A DNA stretch of 64,000 nucleotides, taken from assembly GCF_963921235.1 (NCBI RefSeq), contig NC_086097.1, positions 152,274,001 through 152,338,000 on the forward strand, given 5' to 3'. A program made the position numbers and the translations under genes. The notes below the pieces were generated by a model that saw only the letters and a program-made list of their open reading frames with translations, was not told the origin of the DNA and made no database searches. This document shows, piece after piece, positions 1 to 64,000 of the stretch. The DNA is from Mobula hypostoma (lineage: Eukaryota). The stretch's first letter is position 1, and every line of letters starts with the position of its first letter.

Positions 1-337
1 AACAGAAGATGTTGTGGATCAGGAAACCAAGAGGAGAGATTAGATCATAAAGGGAACAATAGAAGGATTAAGAAGAGAATGCTCCAATGAACTGAATGCA
101 CCTTCCCAAGATCAAGATGCAGAAACTAGAAGAATAAAAGGAGAAGAAAGGCATCTGGAGCTGTTAGATCCACTTCCTGTAGTCTCGGAGTCAACTACTA
201 CAACCACGGAGGAGGCCCCAGAACCCGAGATTACTTCACAGTCACAAGGCTCACCTGCCAAGCAGAGTGATCTCCCTTGTCAGGAAAGACATTATTCCAC
301 ACGACTAGGAAATTCTCCACAGCAATTACATTTTTAG
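1..337 (+). mobile_element. 3' end of a Gypsy-like LTR retrotransposon pol (integrase C-terminal tail), degenerate
   Basis: The frame ends ...PAKQSDLPCQERHYSTRLGNSPQQLHF* (TAG 335-337), resembling the RRYPxRxRxPPxRL tail of Gypsy integrases. The element resumes after the CR1 insertion with a PPT and LTR. Confidence 0.55.
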
Positions 338-376
338 GCCTGAATATGTCCATTTTAAATTTATTTTGCTGAGAAT

Positions 377-3300
377 CACCTGAACTCAAAAGGTACTAAT
401 ATCCTGGCGGGATTGTTTAATATAGCTGTTAGGGAGGGTTTAAACTAAGTTGGCAGGGGGAAGGAAACCAGGGTGTTAGGGTCGAGGAAGAGGAAAATAG
501 AAATAAGTCAAAAATACTATGCAGCAAAGATGGCAAGAAGGACAGGCCGGTGAATATACAGGATAATTTGCTGCAAAATAGGAATATAGCAAAATCGGCA
601 ACAGATACTGATCTAAATGTACTGTACTTAAATGCACGCAGCATTAGAAATAAAGTGGATGACCTTGCTGCACAGCTACAGGTTAAAAGATATGACATTG
701 TGGCCATCAGTGAGTCATGGCTAAATGATGGATGTGATTGGGAGCTGAATATCCAAGGATACACAGTGTAGAGGAAAGATAGGGAGGTAGGTAAAGGGGG
801 TGGCGTGGCCCTGATGGTAAGTAACAATATCAAATCAATAGAAAGAAGGGACATAGGATCAGAAGAGGTAGAATCCTTATGGGTCGAATTAAGAAATGGC
901 AAGAGTGAAAAGATACTAATAGCAGTTATATACAGGCCTCCAAACCACAGCCAGGATGTGGACTACAACTTGCAGCTGGACATAGAAAAAGCGTGTCAGA
1001 AGGAAAATGTCAAGATAATTATGGGGGATTTTAATATGCAAGTGGATTGGGAAAGTCAGGAAGGTTATAGATCTCAGGAGAGGGAGTTTGTAGAATGCCT
1101 ACAGGATGGCTTTTTAGAGCAGCTTGTCCAGAAGCCCACCAGTGGACCGGCTGTTTTGGATTGGGTGTTGTGTAACGAACCTGAAGCGATTAGGGAGCTG
1201 GAGGTAAAGGAACCCCTTGGAAGTAGTGATCATAATATGATTGAGTTCAGTTTCAAATTTGAAAAGGAGAAGCCGGTATCAGGTGTATCGATATTTCAGT
1301 GGAACAGGGGAAATTAGTGGTACGAGAGGGGAACTGGCCCAAATCGATTGGAAAAGTAAGCTAAATGGAGGGACGGCAGAGCAGAATTGGATGAAATTCC
1401 TACAAGAAATAAGGAAAATGCAGGAAAAATATATTCCAAGAAAAAAGAAAATCATGAATGGAAAAATGGCACAAATGTGGCTAACGAGAGAGGTTATGGC
1501 AAAAAGAAAAGGAACGGCGTACAAGGAAGCAAAAATTAGTGGGAAAAATGAGGACTGGAAGACTTTTAAAAACTTACAGAAGGAAACTAAGAAAGTCATT
1601 AGGAAAGAAAAGATGAATTATGAAAGGAAGTTGGTGATTAACATAAAAAAGGATATTAAGAGCTTTTTTTAAATATATGAAGAGTAAAAGAGTAACAAGG
1701 GTAGATATGGGACCGATTTAAAATGATGCTGGAGAAATTATAATGGATAACAAAGAGATGGCGGAGGAACTGAATGAGTATTTTGCATCAGTCTTCACAG
1801 TGGAAGACATGAGCAATATACCTGATAGCCAGAGGTATCAGGGAGTAGAATTAGGTGCAGTCAAGATTACTAGAGAGAAAGTGCTTGGGAAACTAAGTGG
1901 ACAAAGAATAGATAAGTCTCCCGGTCCGGATGAGGTGCACCCAAGGGTTCTGAAGGAGGTGGCTTTGGAGATTGTGGAAGCATCGGAAATGATCTTCCAG
2001 GAATCAATAGACTCTGGCATGGTTCCGGAGGACTGGAAGGTGGCAAATGTAGTGCCGCTATTTAAGAAAGGAAGGAGGCAGCAAAAAGAAAATTACGGAC
2101 CTATTAGTCTGACATCGGTAGTTGGAAAGATATTGGAGACAATCCTCAAGGACGAGGTTATGAAATACCTCGAGGTGCATGACAAGATAGGCTGAAGCCA
2201 GCATGGTTTCATGAAGGGAAGATCCTGCCTCACCAACCTATTGGAATTTTTTGAGGTAATCTCGAATAAGATTGACAAGGGAGAGGCTGTGGATGTTGTG
2301 TATTTGGATTTTCAAAAGGTCTACGATAAGGTGCCGCATATGATGCTGCTGAATAAGATGAGAGCCCACGGAATTATAGGAAAGATATTGAAATGGGTGG
2401 AGCATTGGCTGATAGGCAGAAAGCAAAGGGTAGGAATAAAGTGATCCTATTCTGATTGGTTGCCAGTTACTAGTGGTGTTCCGCAGGGGTTGGTGTTGGG
2501 GCCGCTTCTTTTTACGATGTATATCGATGAGTTGGATTATGGATTAAATGGTTTTGTGGCTAAGTTTGCAGATAATGCCAAGATAGATGGAGGAGCAGGA
2601 AATGTTGAAGAAACAGAAAGGTTGCAGAGAGACTTAGTCAGTTTAGGAGAATGGGCAAAGAAATGGCAAATGAGATACAACATTGACAAATGTATGGTTG
2701 TACATTTTGGAAGAAGAAATAATTGGGCAGATTATTATTTAGATGGGGAGAAAATTCAAAAATCGGAAGTGCAAAGGGACTTGGGGGTCCTCGTGCAGGA
2801 TACCCTAAAGGTTAACCACCAAGTTGGATCAGCGGTAAGGAAAGCGAATGCTATGTTGGCACTCACTTCAAGAGGAATAGTGTATAAGAGTAAGGAGGTG
2901 TTGATGAGGCTCTATGGGGCATTAGTGAGACCTCATTTGAAATACTGTGTGCAGTTTTGGGCCCCCTATCTTAGAAAGGATGTACTGATGTTGGAGAGAG
3001 TTCAGAGAAGATTTACGAGGATGATTCCTGGAATGCAGGGGCTAACATATGAGGAGCGTTTGTCAGCTCTTGGACTGTATTCATTAGAGTATAGAAGAAT
3101 GAGAGGGGATCTCATAGAAACATTTCAAATGTTGAAAGGGTTGGACAGAGTAGATGTGGAAAGGTTGTTTACCTTGGTGGGTGAGTCCAGGACAAGAGGC
3201 CATAGTCTTAGAATTAGAGAGTACCCAGTTAAGACAGAGATGAGGAGAAATTTTTTTAGCCAGAGGGTCATGGATTTGTGGAATTCGTTGCCACATATAG

Positions 3301-3493
3301 CTGCGGAGGCCTGATCATTTAGGGTGTTTAAGGAGATTGACAGGTATCTAATTAGTCAGGGTATCAAGGGATATGGAGAAAAAGCCAGAAATTGGAACTA
3401 GATGGGTGAATAGTTTAGCTCATGGGGGAGTTGCAGAGCAGACTCAATGGGCCGAATGGCCTACTTCTGCTCCTTTGTCTGGTGATCTTGTGA
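377..3493 (+). mobile_element. CR1 LINE, 5'-truncated within ORF1; ORF2 (APE+RT) disrupted by stops and frameshifts
   Basis: ORF1 esterase C-terminus HLNSKGTNILAG..REGLN*. APE motifs YLNARS, MGDFN, SDHN. RT motifs DKSPGPD, YLDFQK, GVPQG, FADN. The 3' end has gggccgaatggcctact and a (tcttgtga)-type tail. Confidence 0.95.
439..445 (+). other. Candidate -1 ribosomal frameshift heptamer U_UUA_AAC at the CR1 ORF1/ORF2 junction
   Basis: ORF1 codons GGT TTA AAC TAA(446-448). The -1 frame is open from 439 (FKLSWQGEGNQ...) to LNVLYLNARS with no ATG. Confidence 0.6.
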
Positions 3494-3576
3494 ATTTGTG
3501 TATATAGTAGCTGTATTATACAATATACTGTGTATATTGTTGAGATGCATTCTCTATTGAGTTGGGGTTTTTAGCC

Positions 3577-3818
3577 AAGCAGGGAGGACTACTGTATATT
3601 TAATATTTAAATAATATTTGAGTAATCTTGTATATGTATCGATTGATGAAGCATTCCTGTTTGTTTAAATAATTAATTATGGGTTATATGCATATTACCA
3701 CACTACCACGTGGTATGGGGGTACCTCGCTTAATGTAGTTCCAATGTTAGACCCACATTTCAGACTCCCAAATCTTCTTTTTAACTAGATTAATGTTTTG
3801 AAGTTACAAAACATAACA
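3577..3818 (+). mobile_element. Polypurine tract and degenerate 3' LTR of the Gypsy-like element
   Basis: aagcagggagga (3577-3588) is followed by an AT-rich segment of about 230 bp ending ...acataaca (3818). Confidence 0.5.
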
Positions 3819-3906
3819 GATGAGAGTATAATAGGAGATGAACCTTGCTGCTAATCATTGTTAGACAACACTTGGAGTACTGCCGCATGGTTTTCATTTC
3901 CTTATA

Positions 3907-5556
3907 CAGGTGTTCCCCGCTTTTCGAACGTTCGCTTTACAAAACCTCACTGTTACGAAAGACCCACATTAGTTACCTGTTTTCGCTAACAGAAGGTGTT
4001 TTCACTGTTATGCAAAAAGGCAGCACGCAGAAAAAGCAGCGCACGAAAAAAAGCAGTGCACGTCCAGAGCAGCAGCTCTCCCCCGGATTCAGAACAGCAT
4101 TCTCGCCGGCATTGCTTGAACATGTGCCTGTGAGCAGATGTTAGCAAGATGAGTTCTAAGGTATCGGAAAAGCCTAAAAGAACCCGTAAGGGTGTTGCAC
4201 TTAGCATAAAACTAGACGTAATTAAGCGTTTCGATCTTGGTGTACGAAGTAAGGACAAAGTGATTTTGGCTTGTGGAAGCTGACGAAGATGATGTTGAAG
4301 AGGTTTTGGCATCTCATGACCAAGAATTGATAGATGAAGAGCTGATGCAATTGGAAGGGGAAATGATAACATTGAAACCGAATGCAGTAGCGAATGGACC
4401 GAAAGTGAAGTCGTCCAGGAACTGAATGTGAAGTAACTGCGTGAGATTTTCACTGCAATGATAAAGTACGACTTTAATTTTGAAAGGGTACTTCAGTTTA
4501 GGGCATATTTGCAAGATGGTTTGAGTCCTTACAAAGAACTGTATGATAGAAAAATGCGCGAGGCTAAGCAGTCAAGCATACTGTTGTTCTCCAAACCTTC
4601 CACATCAGCCACAGCAGACGATGAACCTCAACCTTCGACATCGAGGCAGGCAGACATAGAAGATGACCTGCCTGCCCTGATCGACGATGAGATGACACCC
4701 CCATGTCCCACCAACCCAGTGGTCCCAACCTCCAGGCCACGGACAGATACTGATTCGCGGAGAATGCAGCGGTAGCCATGAGGCACCCAGCACATCTTTA
4801 AGAAAAAAGCTGAAATAAACAAGCTAATTAATTGGGTGCCGCCCGGCTTGTAAATGTTGGCCCAGATCAGAGGCGATTGCCGATTGCGTCGCCTCTGATC
4901 TGGGCGGACATTTACGTGCCGGGCAGCACCTAATGAATTAGCTTGTTTATTTCGGCTTTTTTCTTAAAGATGTGCTGGGTGCCTCCCGGCTGCCACTGTA
5001 CTCCTGCATTCTTCGCGGATCGGTAGCGGTTCGCTGCCTGGGGGGTGGGAGCCACTGCACCACCCCAACCTCCGACGACTCAGCCTAACAGACCATCATC
5101 AGTGTGCTCGATATCTTCCCGATTCCCGTAAGTGATACTACACTGTACATACATTATTTCTACTTTATATCAGCTGTGTATTTTTACGTGTTATTTGGTA
5201 TGATTTGGCAGCTTCATAGCTTAAAGGTTACTGGAGAGCGCTTGTCCCGTGTTTCTGCCGAGAGCGTTTGTGTGATATTTTCGCTATGGAGAACAGTGCA
5301 GGCAATCATTGTAGAGAAGTATTTCTAATTTATATAGGCTGTGTATTTATCATATCATTCCTGCATTTACTATATGTTACTGTTATTTTAGGTTTTATGT
5401 GTTATTTGGCATGACTTGGTAGGTTATTTTTGGGTCTGCGAACTCTCACAAATTTTCCCATATAAATAAATGGTAATTGCTTCTTCGCTTTACGACATTC
5501 TGGCTTATGAACCGTTTCATAGGAACGCTCTACCTTCGGATGGTGGGGGAAACCTG
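3907..5556 (+). mobile_element. Tc1/mariner pogo/Tigger-type DNA transposon, internally deleted non-autonomous derivative, inserted in an old CR1 fragment
   Basis: TA target duplication (3905-3906, 5557-5558). TIRs CAGGTGTTCCCC / GGGGGAAACCTG. The ATG at 4149 begins MSSKVSEKPKRTRKGVALSIKLDVIKRFD (CENP-B/psq-type HTH) and jumps to an acidic C-terminus with no DDE core. The flanks read LVRQHLEYC | VQRMFT of a CR1 RT. Confidence 0.85.
4718..5057. repeat. Long imperfect inverted repeat (hairpin) inside the Tigger derivative
   Basis: gaggcacccagcacatctttaagaaaaaagc...cccagatcagaggcga is mirrored by tcgcctctgatctggg...gctttttcttaaagatgtgctgggtgcctc. The centre is at about 4883. Confidence 0.9.
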
Positions 5557-5819
5557 TAATAAGAAATGCACACATTAAAGTTAGTTCAGAGAATGTTCAC
5601 TGGATTGATCTGAGGAATGCTGGGATTAATGCACAAGGTATACTTAAACAGGCAGATCTATTTGTTATATTTAATAAGGTGAGGGATGATCTTTTTGAAA
5701 CAAATTCTCAGGGGACCTGAGTTGATAAATGCTAGATCTGAATATTAAAATATACAGATCCAGAATGTGTTCACCCAGTTAAGTTGATAAGGAGGGTATT
5801 CCATATTCAGTTGCATTAT

Positions 5820-6110
5820 GGGCCTTGCAGTCACAGCTCCATTGATCCACATTGATTCTGACTTCTGGATATGCGAACTTTGAATACTTCGCCTGTGACT
5901 CCATGGTTTTTCCCAGGTGCTCAGCTTCTTTCCGCAATTCAAAATATGCCAGTTGATTGAATAATTGGCTAATGTAAATTATTTTTATTGTAGGTAGGAA
6001 GTGGAAGAATTTGATGTGTGAAAAAGTAGGCTACAGGCAAATAAGTAGGGGAATGTCCTTGTTTGAGAGCTAGCATTGACTCAATATCTGAATGGCTTCT
6101 TTCTATATTA
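5820..6110 (+). mobile_element. Degenerate V-SINE-like element
   Basis: cctgtgactccatggtttttcccaggtgctcagcttctttcc and taattggctaatgtaaatt resemble the V-domain of the copies at 8062 and 9158. Confidence 0.45.
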
Positions 6111-7795
6111 AAATAATTATAAAATATAAATAAATCTGTATACATTTTTTCAGTTGTTTTATTTTTTTCACAAATAATTCTCTTTGGTAAAAGCACTTGA
6201 GTAAAATAATTAATTCAGTCTAGTAGTACTGAGAAGATGATGAAACATGTGAATAGGAGTACTTCATTCAGCTCCTTGAAACTCTTCCATCATTCAGCAA
6301 CATCACGGCTCATCTCTTCCTCAACTTTGCTTATCCGCTCTTTTCTCATCCCCTGATATACTTACTTAGCGAAAGGTCTATCAATTTCAGACTTGGCAAT
6401 TTCAATTGATCAGCTTTTCCAGACATCCGAGGGTGTGGGCTCTAGCTTTTTTTTAAACACTTTCTTTGTACGAAAAGGGAACCCTGGGAATCGAGGAAGC
6501 TTCAGAAGAGGGATGAATCTCATAAATTCTATTATTCCCAGCTGTATTCCAACTTATCCTCTATAACTGGAAATGTCTTCATCTCTCAGGAACTAATTCA
6601 TCTCCCTTCTGTGAGGCTCTGGTGAATTTACATTCATTGCACGTTTTGGTAGTTTGTTCTATAGACCAATGATTGCTGTGAAAAGGATGATGTTTAAATA
6701 CCTAACTTAATTCTTTGCCCATATATTTTTATATATGTCATTTTACTCTTCTATTCACATTTATCAGTTAGACTTGACAAACAAAGAAGAATCAAATACA
6801 GTTATCTTTTTTTAAATTTTCAAACACTTATCTATAAAGTTTACCCTATTGCAATCAAGTGCCTTGCTATCTATAAATCATACTAAGAAACCATACACTT
6901 GGGTTTAAGGAAAATTTAACTTGTTTTCTCATTTTCTATTTTTGATAAAGGGCTTTCACCTGAAAAATTTCACTCTATTTCATCTTGCATGGAGGCCGCT
7001 TAATCTGTTGTCACCCTGTATACGTGTGCCAACAACTTTAGCTAAGTGCCACCCAGATATTAGGTGTGTGCACCCAGTGCAAATCTTGTCAATACTATGT
7101 GTCTGTTTGTGCTTGTGTGTAAGTTTTTGTATGTGCATACACAGTGGGCAACATTATGGTGTCTAATAGCTCCTCTAGAATAGATCCTAACAAACCCAAT
7201 TATTTGTATTTGAGTGTGGATGGACAAATAGTTTTAATTCAAGGATTTCAATTGCAAGAAAGACTGCAATTATTTTGAGAGAAGAATAATATTTCCAAGT
7301 GCAATTTTTTCCATGTGATTTGAAAAGATTGACAAGGTAATTGGTCAATAGCTTCACAGAAATGATGAGACAGAGGATGGGCAATTACAAATAATTTCTC
7401 ACTCGCAATAGACTGTTGAAAAGAATTAGAAACCCAAATATTTCTATTTGTGAAGTGTCAAAGAATGAAAATGCTTTAGAAATGATATAAGTGGCAAAGA
7501 TGAACATAATATAGGATAAGTGAAATAATGATCACTAGAGTTCAACTTTTTTACAGAATTAAAGAAATACATATATGTTTCTGACAGGGTAAATAGGGAA
7601 TAAAAAAACTTCAATGCGAATAAAAGAAACTTGAAATATGAAACTATCTGAGATGAATTCATGACCAGTGAGATTAATAGAGCTTTCCTGTCAAACAAAG
7701 AGCTCTGTTGTTCAAGTGCATAATCTTTGGTTGCAATGGATTGATTAGGGCAAGCAACCACCATTTGAAGATATGATAGTCATGAAACTCGAGAA

Positions 7796-7875
7796 CAGGG
7801 GTTCCCAACCTGGGATCCAGGGATCCCTTGCTTCATAGTTTTGGTGCATGGCATAAAAGAGGTTGGGAACTCCTG
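7796..7875. mobile_element. 80-bp hAT (Charlie-like) MITE
   Basis: TIRs CAGGGGTTCCCAACCT / AGGTTGGGAACTCCTG. 8-bp TSD ctcgagaa (7788-7795) / ctctagaa (7876-7883). Confidence 0.85.
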
Positions 7876-8061
7876 CTCTAGAAAGTGATATATCCAAAGT
7901 CAACCAATTTGTAACTTCAAGCAACCATAAACTATAAATCACAGGGTGAATCATTAAAATCTGCCTATGATAGGCATGAAAAAGAACAAAAAAAAATTGG
8001 TTCCTTCTTTAGACCACATTTGGTAAAGGTACAAATACCCTGGTTTAAAAGACAAAAAATG

Positions 8062-8278
8062 TCCAAGGTTCCCGCCACTGTCTATAAGGAGTTTGTATGT
8101 TCTTCCCATGACTGTGTGGGTTTCCTCCAACGATGTACTGGTTTGTAGGTTACCTGGTCATTGTAAATTGTCTCATGATTAGGCTAGGGTTAAATCGGGG
8201 ATTGCTGGGTGATCTAGCGCGTAGGGTCGAAAAGGACTATTCCACGCTGTATCACAATAATGAATGAATAAATAAATA
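8062..8278 (+). mobile_element. V-SINE (HE1-like), 5'-truncated
   Basis: V-domain ggagtttgtatgttcttcccatgactgtgtgggtttcctcc, a CR1-like 3' tail and an (aata)n end. Confidence 0.7.
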
Positions 8279-9157
8279 GCATATACTGGTTTTTCCAAAT
8301 GGGAATTTAGAGTCCAGGACAAGCCTAATTATGTCCCATGTAAAGCAAAATCAATGAAGACACTGTAAATCTGAAATAAATGAAAGACCAGAAAATATTG
8401 AATGTGCTTAGCCAGCATGTGTGGAGAGAGGTACACAGTCAACATCTTAGGTTAATGAGACTTCATCAGAATTAGTTATAGAAACAAGAAGGGAAATAGA
8501 AACTATTGAAGGTGAGCAATATGAAACAGAGAATCAGAAAATCTTTTAGAGGGAAAAGCAAGGTCATTGGAAGGTGGGCATCCTGGAAAAGAACTGGAAA
8601 TGAATTTAACCACCATCAAAAAGCACAAGACTGCACGTATTGGAAATATGAAATGAAAATATTAAATGCTGAATATGTCAGCAGGCCAGGCAGTGTCTGT
8701 GGAGATAAACACATTTTATGTTTCAGGTCAACGACCTTTCATCAGTTCACTGCCGTAATAAACTTTAGATTAAGAAACCTGAATCAAATACGAGTGCTGA
8801 TGGCCCAAATCGAATAATACAATAGCAAGAATTGAATATATAGAATATTTATAAAGTAACTAAAAGGTATCCCAAGTTGTACCATTTCCAGTGAATTACA
8901 CTTTTTTTGTAAATTTTTTTGTTCAGGAGAATTCTGACCACACCAAACATCACAAAATGGCTTTAAACAGAATTTGCTATTTACTCCCTCTCAACTTCTG
9001 AAACTCCAAATTTGCTGTTATTTCTCTGTTCCACCTGTCCTCAGGATAAAGGGTTATATCATCATTTAATATCATGGTTATTTTTATGATAGTTTCCTAT
9101 TCTTAATAAAAGTGTTCCTACATAATGAGCCTACCTTTCACAAACCACGTACCCTGG

Positions 9158-9440
9158 AGGCTTAGCAGTTAGTGACACATTGTTACAGCTCGGGGTATCA
9201 GAGTTCAGAGTTCAATTCCGATGTCACCTGTAAGTTATCTGTACAAGTTCCTGTGGAATGCATGGATTTTCCCTGGGTAGTCCAGTTTCCTCCCACAGTC
9301 CAAAGATGTACCAGTTAGTAGGTTAATTGGTCATTGCAAATTGCCCTGTGCTTAGGCCAAGGTTAAACTGGGGGTTGCTGGCTGGCATGGCTCAAAGGGC
9401 CAGAAGGACCTATTTTATACAGTATCTCAATAAATAAATT
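9158..9440 (+). mobile_element. V-SINE (HE1-like) with tRNA-derived head
   Basis: B-box-like gttcaattcc, V-domain tccagtttcctcccacagtccaaagatgtacc, CR1-like tail aagggccagaaggacct and aataaataaa. Confidence 0.75.
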
Positions 9441-9984
9441 AATGAATAAGATAAAGAATGTTGCTGATGAAAGTCAGTCAAGTTCAATGATATACTTGTT
9501 TTTAAGCTTGGAAGCCACTTTCTCCAACTGGCACCTTCAAGCCAGTAGTTCAGTATTCATGAAGGAAACATATATTAGATTTCCGGTGGTCTTCTGTCAT
9601 GGAAGCACCCATTCTAGATGACCCTTAGCCGGCATAGAACATAAAGATGGAAGTTCTCTCATCACTGAGAGCCTCAACTCCATGTATCAGGAGCACGGAG
9701 AAAGCTCGTGTAAATTGTGGAAGGAGCTCAGCACTTCATAAATACCCACCCAAACATCTAAAACAACCCTATTAATGGAAAATTCTGTAGTTTCCACATT
9801 GGCCTCAACAGACACCTATAATCAGAGTTCACAGGTTTAAGATAATGGTTTAACGGTTTAGAGGGGATCTGAAGAAGAATCCTCCAGTTTGATATTCCCA
9901 AAAATATTCTTCTATTAAAGGTTGTGATCTGAAAAAGAGTGACCGAATGGTTTCATTGGCCACACTATTATACTTGAGATAAGT

Positions 9985-10325
9985 ACAAGAAAACAAAAGA
10001 AATAGGAGCAGCAGTCGGCCATCTGGCCCATCGAGCTTCCTCTGACGATTGGTAAGATCATTGCTGATCTGGTCGTGAACTCAGCTCCACCTTCCTGCTT
10101 TTGCCCATAACCTTTCATTCCCCTGCTATGCAAAAATCTAACTGGATCTTAATTCTATTTAATGAAGTATCATAAATTGCTTCCCTGGGCAGAAAATTCC
10201 ACAGATTTCCTACTCTTTGATAAAAGCAGGTTCTCCTCATCTCCGTCCTAAATTTATTCTCCAAATCTGTGAGGCTATGTCACCTAATTCTGGTCTCACT
10301 TACCAGTGAAAATAAGTTTCCTGCC
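9985..10325 (-). mobile_element. CR1 3' end fragment
   Basis: Reverse complement of a CR1 ORF2 end and 3' UTR (aggagcagcagtcggccatctggcccatcgagc on the + strand). Confidence 0.75.
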
Positions 10326-10859
10326 CTAGGGTAGAGTTTTCGTCCAGCTCACAAGGTGAACCTATAAACTGGACAGTGATCATAAGGATTTCAAGTTTTT
10401 TGTTTAATGCAGAGCTAATGACAATACATTCTTTGAATGTGACACTGGTTTCTCTCAACACCCTGGCATAGTAAGATCATGAGGTCCTGAACTTTCTTCT
10501 TGCCTAGAACAATAATGCTTGGGTTAGTTGAACTGTTGTTGTATCTATGAATGTGAACAGTTTGGGTGCAGTCCCCAGGCTATGATCCACCAAATTCTTT
10601 AAGAAAACTGTCCAACCTTTAGAAACGTTGATTCTTCAGACCCAATGGATTCTGCTTAGTGATGTCCAATGGCAAACAGAAAACATTTGGGGTCAGAAGT
10701 AGAGCCTGTAGGTGTATGTTATTTTTCTACCTCCTTTACTATCTTCTTCATTGACGTAGTTATAGGTCTGCCTGGAAAGGTACACTACAGTAGCTGAAGG
10801 GAGCCATGGAAATAGGTGTCTTTAATTTTCAGTTCCAGATGTTTGAAAAAGAAGTAAAT

Positions 10860-11977
10860 TAATTTATAAAGAACAAGAACTGAAATGACAAATATTATAA
10901 AAAACACTATGTACATTTAGATTAATGCTACCTAGGACAGAAGGAGGAAGAGGAATAAATTTACACAACAGTCAGATAAAACTTCTGAGGATATATTTTC
11001 ATCAATAAAAACAGGATTCGTCACTTCATGCAAGTATATGCAATTCCGATATAAAATACACTCTGCTAAACTTAAATGAAAGCAGAACCCAGAAAAAAGA
11101 AGAAATTAGCACTATAGAAGAAAACGTCAATCGATGAAAGAGCATGACCCTCCATGGAAGACGCCCCCACGATCTGAACAGACTAGATGTGTACAAGAAA
11201 GTATTGAACAACTGATTCAGAGGTGGAGATCTCTTCCCAGAAACAGAGGGGTTCCTTGTGTCAATACAGGACCAGTAGTTGACATAAAAAATTATCAAAA
11301 ATACAGCACATAATAATAGACCAACAAGTTCAAGATGATAAATGCAGAAAGTGGAGGGAGAAACTAAAAGCAATCCAACACATTACAACTTCCTGGAGCA
11401 GTTTAACTCAATCTGATTACTTACACAGGCATAATCAAATGACAAACATCACCACCAAAATCTTACTTTAAAATCAAAACTTATAAAAGATGCCATATCT
11501 TATTATAAATACAAGCCTGAGTTTTAGAGTTAGAGCACTACAGATTATATAATGACCGATTCATTATTATAGATAGGACATTCCATAATAACCATCCAGA
11601 TATAATATTGCAGGATAAACAAACAAGAACAAGTTACTTAATAGATATAGTCATTCCAAACACACACAACATACAGATATCAATAAGTGAAAACACCAGA
11701 AGTATGCTGAACTGAAAGAGGAAATTGAAAGACTATGGAAAATGAACAGACTACACATTGTCTCAATAGTAATATCTTTAACTGGTATCATCCCAAAGAC
11801 ACAACACAATAGCATTAAACAATTAGGCCTGCAGAGCAATACTTATATAAATCTCCAGAAAACCACAGTACAAAACACCACTAGAATAGTCCAAAAGTTC
11901 CTAGCAATTGAAAAATGAGCTTAGCTATGCCCATAGCTCAGGTTTCACCAGACTGAGCTGAGTAAATTAATAATAAT
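10860..11977 (+). mobile_element. R4/Dong-type RLE non-LTR retrotransposon, 5'-truncated and degenerate
   Basis: Manual translation gives RLMLPRTEGGRGI, LHGR, LFPETEGFLVSIQDQ, DKCRK..IQHI, YLHRHNQ, NNHPDII..YLIDIVIP and KYAEL..IERLWK, i.e. a CCHC/RHN/PD-D/KY restriction-like endonuclease. It ends in taataataa. Confidence 0.8.
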
Positions 11978-12005
11978 TTGATAAAAAGCAATGTATTGAG
12001 AACAT

Positions 12006-12227
12006 GGCTGGCTGGTGGCCTAGTGGCATCAGCGCCGGACTTCGGAGCAAAGGCTCCCGAGTTTGAATCCAGCCGGCTCCCTTGCATGCTTTCCATCTGT
12101 TCTGGGTTGAGCGTCGAGCTAGCAACTTGGCCTCATAAAAATAAGAAAGCCTACTAGAAAAAGTGCTGTCATGACGGCGTCCCAATAACTCCACTCGGAT
12201 TTAAGGGCTTTCTAAACCTAAATTCTA
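12006..12227 (+). mobile_element. tRNA-Arg(UCG)-derived SINE with target-site duplication
   Basis: The head gtggcctagtgg..gcgccggacttcggagcaaagg..gagtttgaatcc parallels tRNA-Arg(TCG) (A box, CTTCGGA anticodon loop, B box). ATTGAGAACATG is duplicated at 11995-12006 and 12228-12239. Confidence 0.75.
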
Positions 12228-12239
12228 ATTGAGAACATG

Positions 12240-13110
12240 AGATGAAGAGTCCTTTAAAGTGAAAGTGAATAGGCTGTGGCAACCGTTCAGTGATGGGGTG
12301 AGTGAAGTTATCCCCTTTAGTTCAAGTGCCTAATGGCTGAGGGATAATAACTGTTCTTGAACCTGGTGGTGTGGGTCCTGAGGCAGCAACAAGAGAGAGC
12401 ATGGCTTGGGTGTTAACGGTCTTTCAAGATGGATGCTGCTTTCCTATTATAGCACTGTGTAGATCTGCTCAAAGCCAGGTGGGTTTTACCTGTGATGGAC
12501 TGGGCCGTATTGACTACCTTTTGTTAGCTTTTCCATTAAATGGCATTGGTGTTTCCATACCAGGCCATGATGCAACCAGTCAATATATTGTACTCTTCTC
12601 CACGTACCTATAGAAGTTCATTGAAGTTTTAGATGGCATGCTGAATCTTATCAAACTTCTAAGAAAATAGAGGTGGGGCCAGGCTTTCTTCATGATAACT
12701 CTTACATACTGGACCCAGGACAGGTCCTCTGAAATGATAACACCGAGAAATTTAAAGTCGCAGATCCTCCTCTCCAACTCTAAACCCCCCATGAGAACTG
12801 ACTCATGGGCATCTGGTTTCCTCCTCCTGAAGTCAATAATCAGCTCCTTGGGCTTGCTGACATCAAGTGAGAGGTTATTGTTGTGACACCACTCAGCCAG
12901 ATTTTCTATCTCCCTCCTATATGCTGATTTGTCACCACCTTTGATTCAGCCAAAGACAGTGGTGTCGTCAGCAAATCTTACTATGGCATTGGAGCTACGC
13001 TTAGCTACATTGCTGAAAGTGTAAAGTGAGTAGAATGGGGGGCTAAGCACACAGCCTGGTGGTCCATCAATGCCAATGGAGATTGTGGAGGTTGTGCATT
13101 TGGAGTAATA
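12240..13110 (-). mobile_element. Rex1/Babar-like LINE RT fragment
   Basis: GPPGCVLSPPFYSLYT, FADDTTV and FKFLGVIISEDLSW..LYFLRSL motifs. Confidence 0.85.
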
Positions 13111-13859
13111 TATTGTGACTAACACGTTTGAATATGTACCTATCAGAAATTCAGAATAATGACTATCCTTTGTACAAAGATTTTCTTCCATTCATTATTT
13201 TCCATTATTAATAGATTTCTTTTACTGATTCCTCTGTTTTTAGATTTCTTTTAAAGCAGTCATCAATCTACAGGGATAGTCTCTTTGGAGCTGAGTTGAC
13301 TCTATGGAAGTTGTAACTACCAATGGAAACATGTTAATCTGCTGTAGTGGACTAAGAAAGTGCAGAACTGTTCTATATTGATCCTTCAAGGAACTGATCA
13401 CTCACCATCCATCAAACCTCGTTGAAGGAGGGTGACACTGTTTGGGTTGGCTGTGTCTTCATTAGCAGTTATTTTGCCAGTGTTCAAAATTATGGATTTT
13501 ATTCCCACTTCTGTGGTTTGAACACAGACATATTGATTGATACAGTGAATTTGAAAAGAAGCTAATTATTGTCTTTCTTTATGAAGTAATTCACAAGCTT
13601 GAGGCATTTCTGCCTAGACCAGCACTAAATGTTTATCCGTAAGTGCTCCTGAACTGAAGAGCTTACTTGGTAATTTCGGAGGGCTTTTACTCACATTTAG
13701 GCTGCATCTGATTGGAATATCAGAATGTTGTTCCTGCACTGATGCTGTATTGTCTCAGTTATGTGACTAACTATAATTAGTAATAAATTCAAAGCATAAT
13801 CTTAAAATACAAATAGTTTTCAAAACAAAGCAAAATAATCTTTCATTACCTCCGAATAA

Positions 13860-14130
13860 CCCAGAATTCCTTACAGGCAAAGAAATAGTTGTGAAGGTCA
13901 TTATTGTGTTGTAGGAAACATGGCAATGATTTTACACACAGCATGGTCTGACAATCTGCTATTGTTGCTGCTGATTGATGAATAAGTAATGGTGAGGGCA
14001 ACATAGATAACTTCACTGTTCCTCCTTAAAATATTGCCATGAGATCTCCAAAATACACTTGAGAGAATTGATGAGATCTTGGTTCAGAAATACTTCCAAA
14101 AAACATTAACTTACCAACTCAGACACAGTA
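13860..14130 (-). mobile_element. Old Deu-domain SINE remnant (AmnSINE1/SacSINE1-like)
   Basis: tgtaggaaacatggca..cacacagca and actgttcctccttaaaatattgccatgagatct..cacttgagag resemble the reverse complement of the Deu core as I recall it; no alignment was run. Confidence 0.55.
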
Positions 14131-15420
14131 GTATGAACTGAGCCAAAGCACGTGTCAAGTGAATTATATCTATATATCTTACCTCAATTATTCCTTGTAT
14201 TTATGTCTTTATATGAGTTCCCTTGTTAATATAATACCTAGCATTGCCTTCACAAAGTGGAAAGCTTCATAGAAATGGCGTCTTTCCATCTTATTAAGAC
14301 AAATACCTAAATTTGAATTAAATCTGACAGGGTTTTAAAAATAATGTTATAGCACCCAGAATATTTTTACTAATTCTCTCATTGACAATACAAAGGATTA
14401 AGGCCTTTTTTATATAAAGTTGCCTTCTGCCAAAAAAATTACTTTCTGCCACACGCTGTGTCGCCAATTCATAACACATCCGATTAAATTTTTATTTGAA
14501 GTCAAATGCAATGGTTGACGTGTTATTGAAGTTTTGTCCGGCTATTTTGTTACAGCAGAGATGTTTTCTATTAATTCAAAGTTATCCATGTGCATAAGTT
14601 GGAAAACCATTTCAGAAATAAAAGGCAGAGTTACAATATTAGTCAAAAGAAGCCCATTATGATTCCAGTCAATAACTATGTAAGCGGACTAGTCACTTTG
14701 TGGAAATAATTGTGAGAATGCAATGCAATCTTTAAAGAATGCAAGACCTTGCTATCAATTATAGATGTATATAACTCAAGTAAAACCATTTTAATGCTCT
14801 TATCATTTGCTGTTGTCTTCTAGTATTGCACCAATACATCTAACAGGTAAAAAATAGTTGTTATTCATAATTGGAGAGAAATGGTTTCTGCTTCAGGTTC
14901 GCATCATCTGTCAGAATTCTGGTAATGATGATAAGCTCATTTTCAGCAGTACAAGTCAGGCCATTTGAGTCTATCTATTTTTAACTACTGATAGGCCAGT
15001 GAGCAGTCTCACCAGGATTCTGCTAGTTCATCAGGCAGAGATGATTGAAAGCTTAACCTTTTTGAGCATTCAAGTGGAGGAGGACAAGAGAGGTTACGGA
15101 TAAACAATGACGGACAGTAGATCAGTAATTTTTTTATTTTATTATTTCTCTGATGAAGAGAAGTTTAATGAAATGTTTATCAAGGCAATGTACATCAAGT
15201 GAATAATGTAGTGAAGAAGGTGTCTGGTCTCTTGGTCATTATTGGTAGGGAGAAGAGCCGCAATGGAATGTTGCCAGCTCTATAAAATATCCTTGTAAAT
15301 TTTCTTTGCATTCTTATAATCTTATTGCGATCTTTGTTGTAGGTAGGTGACAAAAACTTCACACAATACAACAAATTAGGCCTTACCAGCATCTTGTAGA
15401 TATATTTCATATAACTATGC

Positions 15421-15603
15421 CACACACAAAATGCTGGAGGAACTCAGCAGCATCTATGGAAAAGAGTACAGTCAATGTTTCAGGCCACAACCCTTCAGCA
15501 GGACTGTACTCTTTTCCATAGATACTGCTTGGCATGCTGAGTTCCTCCAGTATTTTGTGTGTTCTTTGGATTTCCAGCATCTGCAGATTTTCTCTTGTTT
15601 GTG
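15421..15603. mobile_element. Palindromic Penelope-derived mini-element with a degenerate hammerhead at its fold-back point
   Basis: acacacaaaatgctggaggaactcagca..ctatggaaaagagtacagtc is mirrored by gactgtactcttttccatag..tgctgagttcctccagtattttgtgtgt. It ends with the pLTR tail tttccagcatctgcaga. Confidence 0.75.
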
Positions 15604-16872
15604 ATTCCAATAATTATACCCAATACTCTAATTTATGAAAGCCAATATGTCAAAAGCCCTCTTTATGACTCTATCTACCTGAGATGTTACTCTCAAGGAA
15701 TTGTGGATCTGTACTTCCAGATCCCTTTGTTCTACCACACTCTTCATTGACCTCCAGTCACTGTGTAAGTACTACCCTGGTTTTTCCTCACAATGAGCAA
15801 CTCCCAATACTTGTCTGCATTAAGTTTCATCTGCCGTTTTTTAGCCCATCGATAGTCCTTCCTCACTGTTCACTACAGCTCCAATCTTGGGGTTGGGGTT
15901 CTGCTATACCTGCTATGTACCTCCTTCTTCTTTTTAACCATGGCCTCAATACCCCTTGAAAAGCAAGGTTCCCTGAACCTGTTAGCCTTGCCTTTTATTC
16001 TAATAGGAACATATAAACTCTCTACTCTCAATATTTCACTTTTGAAGGCCTCTCACATACCAAGCACTCTTTTGTCAGTATACAACCTATCCCAATCCAC
16101 TGCCACCAGATCTATTACGATGCCATCAAAATTGGCACCTCTCCAATTTAGGATGTCAACCTGAAGACCAGTCCTATCCTTTTCCATAATTATCCTGAAA
16201 CCAATAGAATATGATCACTATGTATACATCTGTCATCTGCTCTGTCTCATTTTCTAATAATAGATCCAGTATATCATTTTTAAGTTCAAGTTTATTGCCA
16301 TTCAACCATATTCATGAATACTGACATCTGTAAATTTGCTGATCCATTTTAACACATTGTAATCTAAATTATTAATTTACATGACAAACAATGACATACT
16401 CTGCACTAAACCCTACAACACACTACTAGTTACAGGCCTCCAGTCAGAGAGGCAACCACCCACTATCACTTTTTGGCTTCTCCCGTGAAGCCAATGTTGA
16501 ATCTAATTTGCTACTTCATCTTGAATGTGAACTGACTGGAATTTCTTGACCAATCTCTCATGTGAGGTCTTGTCAAAGACCTTGGTAAAGTCCACGTAGA
16601 CAACATCCACTGCCATTCCTTTATCAACTGTTCTGGTAACTACTTCAAAAAACTCTATAAGATTGATTGTACAAGACCGATCATGCACTATGTTGACTAT
16701 CAAGAATCAGTCCCTGTCTATCCAATGGTTCAATAGTTAACTTTATACTTAATACTTACAGTATATATCCAGTCACTCCAATAACCTACCAACTACTGAT
16801 GTCAGCCTCACAGGCCTATAATTTATTGACTTAGTCTTAGAGCCTTTCATATACAACAGAAAAGCATGAGCT

Positions 16873-19800
16873 TAACAATAGGTACTCCTGTTTGAGTACT
16901 GTTGTGGGGGACAGCTTACCTGGGGGAAGCGACAGTGGCCCTGCCTCCGGCACAGAGTCTGGCCCTGTAGCTCAGAAGGGTAGGGCAAGGAAGAGGAGGG
17001 CAGCTGTGATAGGGGACTCGATAGTAAGGCGGTCAGATAGGCGATTCTGTGGACGCAGTCCAGAGACCCGGATGGTAGTTTGCCTCCCTGGTGCCAGGGT
17101 CCGGGATATTTCTGATCATGTTCAAGATATCCTGAAGTGGGAGTGTGAGGAGCCAGAGGTCGTGGTACATATAGGTACCAATGACATAGGTAGGAAAAGG
17201 GAAGAGGTCCTGAAAGGAGAATATAGGGAGCTAGGAAGGGAGTTGAGAAAAAGGACCGCAAAGGTAGTAATCTCGGGATTACTGCCTGTGCCACGCGACA
17301 GTGAGAGTAGGAATGCGATGAGGTGGAGGATAAATGCGTGGCTGAGGGATTGGAGCAGGAGGCAGGGATTCAAGTTTTTGGATCATTGGGACCTCTTTTG
17401 GCGCAGGCGTGACCTGTACAAAAAGGACGGGTTACACTTGAATCCTAGGGGGACCAATATCCTGGCAGGGAGATTAGCGAGGGCTACTGAGGTGACTTTA
17501 AACTAGAATGGTTGGGGGTGGGAATCAAATTAAAGAGGCTAGGCGAGAGGAGGTTAGTTCACAACAGGGGGATGGGAACCAGTGCAGAGAGACAGAGGGG
17601 TGTAAAGTGAGGGTAGAAGCAAAAAGTAGTAAGGAGAAAAGTAAAAGTGGCAGGCCAACAAATCCAGGGCAAGCATCGAAAAGGGCCACTTTTCAACATA
17701 ATTGTATAAGGGCTAAGAGAGTTATAAAAGAGCGCCTGAAGGCTTTGTGTGTCAATGCAAGGAGCATTCGTAATAAGGTGGATGAATTGCAAGTGCAGAT
17801 TGTTATTAATGATTATGATATAGTTGGGGTCACAGAGACATGGCTCCAGGGTGACCAAGGATGGGAGCTCAACGTTCAGGGATATTCAATATTCAGGAGG
17901 GATAGACATGAAAGAAAAGGAGGTGGGGTGGCGTTGCTGGTTAAAGATGAGATTAACGCAATAGAAAGGAAGGACATAAGCCGGGAAGATGTGGAATCGA
18001 TATGGGTAGAGCTGCGTAACACTAAGGGGCAGAAAACGCTGGTGGGAGTTGTGTACAGGCCACCTAACAGTAGTAGTGAGGTCGGAGATGGTATTAAACA
18101 GGAAATTAGAAATGTGTGCAATAAAGGAACAGCAGTTATAATGGGTGACTTCAATCTACATGTAGATTGGGTGAACCAAATTGGTAAAGGTGCTGAGGAA
18201 GAGGATTTCTTGGAATGTATGCGGGATGGTTTTTTGAACCAACATGTCGAGGAACCAACGAGAGAGCAGTCTATTCTAGACTGGGTTTTGAGCAATGAGG
18301 AAGGGTTAATTAGCAATCTTGTCGTGAGAGGCCCCTTGGGTAAGAGTGACTATAATATGGTGGAATTCTTCATTAAGATGGAGAGTGACATAGTTAATTC
18401 AGAAACAAAGGTTCTGAACTTAAAGAGGGGTAACTTTGAAGGTATGAGACATGAATTAGCTAAGATAGACTGGCAAATGACACTTAAAGGATTGACGGTG
18501 GATATGCAATGGCAAGCATTTAAGGATTGCATGGATGAACTACAACAATTGTTCATCCCAGTTTGGCAAAAGAATAAATTAAGGAAGGTAGTGCACCCGT
18601 GGCTGACAAGAGAAATTAGGGATAGTATCAATTCCAAAGAAGAAGCATACAAATTAGCCAGAAAAAGTGGCTCACCTGAGGACTGGGAGAAATTCAGAGT
18701 TCAGCAGAGGAGGGCTAAGGGCTTAATTAGGAAGGGGAAAAAAGATTATGAGAGAAAACTGGCAGGGAACATAAAAACTGACTGTAAAAGCTTTTATAGA
18801 TATGTAAAAAGGAAAAGACTGGTAAAGACAAATGTAGGTCCCCTACAGGCAGAAACAGGTGAATTGATTATGGGGAGCAAGGACATGGCAGACCAATTGA
18901 ATAATTACTTTGGTTCTGTCTTCACTAAGGAGGACATAAATAATCTTCCAGAAATAGTAGGGGACAGAGGGTCCAGTGAGATGGAGGAACTGAGCGAAAT
19001 ACATGTTAGGGAAGTGGTGTTAGGTAAATTGAAGGGATTAAAGGCAGATAAATCCCCAGGGCCAGATGGTCTGCATCCCAGAGTGCTTAAGGAAGTAGCC
19101 CAAGAAATAGTGGATGCATTAGAGATAATTTTTCAAAACTCGTTAGATTCTGGACTAGTTCCTGAGGATTGGAGGGTGGCTAATGTAACCCCACTTTTTA
19201 AAAAAGGAGGGAGAGAGAAACCGGGGAATTATAGACCAGTTAGCCTAACGTCGGTGGTGGGGAAACTGCTGTAGTCCGTTATCAAAGATGTAATAACAGC
19301 ACATTTGGAAAGCGGTGAAATCATCGGACAAAGTCAGCATGGATTTGTGAAAGGAAAATCATGTCTGACGAATCTCATAGAATTTTTTGAGTATGTAATT
19401 AGTAGAGTGGATAGGGGAGAACCAGTGTATGTGGTATATTTGGATTTTCAAAAGGCTTTTGACAAGGTCCCACACAGGAGATTAGTGTGCAAACTTAAAG
19501 CACATGGTATTGGGGGTAAGGTATTGATGTGGATAGAGAATTGGTTAGCAGACAGGAAGCAAAGAGTAGGAATAAACGGGACCTTTTCAGAATGGCAGGC
19601 AGTGACTAGTGGGGTACCGCAAGGCTCAGTGCTGGGACCCCAGTTGTTTCCAATATATATTAATGACTTGGATGAGGGAATTAAATGCAGCATCTCCAAG
19701 TTTGCGGATGACACGAAGCTGGGCGGCAGTGTTAGCTGTGAGGAGGATGCTAAGAGGATGCAGGGTGACTTGGATAGGTTGGGTGAGTGGGCAAATTCAT

Positions 19801-20633
19801 GGCAGATGCAATTTAATGTGGATAAATGTGAAGTTATCCACTTTGGTGGCAAAAATAGGAAAACAGATTATTATCTGAATGGTGGCCGATTAGGAAAAGG
19901 GGAGGTGCAACGAGACCTGGGTGTCATTATACACCAGTCATTGAAAGTGGGCATGCAGGTACAGCAGGCGGTGAAAAAGGCGAATGGTATGCTGGCATTT
20001 ATAGCGAGAGGATTCGAGTACAGGAGCAGGGAGGTACTACTGCAGTTGTACAAGGCCTTGGTGAGACCACACCTGGAGTATTGTGTGCAGTTTTGGTTCC
20101 CTAATCTGAGGAAAGACATCCTTGCCATAGAGGGAGTACAAAGAAGGTTCACCAGATTGATTTCTGGGATGGCAGGACTTTCATATGAAGAAAGACTGGA
20201 TGAACTGGACTTGTACTCGTTGGAATTTAGAAGATTGAGGGAGGATCTGATTGAAACGTATAAAATCCTAAAGGGATTGGACAGGCTAGATGCAGGAAGA
20301 TTGTTCCCGATGTTGGGGAAGGCCAGAACAAGGGGTCACGGTTTGAGGATAGAGGGGAAGCCTTTTAGGACCGAGATTAGGAAAAACTTCTTCACAAAGA
20401 GAGTGGTGAATCTGTGGAATTCTCTGCCACAGGAAACAGTTGAGGCCAGTTCATTGGCTATATTTAAGAGGGTGTTAGATATGGCCCTTGTGGCTACGGG
20501 GATCAGGGTGTATGGAGGGAAGGCTGGTGCAGGGTTCTGAGTTGGATGATCAACCATGATCATAATAAATGGCGGTGCAGGCTCGAAGGGCCAAATGGCC
20601 TACTCCTGCACCTATCTTCTGTTTCTATGTTTC
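16873..20633 (+). mobile_element. Young CR1 LINE, 5'-truncated in ORF1 (SGNH esterase intact), ORF2 with one premature stop
   Basis: ORF 16892-17506 has GDS..G..GTND..DGLH. ORFs 17508-19274 and 19305-20540 share a frame and are separated by TAG 19272-19274. The 3' tail is (tttctatg)n. Confidence 0.97.
17508..20540 (+). pseudogene. CR1 ORF2 (APE endonuclease + reverse transcriptase), single nonsense mutation
   Basis: CVNARS, VTETWL, MGDFN, DKSPGPDG, YLDFQKAFD, GVPQGSVLGP, FADDTK, LVRPHLEYC. Confidence 0.95.
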
Positions 20634-20874
20634 AAACCTCTAGCACCTCACCTGTGGCTAAGGCTGATTTGAATACCTCTGCTAGGGCCACTACAATTGT
20701 TGCATTAGCCCCCCGTGAGGTTTGAAGGAACACCTTTTCAGGCCTGGTGGATTTATCCAGCCTAGTCTACATCAAGACAGCAAGCACCTTCTCCTCTGTA
20801 AACTGCATACGATACATAAACTCACTGCTATTTTGCCTCACTTCTATAGTCTCTGTATCTGTCTCCAAGTAAAC

Positions 20875-23800
20875 AAAGTACAGGCCATTCAGCCCACAAT
20901 GTTGTGCCGACCCTTAAACCCTGCCTCCCATATAACCCTCCACCTTAAATTCCCCCATATACCTGTCTAGTAGTCTCTTAAATTTCACTAGTGTATCTGC
21001 CTCCACCACTGACTCAGGCAGTGCATTCCATGCACCAACCACTCTCTGAGTGAAAAACCTTCCTCTAATATCCCCCATGAGCTTCCCACCCCTTATCTTA
21101 AAGCTGTGTCCTCTTGTATTGAGCAGTGGTGCCCTGAGGAAGAGGCGCTGGCTGTCCACTCTATCTATTCCTCTTAATATCTTGTATACCTCTATCATGT
21201 CTCCTCTCATCCTCCTCTCCAAAGAGTAAAGACCCAGCTCCCTTAATCTCTGATCATAGTGCACACTCGCTAAACCAGACAGCTTCCTGGTAAATCTCCT
21301 CTGTACCATTTCCAATGCTTCCACATCCTTCCTATAGTGAGGTGACCAGAACTGGACACAGTACTCTGAGTGTGGCCTAACCAGAGTTTTATAGAGTTGC
21401 ATCATTACCTCGCGACTCTTAAACTCTATACCTCGACTTATGAAAGCTAACACCCCATAAGCTTTTATAACTACCCTATCTACCTGTGAGGCAACTTTCA
21501 GGGATCTGTGGGCATGTACCCCTAGATCCCTCTGCTCCTGCACACTACCAAGTATCCTGCCATTGACTTTGTACTCTGCCTTGGAGTTAGTCCTTGCAAA
21601 GTGTACCACCTCACACTTCTCCAGGATGAACTCCATCTGCTACTTCTCAGCCCACTTCTGCATCCTATCAGTGTCCCTCTGCGATCTTCAACAATCCTCT
21701 AAACTATCCACAACACCACCAACCTTTGTCTCATCTGCAAACTTGCCAACCCACCCTTCTACCCCAACATCCAGGTTGTTAATAAAAATCACGAAAAGTG
21801 GAGGTCCCAGAACTGATCCTTGCAGGACACCACTAGTCACAACCCTCTAATCCAAATATACTCCCTCCACCATGACCCTCTGCCTTCTGCAGGCAAGCCA
21901 ATTCTGAATTCACCTGGCCAAACTTCCCTGCATCCCATGCCTTCTGACTTTCTGAATAACCCTACGTGTGGAACCTTATCAAATACCTTACTAAAATCCA
22001 TGTAGATCACATCCACTGCACTACCCTCATCTATGTGCCTGGTCACCTCCTCAAAGAAGTCTATCAGGCTTGTTAGACCTGATCTGCCCTTCATAAAGTC
22101 ATGCTGACTGTCCCTGATCAGACCATGATTCTCTAAATCCCCATAGATCCTATCTCTAAGAATCTTTTCCAACAGCTTTCCGACCACAGACGTAAGGCTC
22201 ACTGGTCTATAATTACCCAGATTATCCCTACTACCCTTTTTGAACAAGAGGACAACATCCGCCTCCCTCCAATCCTCCGGTACCATTCACGTGGACAACG
22301 AGGACATAAAGATCCTAGCCAGAGGCTCAGCAATCTCTTCCCTTGCCTCATGGAGCAGCCTGGGGAATATTCCGTCAGGCCCCGGGGACTTATCCGTCCT
22401 AATATATTTTAACAAATCCAACACCTCCTCTCCCTTAATATCAACATGCTCCAGAACATCAACCTCACTCATATTGTCCTCACCACCAAGTTCCCTCTCA
22501 TTGGTGAATACCCAAGAGAAGTATTTATTGAGGATCTCGCTCATTTCCACAGCTTCCAGGCACATCTTCCCACCTTTATCTCTAATTGGTCCCATCTTCA
22601 CTCCTGTCATCCTCTTGATCTTCACATAATTGAAGAACGCCTTGGGGTTTTCCTTTACCCTACTTGCCAAGGCCTTCTCATGCCCCCTTCCTGCTCTCCT
22701 CAGTCCCTTCTTAAGCTCCTTTCTTGCTTCCCTATATTCCTCAATAGACCCATCTGATCCTTGCTTCCTAAACCTCATGTATGCTGTCTTCTTCCACCTG
22801 ACTAGATTTTCCACCTCACTTGTCACCCATGGTTCCTTCACACTATCATTCTTTATCTTCCTCACTGGGACAAATTTATCCCTAACATCCTGCAAGAGAT
22901 CCCTAAATATCAACCACATGTCCGTAATACATTTCCCTGCAAAAACATCATCCCAATTCACACCCGCAAGTTCTAGCCTTATAGCCTCATAACTTGCCCT
23001 TGCCCAATTAAAATTTTTTCTGTCCTCTCTGATTCTATCCTTTTCCAAGATAATGCTAAAGGCCAGGGAGCTGTGGTCACTGTCCCCCAGATGCTCACCC
23101 ACTGAGAGATCTGTGACCTGGCCTGGTTCGTTACCTAATACTAGATCTAGTATGGCATTCCCCCTAGTCGTCCTGTCAACATACTGTGACAGGAATCCAT
23201 CCTGGACACACTCAAAAAACTCCGCCCTGTCTAAACCATTGGAACTAATCAGGTGCCAATCAATATTAGGGAAGTCACCCATGATAATAACCCTGTTATT
23301 TTTGCACCTTTCCAAAATCTGCCTCCCAATCTGTTCCTCGGTATCTCTGTTGCTACCAGGGGGCCTATAGAATACTCCCAATAGAGTAACTGCTCCCTTC
23401 CTGTTCCTGACTTCCACCCATACTGACTCAAAAGAGGATCCTGCTACATTACCCACCCTTTCTGTAGCTGTGATAGTATCCCTGACCAGTAATGCTACCC
23501 TTCCTCCCCTTTCTCCTCCCTCTGTATACCTTTTAAAGCATTGAAATCCAGGAATATTGAGAATCCATTCCTGCCCTGGGTGCCAGCCAAGTCTCTGTAA
23601 TGGCCACTACATCATAATTCCATGTATGTATCCAAGCTCTCAGTTCATCACCTTTGTTCCTCATGCTTCTCGCATTAAAGTACATGTACTTTAGCCCTTC
23701 TACCTTACTACCTTTACACTCTTTATTCTGCTTCTCTTTCCTCAAAGCCTCTCTATATGTTAGATCTGGCTTTACTCCATGCACTTCTTTCACTGCTCTA

Positions 23801-24052
23801 TCGTTCCGGGACCCATCCCCCTCGCAAATTAGTTTAAACCCTCCCGAACCATGCTAGCAAACCTACCTGCAAGGATATTGCTCCCCCTCGAGTTCAGGTG
23901 CAACCCATCCAATCTGTACAGGTCCAACCTTCCCCAGAAGAGATCCCAATGATCCAAAAATCTAAAACCCTGCCCCCTGCACCAACTCCTCAGCCACGCA
24001 TTCAACTGCCATCTCCTCCAATTCTTACCATCACTATCAAGTAGCACTGGCT
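20875..24052 (-). mobile_element. CR1 LINE (third subfamily), 5'-truncated in ORF1, frameshifted ORF2
   Basis: ORF1 end LDGLHLNSRGSNILAGRFASMVREGLN* (stop 23829-23831). APE YFNARS and SDH. RT DKSPGPDG, YMDFSK, LVRPHSEYC. Confidence 0.95.
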
Positions 24053-24390
24053 GATATACTGTAGATGAAAAAGTCAATTTAAGATCTCCCCTGTTTTTTT
24101 GGCTCAATGAATAGTTGACCACACTGATCTTCAAGTAGACCAATGTTGTGTCTTGCTGTAATTTTTCTCTGAATATATGAGTAGAAGCCTTCAGGATTCT
24201 CCTTTGTTTTGTCTTCCAGAGCAACCTCATGCTTTCTTTTAGTCCTCCTGACTTCCCTCTTAAGTATTCTCTTTCATTGAAGACCTTAATACCATAAGAT
24301 ATAGGAGCAGAATTTAGCCATTTGGCCCACTGAGTCTTCAAAGCCATTTGATCATGGATGATCCATTTCCCTCTCAATTGCACTCTGCCC

Positions 24391-24525
24391 TCTCCTGACG
24401 AAGGGTCTCAGCCCGAAACGTCAACTGTACCTCTTCCTAGAGATGCTGCCTCGTCTGCTGCGTTCACCAGCAACTTTGATGTGTGTTGCTTGAACTTCCA
24501 GCATCTGCAGAATTCCTCGTGTTTA
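24391..24525 (+). mobile_element. Penelope pLTR fragment beginning at a hammerhead motif
   Basis: CTGACGA agggtctcagccc GAAACGTC, followed by the same pLTR tail as 35970-36070. Confidence 0.8.
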
Positions 24526-24579
24526 CTAATTCTAAAGTGTTCATTGGCCTACTCACCTGTTACCTGTCCTACCTAGATT

Positions 24580-25110
24580 GCTCACCCCCACCCCCCCCCA
24601 AATAGTATCCAAAGCAATATACCTGTTATTGAGAAGAATGACTGTAGTGGTGCCTTCACTGGCTGCCAATCCCCTTTCCCCCTTTCCCTTTTGTGACAGT
24701 CACCCAGTTACCTATGTCCTACACTGTGGGTGTAACTACCTTCATGTATCTCCTGTCAATCAATCCCTCCATCTGCCAAATGAGCCAAGGGTCATCCAGC
24801 TTCAGTTCCAGTTCTCCAACACAGTCTGTAAGAAGCTGTAACTGGATGCACTTGTAGTTGTAGTTGTCAGGGATACTTGAGGTCTCTGTCTTCCTACATC
24901 CCACAAGAGGCTCACTCCACTATCCTGATTGTTATTCCCATTGCTCTTACTGCACAATAAGAAAGAAAGAAACACAGAAAGGAACTTACCAGAAACATAC
25001 ATTAGCCTCTGGCACTCCTCTTCAAAGCCTCTTGAGTCCAAGCCTCAACTCCCTACTCTAATCCTGGCCCACTCCCACAACAAACACTTTGCTTAAACCT
25101 AATTTCCTTT
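24580..25110 (-). mobile_element. CR1 5' UTR and ORF1 N-terminus (zinc finger/leucine zipper), degenerate
   Basis: ASCGM..IPDNYNYKCIQLQLLTDCVGELELKLDD..IDRRY..VVTP is homologous to the ORF1 start at 60299. Confidence 0.8.
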
Positions 25111-28100
25111 CATAGGCTCTTGCCAAGCATCTAATAATCTGTGTGAACTCAAGCTCCCAACAGGCTCTGCTCACTTTTCACATCCTACTCATTACTCTTC
25201 CAGGAGTAACTGTTCAGGCAATCTCTAGCTCTGCAGAAAGTATTGACACGTCCCATTCACGTTTCAAATCTGGTGCATTTCCTTTTCAAATGTGGTGTAT
25301 TTCTTGGTTAAAAGATTGACACAAAATCATGGGCTGAATGGTCTTTATGTGCTATACTCTTCTGTGCTCTGTTTCTATAATCCATAATATAATTGCATTC
25401 ACAACAAATTACCAAGTCATATAGGTGGGTCAGTAGCTGGGGAGGTCGGAGGGTGAAGGGGAATGGACGAGGAAATGACCATAATATAGAGCAGAGGACA
25501 TAGCAATGACTATTGTCATTTGTTCTATTTAGGTGCCCTGACTGAAAACAGCAAACCTCAAGCCTTACGTTCAGGCATGCTTAAACTGGACATTACTCTG
25601 CGCTAGAATGGAACTTCTGGGCTGGATACCCAATGACAGCCTTTTATGGATAGTGTCCGAAGAGATAACAGAAAGCATGTCTAGGCTTGTGATACACTGT
25701 AGATCATCAATAACAGGCTACCCAACTTCAAGGTGCTAGGCTTTAGAAAGAGATATGTGAGTTCTACTGTAAACATATCATCCATTAAATGACTTCTGCC
25801 TTAAAATAAAAAGAGATTCCTGTCACGCAGAATGGATGCTACCCAAGCCTCAATCATATAGAGGAAACATTGCCCATCTGGTGTCATCAAATTAGCATCT
25901 GTCCATATCGATATTCTGGTAGGGGAAAGAGAAGTGAGGGCTAATGACTAAGAAATAGGGATGCGGATTATGCTAATGTGGTAACAGGGAACCACAGAAA
26001 TATCCTTAAAGTAAAGACATGGAATGCAACAGTGAAACACCTAGGCTTCTGTGAACTTCATTATGTTAAGGCATACACCCATTGTTGTGGATAATTATTC
26101 TATTCCGTAATTAAAACCTGGCTTGTTAGTTGATTAAGTCTTTCTGTACAGACCTTTCTGCTATCAAAAACTAATTTTACTTTTAATCAAGTTTCCATGT
26201 AATCTTAGCAACACACACAAGGCAGAGGAACTCAGCAGGCTAGTAAAGGATGTAAAATCTGTACCAAATTTATGCTCAGGCTGATAGGCTTTGACTGGTC
26301 TCCTGGTGTGTAACAGTTTTAATAAACTGTCCCTTATTTTGAACACCAACTCTGCATGGCTTTTCCATTTGCTTGTACACATGAATTAGCATGATGTAAT
26401 GCAGGTTCAGGAAAAAAAGCAGTGAATATTGAAGAAAAACTTCTTTGTTATGGCTTATATATTCTTAAACTTAGATAATTAAAGATGTTGGATTTTAAAT
26501 CATTCTGTTAGAGACATTTCCTTTCTCTTATCAATTCCCCTCCTTCTCTACACTGACTTATTTTTCTCACTTTACCAGTTCTGATGGAACTTCAGAACAT
26601 TAACTTTCTTTATTTTTCCACAGATGCTGAACTGCAGAGTGTCTCCAGTATTTTCTTTTCTCTTTTTACCCAGAAATATTGGAAGAAGAATATTAACATA
26701 AAATATAAACTCCTCTGGAGTGAAACCAAGACACACCACTTCACAGAAAGGAGCAGCAATCTGCAGATTCATAAATCAGATTAAAGATGAATGGTCAAGT
26801 AATATTTTTGAGACAGATTAATAATTTTGCTGAAGAACCATTAATATCATTAATCTAAAGCATTAGTAACTCTATTTCTTTTTCCACAGATGCTGCACGA
26901 CCTGCTAAATGTTTCTATTTTTTTTTGTTTTTATTTTGAATTTCCAATGTCTGCAGTTTGCTTTCGATTTTTTTTTTACCAACATATCTGCATTATTTAA
27001 GAGTACCAAAGGATAAGGAGGTGGAAATGTGGGATGTGTTGTAGATCACCCTTGAGCTATTGGAAGGGCTCATTTCTTTCCTAATGTTTATGGACTGAAT
27101 TATCACAGAAAGTAGCAAGTTAAAACAATTCCCAAGCCTGCGAGGTAATCATCATGACTTTATCTACTGTACTATGCTGAAGTCAAATTTACTATTGGCA
27201 GCACAGCTGTGAACAGAGCACCAAACCAAAACTGGTTCACAGAAGCTTTCATTTGAAATCTGTGAGATTTCATGCATTATATAATGGAAAGAAATATATA
27301 TGGGAAACATAGAAACTCTGTGACTTCAGTTCATTGTAAAATATATTTTTTAATATATTCAGTCCAAAATTAAAAATAGAAGTTGAAATTCATGTTCCAA
27401 CATAAATAGTTCCGCCTTAATATTTAATAGCAGCTAGCAAGCAATGCTGTTAAGATTCTATGTTATTTAAACTGTCTGATTACTGGAAATATAAAGCAGC
27501 TTTTTCCCAAAAATAAAATGAGTTTTGGCAGTAACAACAGGCTCTCTGTATTATGTGTTGCTGTTGTGTGTACGAGAAATTGTCAAAAATCAATGGTACA
27601 TAACAACAGAGAAATAAAAATAGATAGAAGGCAGAACAACTATTGTTCAAGGATTGCACTGTGCATTTCCCATTCATTTTGCCCCATTCCCATCCTTACC
27701 CCTGGATGTTTCACTACACTATTGAGATCATCCTTAAAGATTAGTCAGCCCAGCAAATTCTTTTGAAGCTCTGTAGCAAGTCGTCCAGAGACAACCCAAA
27801 ATAAATCTTGGATATATGCGAAGCTGGACTGAATTTGCAATGGTTTGCTCTACATTGAAAAGGTAAAGTGGTATTCCTGTTTATTTGCTGACATTGGTTG
27901 AAGACTGGAGCACAGGACTGATGGAAGAGCTTTGTCAAGGAGGACATAGATGCAAGTTCGGTTTTCAAGGAAGCTTCTATCTTCAGTACTTTTCGGTACA
28001 TTATCCATGGGTAGGGAATAAAATGAGTGATGATTGTTCAATGCAGGAGGCAAATGCCTGACAGGCTAACTCTTGGACAGGCTATTGGAATTAAGTTTTC

Positions 28101-30659
28101 TGTCTGTTCTTACCAGGTTTTATGGGAGTAAGCTACAATTCTGAGCCTCATTATAACAACTGAACCTTTTTGATCAGTTGATATCTTCAGGGGATTCCAA
28201 CATAATGGCTCATTTTGATATTGTTAATGCAATAGCAAAATGGAGAGTATTTGATTGCTAAGTAAGGAAAATAAATTAGGATTTTGGTATTCTCATCTTT
28301 TTTTTTAATTGGAAATGTTTCTCTGAGAAAAACAGTATACAGCAATTTTTCCTGAGGCAGAGAGTGCTTTAAATGTCCTGTAATGCCATAAGCTAGCAGC
28401 AATTTAGCTTTGTGATGTTCAGAGCCATTTGAAAGGCATTGTTGCAGAAAGGGAGATAGAAAATTAGAATTCTTTCTCTTCTATACATTAGCCTGAACAA
28501 CTCACAGTCTTTATACTGAATGACAAAGTTTCCCTCCATTGCTTTGCTATCCCCCCATGCAAACTCGAACGCTGGAGAAGAGTCCAGCCCACACATATTT
28601 TTTTTACCAGCAGATTGGCAGTTCCACAATGCAGCACAATCCCATGATCAAGTTTTTTTTTGTTATGAGTTAATGCAGTTTTACATGGAGCAATCAGGTA
28701 AATTGGGAGTTAGTAGATTAGATTCACTGGGTCAGATTTATAAGCACATCCCCTCAATTTGTGACAGCAATAATGGATTGATTTTCAGATGTTTTGTTTC
28801 ATTTGTGTTCTTATTTCATCATAGTTAAATTATATAATTCTCTTAATCCTTGGTGTGCAGATGTCCAGTATGATAACCAAGACTGAAGAGATCAGTTTCC
28901 TCTTAATATAACCAAGTTAACACCAACGAATGTTTCAGTGGCCTTAAGGAATAGGTCATTTCAACACTTACATTTCTCACCTTCAATGGGCTAATAGGCC
29001 CTGAGTAAAAGCTTTACTTTTTAACCAAATTTGAAATTGCACTCCTACATTCAAAATTTGTGAAAAGAATGGAATGATGCAAAAAAAATGGTGCCCCATT
29101 TTATAGAAATAATTTTAAAGACGTACTACTAGTAATATATATAGAAGCAAAAATAACATTTTAATGTAGCTTTGGCTGGAGGATAATATCCAAAATTGAG
29201 ATGAAGTCAGAGATATTAGGGGAGGTGACTGAAAACTTGGTCAGAAGAGAAAATTTTAATGAGCACCTCACAAGAAGAGTGAGAAGTGGTAAAGGTGAAC
29301 ATGGAATATTCAAGAACTAAATGTTTAAAATAATAGAAACCTGTACTGGGGACAAAAGAATGCATAGTTAGATAAGCACTAGCACTTGCTTCAAAATGAG
29401 TTAATAATTCAGGCATAGAGTAATGTGAGGACATATTGGAAGGGCAGGGCAACAATAATTTTCCTTTTTTAATTTGAGTTTAATTTTCCAGTAATTGATT
29501 CTGGTACCATGTCATTTTAAGAAAGAAAAAACGTACTGTAGAGAAGTTATATAAGTACTTATCATATTCTTAAAATATCCTAAAGTATTTCACAAGCAAC
29601 TATTTATGTAACTGTAAAGTGCAGTAAGGGTTATTTATTAATTTATTACTGTTGTGTTAGCTTCTCTTTTTACATCAACATTTTTCTAGCTGGAAATGGT
29701 TGCTCCAGGGAGACTAAAAATCTGCAGCCAACAGTAATTTATCAAACATTAAAGTGCATGAGGTAAATTTTTTCATGTCCAATTTCTACCCTGTCCATAT
29801 ATATGTACTGGAGAGTTTTGTCTCCACGGTTCTATTTTTTTTTTGTTTAGAAACAGTGGAGAGGTGTAATTGTGCCATCTGTGAGGCTCTCTATGCAGTT
29901 TCTATGGGGATTCAAGCTCAGTGTTCTAATGTCTGATTTATAGAGTAGACTGCTGTGAATTTTGACACAGCAAAATAATATATTCTCATAAAATGCATTC
30001 TCTCTTTTGGACCACATTTCTATTATTTAGAATATCAAACAATGCAACTCAGTTACATACTTTAGTAAAAATGCATTTAGTATGCTTGTCTTCATTGGAT
30101 GGGTACCAGTCAGATGGTTCACTTTGTCCTGAATGGTTACAAGTTTCCCATGATCTAGTGATGCTGCACACATTCTTGCAAGTAAAGAGGGCTCATACTC
30201 TGTATCTGTAGGTCATGGAAAAGTGAAATCTTTAGAGATTATTCTGGAGTTATGGAATTATCTGGACAGCAGGCTTTAGTTAACATGAGAACCAGTTTTC
30301 AATGTAAGAATTGTTCATATTTTAACTTTCACTGATGCATGTGGACTATTGAAACCAGCCATCAGCTGCGGGACATACTGATTCTGTACAAATGCAAAGA
30401 CGTAGTGGATAGCAACAGATCAATATCCATGCTGGTTCGTGCTCATTGGAAGCCTTATGATGTCTGAACATCTCCCATATTAACACAAAAAAACTTTGTC
30501 ACTTAATACACATCTCAGGACATGTCTTTGTTGACATCAAACTGGAAATTGGAAACATGGAACTGAAAATTGCAAAATGGCTACAAATATGTGCAAAATA
30601 AACACGTGCTCTGCGTGCCACTTGTAAAATGATCCACCTTCAGAATCTCTGCTTCATCC

Positions 30660-31108
30660 TATAGCTTAAGCACAAACCCAACTCAGAAAAGTTGGTATGG
30701 TGATTGTTCTGCACATGATGGCAAGAAAATCCAGAGTTATGGGCACAGTTCAGCACATCACAGGAGCCATCCTCCCTTCTATGGACTCTGTTTGAACTTC
30801 TCTCTGCCACAGTAAACCTTCTATCCAATTGTCATAAGATTCTAGAATGGAACTCTTTTACAATAAGGTGAACTCTGGGCCTCACAAACACCTTCATTAT
30901 GATCTTCCACTTTATTGTTTATCTGCACTGCACTTTTTCAATAGCTTTTTGTACATTATTCAGGATTGTTGTTGTGCCTTAGTCCAGTAAAATGCTCTAT
31001 GTCAGTAAAGTGCTCTATGTAATGACTTGATCTGCATAAACAGTATACAAGACAAGCTTTTCATTGTATCTTGGTACCTGTGACAATAAACTAATACCAA
31101 TACCAATA
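30660..31108 (+). mobile_element. Rex1-like LINE 3' fragment
   Basis: WYG-like and VQHITG..LPSMD motifs, ending gtgacaataaactaataccaatacca. Confidence 0.6.
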
Positions 31109-31109
31109 T

Positions 31110-33310
31110 TTTGGAAGATGTGCAAGTGAATTGCTAATTCATGTGTAAAAAATATCTGGGTCATTGGATGGTGGAAAGGGGAAAGGTGAAAAGTTGGATG
31201 ATGTACCTTCTATGCTTGGATGGGAAAGACCATAAAATGGGTAAAATTGGAGGGGATTGAAGAGCAGATTATCGATTTATGAAAGGACAGAGAAGAGATT
31301 TATGTGTCACATGGTGTAATCTTGTAATTACAGAAGTTGCAAAGAATGATCTAGTGAATGTAAGGAGTTGGTGGGATTGAAGGTGACAACTAAGGAACTC
31401 TGATCTTTTCTGTTTAGGAGGATTCTGGCTGACTGCAAAGATGAAGGAAATAGATGAAGTCCATTCAAATGCTTTGATCACTATGGTCCAGGAGAAGCTA
31501 CAATTTAGGAAAAAGAAAACACCTGTGTAAAATATCTCACTATTGGAACAATTAGAGAATGAGGAATTGGAAGAATGGAATGGAATCATTACAAAATGCA
31601 GGGTAAGTGGGAGTATTCAGGATAGGTGTGGGAGTCTGTGTGGACAGAACAAATATTTGTGGCTAGGCTATTCACTGAAAAGGAGCAAAGAGATCCAGAA
31701 AGGGAAGAGACAGAAATGGGCATGTGAAAGTGGGAGCAGAGTAGAATTGGAGAGCAAGAGTGATGAAATTTTTGATCTGTGGGTCAGTGCGGGAAGTGGC
31801 ACCAAAGTAATTGTTGATATATTGAAGAAGAATCAAGCAAGTTGACCTGAGAGACAGAGACAAGCATCCGTCAAAAAAAAGCACCAAACATAGCTTGAGC
31901 TCATGCAAGTTCCTATCGTTACACCTTTGAGTTAGAGTAAGAAAGTGGAGTTGAAGGAGAAATTGTTCAGCCTGAGGACATTCAGTCTAGCAAATGAGTG
32001 CGTAGATAGGGGGTTCTCTATTCAAGGGAGAAATGAAGGACCTCCAGATGGAGGTGCAGAGGTGAGGATGAACCAGCTGGACCAGGAAAACGGAAATCAC
32101 CAAACTGGAAGGGGGCATTTGAGTTTCAGGGACATTAGTTGATGGGGACTGCATGGGACCAACAGAGAAAGAATGCAACCAAAATGAGCAATTTGGTCTT
32201 TGTGAGATACAGATTAGTTGTCTAGACTATAAAAGCTCTATACTTATCAACAAGATCGATGATATCAAGATTAGTTATAGTGAGCGGAATGCTGCAACTT
32301 CAGAAGCAGGTAGGTAGAGTGAGTGAGGGAGTGAAAAAATCAGGCCCCATCTGTAGATAGTAGTGAATGGACCTGAAGAGGGTCAGAGGTCAAAGATGGG
32401 GCCTCAGGTAAATTGGGAATTACGGAAACAGGAAAATAATCTGCTGACCTGGATGAGATCTTTTGGCAAAGAAATGAGCATGGAAGAAAGGATCAACATT
32501 GTGTCAGGCCTGGAATTCAGTAAGACAGAAGCGGCAGTAGGGTGGGGCTGAGAATGAGACTGAGGCCTCTGCAGAGGACAGATTAATTGGGTTAAGAGAG
32601 GGGAAGAGCAGAAGGAATTGTGAAAACAAGGCCCGGGGTATATTTGGGGGAACAGAAACGTCAGAAGAAACTGATGAGGGAGGAGGGTCAGGAAGGACAT
32701 TGTGATCTGATGTTGATGTGTGAAAGGAAGGAAATATGAAATCTACTGACACTGAATTTCGAAAAAATAAAGCAAAACTGTAGACCACAGCAGGTCTGAG
32801 ATAGGTTTTGGTGCAGAGAGAGGAAAAGAGCACGTATGCAGTAATTCATAACATGACACATGGAAGCCAGGGCACAATGTAAACGGAGCCTCAGGACAGG
32901 TTGAATAGCTTGAACATATCTGTGATACTAGAGGGTCCAAATGGTTAAAATCTGAGTAAAAAGACATGGGGGATGAGGTGCAACTTAAAGTATTTGCTCA
33001 GGAAGAGATGCAGCTGTAGAAGTGAGTTTTCTTCAAAACCTTAATGAAGATAAGAAAGGAAAGAGAGTCTATGAAGCGTGAATAAGGTAAAAAAAAAGGG
33101 ACCGATGTAAAGCAAAAGCAGTTTCTTTACTGCAGCATTCCTAGAAAAGAGCTTGCAGTGAAATCAATTGCAAATGAAGATCAGAAAAGGTTTTGAGGAA
33201 TACAAAGCAGAGTCACTTAACAAAAACCCAATTATTGATGTACTTTGGTAGCCACGTCATCAGGTTCAATTAGATTTCTGAACACTGCTGTTCTTCAAAG
33301 GGTTGATATT
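31110..33310 (-). mobile_element. Ancient, highly degenerate Penelope-like element
   Basis: The reverse complement at about 31120-31180 parallels the pre-GIY-YIG region of the young element (35290-35350). An LCTSI remnant (for LYTSI) lies near 32055. The coding strand has the same pyrimidine-rich bias. Confidence 0.55.
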
Positions 33311-33592
33311 GGATGATTTAGATTCATACTCAGATTCATTTGTCACATATATATCAAAACATAGTGAAATATATCACTAGTGGTAACAACCAACATACTC
33401 AAGGATGTGCTGGGCACAGTCCGCAAGTCTCGCCACACATATCGGGACCAACATGACCACAATGCTCGGCAGAATACCACAGAACACAGCCAGACTGAAC
33501 ATAGCAACCTACAAGGCAACAAAAGCAAAATAACACACATCAAAGTTGCTGGTGAACACAGCAGGCCAGGCAGCATCTTTAGGAAGAGGTGC

Positions 33593-33628
33593 AGTCGACG
33601 TTTCAGGCCGAGACCTTTCGTCAGGACT
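33593..33628 (-). ncRNA. Minimal type I hammerhead ribozyme motif (intact core)
   Basis: The minus strand reads AGUC CUGACGA AAGGUCUCGGCCU GAAAC GUC^GACU: stem I AGUC/GACU, stem II AGG/CCU and a loopless palindromic ACGU stem III. Confidence 0.8.
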
Positions 33629-34171
33629 AACTGAAGGAAGAGTGAGTAAGGGATTTGAAAGTTGGAGGGGGAGGGGGAGATCCAAAATGATAGGAGAAGA
33701 CAGGAGGGGGAGGGATGGAGCCAAGAGCTGGACAGGTGATTGGCAAAAGGGATACGAGAGGATCATGGGACAGGAGGTCCGGGAAGAAAGACAAGGGGGG
33801 GGTGAACCAGAGGATGGGCAAGGGGTATATTCAGAGGGACAGAGGGAGAAAAAGGAGAGTGAGAGAAAGAATGTGTGTATAAAAATAAGTAACAGATGGG
33901 GTACAAGGGGGAGGTGGGGCCTAGCGGAAGTTAGAGAAGTCGATGTTCATGCCATCAGGTTGGAGGCTACCCAGACGGAATATAAGGTGTTGTACCTCCA
34001 ACCTGAGTGTGGCTTCATCTTCACAGTAGAGGAGGCCGTGGATAGACATATCAGAATGGGAATGGGATGTGGAACTAAAATGTGTGGCCACTGGGAGATC
34101 CTGCTTTCTCTGGCGGACAGAGCGTAGATGTTCAGCAAAGCAGTCTCCCAGTCTGCGTCGGGTCTCGCCAA

Positions 34172-35650
34172 TACCTCGACACGGTTTTATTCCCCCTTGT
34201 TCAATCCCTTCCTACCTATGTTCGTGACACTTCTCACGCTCTTAAACTTTTCGAAGATTTTAAGTTCCCTGTCCCCCACCGCTTTATTTTCACCATGGAT
34301 GTCCAGTCCCTATATACTTCCATCCCCCATCAGGAAGGTCTCAAAGCTCTACGCTTCTTTTTGGATTCCAGACCTAATCAGTTCCCCTCTACCACCACTC
34401 TGCTCCGTCTAGCGGGATTAGTCCTTACTCTTAATAATTTCTCCTTTGGCTCCTCCCATTTCCTCCAAACTAAAGGTGTAGCTATGGGCACCCATATGGA
34501 TCCTAGCTATGCCTGCCTTTTCGTTGGCTTTCTGGAACAATCTATGTTCCGTGCCTATTCTGGTATCTGTCCCCCACTTTTCCTTCGCTATATCGACGAC
34601 TGCATTGGCGCTGCTTCCTGCATGCATGCAGAGCTCGTTCACTTTATTAACTTTGCCTCCAACTTTCACCCTGCCCTCAAGTTTACCTGGTCCATTTCCG
34701 ACACCTCCCTCCCCTTTCTAGATCTTTCTGTCTCTGTCTCTGGAGACAGCTTATTCACTGATGTCTACTATAAGCCTACTGACTCTCACAGCTATCTGGA
34801 CTATTCCTCTTCTCACCCTGTCTCTTGCAAAAACGCCATCCACTTCTCGCAATTCCTCCGTCTCCGCCGCATCTGCTCTGAGGATGAGGCTTTTCATTCT
34901 AGGACGAGGGAGATGTCCTTTTTTAAAGAAAGGGGCTTCCCTTCCTCCACTATAAACTCTGCTCTCAAATGCATCTCCCCCATTTCACGCACATCTACTC
35001 TCACTCCATCCTCCCTCCACCCCACTAGGAATAGGGTTCCCCTGGTCCACACCTACCACCCCACCAGCCTCAGGGTCCAACATATTATTCTCCGTAACTT
35101 CCGCCACCTCCAACGGGATCCCACCACTAAGCACATCTTTCCCTCCCCCCCCTCTGCTTTCCGCAGGGATCGCTCCCTATGAGACTCCCTTGTCCATTCG
35201 TCCCCCCCATCCCTCCCCACTGATCTCCCTCCTGGCACTTATCCGTGTAAGCGGAACAAGTGCTACACATGCCCTTACACTTCCTCCCTTACCACCATTC
35301 AGGGCCCCAAACAGTCCTTCCAGGTGAGGCGACACTTCACCTGTGAGTTGGCTGGGGTGATATACTGCGTCCGGTGCTCCCGATGTGGCCTTTTATATAT
35401 TGGCGAGACCCGACACAGACTGGGAGACCGCTTTGCTGAACACCTATGCTCTGTCCGCCAGAGAAAGCAGGATCTCCCAGTGGCCACACATTTTAATTCC
35501 ACATCCCATTCCCATTCTGACATGTCTATCCACGGCCTCCTCTACTGTAAAGATGAAGCCACACTCAGGCTGGAGGAACAACACCTTATATTCTGTCTGG
35601 GTAGCCTCCAACCTGATGGCATGAACATCAACTTCTCTAACTTCCACTAA
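34172..35650 (+). pseudogene. 5'-truncated Penelope RT + Cys-rich linker + GIY-YIG endonuclease, one in-frame TGA (35180-35182)
   Basis: MDVQSLYTSIP, GVAMG, RYIDD, FLDL, YYKPT. Linker CKRNKCYTC. VIYCVRCSRCGLLYIGET..RFAEH..HF..EE..GMN. ORFs 34082-35182 and 35324-35650 share a frame. Confidence 0.93.
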
Positions 35651-35937
35651 TGCCCCACTTCCCCTCATACCCCATCTGTTATTTATTTTTATACACACAT
35701 TCTTGCTCTCACTCTCCTTTTTCTCCCTCTGTCCCTCTGAATATACCTCTTGCCCATCCTCTGGGTTCCCCCCCGCCTTGTCTTTCTTCCCGGACCTCCT
35801 GTCCCATGATCCTCTCATATCCCTTTTGCCTATCACCTGTCCAGCTCTTGGCTCTATCCCTCCCCCTCCTGTCTTCTCCTATCATTTTGGATCTCCCCCT
35901 CCCCCTTTCAAATCTCTTACTAACTCTTCCTTCAGTT

Positions 35938-35973
35938 AGTCCTGACGAAGGGTCTCAGCCTGAAATGTCGACT
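35938..35973 (+). ncRNA. Minimal hammerhead ribozyme motif, with CpG-type substitutions
   Basis: AGTC CTGACGA agggtctcagcct GAAA T GTC GACT (C>T at 35966 relative to the other copies). Confidence 0.7.
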
Positions 35974-36519
35974 GTACCTCTTCCTAGAGATGCTGCCTGG
36001 CCTGCTGCGTTCACCAGCAACTTTGATGTGTGTTGCTTGAATTTCCAGCATCTGCAGAATTACTGTTGTTAAAAGCAAAATAAGCCCTGTTATTCCTCTC
36101 TCTCCTGCTCGTCCGTTCACTCATCCTTTAACCCCTGGACTTAATAGTAATCCAGATTTTGGCAGATTCGTGGATTTACAGACACTGGGACCCAACTTTC
36201 CCAGTGGACTCACAGAGATTCACAGACTCAAGGCTACGGCCATCGGGCTTCAATTTCTGGACAACAATTGATCTTTGAGTCTCAGTCTGGACTTCTGAAT
36301 AGCCTTCACACCAGTTCAGACATCTGTGTTATGAACGGGCTTCGATCTGGACTTCAGATTCACCTTTGGGCTTCAATGTTCGATTTCAAGCTAGGACTCA
36401 CAGTTGATGATGAATGATGACCCTGGATGAGGTCCTGAATTCTAAGCATCAAGCATTGGACTCACCAAGACCCTGATAGTACCCCCAGAACTTAAGCTTA
36501 AAATTTAAGTTTGCTGAAG

Positions 36520-37465
36520 TCACCACTGTCATTGACCTAATTAAAGGTGGTGAGGAATTAACATATAGGAGGGAGACTGAAAATCTGGCTGAGTAGTGCT
36601 ATAACAACAAATTCTCAGTCAATGCCAGCAAGACCAAAGAGCTGATTAATGACTTCAGGAGGAGGAAGCCAGAGGTCTATGAGCCAGTTCTCATTTGGGG
36701 ATCAAAGGAGGAGAGTGTCAGCCACTTTCGATTCCTCAGTGTTATGATTTCAAAAGATTTCTCCCAGAAACAGCATGTGAGTGCCATTATGAAAAAAGCA
36801 CTGCAGCACCTCTACTTTCTTCCAGCATGTCATCTAAAACTGTGATGAACTTCATTAGATGTGTAGTGAAGAGTACGGCCTGCTATGGAATCAGAAAAGT
36901 TCTCGCACAAAAGATCCTACATAAAGTAATGGATACAGCCCAGTCCATTATGGATAAATGCCTCCCTACCATTAAGTATATCTACACGTAGTGCTGTTGT
37001 AGGAAAGCATCACGTATCATGAGGGACCCCCCACCACCCAGGCTATGCTCTCTTCTCCTTGATGCCATCAGGGAGAAGGTACAGGAGCCTCAGGACCCAC
37101 ACTACCAGGTACAGGAACAGTTATTACCTCTCAACCATCAGGCTCTTGAATCTGAGAGGATAACTTCACATAACTTTACTTGCCCCATTACTGAATTGAA
37201 TTGCCGGTCCCACTATCTATCTACTCACTTTCAAGGTCTCTTCATCTCATTTTCTCGATATTTATTGCTTACTTATGATTATAATTTCTTTTGTTCATTT
37301 TTGTATTTGCAGATCATTGTCTTTTTACATTGATCTTTCATTGATTCTATTGTGTTTCTAGTATTTACTGTGAATGCCCACAAGAAAACATTCTCAGGGT
37401 TGTATATGGTCACACACACACACGCACACTTTGATAATAAATTTCTTTGAACTTTAGACTTTGAA
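36520..37465 (+). mobile_element. Rex1-like LINE 3' portion
   Basis: N..KTKELI.DFRR and MDTAQSI motifs, ending ttgataataaatttctttgaacttt. Confidence 0.8.
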
Positions 37466-38979
37466 CTTTGCCTCGAAATCTGGTCTTGCTTATGAAGGGA
37501 CCTTGAGCATACTTGCCAGTCTGACATCCAACTACACACACGCTGGTGTGAACTGATGATGGCAATGATATTCAATACCAATAGATTATAAACATAGATT
37601 AAGTTTCTATGTTTTGATCATGGCTATTGCCTGACAATTGTGTGATGCAAGTGTAACTTCCTGTTTAACAGTTGATGCCTAAATATGTTCAAGACTTTGC
37701 ATCAAGTAGGCAGAGTCTATTTTATTATTGCAGAGAGAGTTAGCTTTCCTACTGCTTTTCAGTAGTCAACTTTCATCTGAAGTCCAAAAGAAGGCTTGGC
37801 AAAACATACTGAAATAATTCACGGTGCTGTTTGATGCTGAAGCTAAGTGTAACACTTGAGGATTTACATTGTGCCAGTGCTAGTATCTCTTTTAGCAGCA
37901 GGAAGAAATCAACAGACTAAAAATCTTTAATAACTGTTCTTCATTTCCAGAGAAAGAATTTTAACCATCTTTCATCCTTGTAAAGCTTGTGTTATAGTTA
38001 TTTCAACTGAGTTGTCAAAGTTCCTTTGTTGCCACCACAGGCTGTCACCTGTCTTCTGCTGATAAATCACTGAAAGGTCTTCATTGACTCTGTCTGTCAT
38101 GGAGGTGCCAGGGCCAAGCATTTCAAAAGAATATTTTCCTTTGGATCTCAGGGTTTGAAGAATAATACAAATATCATCTGAGTGAAATATCATCTCAGAT
38201 GAAGAATGATAACAACAAAACCTCCAAAATAAAAAGATTACTAACCTGTTATCAGAATAAAGCTTTCATGTTGCAAAATTACTATTGGGTCAGCCTCTGA
38301 TCAAAGCAAAGGATCTTTGCCGCCCAAGATCTTCCAATGATGAGGCGAATCAACATATAAATTGAACTTCTGCTCCATGTGACTTTGCGTCTTCCAGGGC
38401 AAAGAGATGCACATCTATGATCTTTGATATGTTAACGAATCTTTGCAAAAATATGAATCCCCGAGCCGCATAGAATCCACAGAATAGCAATTGTAAAAAA
38501 TAGCTAAGATTCTGCTCAAGCTTGTGATCCAGTGATTGTTCAGAATATATGAAACTAATTTTCCAAGAATGAGCTGCCACTTACAATTAGATGTGGATAT
38601 TATAGATATTGAATATTCTGTGTGGTGTTGCAGTAATGATTCCATCAGCAATCTTGGTGGTAAGGCTTTCCTTCTGCCAATGTAGAATTAGGTAATCATC
38701 CCTACAAAATCAGAACTAAATGGCAGCTGCATTTTGCATTGCTTTTTCATCATGGTGGCTGGAGAGGCTGACAATTTTCATGGAAATATTCCAGAAAAAT
38801 TGAAGTCATAAAGCTTTTGTTTTTTCAACAATATTACAGTCTACATCATTTGAAACTAAGATCTCACTTACCTATTTATTTAGTATTGTAGCAATTGGCC
38901 AAAGAGCCATAGGATATAAAACATCACTGAGGTTGAAAGGAGAAGAAAATATTCAGTCTGGAATGATACTGAACATGAA

Positions 38980-39480
38980 AAGGCAAAGATTGCTTGGAGA
39001 CCGGCATCATGGTTTTGTTGGTAGGATATCTTGTCTGACTAATTTAGTGGAAAAGGTAACAAAATACATTGAGGCAGAAGATGGAATTGTTATATCTGCA
39101 TGGACTTCAGTAAGCCTTCAAGGTAGTATGGCAGAGATTTGACCAGATGATTAAAGCCCATGACATCCAAGGCAAGTTGGCAAATTAGGTACAAATTTAT
39201 CTTTGTAATAGGATGCAGGGGGTAATGGTGGAGGGTTGCTTTTATGATTGGAAGCCTGTAACTTGTGGTGCTCCAAAAGGACAGTGCAGTTTGTCATATA
39301 CACTGACTCACATATGATTGTAGGAGGCCGATATTCCCAGGACATTTAAAACATCTGGATGAGCAATCAAATTACCACGCTACGGTTAACCAAAGGCCAA
39401 GTGCTGTAAAATGAAACCTAGATGGGTACTGGAAGGTGAGCACAGACATACTGAGCCAAAAGGACTATTTGTGTGATGAG
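38980..39480 (+). mobile_element. Old CR1 RT fragments
   Basis: DRHHGFVGRISCLTNL and DWKPVT remnants. Confidence 0.6.
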
Positions 39481-39761
39481 TGGCTTTATGATGACACATT
39501 GGTGAAGTTTTAACATTCAAAATGCTTGGTATTGTATATTAGCATTTTGTTTGTAGAAAAGGGAGCCTAAAAGTGCAGTATTTGTGTATTGTAAATTTAA
39601 TGTAGTCCTTGATTAAAGTATATTGTATCCACTACACTATAGTATTGCCTTTTATAGGGTGCATAATAAAAATAAAAAATTCCAGGATAAATTTAGCCTT
39701 TATGTCATTGCATTAATTTGAGCAAACATATAAAATATTAAACAAAAAACAGCAACTGAGC

Positions 39762-40355
39762 TGGGAAGATGGTACTAGTGAGCAACATGACTGAAGGCGA
39801 CATCCTTCAGATAGTTCATACTTCTGTCACTTCTTTTCCTTCTTCCAAATCTGCTTCTGTTACTATTGGAGCACGTGATCTACATTTTGCTGGTGTGCTT
39901 TCGGGTCAGTTGAGCAATCTGGTGCTTTGCCATCTGAGGGGATTCAGTGAGGTTTATAGCGAAGTGTGCAGCCAAGCAGCCTAGAGATGGGGCGCAAGCC
40001 CATGATCGATTCCATTTCTCACCGATCTTGCAACGTGGGCAAAGTTTAATTGATGCGGTTTGTGGATTGGACTCTGTAGTTCATGTTATCATGTGTTTCT
40101 GATTCCTGGTTACTCATTTTTTTTGTTGCTATTTTGTGCAATTTTGACTTCTGTGGACTGGCTCTGCGACCTGCAGTCAATGAACAACCCAGCGCTAGGT
40201 TGAACTGAGCTGAGTATTCAATTACATTCTGGTCTTTCCTTTAACAGGTTCCATGGTTTTCTTTGTTACATGGCTGTCTATGGGAAGATGAATCTCAGAG
40301 CTGTATATTGCAAACATACTTTGATAATAAATGTACTTTGATCTTGAATTTTGAA
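39762..40355 (+). mobile_element. Non-coding retroelement with a GGGAAGATGG 5' end and a Rex1-type 3' tail
   Basis: The tail gaatctcagagctgtata..ctttgataataaatgtactttga matches the Rex tail at 37380-37460. No RT remnants were seen. Confidence 0.5.
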
Positions 40356-41780
40356 ATATTTATAATAAACTGAAAGAACGGTTAGAGACTCAGGAAGAAT
40401 CATAAGGTAAGCTTCATTAACAGAAGACCGCTAATTTCATTTGAGTCATTCTAGAAAACTGTAGTCAGTATTTTTTGTTGCATTATTCACCTAGATGACA
40501 ATTATATCACATCACCTAGTTTGATTCATGGATCCCATCAGATGTTATATTGTGGAAAAACTTAACACGCATTAACTCTGGATCGGCAACTGAACACCTC
40601 GAGTTTGATTGTTCTAGACTTCTTTATGTTTAACTAAATCTGTCAAAGCTTCAAAGGGGTTGAGGAATATGGTAGATAAATAACTTTTAATGCTTGTGAG
40701 CCATCAAGAATATGAGTGTGAGAATTTTTTCTTCCCCTCTCCCCCAAGAGTGCTTAGAACACACCTCAAGGCTAAAATCTGGGCACATTTTCTGGTGCTC
40801 TTCTACATCACTTGATTCATTATGCTCCTGACATTTGTGCTAAACTATTTTTTCACTACTGTTATCCTGTTGTCCAACTGCTTCCTGACATATTTGAATG
40901 CACAAGCACAACCTATTAAATATTCATAAAGGAAACCTCTACTCCTGTCCTCTGCCATCCAAATAATATTCCAAAGCAGCTCTTAAAACTCAAATATAAC
41001 TAAACTTGCTTCCTTAACATTTTCTGCATCAATAATGCTCCTGTCTCTTTGGAGTGAAAAACTTTGTAGGTTTTTAGCTTGCTAAGTGGAGACCAAAAAT
41101 ATACTAACTGCAGTGGGCAGTATTAAAATTTTATTGTAGTATTTTTTCCAAACTACTAAAATAAACAACCTATAAACTTGAGTTTTGAATATCTTTTCTG
41201 ACTTCTTATAATTGTTACCTTTGTCTTCAGAATCGTGATTTTAATTTTGGTTTTAAAGGGATTAAAATTTCCAAATGAGTGTTTTTTTAATTTAAAGCTC
41301 AGACATGCATAACCAGCAAAAATATTAAAAACTAAAATATTGCATGGAAATAAAATAACTCCATTTTTAAACCTGAAATGTCATTTTAATTAGTGCTTCA
41401 AGTTTTATCAAATAATATCCCTGAGTTTTGTATAGATTTGGTGCCTGTATTACGACTTCAAGGAAAAATGTACTAACTTACAAATTACAGTATAATTAAA
41501 TTCTTTCTACAAAGTCAATGATATTTGTGATTTTCCTTCTGGGTGCTTTGTGTGCATCTCAAGATAATATACCTGGACTTAATATGTGGTATCCAATTGT
41601 GTAAATCAGATTTTTGATGTAGTGTTATTAATCTGAAACATTAACTACTATACTTCTGTCTCCGCATATGACGAGTATCTCAGATGTTCTGTTGATATTC
41701 AGGTACCCAGCATCTAAGTCTTTTCTAAAGTGAGCGACACTTGACTGGAGGTCACTTCAAACATTTTGATCTAGGAATGT

Positions 41781-42120
41781 GAATCAGAATCAGGTTTAAT
41801 ATCACTGGCATAAGTCGTGAAATTTGTTAACTTAGTGGCAGCAGTTCAATGTAATACATGATAGGTATAGAAAAATAAATAAATTACAGAAGGTGTGTGT
41901 ATAATAGTTAAATTACAAATGATAGTGCAAAAACATAAATAATAAAAAAGGTGAGGTAGTATTCATGGGCTTAATGTCCATTTAGAAATAGGTTGGCAGA
42001 GGGGAGGAGCTGTCCCTGAATCACTGAGTGTGTGCCTTCAGGCTTCTGTACCTCCTTGCTGATGGTAACAATGAGAAGAGGGCATGTCCTGGGTGACGGT
42101 GGTCCTTAATGATGGAATGA
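41781..42120 (-). mobile_element. Rex1-like LINE 3' end
   Basis: The gaatcagaatcaggtttaatatca tail and aggcttctgtacctcc (RRYRSL) match the Rex end at 54480-54836. Confidence 0.8.
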
Positions 42121-42239
42121 GTGAGTGAGGAGAGAGTTGATGACTTGTTCGCAAGTTCTACTTACAAGGGACCAGCCTGAGCAGTAACACCATGATTGGT
42201 TGCAGGAAATGTTGCCCCACTTTAAGTGAATTCTTACGA

Positions 42240-42960
42240 TTTAAAACCACTCTCTTTTGTGCACTCCAAGTCCTCTCCATTCTGGTTGTGACAGATCAAA
42301 CCCCAGTTCCCTCCTCAATCATGACTCTGGCTACATCCTGCTTTTTGACCTCATCCTCGATTACCTTCCTCCTGGGTGAACCCTGACCTTTACTCCCTCT
42401 TCTGATTGATACTACAATAAATCATCAACTCATGCCCAAACCTGGAGCCCATATCTGAAAAAACAGGGCTGAAATTTGAGTATCCCATCACTATACCTAC
42501 AACTTGACCATGACCCCAGCAACAATTATTTGACCACTGTCTTCCATACTACCACTGATCTCATCACTTCCGGATCTCTCTCTCCACATCTTCCAACCAG
42601 ATCTTTGCCCAATTCCACACTGCCCATTTCTATATCCTACACAAGTTTCACAAACATGACTACTCTGAGAAGGTCCATTGTTTCTGCCTGCTCTTGCCTC
42701 ATTGGACTTACTTCCTCATGCCTTGACCAACTCACATCTGCCCTTGTCCAGTCTCTTCACACCCATGTCCAGAACACTTCACATGCTGTCCACCATTTTA
42801 ACAATTTTCAATTTCCTGGACACCTTGTGATACCAGCTACCTCCGCTTTCTTTTTTTCAGGCCAGATGAAGGGTCTGTAGCCAAAATGTCAACTATCCAG
42901 TTCCTTCACTGATGCTGCCCAATCCACTGAATTCCAAATATATTTTATATTTCTAAATTG
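42240..42960 (+). mobile_element. Old Penelope-like fragments with a decayed hammerhead/pLTR
   Basis: RSIVSACSC..LVQSLHTHVQNTSHA..FNNFQFP is homologous to the sequence from 34172 on. cagatgaagggtctgtagccaaaatgtc lies at about 42863. Confidence 0.7.
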
Positions 42961-44093
42961 AGTAAATGAATTTCACTGAAAATCTTCAGTTGCTATTGTC
43001 TTTTTTTCAAACATCAAATAAGGGGTAGAGATATTGTGAAGTGTGTAAACTCACTTTCACACATTTCATGTGGGAACCAATAAAAAAATCAAAATGAAGA
43101 AAAATTATTTTGGCAACATAAAATAGACTGAATTACTTTTTTTTAAGCAGTTTGACTTCAATAAGAGCATATTTAACAATCCATTACAGAGATAAGCTAC
43201 TGTGGATTAACCTTTAGAAATGAGGTTTCAGTTTGGTGCAGTCTTAAACTGACTTATTTCATATCATGCTTCACCAGTGAGATAACCAACTTTAGATTTT
43301 TACTTACTTAGGTAAGTTTTGCATTGCAAGAGTGCCGTTGGCAAGCTTTATTTTCTTGGAGAGTCACTTCTAAATAATTTTGCAGATCAGTTGATCTCCA
43401 GGGGCCAAATTGTAAAAAAACCTTACTCCTATTCCCTATCCTATGACTCAAAGTGGTGTGTATGTCAGACTAATTTTCTCCTGTTTAGATTAGGGAGTAG
43501 ATACATACATCTGAATTTGCCAGATATATTTTTATTCATTTTTCTTGAGCTTAAAGTTGATTGGGACAACAATGTTAATGTCTTCCAAATCATGGACAAA
43601 ACTGACAGTTGTTAGACTTTTTTTGTCTTTTGGCCTGAAGTCAGGCAAAGTAGCTGTTATATAAATCAAAATCTTTAATACTGTAAACTTTATGTACCTC
43701 AATCCTACTTCATTCTTGATAAGCCTTTGATCTAAAATGTTAACTGTTTCTCTTTCTATATATGCAGTCAGACCCATTACATTGTTTTCATGTCAGATTT
43801 CCAGCATTTGCTATCATTGGTGTAAGATGCTTCCAACTGTTACAAGGTTAATTTTGCGGTGAGGTGTTTCCGGTGCTGGATCTGACCAATAATTAGGAAT
43901 ATTGCTGACAGATTAAGGTAATTTAAATAGAATCAGAATCAAGCCAGGCAGAAATCAGTAGCTTGCAGCAGTGTGGGGCAATACGCCCTGTATTTGTGAT
44001 AGTCATAAATGATTCAGATGAAAATATATTTGGGCTGATTAGTAACAGTTGACACAAAAATTGTTGGAGGTGTAGAGAGTGAAGAAGGTTTGG

Positions 44094-44784
44094 GGGGGTG
44101 GTGGAGAGAAGATGGCGGCACGACGGCAACGTGTGCAGCCACTTTGGTGATGATATCCATTATCTATCAATTAGGGGATCGTGCACAATTCTGATTTGAT
44201 GGAGATAGACTTGAGAGCATGGACGAATATCTGGAAAATTTCTGAAATGCCCACTTCCCTGCTGCTGCTACTACTGTGTGGTAACCGGAATCTCCGGAGC
44301 TGAAGGCCTCGAAATCCTCGGCTTTGCGTGTTTCAGCGGCTGGGGAGAGGTCAAGGGCGCTCATTAAAGGATGGCACTCAGGAGGCTATATCAGAGAGGC
44401 TGGTCGGAAGCTCAAAGTTTTCGGACAGATGGACTCAGTGTCGGCTGCTTCCAAGATATCGGCAAGTTGACGGTGCTTGGAGGTTTATGGCAGGGAGTTT
44501 CTCCCTTTTGCCGCCTGCTATCGGGGACTCGGGAGTCGATCGACTCGGAACTTAGAAACTTTTTTTTTTTTTAAAAACTCTGCCCATGGTCCGTTCTTCA
44601 TCAAATTATGGTACTGTTTTGCACTGCTGTAACTATATGTTATAATTATGTGGTTCTGTCAGTGTTAGTCTTTGGTCTGTCCTGTTTTCTGTGATATCAC
44701 TCCAGAGAAACATTGTATCATTTCTTAATGCATGCATGCATTTCGAAATGACAATAAAAGAGGAATGAGTGTTCTCATAATCTA
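44094..44784 (+). mobile_element. CpG-rich non-autonomous retroelement inserted in an old CR1 RT fragment
   Basis: It starts ggggtggtggagagAAGATGGCGGC and ends gacaataaaagagg..aatcta. The flanks read DTKIVGGVESEEG | ..DQLE.WQMEF of CR1. Confidence 0.65.
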
Positions 44785-46003
44785 AAGAACAGAGCAGGAA
44801 AGTGACCAATTGGAATTATGGCAGATGGAATTTAGTCCAGGCAAGTATGAGATACTACATTTTGGGGTTAGACAAAATACAGTTTCCTCTGCACACTCTG
44901 TATTTCAATTTTTAAATATCCGTTCAAGGGATGTGGGATTCATAGGCTGAGCCATCATTTAATTTCCTATTCCTGATTGCTCTTGAGAAGGTGGTTTTGA
45001 GCATCCTTCTTGACCTGCTGCAATATTTGAGGTTAGAGCATGCACACAAAGATGTTGACCCAGTGACAGTGAAGGAGCACCGATATATTTCCAAGTCAGG
45101 ATAAAGTCAGTGTGGCTTGGAGGATGACTTCCAGGTGATAGTACTCCCATGTTTTTGCTGCCCTTGTTGTTCTAAATGGTAGAGAATGTGGGTTTAGAAA
45201 GTGCAGTCACAGGAATTTTGATGAGTTGGAGCAGTGCATTTTATATGTGGTATAAAATGCTGCTACTGTGGGTGGCTGATGGAATGAGTGAGTAGTTGTG
45301 GTTGGGTTGCGTAGCAGGATGGCCAAATCCTGTGTAGTGTTAATTACATTGACTGTTGCTGAAGCTGATATTATCCAGGGTAGTGGAGATGGTTTAAAAG
45401 GGACTATCTAAATTCTAAAAATCCTTGTTTGACATCAAACTAGACTTAAACTCTACTTGATAACAAGTTTTCTTAACATTTTACAGTTGACCATTTCCAG
45501 GTCATTTCATGATACTTGTGAGATACAAATGAACAATTCCTAAAGTAAATCACATCTGTCTATCTTGCATTATTCTCCATCCAATGATTTTTTTTTTAAA
45601 TTACTGGGAGAATTAGATCAATTTGATCCTGGAGAGACCACTGTTACAATACCATTGTGTTAAATTGGGACCCTTGTGAGGCAAGTTTGATTCTTAACCT
45701 TTGGACTCCTCCTCTCCCTCTCCCCCCCCACAACCCTCTGAAGTATGACTACCATGTAGCTCCTGTCCTGTGACCCATTTGAATGCTGGGTAATCCTGCC
45801 ACTGCTATTTAGGTCAGCTTCGATCACATGAAATAATTGCAGAGTGCAAACTAAGTAAATTTGAAAGGGTCATCTATTAGGCACCTGAGCAGGTCAGTAT
45901 TTTAATGTGTGAATATCAATTTGTTACAGAGACTGTTACTGGAAGACAGCCAAAAGCTAATTTCTACTGAATTACAGCCAAAGTTACTACATCTTAATGT
46001 ACA

Positions 46004-46214
46004 CAACAGGAATTCTGCAGATGCTGGAAATTCAAGCAACATACATCAAAGTTGCTGGTGAACGCAGCAGGCCAAGCAGCATCTATAGGAAGAGGCGCAG
46101 TCGACGTTTCAGGCCGAGACCCTTCATCAGGACAAGGGTCTCGGCCTGAAACGTCGACTGCGCCTCTTCCTATAGATGCTGCTTGGCCTGCTGTGTTCAC
46201 CAGCAACTTTGATG
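46004..46214. mobile_element. 211-bp palindromic Penelope-derived mini-element with a 16-bp TSD and a hammerhead
   Basis: TSD TACATCTTAATGTACA (45988-46003, 46215-46230). Near-perfect inverted arms at about 46043-46124 and 46134-46215. The minus strand has GUC CUGAUGA agggucucggccu GAAACGUC GAC at 46100-46133. Confidence 0.92.
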
Positions 46215-47297
46215 TACATCTTAATGTACAATGTGTTCTCACGTTAAGTGAAATTAGACTCCTTTGAGCTAAAATTATTCTGATCAATCCTAGCCTCAGC
46301 CTTTCTATATATGTACTGGAACTTTCTGTTGTTGAGTTTGTGAAATGTTCACAGAGCCTCAGAAAATAACTGGATTATGTCTCTAGTGGGTTGAATATAG
46401 GATCACATGGCTCTGGTCTATGGAATACTGTTCTGCTTTGCAGTTTGCTCTTTATCAAATATTGTAACTCTTGAGCTATCATTATTAAACCTTATTACAC
46501 ACCTTGCTTAACAGGAAAATGAAGGATATGTTGTATTGTTGGGTTGGTTCTCATATTGGAATGTTATTCCACTTATACCAGGGCAATAATTATACCAGTG
46601 TTTAAGAATAATGTGAGCTGCCTTAATGACTATTGCCTGGTAGCACTCATATCAACAGTGAAGAAATGCCTTGAGAGGTTGGTCATGACTAGACTGAACT
46701 CCTGCCTCAGCAAGGACTTGGACCCATTGCAATTTGCCTATCCCCATAATAGGTCAACAGCAGACACAATCTCAATGGCTCTCCTGTCAGGTTCTGTCAG
46801 GTTTTGGCAGGACTCAAATGCAGACCAACGAATACTTTTTCCCCAGGTTTTATGAGGGAGCACAAAGGCAACAGTCTTTCAAAAACAGAAGGCAGGCACA
46901 AATCCAAAACAGCAGGCCAAGCTCTTACCAGGAAAAGCAGTCAAGTGAGGGGCAGACACTCCAGAGCACACAGGTAAAAATCAGGTCCAGGAACAGGCAA
47001 AATCTAAAACACAGAATCAAGCAAAATCAGTTGGCAGAAGTCACAATGACAGGCTAGAACAATACAGGTCAAAATCTGGGACAAACTGGCAGAGAATGTC
47101 TGTCTGTATCTTGTTTTACGGTGGTTGGCATCCAGCTTAATGGTGCATTACCACCACCCTCTGCTCCAGAAAGTGCACTAGACATACATTCTAAATCCCT
47201 TCACCCAATCACACACACACACACACACATATATACACAAACCTACACTTCACCCTCCCATCTTTGACCATCCTAGTATCCCATTCCTGTTTATTCA

Positions 47298-50200
47298 TCA
47301 TATTCTATAAAAAACCCCTGTACCCCTTAAAAACGCTAAAAATACCCAGACTTGTTCTCTCTCAACCATGACCAGCAACCCTTTTAATGTGAATTCCTGC
47401 ATCCCCAACTCCCTTATTTCTCATCATCTCTCTGTATCCCATACTTCCTGCAACACAAAACTACATGTTCTACTGACTCCTCTTCCTGACATTCCTCACA
47501 CAATCCTGTCTGGTGTTTCCCTATCATTTTCAATGTTTTGTTTAATGCACAATGCCCCAGCCTTAACCTAGTCCACACAATTTCCTCTCTTCTGTTTCCA
47601 TTACCTACCCTAGTAATTGCAACACTCTTTTGTATTTGATATAAATGCCTCCCTTTCCCCTCCCTGTCCCATTTTTCTTGCCACATTCACTTGACTTTTT
47701 CCCCAGATTACACACTTAACCTCTGTTTTAGTGATACTAATGTGCATTTCCACATTTTCTTTCTTTAACACCCTCTTTGCCAACTCATCCACCCTCTCAT
47801 TTCCCTTCACCCCTACATGTGCTGGAACCCATAGAAATTTTACCTGACCTCCCTGATTTGCAATTCTTGTAACTAACTGAAGGACTTCATAAAGTACATC
47901 TTGCCAACTGTTTGTGTGAAAAGACCTTAAACTTGCTAGAACTGAGGATGAATCTGAACATATCAATGCTTTGACTTGTCTGGCTTTCTGCACCCATTGC
48001 AACGCAACCAACACCGCCAGCATCTCCACTGTAAACACCCCTAACTTATTAGATGTTCTTCTGCTGATTCCAATTTCTTTTGCTGGTATTACCACCCCAA
48101 ACCCTGTCACTCCTGTTTCAGGTTCCTTCGCACCATCCGTATAAATGTGAGTATAATCACTATACTTTCCCATCACATGACAGTTAAATGCATTTACCAA
48201 ATCTGTTTTATATCTTTCTTTCCTTTTTACCTCTAACAAATGCCAGTCTATGTCAGGCCATACAAGCTTCCATGGAGCTACAACCAGATAAACTACTGAA
48301 GGACTAATCCTCAGATCAAATACTCCACATTCTTTCGCAATATCATTCCCTACCCAAACTAAAGGTATCCCTCTGAAACCTCTCATTTTCCCAGCACTCC
48401 TGCAACACTCCTTTAGTAGGGTGAGAATCATTGTGCCCCTGCAAGTTAGCCCAGTAGTTTGCCATCAGTTGCATCCTTCTTAGTTCCAAAGGCATTATTC
48501 CCATTTCTACCTGTAGTGCTGACACTGGTGACGTTTTAAAAGCCCCACTGCACACTCTCAAGGCCTGAGCCTGAATCACTTCCAGTTTCCTTATAAGAGA
48601 CCTAGCTGCTGATCCACATACTATATTTCCATAATCCAATACAGATCTCACTAAAGCCACATAAGTTCTCTTCAAAGCTGAACAACTTGCTCCCCATTCC
48701 CTACCAGTCAAACATCTCATCACATTTATTACTTTTTTACATTTCTCCTCAACTTTCCTGATATGGTCTGCCCATGTTAATTGTGAATCAAATACAATTC
48801 CCAGAAATTTAAATGATGCAACTCTTTCTAATTCAACCCCATACATTCTTAACTTCTTCCCTACCTCAACCCTTTTCCTGGTAAAAAAAAATACAGTTTG
48901 AGTTTTATCTACTGAAAATCTACATCCCCAATCATAGCCCCACTCCACCACTTCATCAATTGCTTCTTGTAGTTTCCTGATTATATGGTCCATGTTCCTG
49001 CCTCTTTTCCACAAGGCCCCATCATCCGCAAACAGTGACCTACCTATATCCACTGGTACCTTTGTGAAGACATCATTGATCATAATGATGAAAAGTAACG
49101 GGCTAATCACACTACCTTGAGGTGTGCCATTTTCCACTATGTACTGTTTTGATAATTCTGATCCAATCCGAACTTGAATTTTTCTACCAAACAAAAATCT
49201 TTAATCCAATTAAAAACTCTCCCACCAACCCCCATCTTGTGCAGTTTAATTAATAATCCTTCCTTCCACATCAGATCATAGGCTTTTTCAATGTCAAAGA
49301 ACACTGCCACTACTGACTCTCTATTTGCCTGGGCCTTCCTTATTTCAGTCTCTAACATAATCACTGAGTCCATGGAATTCCTTCCCTTTCTAAAACCACT
49401 CTGATAACTTGCCAGCATTCCCCTTTTGTCAAGCTCATATGATAACCTTTCTGTTATCATCCTTTCCATTATCTTACATATACTTGATGTTAATGCAATT
49501 GGTCTGTAGATAGTGGGTTTTGACAGATCCTTGCCAGGCTTCCTTATTGGAATTACTACTGCTTCTTTCCATGCACTTGGTAATCTTCCCTCCTCCCACA
49601 CTCTTATAAAAATGCAGCAACTTCAAGAGTGCTCCTTCTCCTAGATTTTTTAGCATCACAGAGCATATCAGATCTTTCCCTGGGGAGGTTGGTCTCGATC
49701 TCTTTATTGCTCTCACCATTTCTGCTAATGTAAATGGATCAATTATATCATCTGTTCCTTCCCTCCTGCTTAACACACCTGGGTGTTGGCTCATTATTCT
49801 TTCCCTTCTTCAGACAAATTTTCTGAACTGTGCATCAGTACAAATGAATTGGCCATGACCTCAGCCTTATCCCTACTGGAAACTGCAGTTTCCTCCTCAG
49901 ATATCATTACTGGATATTCCCATTCCCTTCTATCTCCTCCCATCCTCTTAATCATTCCCCATATCTCTCCTACAGGTGTTGTTCTTCCTACCTTGTCACA
50001 AAAACTCCTCCAACTTGCCCTTTTAGCTTGACATATAGTTCTTCTCACCACTGCCTGTGCTTTCTTATATTGAACCAAATGCTGCATATTATGGGTTCTT
50101 TTAACTAGCCTGAATGCTCTATTTCTGTTTTTTACAGCCTGACAACATTCCTCTGTCCACCATGGTACCAGTTTTCTATTCATCCTATTTTTACTCCTAG

Positions 50201-51034
50201 GTATAGATCCTTCTGCTGCCATGATAATTGCTGAAGTCACCTGACTGTTTAATTCATCTACATTTCCAGAAATATCAATCTTTGTCAACCCTTCTTCACT
50301 CAACTTCTGGAACTTACCCCAATCAGCTTTTTCAAACACCCACTTTGGGGTTCCACCACCTGGTCTTACTTCAACTCTTTCACCCACTGAACACAAAACT
50401 GGGTAGTGATCACTGCCTACTGTTGAAGCAGTCCAAACTCCCCAGTTACTAATGCCAGCCAAGGTATTAGACACTAACGTAATATCTAACACTGACACAG
50501 TTCCTGTTGTTATATCTATCTTTGTGCCGCTACCATCATTCATACACACCAAATCCCTTTCTTCCATCAAACCTTCAATTACCTTTCCATTTGGATCTGT
50601 AATCTGATCCCCCCCATATTGTGCTATGAACATTGAAATCTGCACACCACACTACTTTATGTCTGTTTTGTCCTTGTATCTTTAATAGGCTGTCCAAATC
50701 CAACCTTTTACATGGATTGTAGTAGTTAATTATAACCACTCCCTCCCCTCGCTCCCACATTTCCACCACTATGTATTCCTGATCATCTCCTTTTTCCAGT
50801 ACCCTATATGGTATACCTTGCTTGATTTACATAGCACACCCACCTCCTCCCCCCTAGATTTCTATCTTTCCTTATCATTGTATACCCATATACCACAAAG
50901 TCTAAAGTTGGTTTCAACTAAGTTTCCTGAATACACACTACATCCGGTTTTACAACCATTTCTTTAATAAAGTGCTTGAATTCCTGGCAATTGGCCAGTA
51001 AGCTCCTTGCATTCCATTGTAAAAGAATCACCAT
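47298..51034 (-). pseudogene. Nimb/I-group ORF2 (APE, RT, RNase H, zinc knuckle) broken by frameshifts and a stop
   Basis: MVILLQWNARS (ATG 51034), GSDHYP, FFDIEKAYD, GTPQGSVISP, LFADD, IYTDG..E..SDS..WVPAHVGVKGNERVD, RLRLGH..CEEC..H..C. Confidence 0.93.
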
Positions 51035-51042
51035 AATTAGTA

Positions 51043-52368
51043 TTAACCAACACATGACACTTCCTGGCTTGACTGATTACTGAGGTTCTCCCTCACTTCC
51101 TCCCATGTCAGTCCTACTAACCCTAAATGGTTTACTGCTGCTTTTACCACCAGCTGAATTTTGTCACTTTTTGACTTTACCTCAGCCGTACTATTAATCA
51201 CTCCTGCAATGAATGTTACTAGAGCCTTTTTGTCTACATAAATCCTGTCATTTGTTCTTTGTTGCATCTCTCGTATCCCTATTGCTTCCTGTTCATTAGG
51301 AGCATTATTCTGTTCTCTTGACATTCTTACAGCTTCTGCATAAGTGATCTTTCTTTTCACTCTTATTTCTTGAATTTTAGTCTCCCGTCTCACAACCTCA
51401 CACCCACTATATGCAACATTATGAGATCCTCCACAATTGCAGCATTTTGGTTGAACTACTGTTCCGCACTTTCCATATTCATGATCACCCCCACATCTAG
51501 CACATCTCCTCTGCCTTTTACAGTTTTTAGCCACGTGTCCAAACCTTTGACAATTATAGCACCTCAATGGCTTTGACACATACACCCTTACTGGGTAACT
51601 CATGAAACCCAGGAACACCTTCCTTGGCACTCTTTCTTCTTCAAATTCAATCAATACAGATTCACTTTCCTTTTTCACTCCCTCCTTTGTTGTTTTCAGT
51701 CTTTGAACATTCATTACTTTCCCTCCTTTGATATTCCTCTTTATCTCCTCCAGATTTATACTCATTGGTATCCCCGCGATCACTCCTTTACAACCACTGT
51801 TTTGTGCTCCCACCCTCCCAGTGTATTCCACCTTGCATTTTCCTATCTCTTTTAGCTTGAGTGCTTTCTCAAGTTGTTCCTCATACGCACATCTTACCAA
51901 TAAGTTGCCATCATTAAGGACTTTTGCAAATACTATTTCCCCTATCTTATTTGTCAGAGCTGTTGTTAGCACAAACAGGTTAATTTTCTTCATATGTCCC
52001 TGAGTCTTCTCATTAAACCTAATTATGACAACACCTCCTCTCTGAACTTGTTCATCTTCCTCACTTTCAGAGCTTTCTCCACTATCATTTCTTATTCTTT
52101 TATTCCCTTTGTCTTGGTTTTTATTCATCCGACCCCTCACTACCTCCTCATTCCCTTTATTTCTCCCTTCACAATAATCCACCTCTCCCCAGCTGCCTAC
52201 CTCTGGTCCCAAGTCTCTATCCCTCTCCACTTTCTTTCCCTCAACCCCACCTCTTATCTTGTCCACCATTACCGGACCCACACAACCCCTTCCCAGCAAT
52301 TTCCATTCCTTCCCCACTCTCTTTCCCTCAACAGGTTCCAAAACACACTCACGCATCAAGCAAAACAC
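51043..52368 (-). CDS. Nimb/I-group LINE ORF1p, nucleic-acid-binding protein with three CCHC knuckles (open 441-codon frame; true start uncertain)
   Basis: PLRCYNCQRFGHVAKNC, CARCGGDHEYGKC, CCNCGGSHNVAYSGC and ITYAEA. Confidence 0.85.
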   Translation of the reverse strand: MFCLMRECVLEPVEGKRVGKEWKLLGRGCVGPVMVDKIRGGVEGKKVERDRDLGPEVGSWGEVDYCEGRNKGNEEVVRGRMNKNQDKGNKRIRNDSGESSESEEDEQVQRGGVVIIRFNEKTQGHMKKINLFVLTTALTNKIGEIVFAKVLNDGNLLVRCAYEEQLEKALKLKEIGKCKVEYTGRVGAQNSGCKGVIAGIPMSINLEEIKRNIKGGKVMNVQRLKTTKEGVKKESESVLIEFEEERVPRKVFLGFMSYPVRVYVSKPLRCYNCQRFGHVAKNCKRQRRCARCGGDHEYGKCGTVVQPKCCNCGGSHNVAYSGCEVVRRETKIQEIRVKRKITYAEAVRMSREQNNAPNEQEAIGIREMQQRTNDRIYVDKKALVTFIAGVINSTAEVKSKSDKIQLVVKAAVNHLGLVGLTWEEVRENLSNQSSQEVSCVG

Positions 52369-53144
52369 AGCCAGCTTCCAGTCAAGCCAACTCAGCCGCT
52401 CCCTTCTCAGACGCCGGATTGCCAGGCCACTCCTGAACAGAGCACAACTCCCAACCAGCCTGGCAGAGAATGCTCATCAAGGCAGGGTTTAAATGGACAG
52501 GGTAATGAGTGAAAATTAGACACAGGTGGGTGCAAATGAGGAGACAAGCAGGTAATTGGAAGAAGCCCAAAAAAGGAAAGGGGCTGGGTCAGAACCCACA
52601 TGGCCAGCTGAAAGAAAACAGAAATTAAAGGCTGGTGTGATCCAGAGCTACCAGCAGAGGCCCTTCAATTCAGTGTTCAGGCCGGATCCTTAAGACTCTC
52701 CACACAGCTTTAGACCACCTGGACAATACAAACACCTACGTCAGGATGCTGTTCATTGACTATAGCTCAGCATTTAGTACCATCATTCCCACAATCCTGA
52801 TTGAGAAATTGCAGAACCTGGGCCTCTGTACCTCCCTCTGCAATTGGCTCCTCGACTTCCTAACCAGAAGATCACAATCTGTGCGGATTGGTGATAATAT
52901 TTCCTCCTTGCTGACGATCAACACTGGTGTACCTCAGGGGTGTGTGCTTAGACCATTGCTCTACTCTCTCTATACCCACGAATGTGTGCCTAGGAAAAGC
53001 ACAAGTATCATCTGTAAATTTGCTGATGATACAACCATTGTTGGTAGAATCTCAGATGGAGATGAAAGGGCATACAGGAGCGAGATATGCCAACTAGTGA
53101 AGTGGTATCGCAGCAACAACCTTGTACTCAATGTCAGTAAGATG

Positions 53145-54035
53145 TGTGACGAGAGTACACATAGAATATGATGTTAACTGTCCTGTGCTGGCACCAGTGG
53201 GATCAGCAGTTGGTCTGCCACCTGTCTTCAGGAGAAAGAGAGATAAGGAAAACAATGGAGCAACATTTGGAGATGTTAATGAAGGGACGGAAGGAGAGCT
53301 GTCAAGACCGGCTCCCCTTTGAACCCTGAACTGTTTGAAGTGATGGACAGGCGATACCCCAGCAGGGGGATAAAAAAGGACAGGTTCGCTAAGGCAGGAC
53401 ACACACACACGACACCACGAGGAAACGAGACCCTGGAAGCGGTGCACCTCCCACAAGTCGGTGGGAGTTTTGGAGGGTTGGTCGCGGGACTAAGCCATAG
53501 ACGCACAGGGTGGAAAGGTACGATCGGCGGGAACCTGGTGTGTGTCCGCCCTTGCCTGGGTGCCAGGTTCACTGCAGAGAAACGATCGTATCTGGAAATG
53601 GAGGGGTCACGGTCGGTGACCTCAGAAGACATCACAATGGGCTCGCCCGAAAGCTGACTGCGAAGAATATCGAAGGTCTGTGTGGAAGCTGTTTGAGTAT
53701 TCGTTCGTTTTTTGCTCTCTCTCTCCTTCCCCCCACTGTCCATCGCCACGGCAGTGATTACTGTGAACTGAACTGAACTCAGTTGAACTGAACTTTGCGT
53801 CACTTTGAAACTGGTCATTTACCCCTTGACGACGATAGAGCTTGATTGATCCTGTAATCCTAATTCTGTGTACATGTGTGTTTATCATTGCTGAACTGTT
53901 GCATTTATTATCCTTTTGATTAGAGTACTGTGTTGCTTGTTTCTTTAATAAAACTTTCTTAGTTCTAGTAATCCAGACTCCAGCTGAGTGATCCATTGCT
54001 GCTGGTTTGGCAACCCAGTTACGGGGTACATAACA
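53145..54035 (+). mobile_element. Solo LTR (891 bp, Gypsy-like)
   Basis: TGTGAC...TAACA termini, 4-bp TSD GATG (53141-53144, 54036-54039) and AATAAA at 53947. Confidence 0.9.
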
Positions 54036-56183
54036 GATGAAAGAGCTGATTGTGGATTTCAGGAAGGGTAAGACGAAGGAACACATACCAGTCCTCATAG
54101 AGGGACCAGAAGTGGAGACAGTGAGAAGATTCAAGTTCCTGGGTGTCAAGATCTCTGAGGACCTAACCTGGTCCCAACATATTGATGCAGGTATAAAGAA
54201 GGCAGGACAGTGATTATACTTCATTATGAGTTTGAAGATATTTTGTACATTAACAGATACACTCAAAAACCTCTATCGATGTACCGTGGAGAGCATTCTG
54301 ACAGGCTGCATCACTAGCTAGTATGGGGGGGGGGGGAGGGTGGCACTATCGCACAGGACCGAAAGAAGTTGCAGAGGGTTGTAAATTTAGTCGGCTCCAT
54401 CTTAGGTACTAGCCTACAAAGTACCCAGGACATCTTCAAGGAGTGGTGTCTCAGAAAGGCAGCGTTCATTATTAAGGACCGTCATCACCCAGAGCATGCC
54501 CTTTTCTCACTGTTACCATCAGGAAAGAGGTACAGAATCCTGAAGGCACGCATTCAGCGATTCAGGAACAGCTTCTTCCCCTCTGCCATCTGATCCCTAA
54601 ATGGACACTGAACCCATGAACTCTACCTCACTTTCTTTAATATATATTATTTTTGTTTTTTGCACTATTTTTAATCTATTCAATATAGTATACGTATGCT
54701 ATAATTGATTGATTGATCTGTTGTTATTATTTATTTTGTTTTTTTTCTTCTATATTATGTATTGTATTGAACTGCTGCTGCTAAGCTAGCAAATTTCACA
54801 ACATAAGCCAATGATAATAAACCTGATTCTGATTCTAAGAATGCTGAGGGTTCCTTGAAACCTCATGGCTACATAGTTTTAAACTGTTCGGTCTGTTCTG
54901 AATTTATCCCATTTCCCCTTGTGAAGCAGATTTCTATCATGGACATGCTAAATAAAACCATGTTTCCATTGAAATTCTTCCTCACATTTCTTGATTATAT
55001 TAAACTGACACTGATGTATTTATAATAATAATTGTCTTTTACAATGATATGAGTAAATTGCCGCATTCCCTCTCCCTGCACATAAATATCAATCTAATTC
55101 AGCTCACGATTCTGGGCAGAATTTAGGACTTCGCAACAACAGATAAATCAGAGGCTTCTCAGAAAGGAAGGCTCCTTATGAAAATACAAAGATCATTTTA
55201 TCTGCCAGTGATAACTCATTTTTAATTATCTCTCAATAGAGTTAGTTATCATCTACATCCCACAGCTACATTTTGCTATCTCCTGCTGTTTGCTTTTCTT
55301 TCTCTCTCTCAAACCATATTACTGAAGAAATCTCAGTACTCCAATTCCCAATCCAGTGCATTTTGCATTTTAAACTTAGATAGCAAGGCCACAGATGTGT
55401 ATGAACAAACACACTGAAAGTCTCATACTCAGCCTTATGTTTTTTCCCACATAGTTACCGAGTTACATAGCAACATTGCATTATCTTTTTACAGGAAGTC
55501 TAAAATATTCTTTGTTTTGATTTACTGTATAAAAATAGATTTTTTTCTCTTCCTTTTCTCTCTTTATCTCTTATGGTCTTTAATTAATTATACAAATCAC
55601 TGTTTTCCTTTCTCAATCTACTTTTCTCATTATTCATTAACAAATATTATCAAGCTAGATTGTTGCAGCTGTGGCTATGATAGCTGTGTCTGGTCATTAC
55701 TTTTGCTAACTGTTAACATTAATGAACACAACCAGATGTAACTTGTCTTTTGATATTTTTCCTCTTCAATTCGTCACTTGAGATTGAACCTCAAAGTTCA
55801 TGCTGAGACTGAATTTGCTTCATTCAGATACATCTAATGATACTCAGTTGCTCTGTATGACCCTCCCTGATTTACTTAATCTCCCTCAAGACGTAAAGGA
55901 TCACAAATTGAGACATTGTTCTGTTGGATTCTGTTAAATGCTTATGTTTCTTATTTCCATACACCACAAAAGACTATTTTAGCTCATCAAATCTTTGCTG
56001 GCTTCAGAGCAATTCCATTTCCCACTAGTATTTCCCCACAATTTCATCAACTCCATTCACACTCTACCAATGGTCTACACTTTAGGAGAAATTTACAATG
56101 GCAAATGAACCTATCAAATTGTGTGTCTTTCAAATGTGAGAGGAAACCAAAGCAGTGGGAAACCCAAAGAGTTGCAGGATAAT

Positions 56184-56673
56184 TCCTGGGATTGATTCCT
56201 GGGATGGCAGGACTTTCATATGAAGAAAGACTGGATGAACTGGGCTTGTACTCGTTGGAGTTTAGAAGATTGAGGGGGGATCTGATTGAAACGTATAAGA
56301 TCCTAAAGGGATTGGACAGGCTAGATGCAGGAAGATTGTTCCCGATGTTGGGGAAGTCCAGAACGAGGGGTCACAGTTTGAGGATAAAGGGGAAGCCTTT
56401 TAGGACCGAGATTAGGAAAAACTTCTTCACACAGAGAGTGGTGAATCTGTGGAATTCTCTGCCACAGGAAACTGTTGAGGCCAGTTCATTGGCTATGTTT
56501 AAGAGGGAGTTAGATATGGCCCTTGTGGCTACGGGGGTCAGGGGCTATGGAGGGAAGGCTGGGGCGGGGTTCTGAGTTGGAGGATCAGCCATGATCATAA
56601 TAAATGGCGGTGCAGGCTCGAAGGGCCGAATGGCCTACTCCTGCACCTATTTTCTATGTTTCTATGTTTCTAT
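56184..56673 (+). mobile_element. CR1 3' fragment of the same young family as 16873-20633, inserted into a minus-strand V-SINE-like remnant
   Basis: Near-identical to 20156-20633 (GMAGLSYEERLDEL...GGKAGAGF*), with a (tttctatg)n tail. Confidence 0.95.
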
Positions 56674-57730
56674 AAACATGTATACATGACTAGAGACCTG
56701 GATTGGGCCTGAGTCTCTGGAGCTACGGGGATAAATAAAGTGGCAGACAATAGGGAGCTCTGAGTTAGCCCTACTGAAGGCAAGCACATGTCACCCAATC
56801 CCAATTCACAGACTGTGAGCACTAAATACTGTACAATAAATTAGAAGCGTCAGTGAATTGCTTTTTATTGGAAAGATCGTATGACTTCTTAAATGGAGGA
56901 AAGGGATATAGGAAATGGACAGGCTTGCAAATGAGCTTATATGGGAAAATGTTCTAAAGAGGGAAGCGTTTGTAAGGGACAGAAGAGTAGATCTGAGTGT
57001 TGTAAAGGAAAAGATCACCAACATTTTGAAAGGAATGATAATGATTTATCTACTGATGGAAACTCAACAAATTTGAAAGAAGTTATGAAGGATCGCTCAT
57101 TTAATGTATTAGAGAATTAGGATAAAGGAATTTTTTTTTTGTCCTGTTTAGGAGGAGGCAAAGCTTCTGGAAATAGATGGAATGCAATGAACGGTTCTGT
57201 CAGCAATGGAAAACAGTAGTTCAAGAAGCAGGAAGATTAGTCTCAGAGGCACTAATGTGCATTACTTCCTCATTGCAGCAAATGTAACAGAGACAGAGGA
57301 ATTGAGAGAAAAGAGTAAAGTTTATATTGGGAGAAAATGTGGGAGCAAGGATAGAGCAACAAACAATCTGCTTGAATAACTTATTTGCCTCCATAGATGG
57401 CATGGAGGCAAATGGATGGTTGATGTTTCAGATTACGTTACCAGGACCGAGACTACAGGGGGAAAATAGCCAATGAGAAGGAGGGATGGAAAGGAGACTA
57501 GTAATTAGTGGCCAGATGGTGGGCCAATAGTGCCAGATGAGGGAGGTTGGGGTGGGTGGACCTCTGAGATTTGAGACAGACAGCTGTAGTTTATAACTTG
57601 CTTTACCTTTTCCCTAGTTCTGAAGAGTCTTCAGCCTGAAACAGTAACATTTTCTTTTTCCACAAATACTGAATAACATGTACATGTTTCCAGCACTTCC
57701 CATTTCTGTTTCAGATTGTTAGCAGTTGCA

Positions 57731-58565
57731 AAGTTCAATGGTTCCATTTAATATTAGAGTACGTATATAGTATATAACCTGAAATTCTTGCTCTTCACAA
57801 ACATCCACAAAAACAGAGAACTCCAAACGACGAATGACAGTAAAGCGATAGAACCCCAAAGCCTCCTCTCACTCAGAAGCAATAGCAAAGCATCAATTCT
57901 CTCCTCCACACCTTCCCCACTTATTTCAGGAGGAAGCATCAGCACCCGCCACCCACCAAGCAAGCAATAGCAAAGCCCCCAAAGAGAGATCGTGACCAGC
58001 AGTCCAACAAAAACTACTTGTTCACCAGACAATTCGACATGTCATTGGCTTGCTATCCCATCTAACAAGGGACAGAGAGGTGTCATCCCTTTTCCGCTAA
58101 TTATGATGTTACAGTCTGCCACATAACTTTTATTCCAAGTTCTCTGTCTCGAAAATCAGCAGCAAACTCTCGCCCACCATCGAGAGAGAGAGAGAGAGAG
58201 AGAAGCGGCCACCCGAGTACAGAGCCCTCCGACAGTCAATTTGCTGTTGCAACGTTCTGTTTCTCCCGCAACATCTCAGTTGGCGACACCAGCATGGAAT
58301 TGTTTGGTCCACAGGGCCGCAGGGCCTTACCCCAAAGGTGCATGTCTTCCTGGCCGCATCCTGGGGATATCAAAGGGCAACAAGTGGGCTGGGTCCGGGA
58401 GTAGGAAACCAGCACCGTAAAGAACCGCGGTTTGAGTGCAGCTGTAGATCATGGACACCGACAAACCCCATGCACCTTGAAAAGGAAAGAAGAGCCATTA
58501 AAAGGAAGAAATTAAGCTGTTTTGCAGATGCTCAAAGAAGGTGCCCTCTGGCTCTGCCCATTTTC
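57731..58565 (-). mobile_element. Non-coding retroelement with a Rex-type 3' tail and an internal (GA)n
   Basis: The reverse-complement tail aagaatttcaggttatatac..attaaatggaaccattgaac resembles the Rex tails. The 5' end is aaaatgggc. Confidence 0.5.
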
Positions 58566-58679
58566 TGTTTAGCATTCTAAACATGAAGCTTATTCAAAGA
58601 TCACTTTAGCCAACCTTTCTGACTCATAACGATGGGCATTATATTCAGGATCATTGTTAGAATTGTTAAATTTGTACAG

Positions 58680-60040
58680 TCTAACCAAATGTGGTCTGAC
58701 ATCTACCATCATGTTATGCATCAAGAGACTGGCCAAGACACAAATTATCTGTGGCTTCCTGGATGACCTCATCCTACTGCAGTTTCCCAAACAACAAAAG
58801 AATTCCACATAGAATGCCTTTGTCCAGGTCGTACATTCATCTCTGGAGCTTCTGGACTGTAAAAACACCTACGTTGGACAATTGTTTATTGATGATAACT
58901 CTGCTTTCTATACTATAATTCTAAGCAAATATTTATCTCCAAGCTACTGGGCCTGGGATTCAATACTCCCCTTTGCAACTGGATCTTTGATTTCTTGATC
59001 AACAGATTACAATCGGTAAGGATAGGCAGCAGTACGTTTGCTATCATTATTCTCCATGCTGGTGCCCTACAAAGCTGCATTCTCTACCCCTAATTTACTC
59101 TCTATACACTCAAAACTGTGTGGCCACATCCTGCTCTAACTCCATGTACACATTTGCAGATGACACCACCGTAATGGTGAGTCAGGGTGCAGGAAGGAGA
59201 TAGACAGCCTCCTCATTGTACTTCAGTGCAGCAACTTTTCTCTGAATGTCAGAAAAACAAAACAGTAGGTTGTTGACCAGGAAGGAGTGACGTGCACATG
59301 CTCCTCAGATCAAGAGGATTGAAAGTTTTCAGTTCCTATGAGTAAACACCACCAGTATCCTGTCTATGGTCCAACCATGTAGATGCCCTGGCTGAGAAAG
59401 TGCACCAGCACCTCCACTTCCTCTGGAGGCTAAGGAAACTTCGACCCTCATCAATTTTTATAGATGCATCTTTGACAACATCCTAAATCAATGCATCATG
59501 GCTTGGTATGGCAACTGCTCATCTTGAGATGGAAAGAAACTGCAGAAAGTTATGGACATAGCTCAGTACATCACAGAAGCCAGCTTCCTCTCCATGGACT
59601 CTGTCTATAGTTATTGCTTCTTTGGTTTAGCAGCTAATATAATTAAAGGCTCCACCTGCTTCTCTACTCAAGCCCTCTCCAATCGGTCAGAAGATACAAA
59701 ATATTGAGAACACCTATCACCAGTCTCAGGGATAGCTTTTATCAAGTTGTTTGAAGACTATTGAACATTCCCCTACTAAGACGTCTCAATCTGCCCTGTT
59801 TTGACCCTGGAACCACCAAGCCCCATGTCACCAGAGTCATGAACAGTTACCTCCTCTGAACCATTTGGTTCTTAAATCAACCAGAAAAACCTTAATCACT
59901 ATAGTTTAATAGCACTGTGATCATTTTCACAACTGTGCCTTAAAATGGACTTTGTTCCTTTTTGTTCTGTTTATGCTTTCTTGTAAAATTTGTGAATAAT
60001 ATATGTTTAATTTATCCTTTTCTTCTGAATGTGCCTATGA
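58680..60040 (+). mobile_element. Old Rex1-like LINE fragment
   Basis: LDCKNTYV..LFID..SAF, CNWIFDFL, FADDTT and AWYGN remnants. Confidence 0.8.
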
Positions 60041-60298
60041 TGCAGTTCTCTTCAGCAGTTGAATGGGGCAGGACTGCGCAAGTGCATGTAAATTGCCGTG
60101 AGGCAGCGGGAGTATTTAAAAGAGAGCAGATTAACGGAGTGGGTGATGTTGCAGCGGGCGACAAAGTAGAGGGAGACAGAGTAGGAAGGCTTTGGCTCCT
60201 GAGGCTTCGGCGAGCAGAGGCTGAGGAAGAGCTTCACTCCAAGTGAGGTAAGGTTGGGTAAGTTCCTTTAATAAATCTAATTATCATAAGAGTAGGTA

Positions 60299-61234
60299 AT
60301 GGAGGCAGCAGTTAGGGCAGTTGAGTGCTCCATTTGCAGGAGGTGGGAAGTCAGGGTGAGCACAATCACCCCTGATAACTACACCTGCGATAGGTGCATC
60401 CAGCTGCAGCTCCTGACAAACCGAGTGAGGGAGCTGGAGCTGGATTAACTTCGGATCATTCGGGAGGCAGAGGCAGAAATAGAGAGGAGTTACAGGGAGA
60501 TAGTCACCCCTAAGAGAAAGGAGACAGGTAGCTGGGTGACTGTCAGGAGAGGGAAGGGGAATAGACAGAATGAGCAGAGCACCCCTGTGGTCATTCCCAC
60601 CAATAATAAGTACATCGTTTTGGATACTGTTGATGGGGACGACCTACCAGGGACAAGTTGCAGTGGTTGCGTCTATGGCACCGAGATGGGACCCTCAACT
60701 CAGAAGAGAAGGAGGGAAAAGAGGAGGGCAGTATTGACAGGGGATTCGATAGTTAGGGGGACGGATAGGAGGTTCTGTGGAAGAGATCGAGAATCCCGGA
60801 TGGTCTGTTGCCTCCCTGGTGCCAGGGTCCGCGATATCTCAGATCGAGTTCTCAGTATTCTCAAGAGGGAGGGTGAGCAGCCGGATGTTGTGGTCCGTGT
60901 AGGGACCAATGACATGGGTAGGAAGAGTGAGGAGGTCCTGAAAGGTGAGTTTAGGGAGTTAGGTGCCAAGTTAAAGGACAGGACCTCCAGGATAGCAATC
61001 TCAGGATTGCTACCAGTGCCACGTGCAGGCGGGTGTAGAAATAGTAAGATAGTGCAGATTAACACGTGGCTGAAGACATGGTGCAGGAGGGAGGGCTTCA
61101 GATTTATAGACAATTGGGCAGTTTTCCAGGGGAGGTGGGACCTGTTCCGGTGGGACGGTCTACATCTGAACTGGAAGGGGACAAATATTCTTGCAGGTAG
61201 GTTTGCTATGGAGGCTCTGGTGGATTTAAACTAG
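60299..61234 (+). pseudogene. CR1 ORF1: CxxC..CxxC zinc finger, leucine zipper and SGNH esterase; one in-frame TAA (60446-60448)
   Basis: MEAAVRAVECSICRRWE..YTCDRCIQLQLLTNRVRELELD*LRII, then GDS, PGARV, GTND, DGLH. Confidence 0.9.
61225..61231 (+). other. Candidate -1 frameshift heptamer U_UUA_AAC at the CR1 ORF1/ORF2 junction
   Basis: GAT TTA AAC TAG. The -1 frame FKLDTREEGNQ...LKCIYFNARS is open with no ATG. Confidence 0.6.
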
Positions 61235-64000
61235 ATACGAGGGAGGAGGGGAACCAGAGTGTAGGAACAGAGATAGGGAAGAAGGAAGAAAAAGAAAATA
61301 GTAAAGTTGTTTGCACCGTTAGTGATAAACCGAGAGTAAGAGGTGGAAAATTTCTTAAATGCATTTATTTTAATGCTAGGAGCATTATAAGGAAGGTGGA
61401 TGAGCTTAAAGCATGGATTGTTACCTGAAAGTATGATGTGTAGCTATTAGTGAAACCTGGTTACAGGAGGGGTGTGATTGGCAACTAAATATTCCTGGAT
61501 TTAATTGCTTCAGTTGTGATAGAATCAGAGGGACAAGAGGGGGAGGTGTTGCATTGCTTGTCAGAGAAAATATTACAGCGGTGTTTTAGCAGGATAGATT
61601 AGAGGGCTCGTCTAGGGAGGCTATTTGGGTGGAATTGAGGAATGGGAAAGGTGTAGTAACTCTTATGGGGGTGTATTATAGACCACCTAATGGGGAGCGA
61701 GAATTGGAGGAGCAAATTTGTAAGGCGATAGCAGATATTTGTAGTAAGCACAAGGTTGTGATTGTGGGACATTTTAATTTTCCACACATAGACTGGGAAG
61801 CCCATACTGTAAAAGGGCTGGAAGGTTTGGAGTTTGTAAAATGTGTGCAGGATAGTTTTTTTGCAGCAATACATAGAGGTACTAACTAGAGAAGGGGCAG
61901 TGTTGGATCTCCTGTTATGGAATGAGATAGGTCAGGTGACAAAGGTTTCTGTTGGGGAGCACTTCAGGTCCAGTGATCACAACGCTATTAATTTCAATAT
62001 AATTATGGAGAAGGATAGGTCTGGATCCAGGGTTGATATTTTTTGTTGGAAAAAGGCTAACTTTGAGGAGATTAAAAAGGATTTAGAAGGAGTGGATTGG
62101 GACAATTTGTTTTATGGGAAGAATGTAAAAGAGAAATGGAGGTAACTTAAAGGTGAAATTTTGAGAGTACAGAATCTTTATGTTCCTGTTAGGTTGAAAG
62201 GAAAGGTTGAAAGTTTGAGAGAGCCATGGTTTTCGAGGGATATTGGAAATCTGGTTTGGAAAAAGAGAGATATCTACAAAAATATACACAGCATGGTGTA
62301 AATGAGGTGCTCGAGGAATATAAAGAATGTAAAAAGAATCTTAAGAAAGAAATTAGAAAAGCTAAAAGAAGATACGAGGTTACTTTGGCAAGTAAGGTGA
62401 AAATAAATCCCAAGGGTTTCTACTGTCATATTTATAGCAAAAGGATCGTGAGGGATAAAATTGGTCCCTTAGAGAATCAGAGTGGACAGCTATGTGTGGA
62501 GACAAAAGGGATGGGGGGAGATTCTAGACAATTTGTTTTCTTTGGTATTCACTAAGGAGAAGGATATTGAATTGTGGAAGACAAGGGAAGCAGGTAGGGA
62601 AGTTATGGAAACTAAGATGATTAAAGAAGAGGAAGTACTGGTGCTTTTAAGGAATATAAAAGTGGATAAGTCTCCGGGTCCTGACAGGATATTCCCTAGG
62701 GCCTTGAGGGAAGTTAGTGTGGAAATAACAGGGGCTCTGACAGAAATTTTTCAAATGTCATTAGAAACGGGAATGATGCAGGAGGATTGGCGTATTGCTT
62801 ATGTTTTTTCATTGTTTAAAAAGGGGTCTAAGAGTAAACCTAGCAATTATTGGCCTGTGAGTTTGACATCAGTGGTGGGTAAATTGATGGAAAGTATTCT
62901 TAGAGATGGTATATATAATTATCTGGATAGACAGGGTCTGACTAGGAACAGTCAACATGGATTTGTGTGGGGAAGGTCATGTTCAACAAATCTTATTGAA
63001 TTTTTGAAGAGGTTACTAGGAATGTTGACAAGGGTAAAACAGTGGATGTTGTCTATATGGACTTCAGTAAGGCCTTTGACAAGATCCGACACGGAAGGTT
63101 GGTTAGGAAAGTTCAGTTGTTAGGTATTAATATTGAAGTAGTAAAATGGATTCAACAGTGGCTGGATGGGCGATGCCAGAGCGTAGTCGTGGATAACTAT
63201 TTGTCAGATTGGAGGCCGGTGACGAGTGGTGTGCCTCAGGGATCTGTACTGGGTCCAATGTTATTTGTCATATACATTAATGACCTGGATGATGGTGTGG
63301 TAAATTGGATGAGTATGTATGCAGATGATACTAAGATAAATGGAGTTGTGGATAATGAAGTAGGTTTTCAAATCTTGCAGAGAGATTTAGGCCAGTTAGA
63401 AGAGTGGGCTGAAAGATTGCAGATAGAGTTTAATGCTGATAAATATGAGGTGGTACATTTTGGTAGGACTAATCAAAATAGGACATACATGGTAAATGGT
63501 AGGGCATTGAAGAATGCAGTGGAACAGAGGGATCTAGAAATAATGGTGCATAGTTCCCTGAAGGTGGAATCTCATGTGGATAGGGTGGTTAAGAAAGCTT
63601 TTGGTATGCTGGCCCCTATAAATCAGAGCATTGAGTATAGGAGTTGGGATGTAATGTCGAAATTGTACAAGGTATTGGTGAGATCAAATTTGGAGTATTG
63701 TGTACAGTTTTGGTCACTGAATTATAGGAAATATGTCAACAATATAGAGAGAGTACAGAGAAGATTTACTAGAATGTTACTTGTGTTTCATCACCTAAGT
63801 TACAGAGAGAGGTTGAACAAGTTGGGTCTTTATTCTTTGGAACGTAGAAGGTGAAGGGTGGACTTGATTGAGGTATTTAAAATTATGAGGGGGATAGATA
63901 GAGTTGACGTGGATAGGCTTTTTCCATTGAGGGTGGGGGATATTCAAACAAGAGGACATGAGTTGAGAGTTAAAGGGCAAAAGTTTGGGGGTAAGATGAA

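Follow-up and report, generated by a model that had tools for sequence, protein, structure and literature searches.

L1, the studied vertebrate LINE, initiates translation of its ORF2 in an unusual way. The translation mode of LINE ORF2 is described as an open question in a passage of one review (PMC3894237), and PMC13343379 describes CR1-group elements as dominant among the retrotransposons of most vertebrates. Among APE-type non-LTR elements, -1 frameshifting has already been stated, in one source passage, for TRE5-A and TRE3-A of Dictyostelium. In two-ORF Penelope-like elements, an excerpt of PMC8557442 has ORF1 separable by a frameshift with a pseudoknot. The heptamer U_UUA_AAC is among the most shift-prone on mammalian ribosomes, as given in a section of PMC5009743. 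The -2/-1 frameshift in PRRSV nsp2 proceeds with no stimulatory structure, through a short motif of low complexity that follows at a 10-nt spacer and is active only at 9-11 nt (passage of PMC4937337).

A full-text literature search, with CR1 papers of the 1990s-2000s outside its reach, returned no report of CR1 frameshifting and no paper that combined CR1, slippery and retrotransposon. The word 'frameshift' is absent from the main text of PMC13343379, and CR1 is not mentioned in the first 300,000 characters of PMC5009743. Here, we describe CR1-type elements of a ray, Mobula hypostoma, in which ORF1 ends on this heptamer and ORF2 lies one base back.

Results

We analysed a 64,000-nt stretch of the M. 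hypostoma genome (the window). TTTAAAC has 19 matches on the two strands of the window, and a stop codon follows directly in only four of them; all four close an esterase-type ORF1. They constitute the four CR1-type ORF1/ORF2 junctions of the window, at 439, 17497, 23838 (minus strand) and 61225 (Table 1), and at 439 only the last codons of ORF1 are left. These results agree with a sequence-only reading of the window, which had claimed that an in-phase heptamer and a stop end ORF1 at all four sites and that, in the focal copy, the -1 frame runs open from the heptamer to the Asn of APE motif I with no in-frame ATG; the position, phase and adjacent stop of the focal heptamer were also as it had described. 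Its claim that ORF2 lies in the -1 frame stood for the 439, 23838 and 61225 copies but not for the 17497 copy, where ORF2 is in +1. That copy has a run of five G, against six in most sister copies, and the missing G produces TAGAATG with an in-frame Met; in its lineage, ORF2 is in -1 in 20 of 26 copies. The 23838 copy carries an in-frame ATG three codons ahead of the motif I Asn, a private change found in 3/27 copies.

Table 1. Positions of the CR1-type junction features in the window
Feature	Position	Strand	Remarks
ORF1, focal CR1 copy	60299..61234	+	CxxC pairs near the N terminus; SGNH esterase at the C terminus; last residues Leu-Asn
Lipase_GDSL_2 match in focal ORF1	about 60740-61180	+	Pfam, E 4.9e-12
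Slippery-type heptamer T_TTA_AAC, X_XXY_YYZ phase	61225..61231	+	Commonest form in 11/11 lineages
ORF1 stop adjoining the heptamer on its 3' side	61232..61234	+	TAG here; TAG in 5 lineages, TAA in 6, TGA in 0
G-rich box, candidate stimulator	61242..61251	+	Starts 10 nt past the heptamer; reads Gly-x-Gly in -1
Linker, focal copy	61232..61371	+	Open in the -1 frame only; in-frame ATG absent
ORF2 remnant, APE motif I Asn through RT	61372..64000	+	Stops and frameshifts from 61426; runs off the window
Heptamer + TAA, second lineage	439..448	+	ORF2 in -1
Heptamer + TAG, third lineage	17497..17506	+	ORF2 of this copy in +1; lineage majority in -1
Heptamer + TAA, fourth lineage	23829..23838	-	ORF2 in -1

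The focal copy is dead: a premature stop at 60446 interrupts its ORF1 and another at 61426 its ORF2. Its G-rich box has one G>A change. Both of the longer ORF1 remnants scanned in the window matched the SGNH esterase family, and the best PDB match of ORF1 was 4C1B, 'ORF1-encoded protein' (E 1.5e-45). In the intact genomic copies L262 and L271, ORF2 matched the Pfam families Exo_endo_phos and RVT_1, and ORF1 of intact copies was 311-320 codons long. We provisionally call these elements CR1 from a by-eye match of their junction to published CR1-named consensus sequences.

Loss of one G, with ORF2 in +1 behind TAGAATG, was seen at 17507-17520 (+) of the window and also in L010, L019 and L020; in these copies the Met is in frame, one base past the stop. 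The G loss in these four fetched copies, a type that the query favoured, was probably caused by homopolymer slips that recurred. Elsewhere in the window, on the minus strand, an RT followed by a GIY-YIG-like ORF (34079-35650) resembles a Penelope-like element by eye, and a broken LINE with a zinc-knuckle ORF1 and APE, RT and RNase H-like pieces (47610-52473) looks I/Nimb-like by eye.

Copies were then sampled from the same genome (3.48 Gb) with DNA and protein queries. The 295 loci obtained gave 289 anchored ORF1 ends, 250 of them unique; most DNA queries ended before the heptamer, and one DNA and two whole-protein queries included it. A register filter, which required the stop at the expected place or the heptamer within two mismatches, dropped 12 copies and kept 238, comprising 11 lineages of at least six copies and six old singletons. 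TTTAAAC was present in 209 of the 238 in-register copies and was the commonest form in every lineage. Medoid copies of the lineages were 49-85% alike over the 71 nt before the heptamer (ten-lineage set); the lineages are related and hence are not independent trials. An AAT variant that two copies had suggested for one lineage was ruled out, AAC being present in 17/21 copies.

ORF2 was in the -1 phase in 163 copies, in 0 in 28 and in +1 in 28, and 19 copies were unphased. The -1 phase thus accounted for 163/219 phased copies and was the majority in 11/11 lineages; a phase varying at random, which the sequence-only reading had named as contrary evidence, was not seen. Between the heptamer and the motif I Asn there are 50-111 codons, depending on the lineage, and the Asn is always in the -1 frame; the linker has thus repeatedly changed in length by multiples of three nucleotides. 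In the linker, the -1 frame contained 0-0.6 stops per copy (2.0 in the oldest lineage), compared with 2.7-11 in the other frames. In the large lineages, most copies have a stop in the -1 frame 1-5 codons upstream of the heptamer. In the intact copy L262, it is open for 1,015 codons from the heptamer, with the motif I Asn at codon 87.

As a synonymous-site control, we used the esterase domain in a gap-free alignment of the 11 lineages, with 3-17 copies each. The terminal Leu was TTA in 11/11 lineages and the Asn was AAC in 11/11, bearing out what had been claimed from the four copies of the window. Among the other invariant degenerate columns, only 6/46 used a single codon (the printed rows -167 and -166, wrap-around duplicates, are left out of this count), and none of the 10 Leu or 2 Asn columns did so. 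The codon ahead of the terminal Leu ended in T in all 11 lineages while encoding five amino acids. None of the other variable columns, 69 in all with this one, had a third base fixed as T; six had one fixed as G. Synonymous variation of the heptamer was absent at lineage level. This codon freeze is the strongest evidence of selection on the RNA sequence itself.

The search for ORF2 start codons revealed no ATG between the stop and APE motif I, at lineage level, in 7 of the 11 lineages. The other four have ATGs at 65 and 49, at 34 and 31, at 92 and at 8 codons before the Asn. A conserved upstream AUG, the finding that the sequence-only reading had said would speak against frameshifting, was therefore not present, but these four lineages do have one at differing places, and in one of them it is a stop-overlapping TAATG in the -1 frame (16/19 copies). 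The same lineage retains the heptamer in 16/19 copies. TAATG is also present in three shark consensus sequences in the accessible part of the PMC13343379 supplement. Given the TAATG of the ray lineage, reinitiation has to be considered further, either as a rival to frameshifting or as an additional route. L234 and L282-L300 form a single lineage that carries both the slippery heptamer and the stop-overlapping TAATG, and it offers a natural test case for frameshifting and reinitiation side by side.

L262 has its first Met at codon 216, inside the Pfam endonuclease match (100-286) and 129 codons past the motif I Asn; L271 has its first Met at codon 39. Some ORF2 proteins in the databases begin with a Met whose place varies from entry to entry, and others are gene models in which ORF1 and ORF2 are joined. 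Three database proteins (P0003, P0183 and P0071) continue from ORF1 in frame into the linker beginning with FKL, and in P0003 and P0183 the in-frame run extends on to APE motif I. These are probably single-copy indels or gene models, but the phase they display, in another ray species, is the same. The FKL peptide noted in the sequence-only reading is correct as a conceptual -1 translation, but a real -1 slip would give Leu-Asn-Leu. Comparison of the junction with contigs of four sequencing runs gave, among those listed, single-contig joints only, from which strand and starts are not readable.

The G-rich tract downstream of the heptamer, also noted in the sequence-only reading, was conserved in position across 11/11 lineages. 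Counting from the heptamer start, G occupied positions 19-22 and 25-26 in all 11 lineages and position 18 in 10/11, and codon 7 of the -1 frame was GGG in all 11. The 10-nt spacing is kept in several, though not all, of the matching crocodilian, ray and shark consensus sequences in the accessible published set. The box codes for Gly-x-Gly on a purine-rich strand, so that protein constraint is possible; we consider the tract a candidate stimulator.

Folding of the downstream RNA, which the sequence-only reading had proposed, did not yield a stable or shared 3' structure. Folds of 70 nt had z values of -2.2 to +1.4 and weak energies; among 120-nt folds 3' of the heptamer, one reached z -3.0 and two -2.6, and these were not common to the lineages. 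A hairpin or pseudoknot 5-9 nt downstream was likewise not found in these weak, non-shared folds, which were computed with ViennaRNA, a program that does not model pseudoknots; the region is purine-rich and has no nearby C-rich partner. For long-range partners of the G box, the top duplexes differed among nine elements and none was common; C-rich ORF1 stretches ~430 and ~650 nt upstream recurred in these duplexes and are coding sequence. A consensus hairpin formed by upstream ORF1 bases, the G box and the heptamer had weak covariation, with 22 to 204 of 500 shuffles reaching the observed value.

Beyond this genome, 134/182 ORF1 homologues ended in Leu-Asn. Counting only those whose end has the natural spacing from the DGxH motif, the figure was 133 of 139, with 12 different residues preceding. 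The Leu-Asn homologues came from cartilaginous fish (rays, sharks), bony fish, frogs, turtles, squamates (lizards, snake), alligator and birds, as protein evidence that does not show codons. At the DNA level, evidence came from motif searches in published consensus sequences, whose labels we take to stand for halosaur, alligator, bowfin, bullfrog, elephant shark, crocodile, rays, coelacanth and sharks. In the PMC13343379 supplement, which apparently gives the first 400 letters of each consensus and includes low-quality sequences with deletions, the heptamer followed by TAG or TAA had 20 matches, 17 of which lay at the junction by eye (AldAff, AllMis, AmiCal, AquCat, CalMil, CroPor, HypSab, LatCha, PriPec, ScyCan and SquAca). 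By comparison, 12 variant spellings of the heptamer, a partial list of the variants, gave 0/19 matches at the junction in the same accessible sequences. In the available part of the Suh 2014 supplement, matches fell in CR1 3' ends only. SquAca_CR1-18 and SquAca_CR1-3 (PMC13343379, same excerpt) have a look-alike of the heptamer plus stop, with a G-rich stretch, in the 5' region upstream of ORF1.

A metagenome scan returned 43 distant relatives and no vertebrate CR1; in scans of viruses and prokaryote genomes the yield was 2, 0 and 0. The esterase ORF1s of the distant metagenome elements end otherwise than in the Leu-Asn heptamer form. In the metagenome contigs L151, L153, L159 and L191, only one stop separates ORF1 from an APE ORF that is in frame with it, and the 0-frame is open for 89-398 codons; either readthrough or a Met shortly ahead of motif I could operate there.

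Discussion

The heptamer signal itself is real and deeply conserved. All lineages share it and place ORF2 one base back, usually without a start codon of its own, so that the enzyme is likely made by a -1 slip. We consider, with a probability of roughly 80%, that ORF2 of these CR1 elements is expressed as an ORF1-ORF2 fusion through programmed -1 slippage on U_UUA_AAC. The ORF2 phase, the frozen heptamer and the lack of a conserved AUG support this proposal of the sequence-only reading, the slip itself being inferred. Under the proposed mechanism, most ribosomes would release ORF1p on reaching the ORF1 stop. A minority would slip by -1, UUA re-pairing to UUU and AAC to AAA, and read CUA next. 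ORF1, APE and RT would then form one fused product of about 1,300 residues (311-320 from ORF1 plus about 1,000), with Leu-Asn-Leu at the junction. In the most speculative step, ribosomes might be made to pause by the neighbouring stop codon, by a G-box-binding protein or by both, rather than by a pseudoknot. A broader proposal, which we hold only tentatively and think doubtful, is that esterase-type CR1 has kept one unchanged, retrovirus-style and structure-free -1 frameshift since the jawed-vertebrate ancestor, driven by the adjacent stop and a protein on the G box 10 nt downstream.

An unlikely alternative is termination-reinitiation, in which the ribosome would stop, move one base back and begin a separate ORF2p at the stop-overlapping codon, AUG or not. 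It predicts the same -1 phase and open linker, it is favoured by the failure to find a frameshift structure 3' of the heptamer, and it has precedents in SART1 (UAAUG) and in an AUG-independent mode of L1 (passages of PMC3894237, PMC10275272 and PMC5009743). The TAATG found in one ray lineage and in the shark consensus sequences (PMC13343379, in part) is what it would use; however, the stop-overlapping codon is GAT, GAA, AGT, ATT or AAT in 10/11 lineages, the TAATG lineage still has its heptamer, and reinitiation leaves the synonymous freeze of the upstream T-TTA-AAC unexplained.

The freeze also bears on a reading to which we attach still lower probability, namely that protein constraint preserves Leu-Asn while ORF2 begins inside the linker, at an AUG or near-cognate codon that differs between lineages. 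The RNA might then be spliced or shorter, with a promoter-like role for TTTAAA and the G box as DNA. Met codons before motif I in 4/11 lineages and the scattered starts of database proteins are in line with internal starts, as is a similar TTTAAACTAR-plus-G motif in the 5' region of two consensus sequences from the accessible published set. Yet protein constraint fixes neither the codons nor the preceding T, and the esterase ORF1s of distant metagenome elements have other endings. Internal starts are further opposed by the seven lineages without ATG, by the late first Met of L262 and by a frame held back to the heptamer over many linker lengths. That the lineages have simply not diverged at the heptamer bases, by shared ancestry or chance, deserves almost no weight: single-codon columns and G-fixed third bases do occur elsewhere in the alignment, but the residues next to Leu-Asn vary freely, and the accessible published consensus sequences contain the motif in groups as far apart as sharks and crocodilians, a conservation across vertebrates that largely excludes this explanation.

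If the frameshift reading is correct, the real ORF2 product would be a fusion that retains APE motif I, which would be lost in most lineages if translation began at the first Met, and -1 frameshifting would set the ORF1p:ORF2p ratio. The RT would be tethered to an esterase that is lipid-binding according to a passage of PMC3905857, and a structure-free frameshift signal would possibly be added to those known. Should the structure-free model hold, the esterase and coiled-coil carried by the RT fusion could bring it into ORF1p assemblies, as Gag-Pol enters Gag.

Retroviral gag-pol and coronavirus ORF1a/1b junctions resemble CR1 in heptamer, phase and a polymerase downstream in -1 (section of PMC5009743). 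In both, the upstream, structural-type ORF is made in excess, as proposed for CR1 ORF1. Some retroviral shift sites (RSV, BLV) adjoin the 0-frame stop directly. CR1 differs from these viruses in being a non-LTR element and in that no pseudoknot or hairpin was found 3' of its heptamer; no protease was seen in CR1, so a fusion would probably stay intact. TRE5-A and TRE3-A belong to another host kingdom and have another ORF1, and the source passage on them gives neither a heptamer nor a test. Some Penelope-like elements share the SGNH esterase with CR1 ORF1 (excerpt of PMC3905857), but they have a GIY-YIG nuclease, a different RT and a drawn pseudoknot, of which none was found in CR1. SART1 and L1, like CR1, are bicistronic LINE RNAs with low ORF2 output, and the UAAUG of SART1 leads to the same -1 phase; they make a separate ORF2p by reinitiation, whereas the overlapping AUG is missing in 10/11 CR1 lineages. 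The PRRSV signal shares with CR1 a fixed spacer, the G box likewise starting 10 nt past the heptamer. The PRRSV motif is C-rich and bound by nsp1beta/PCBP (passage of PMC4937337), whereas the CR1 box is G-rich and also codes for Gly-x-Gly; by analogy, a protein-bound motif at this spacing suggests a possible model for the G box.
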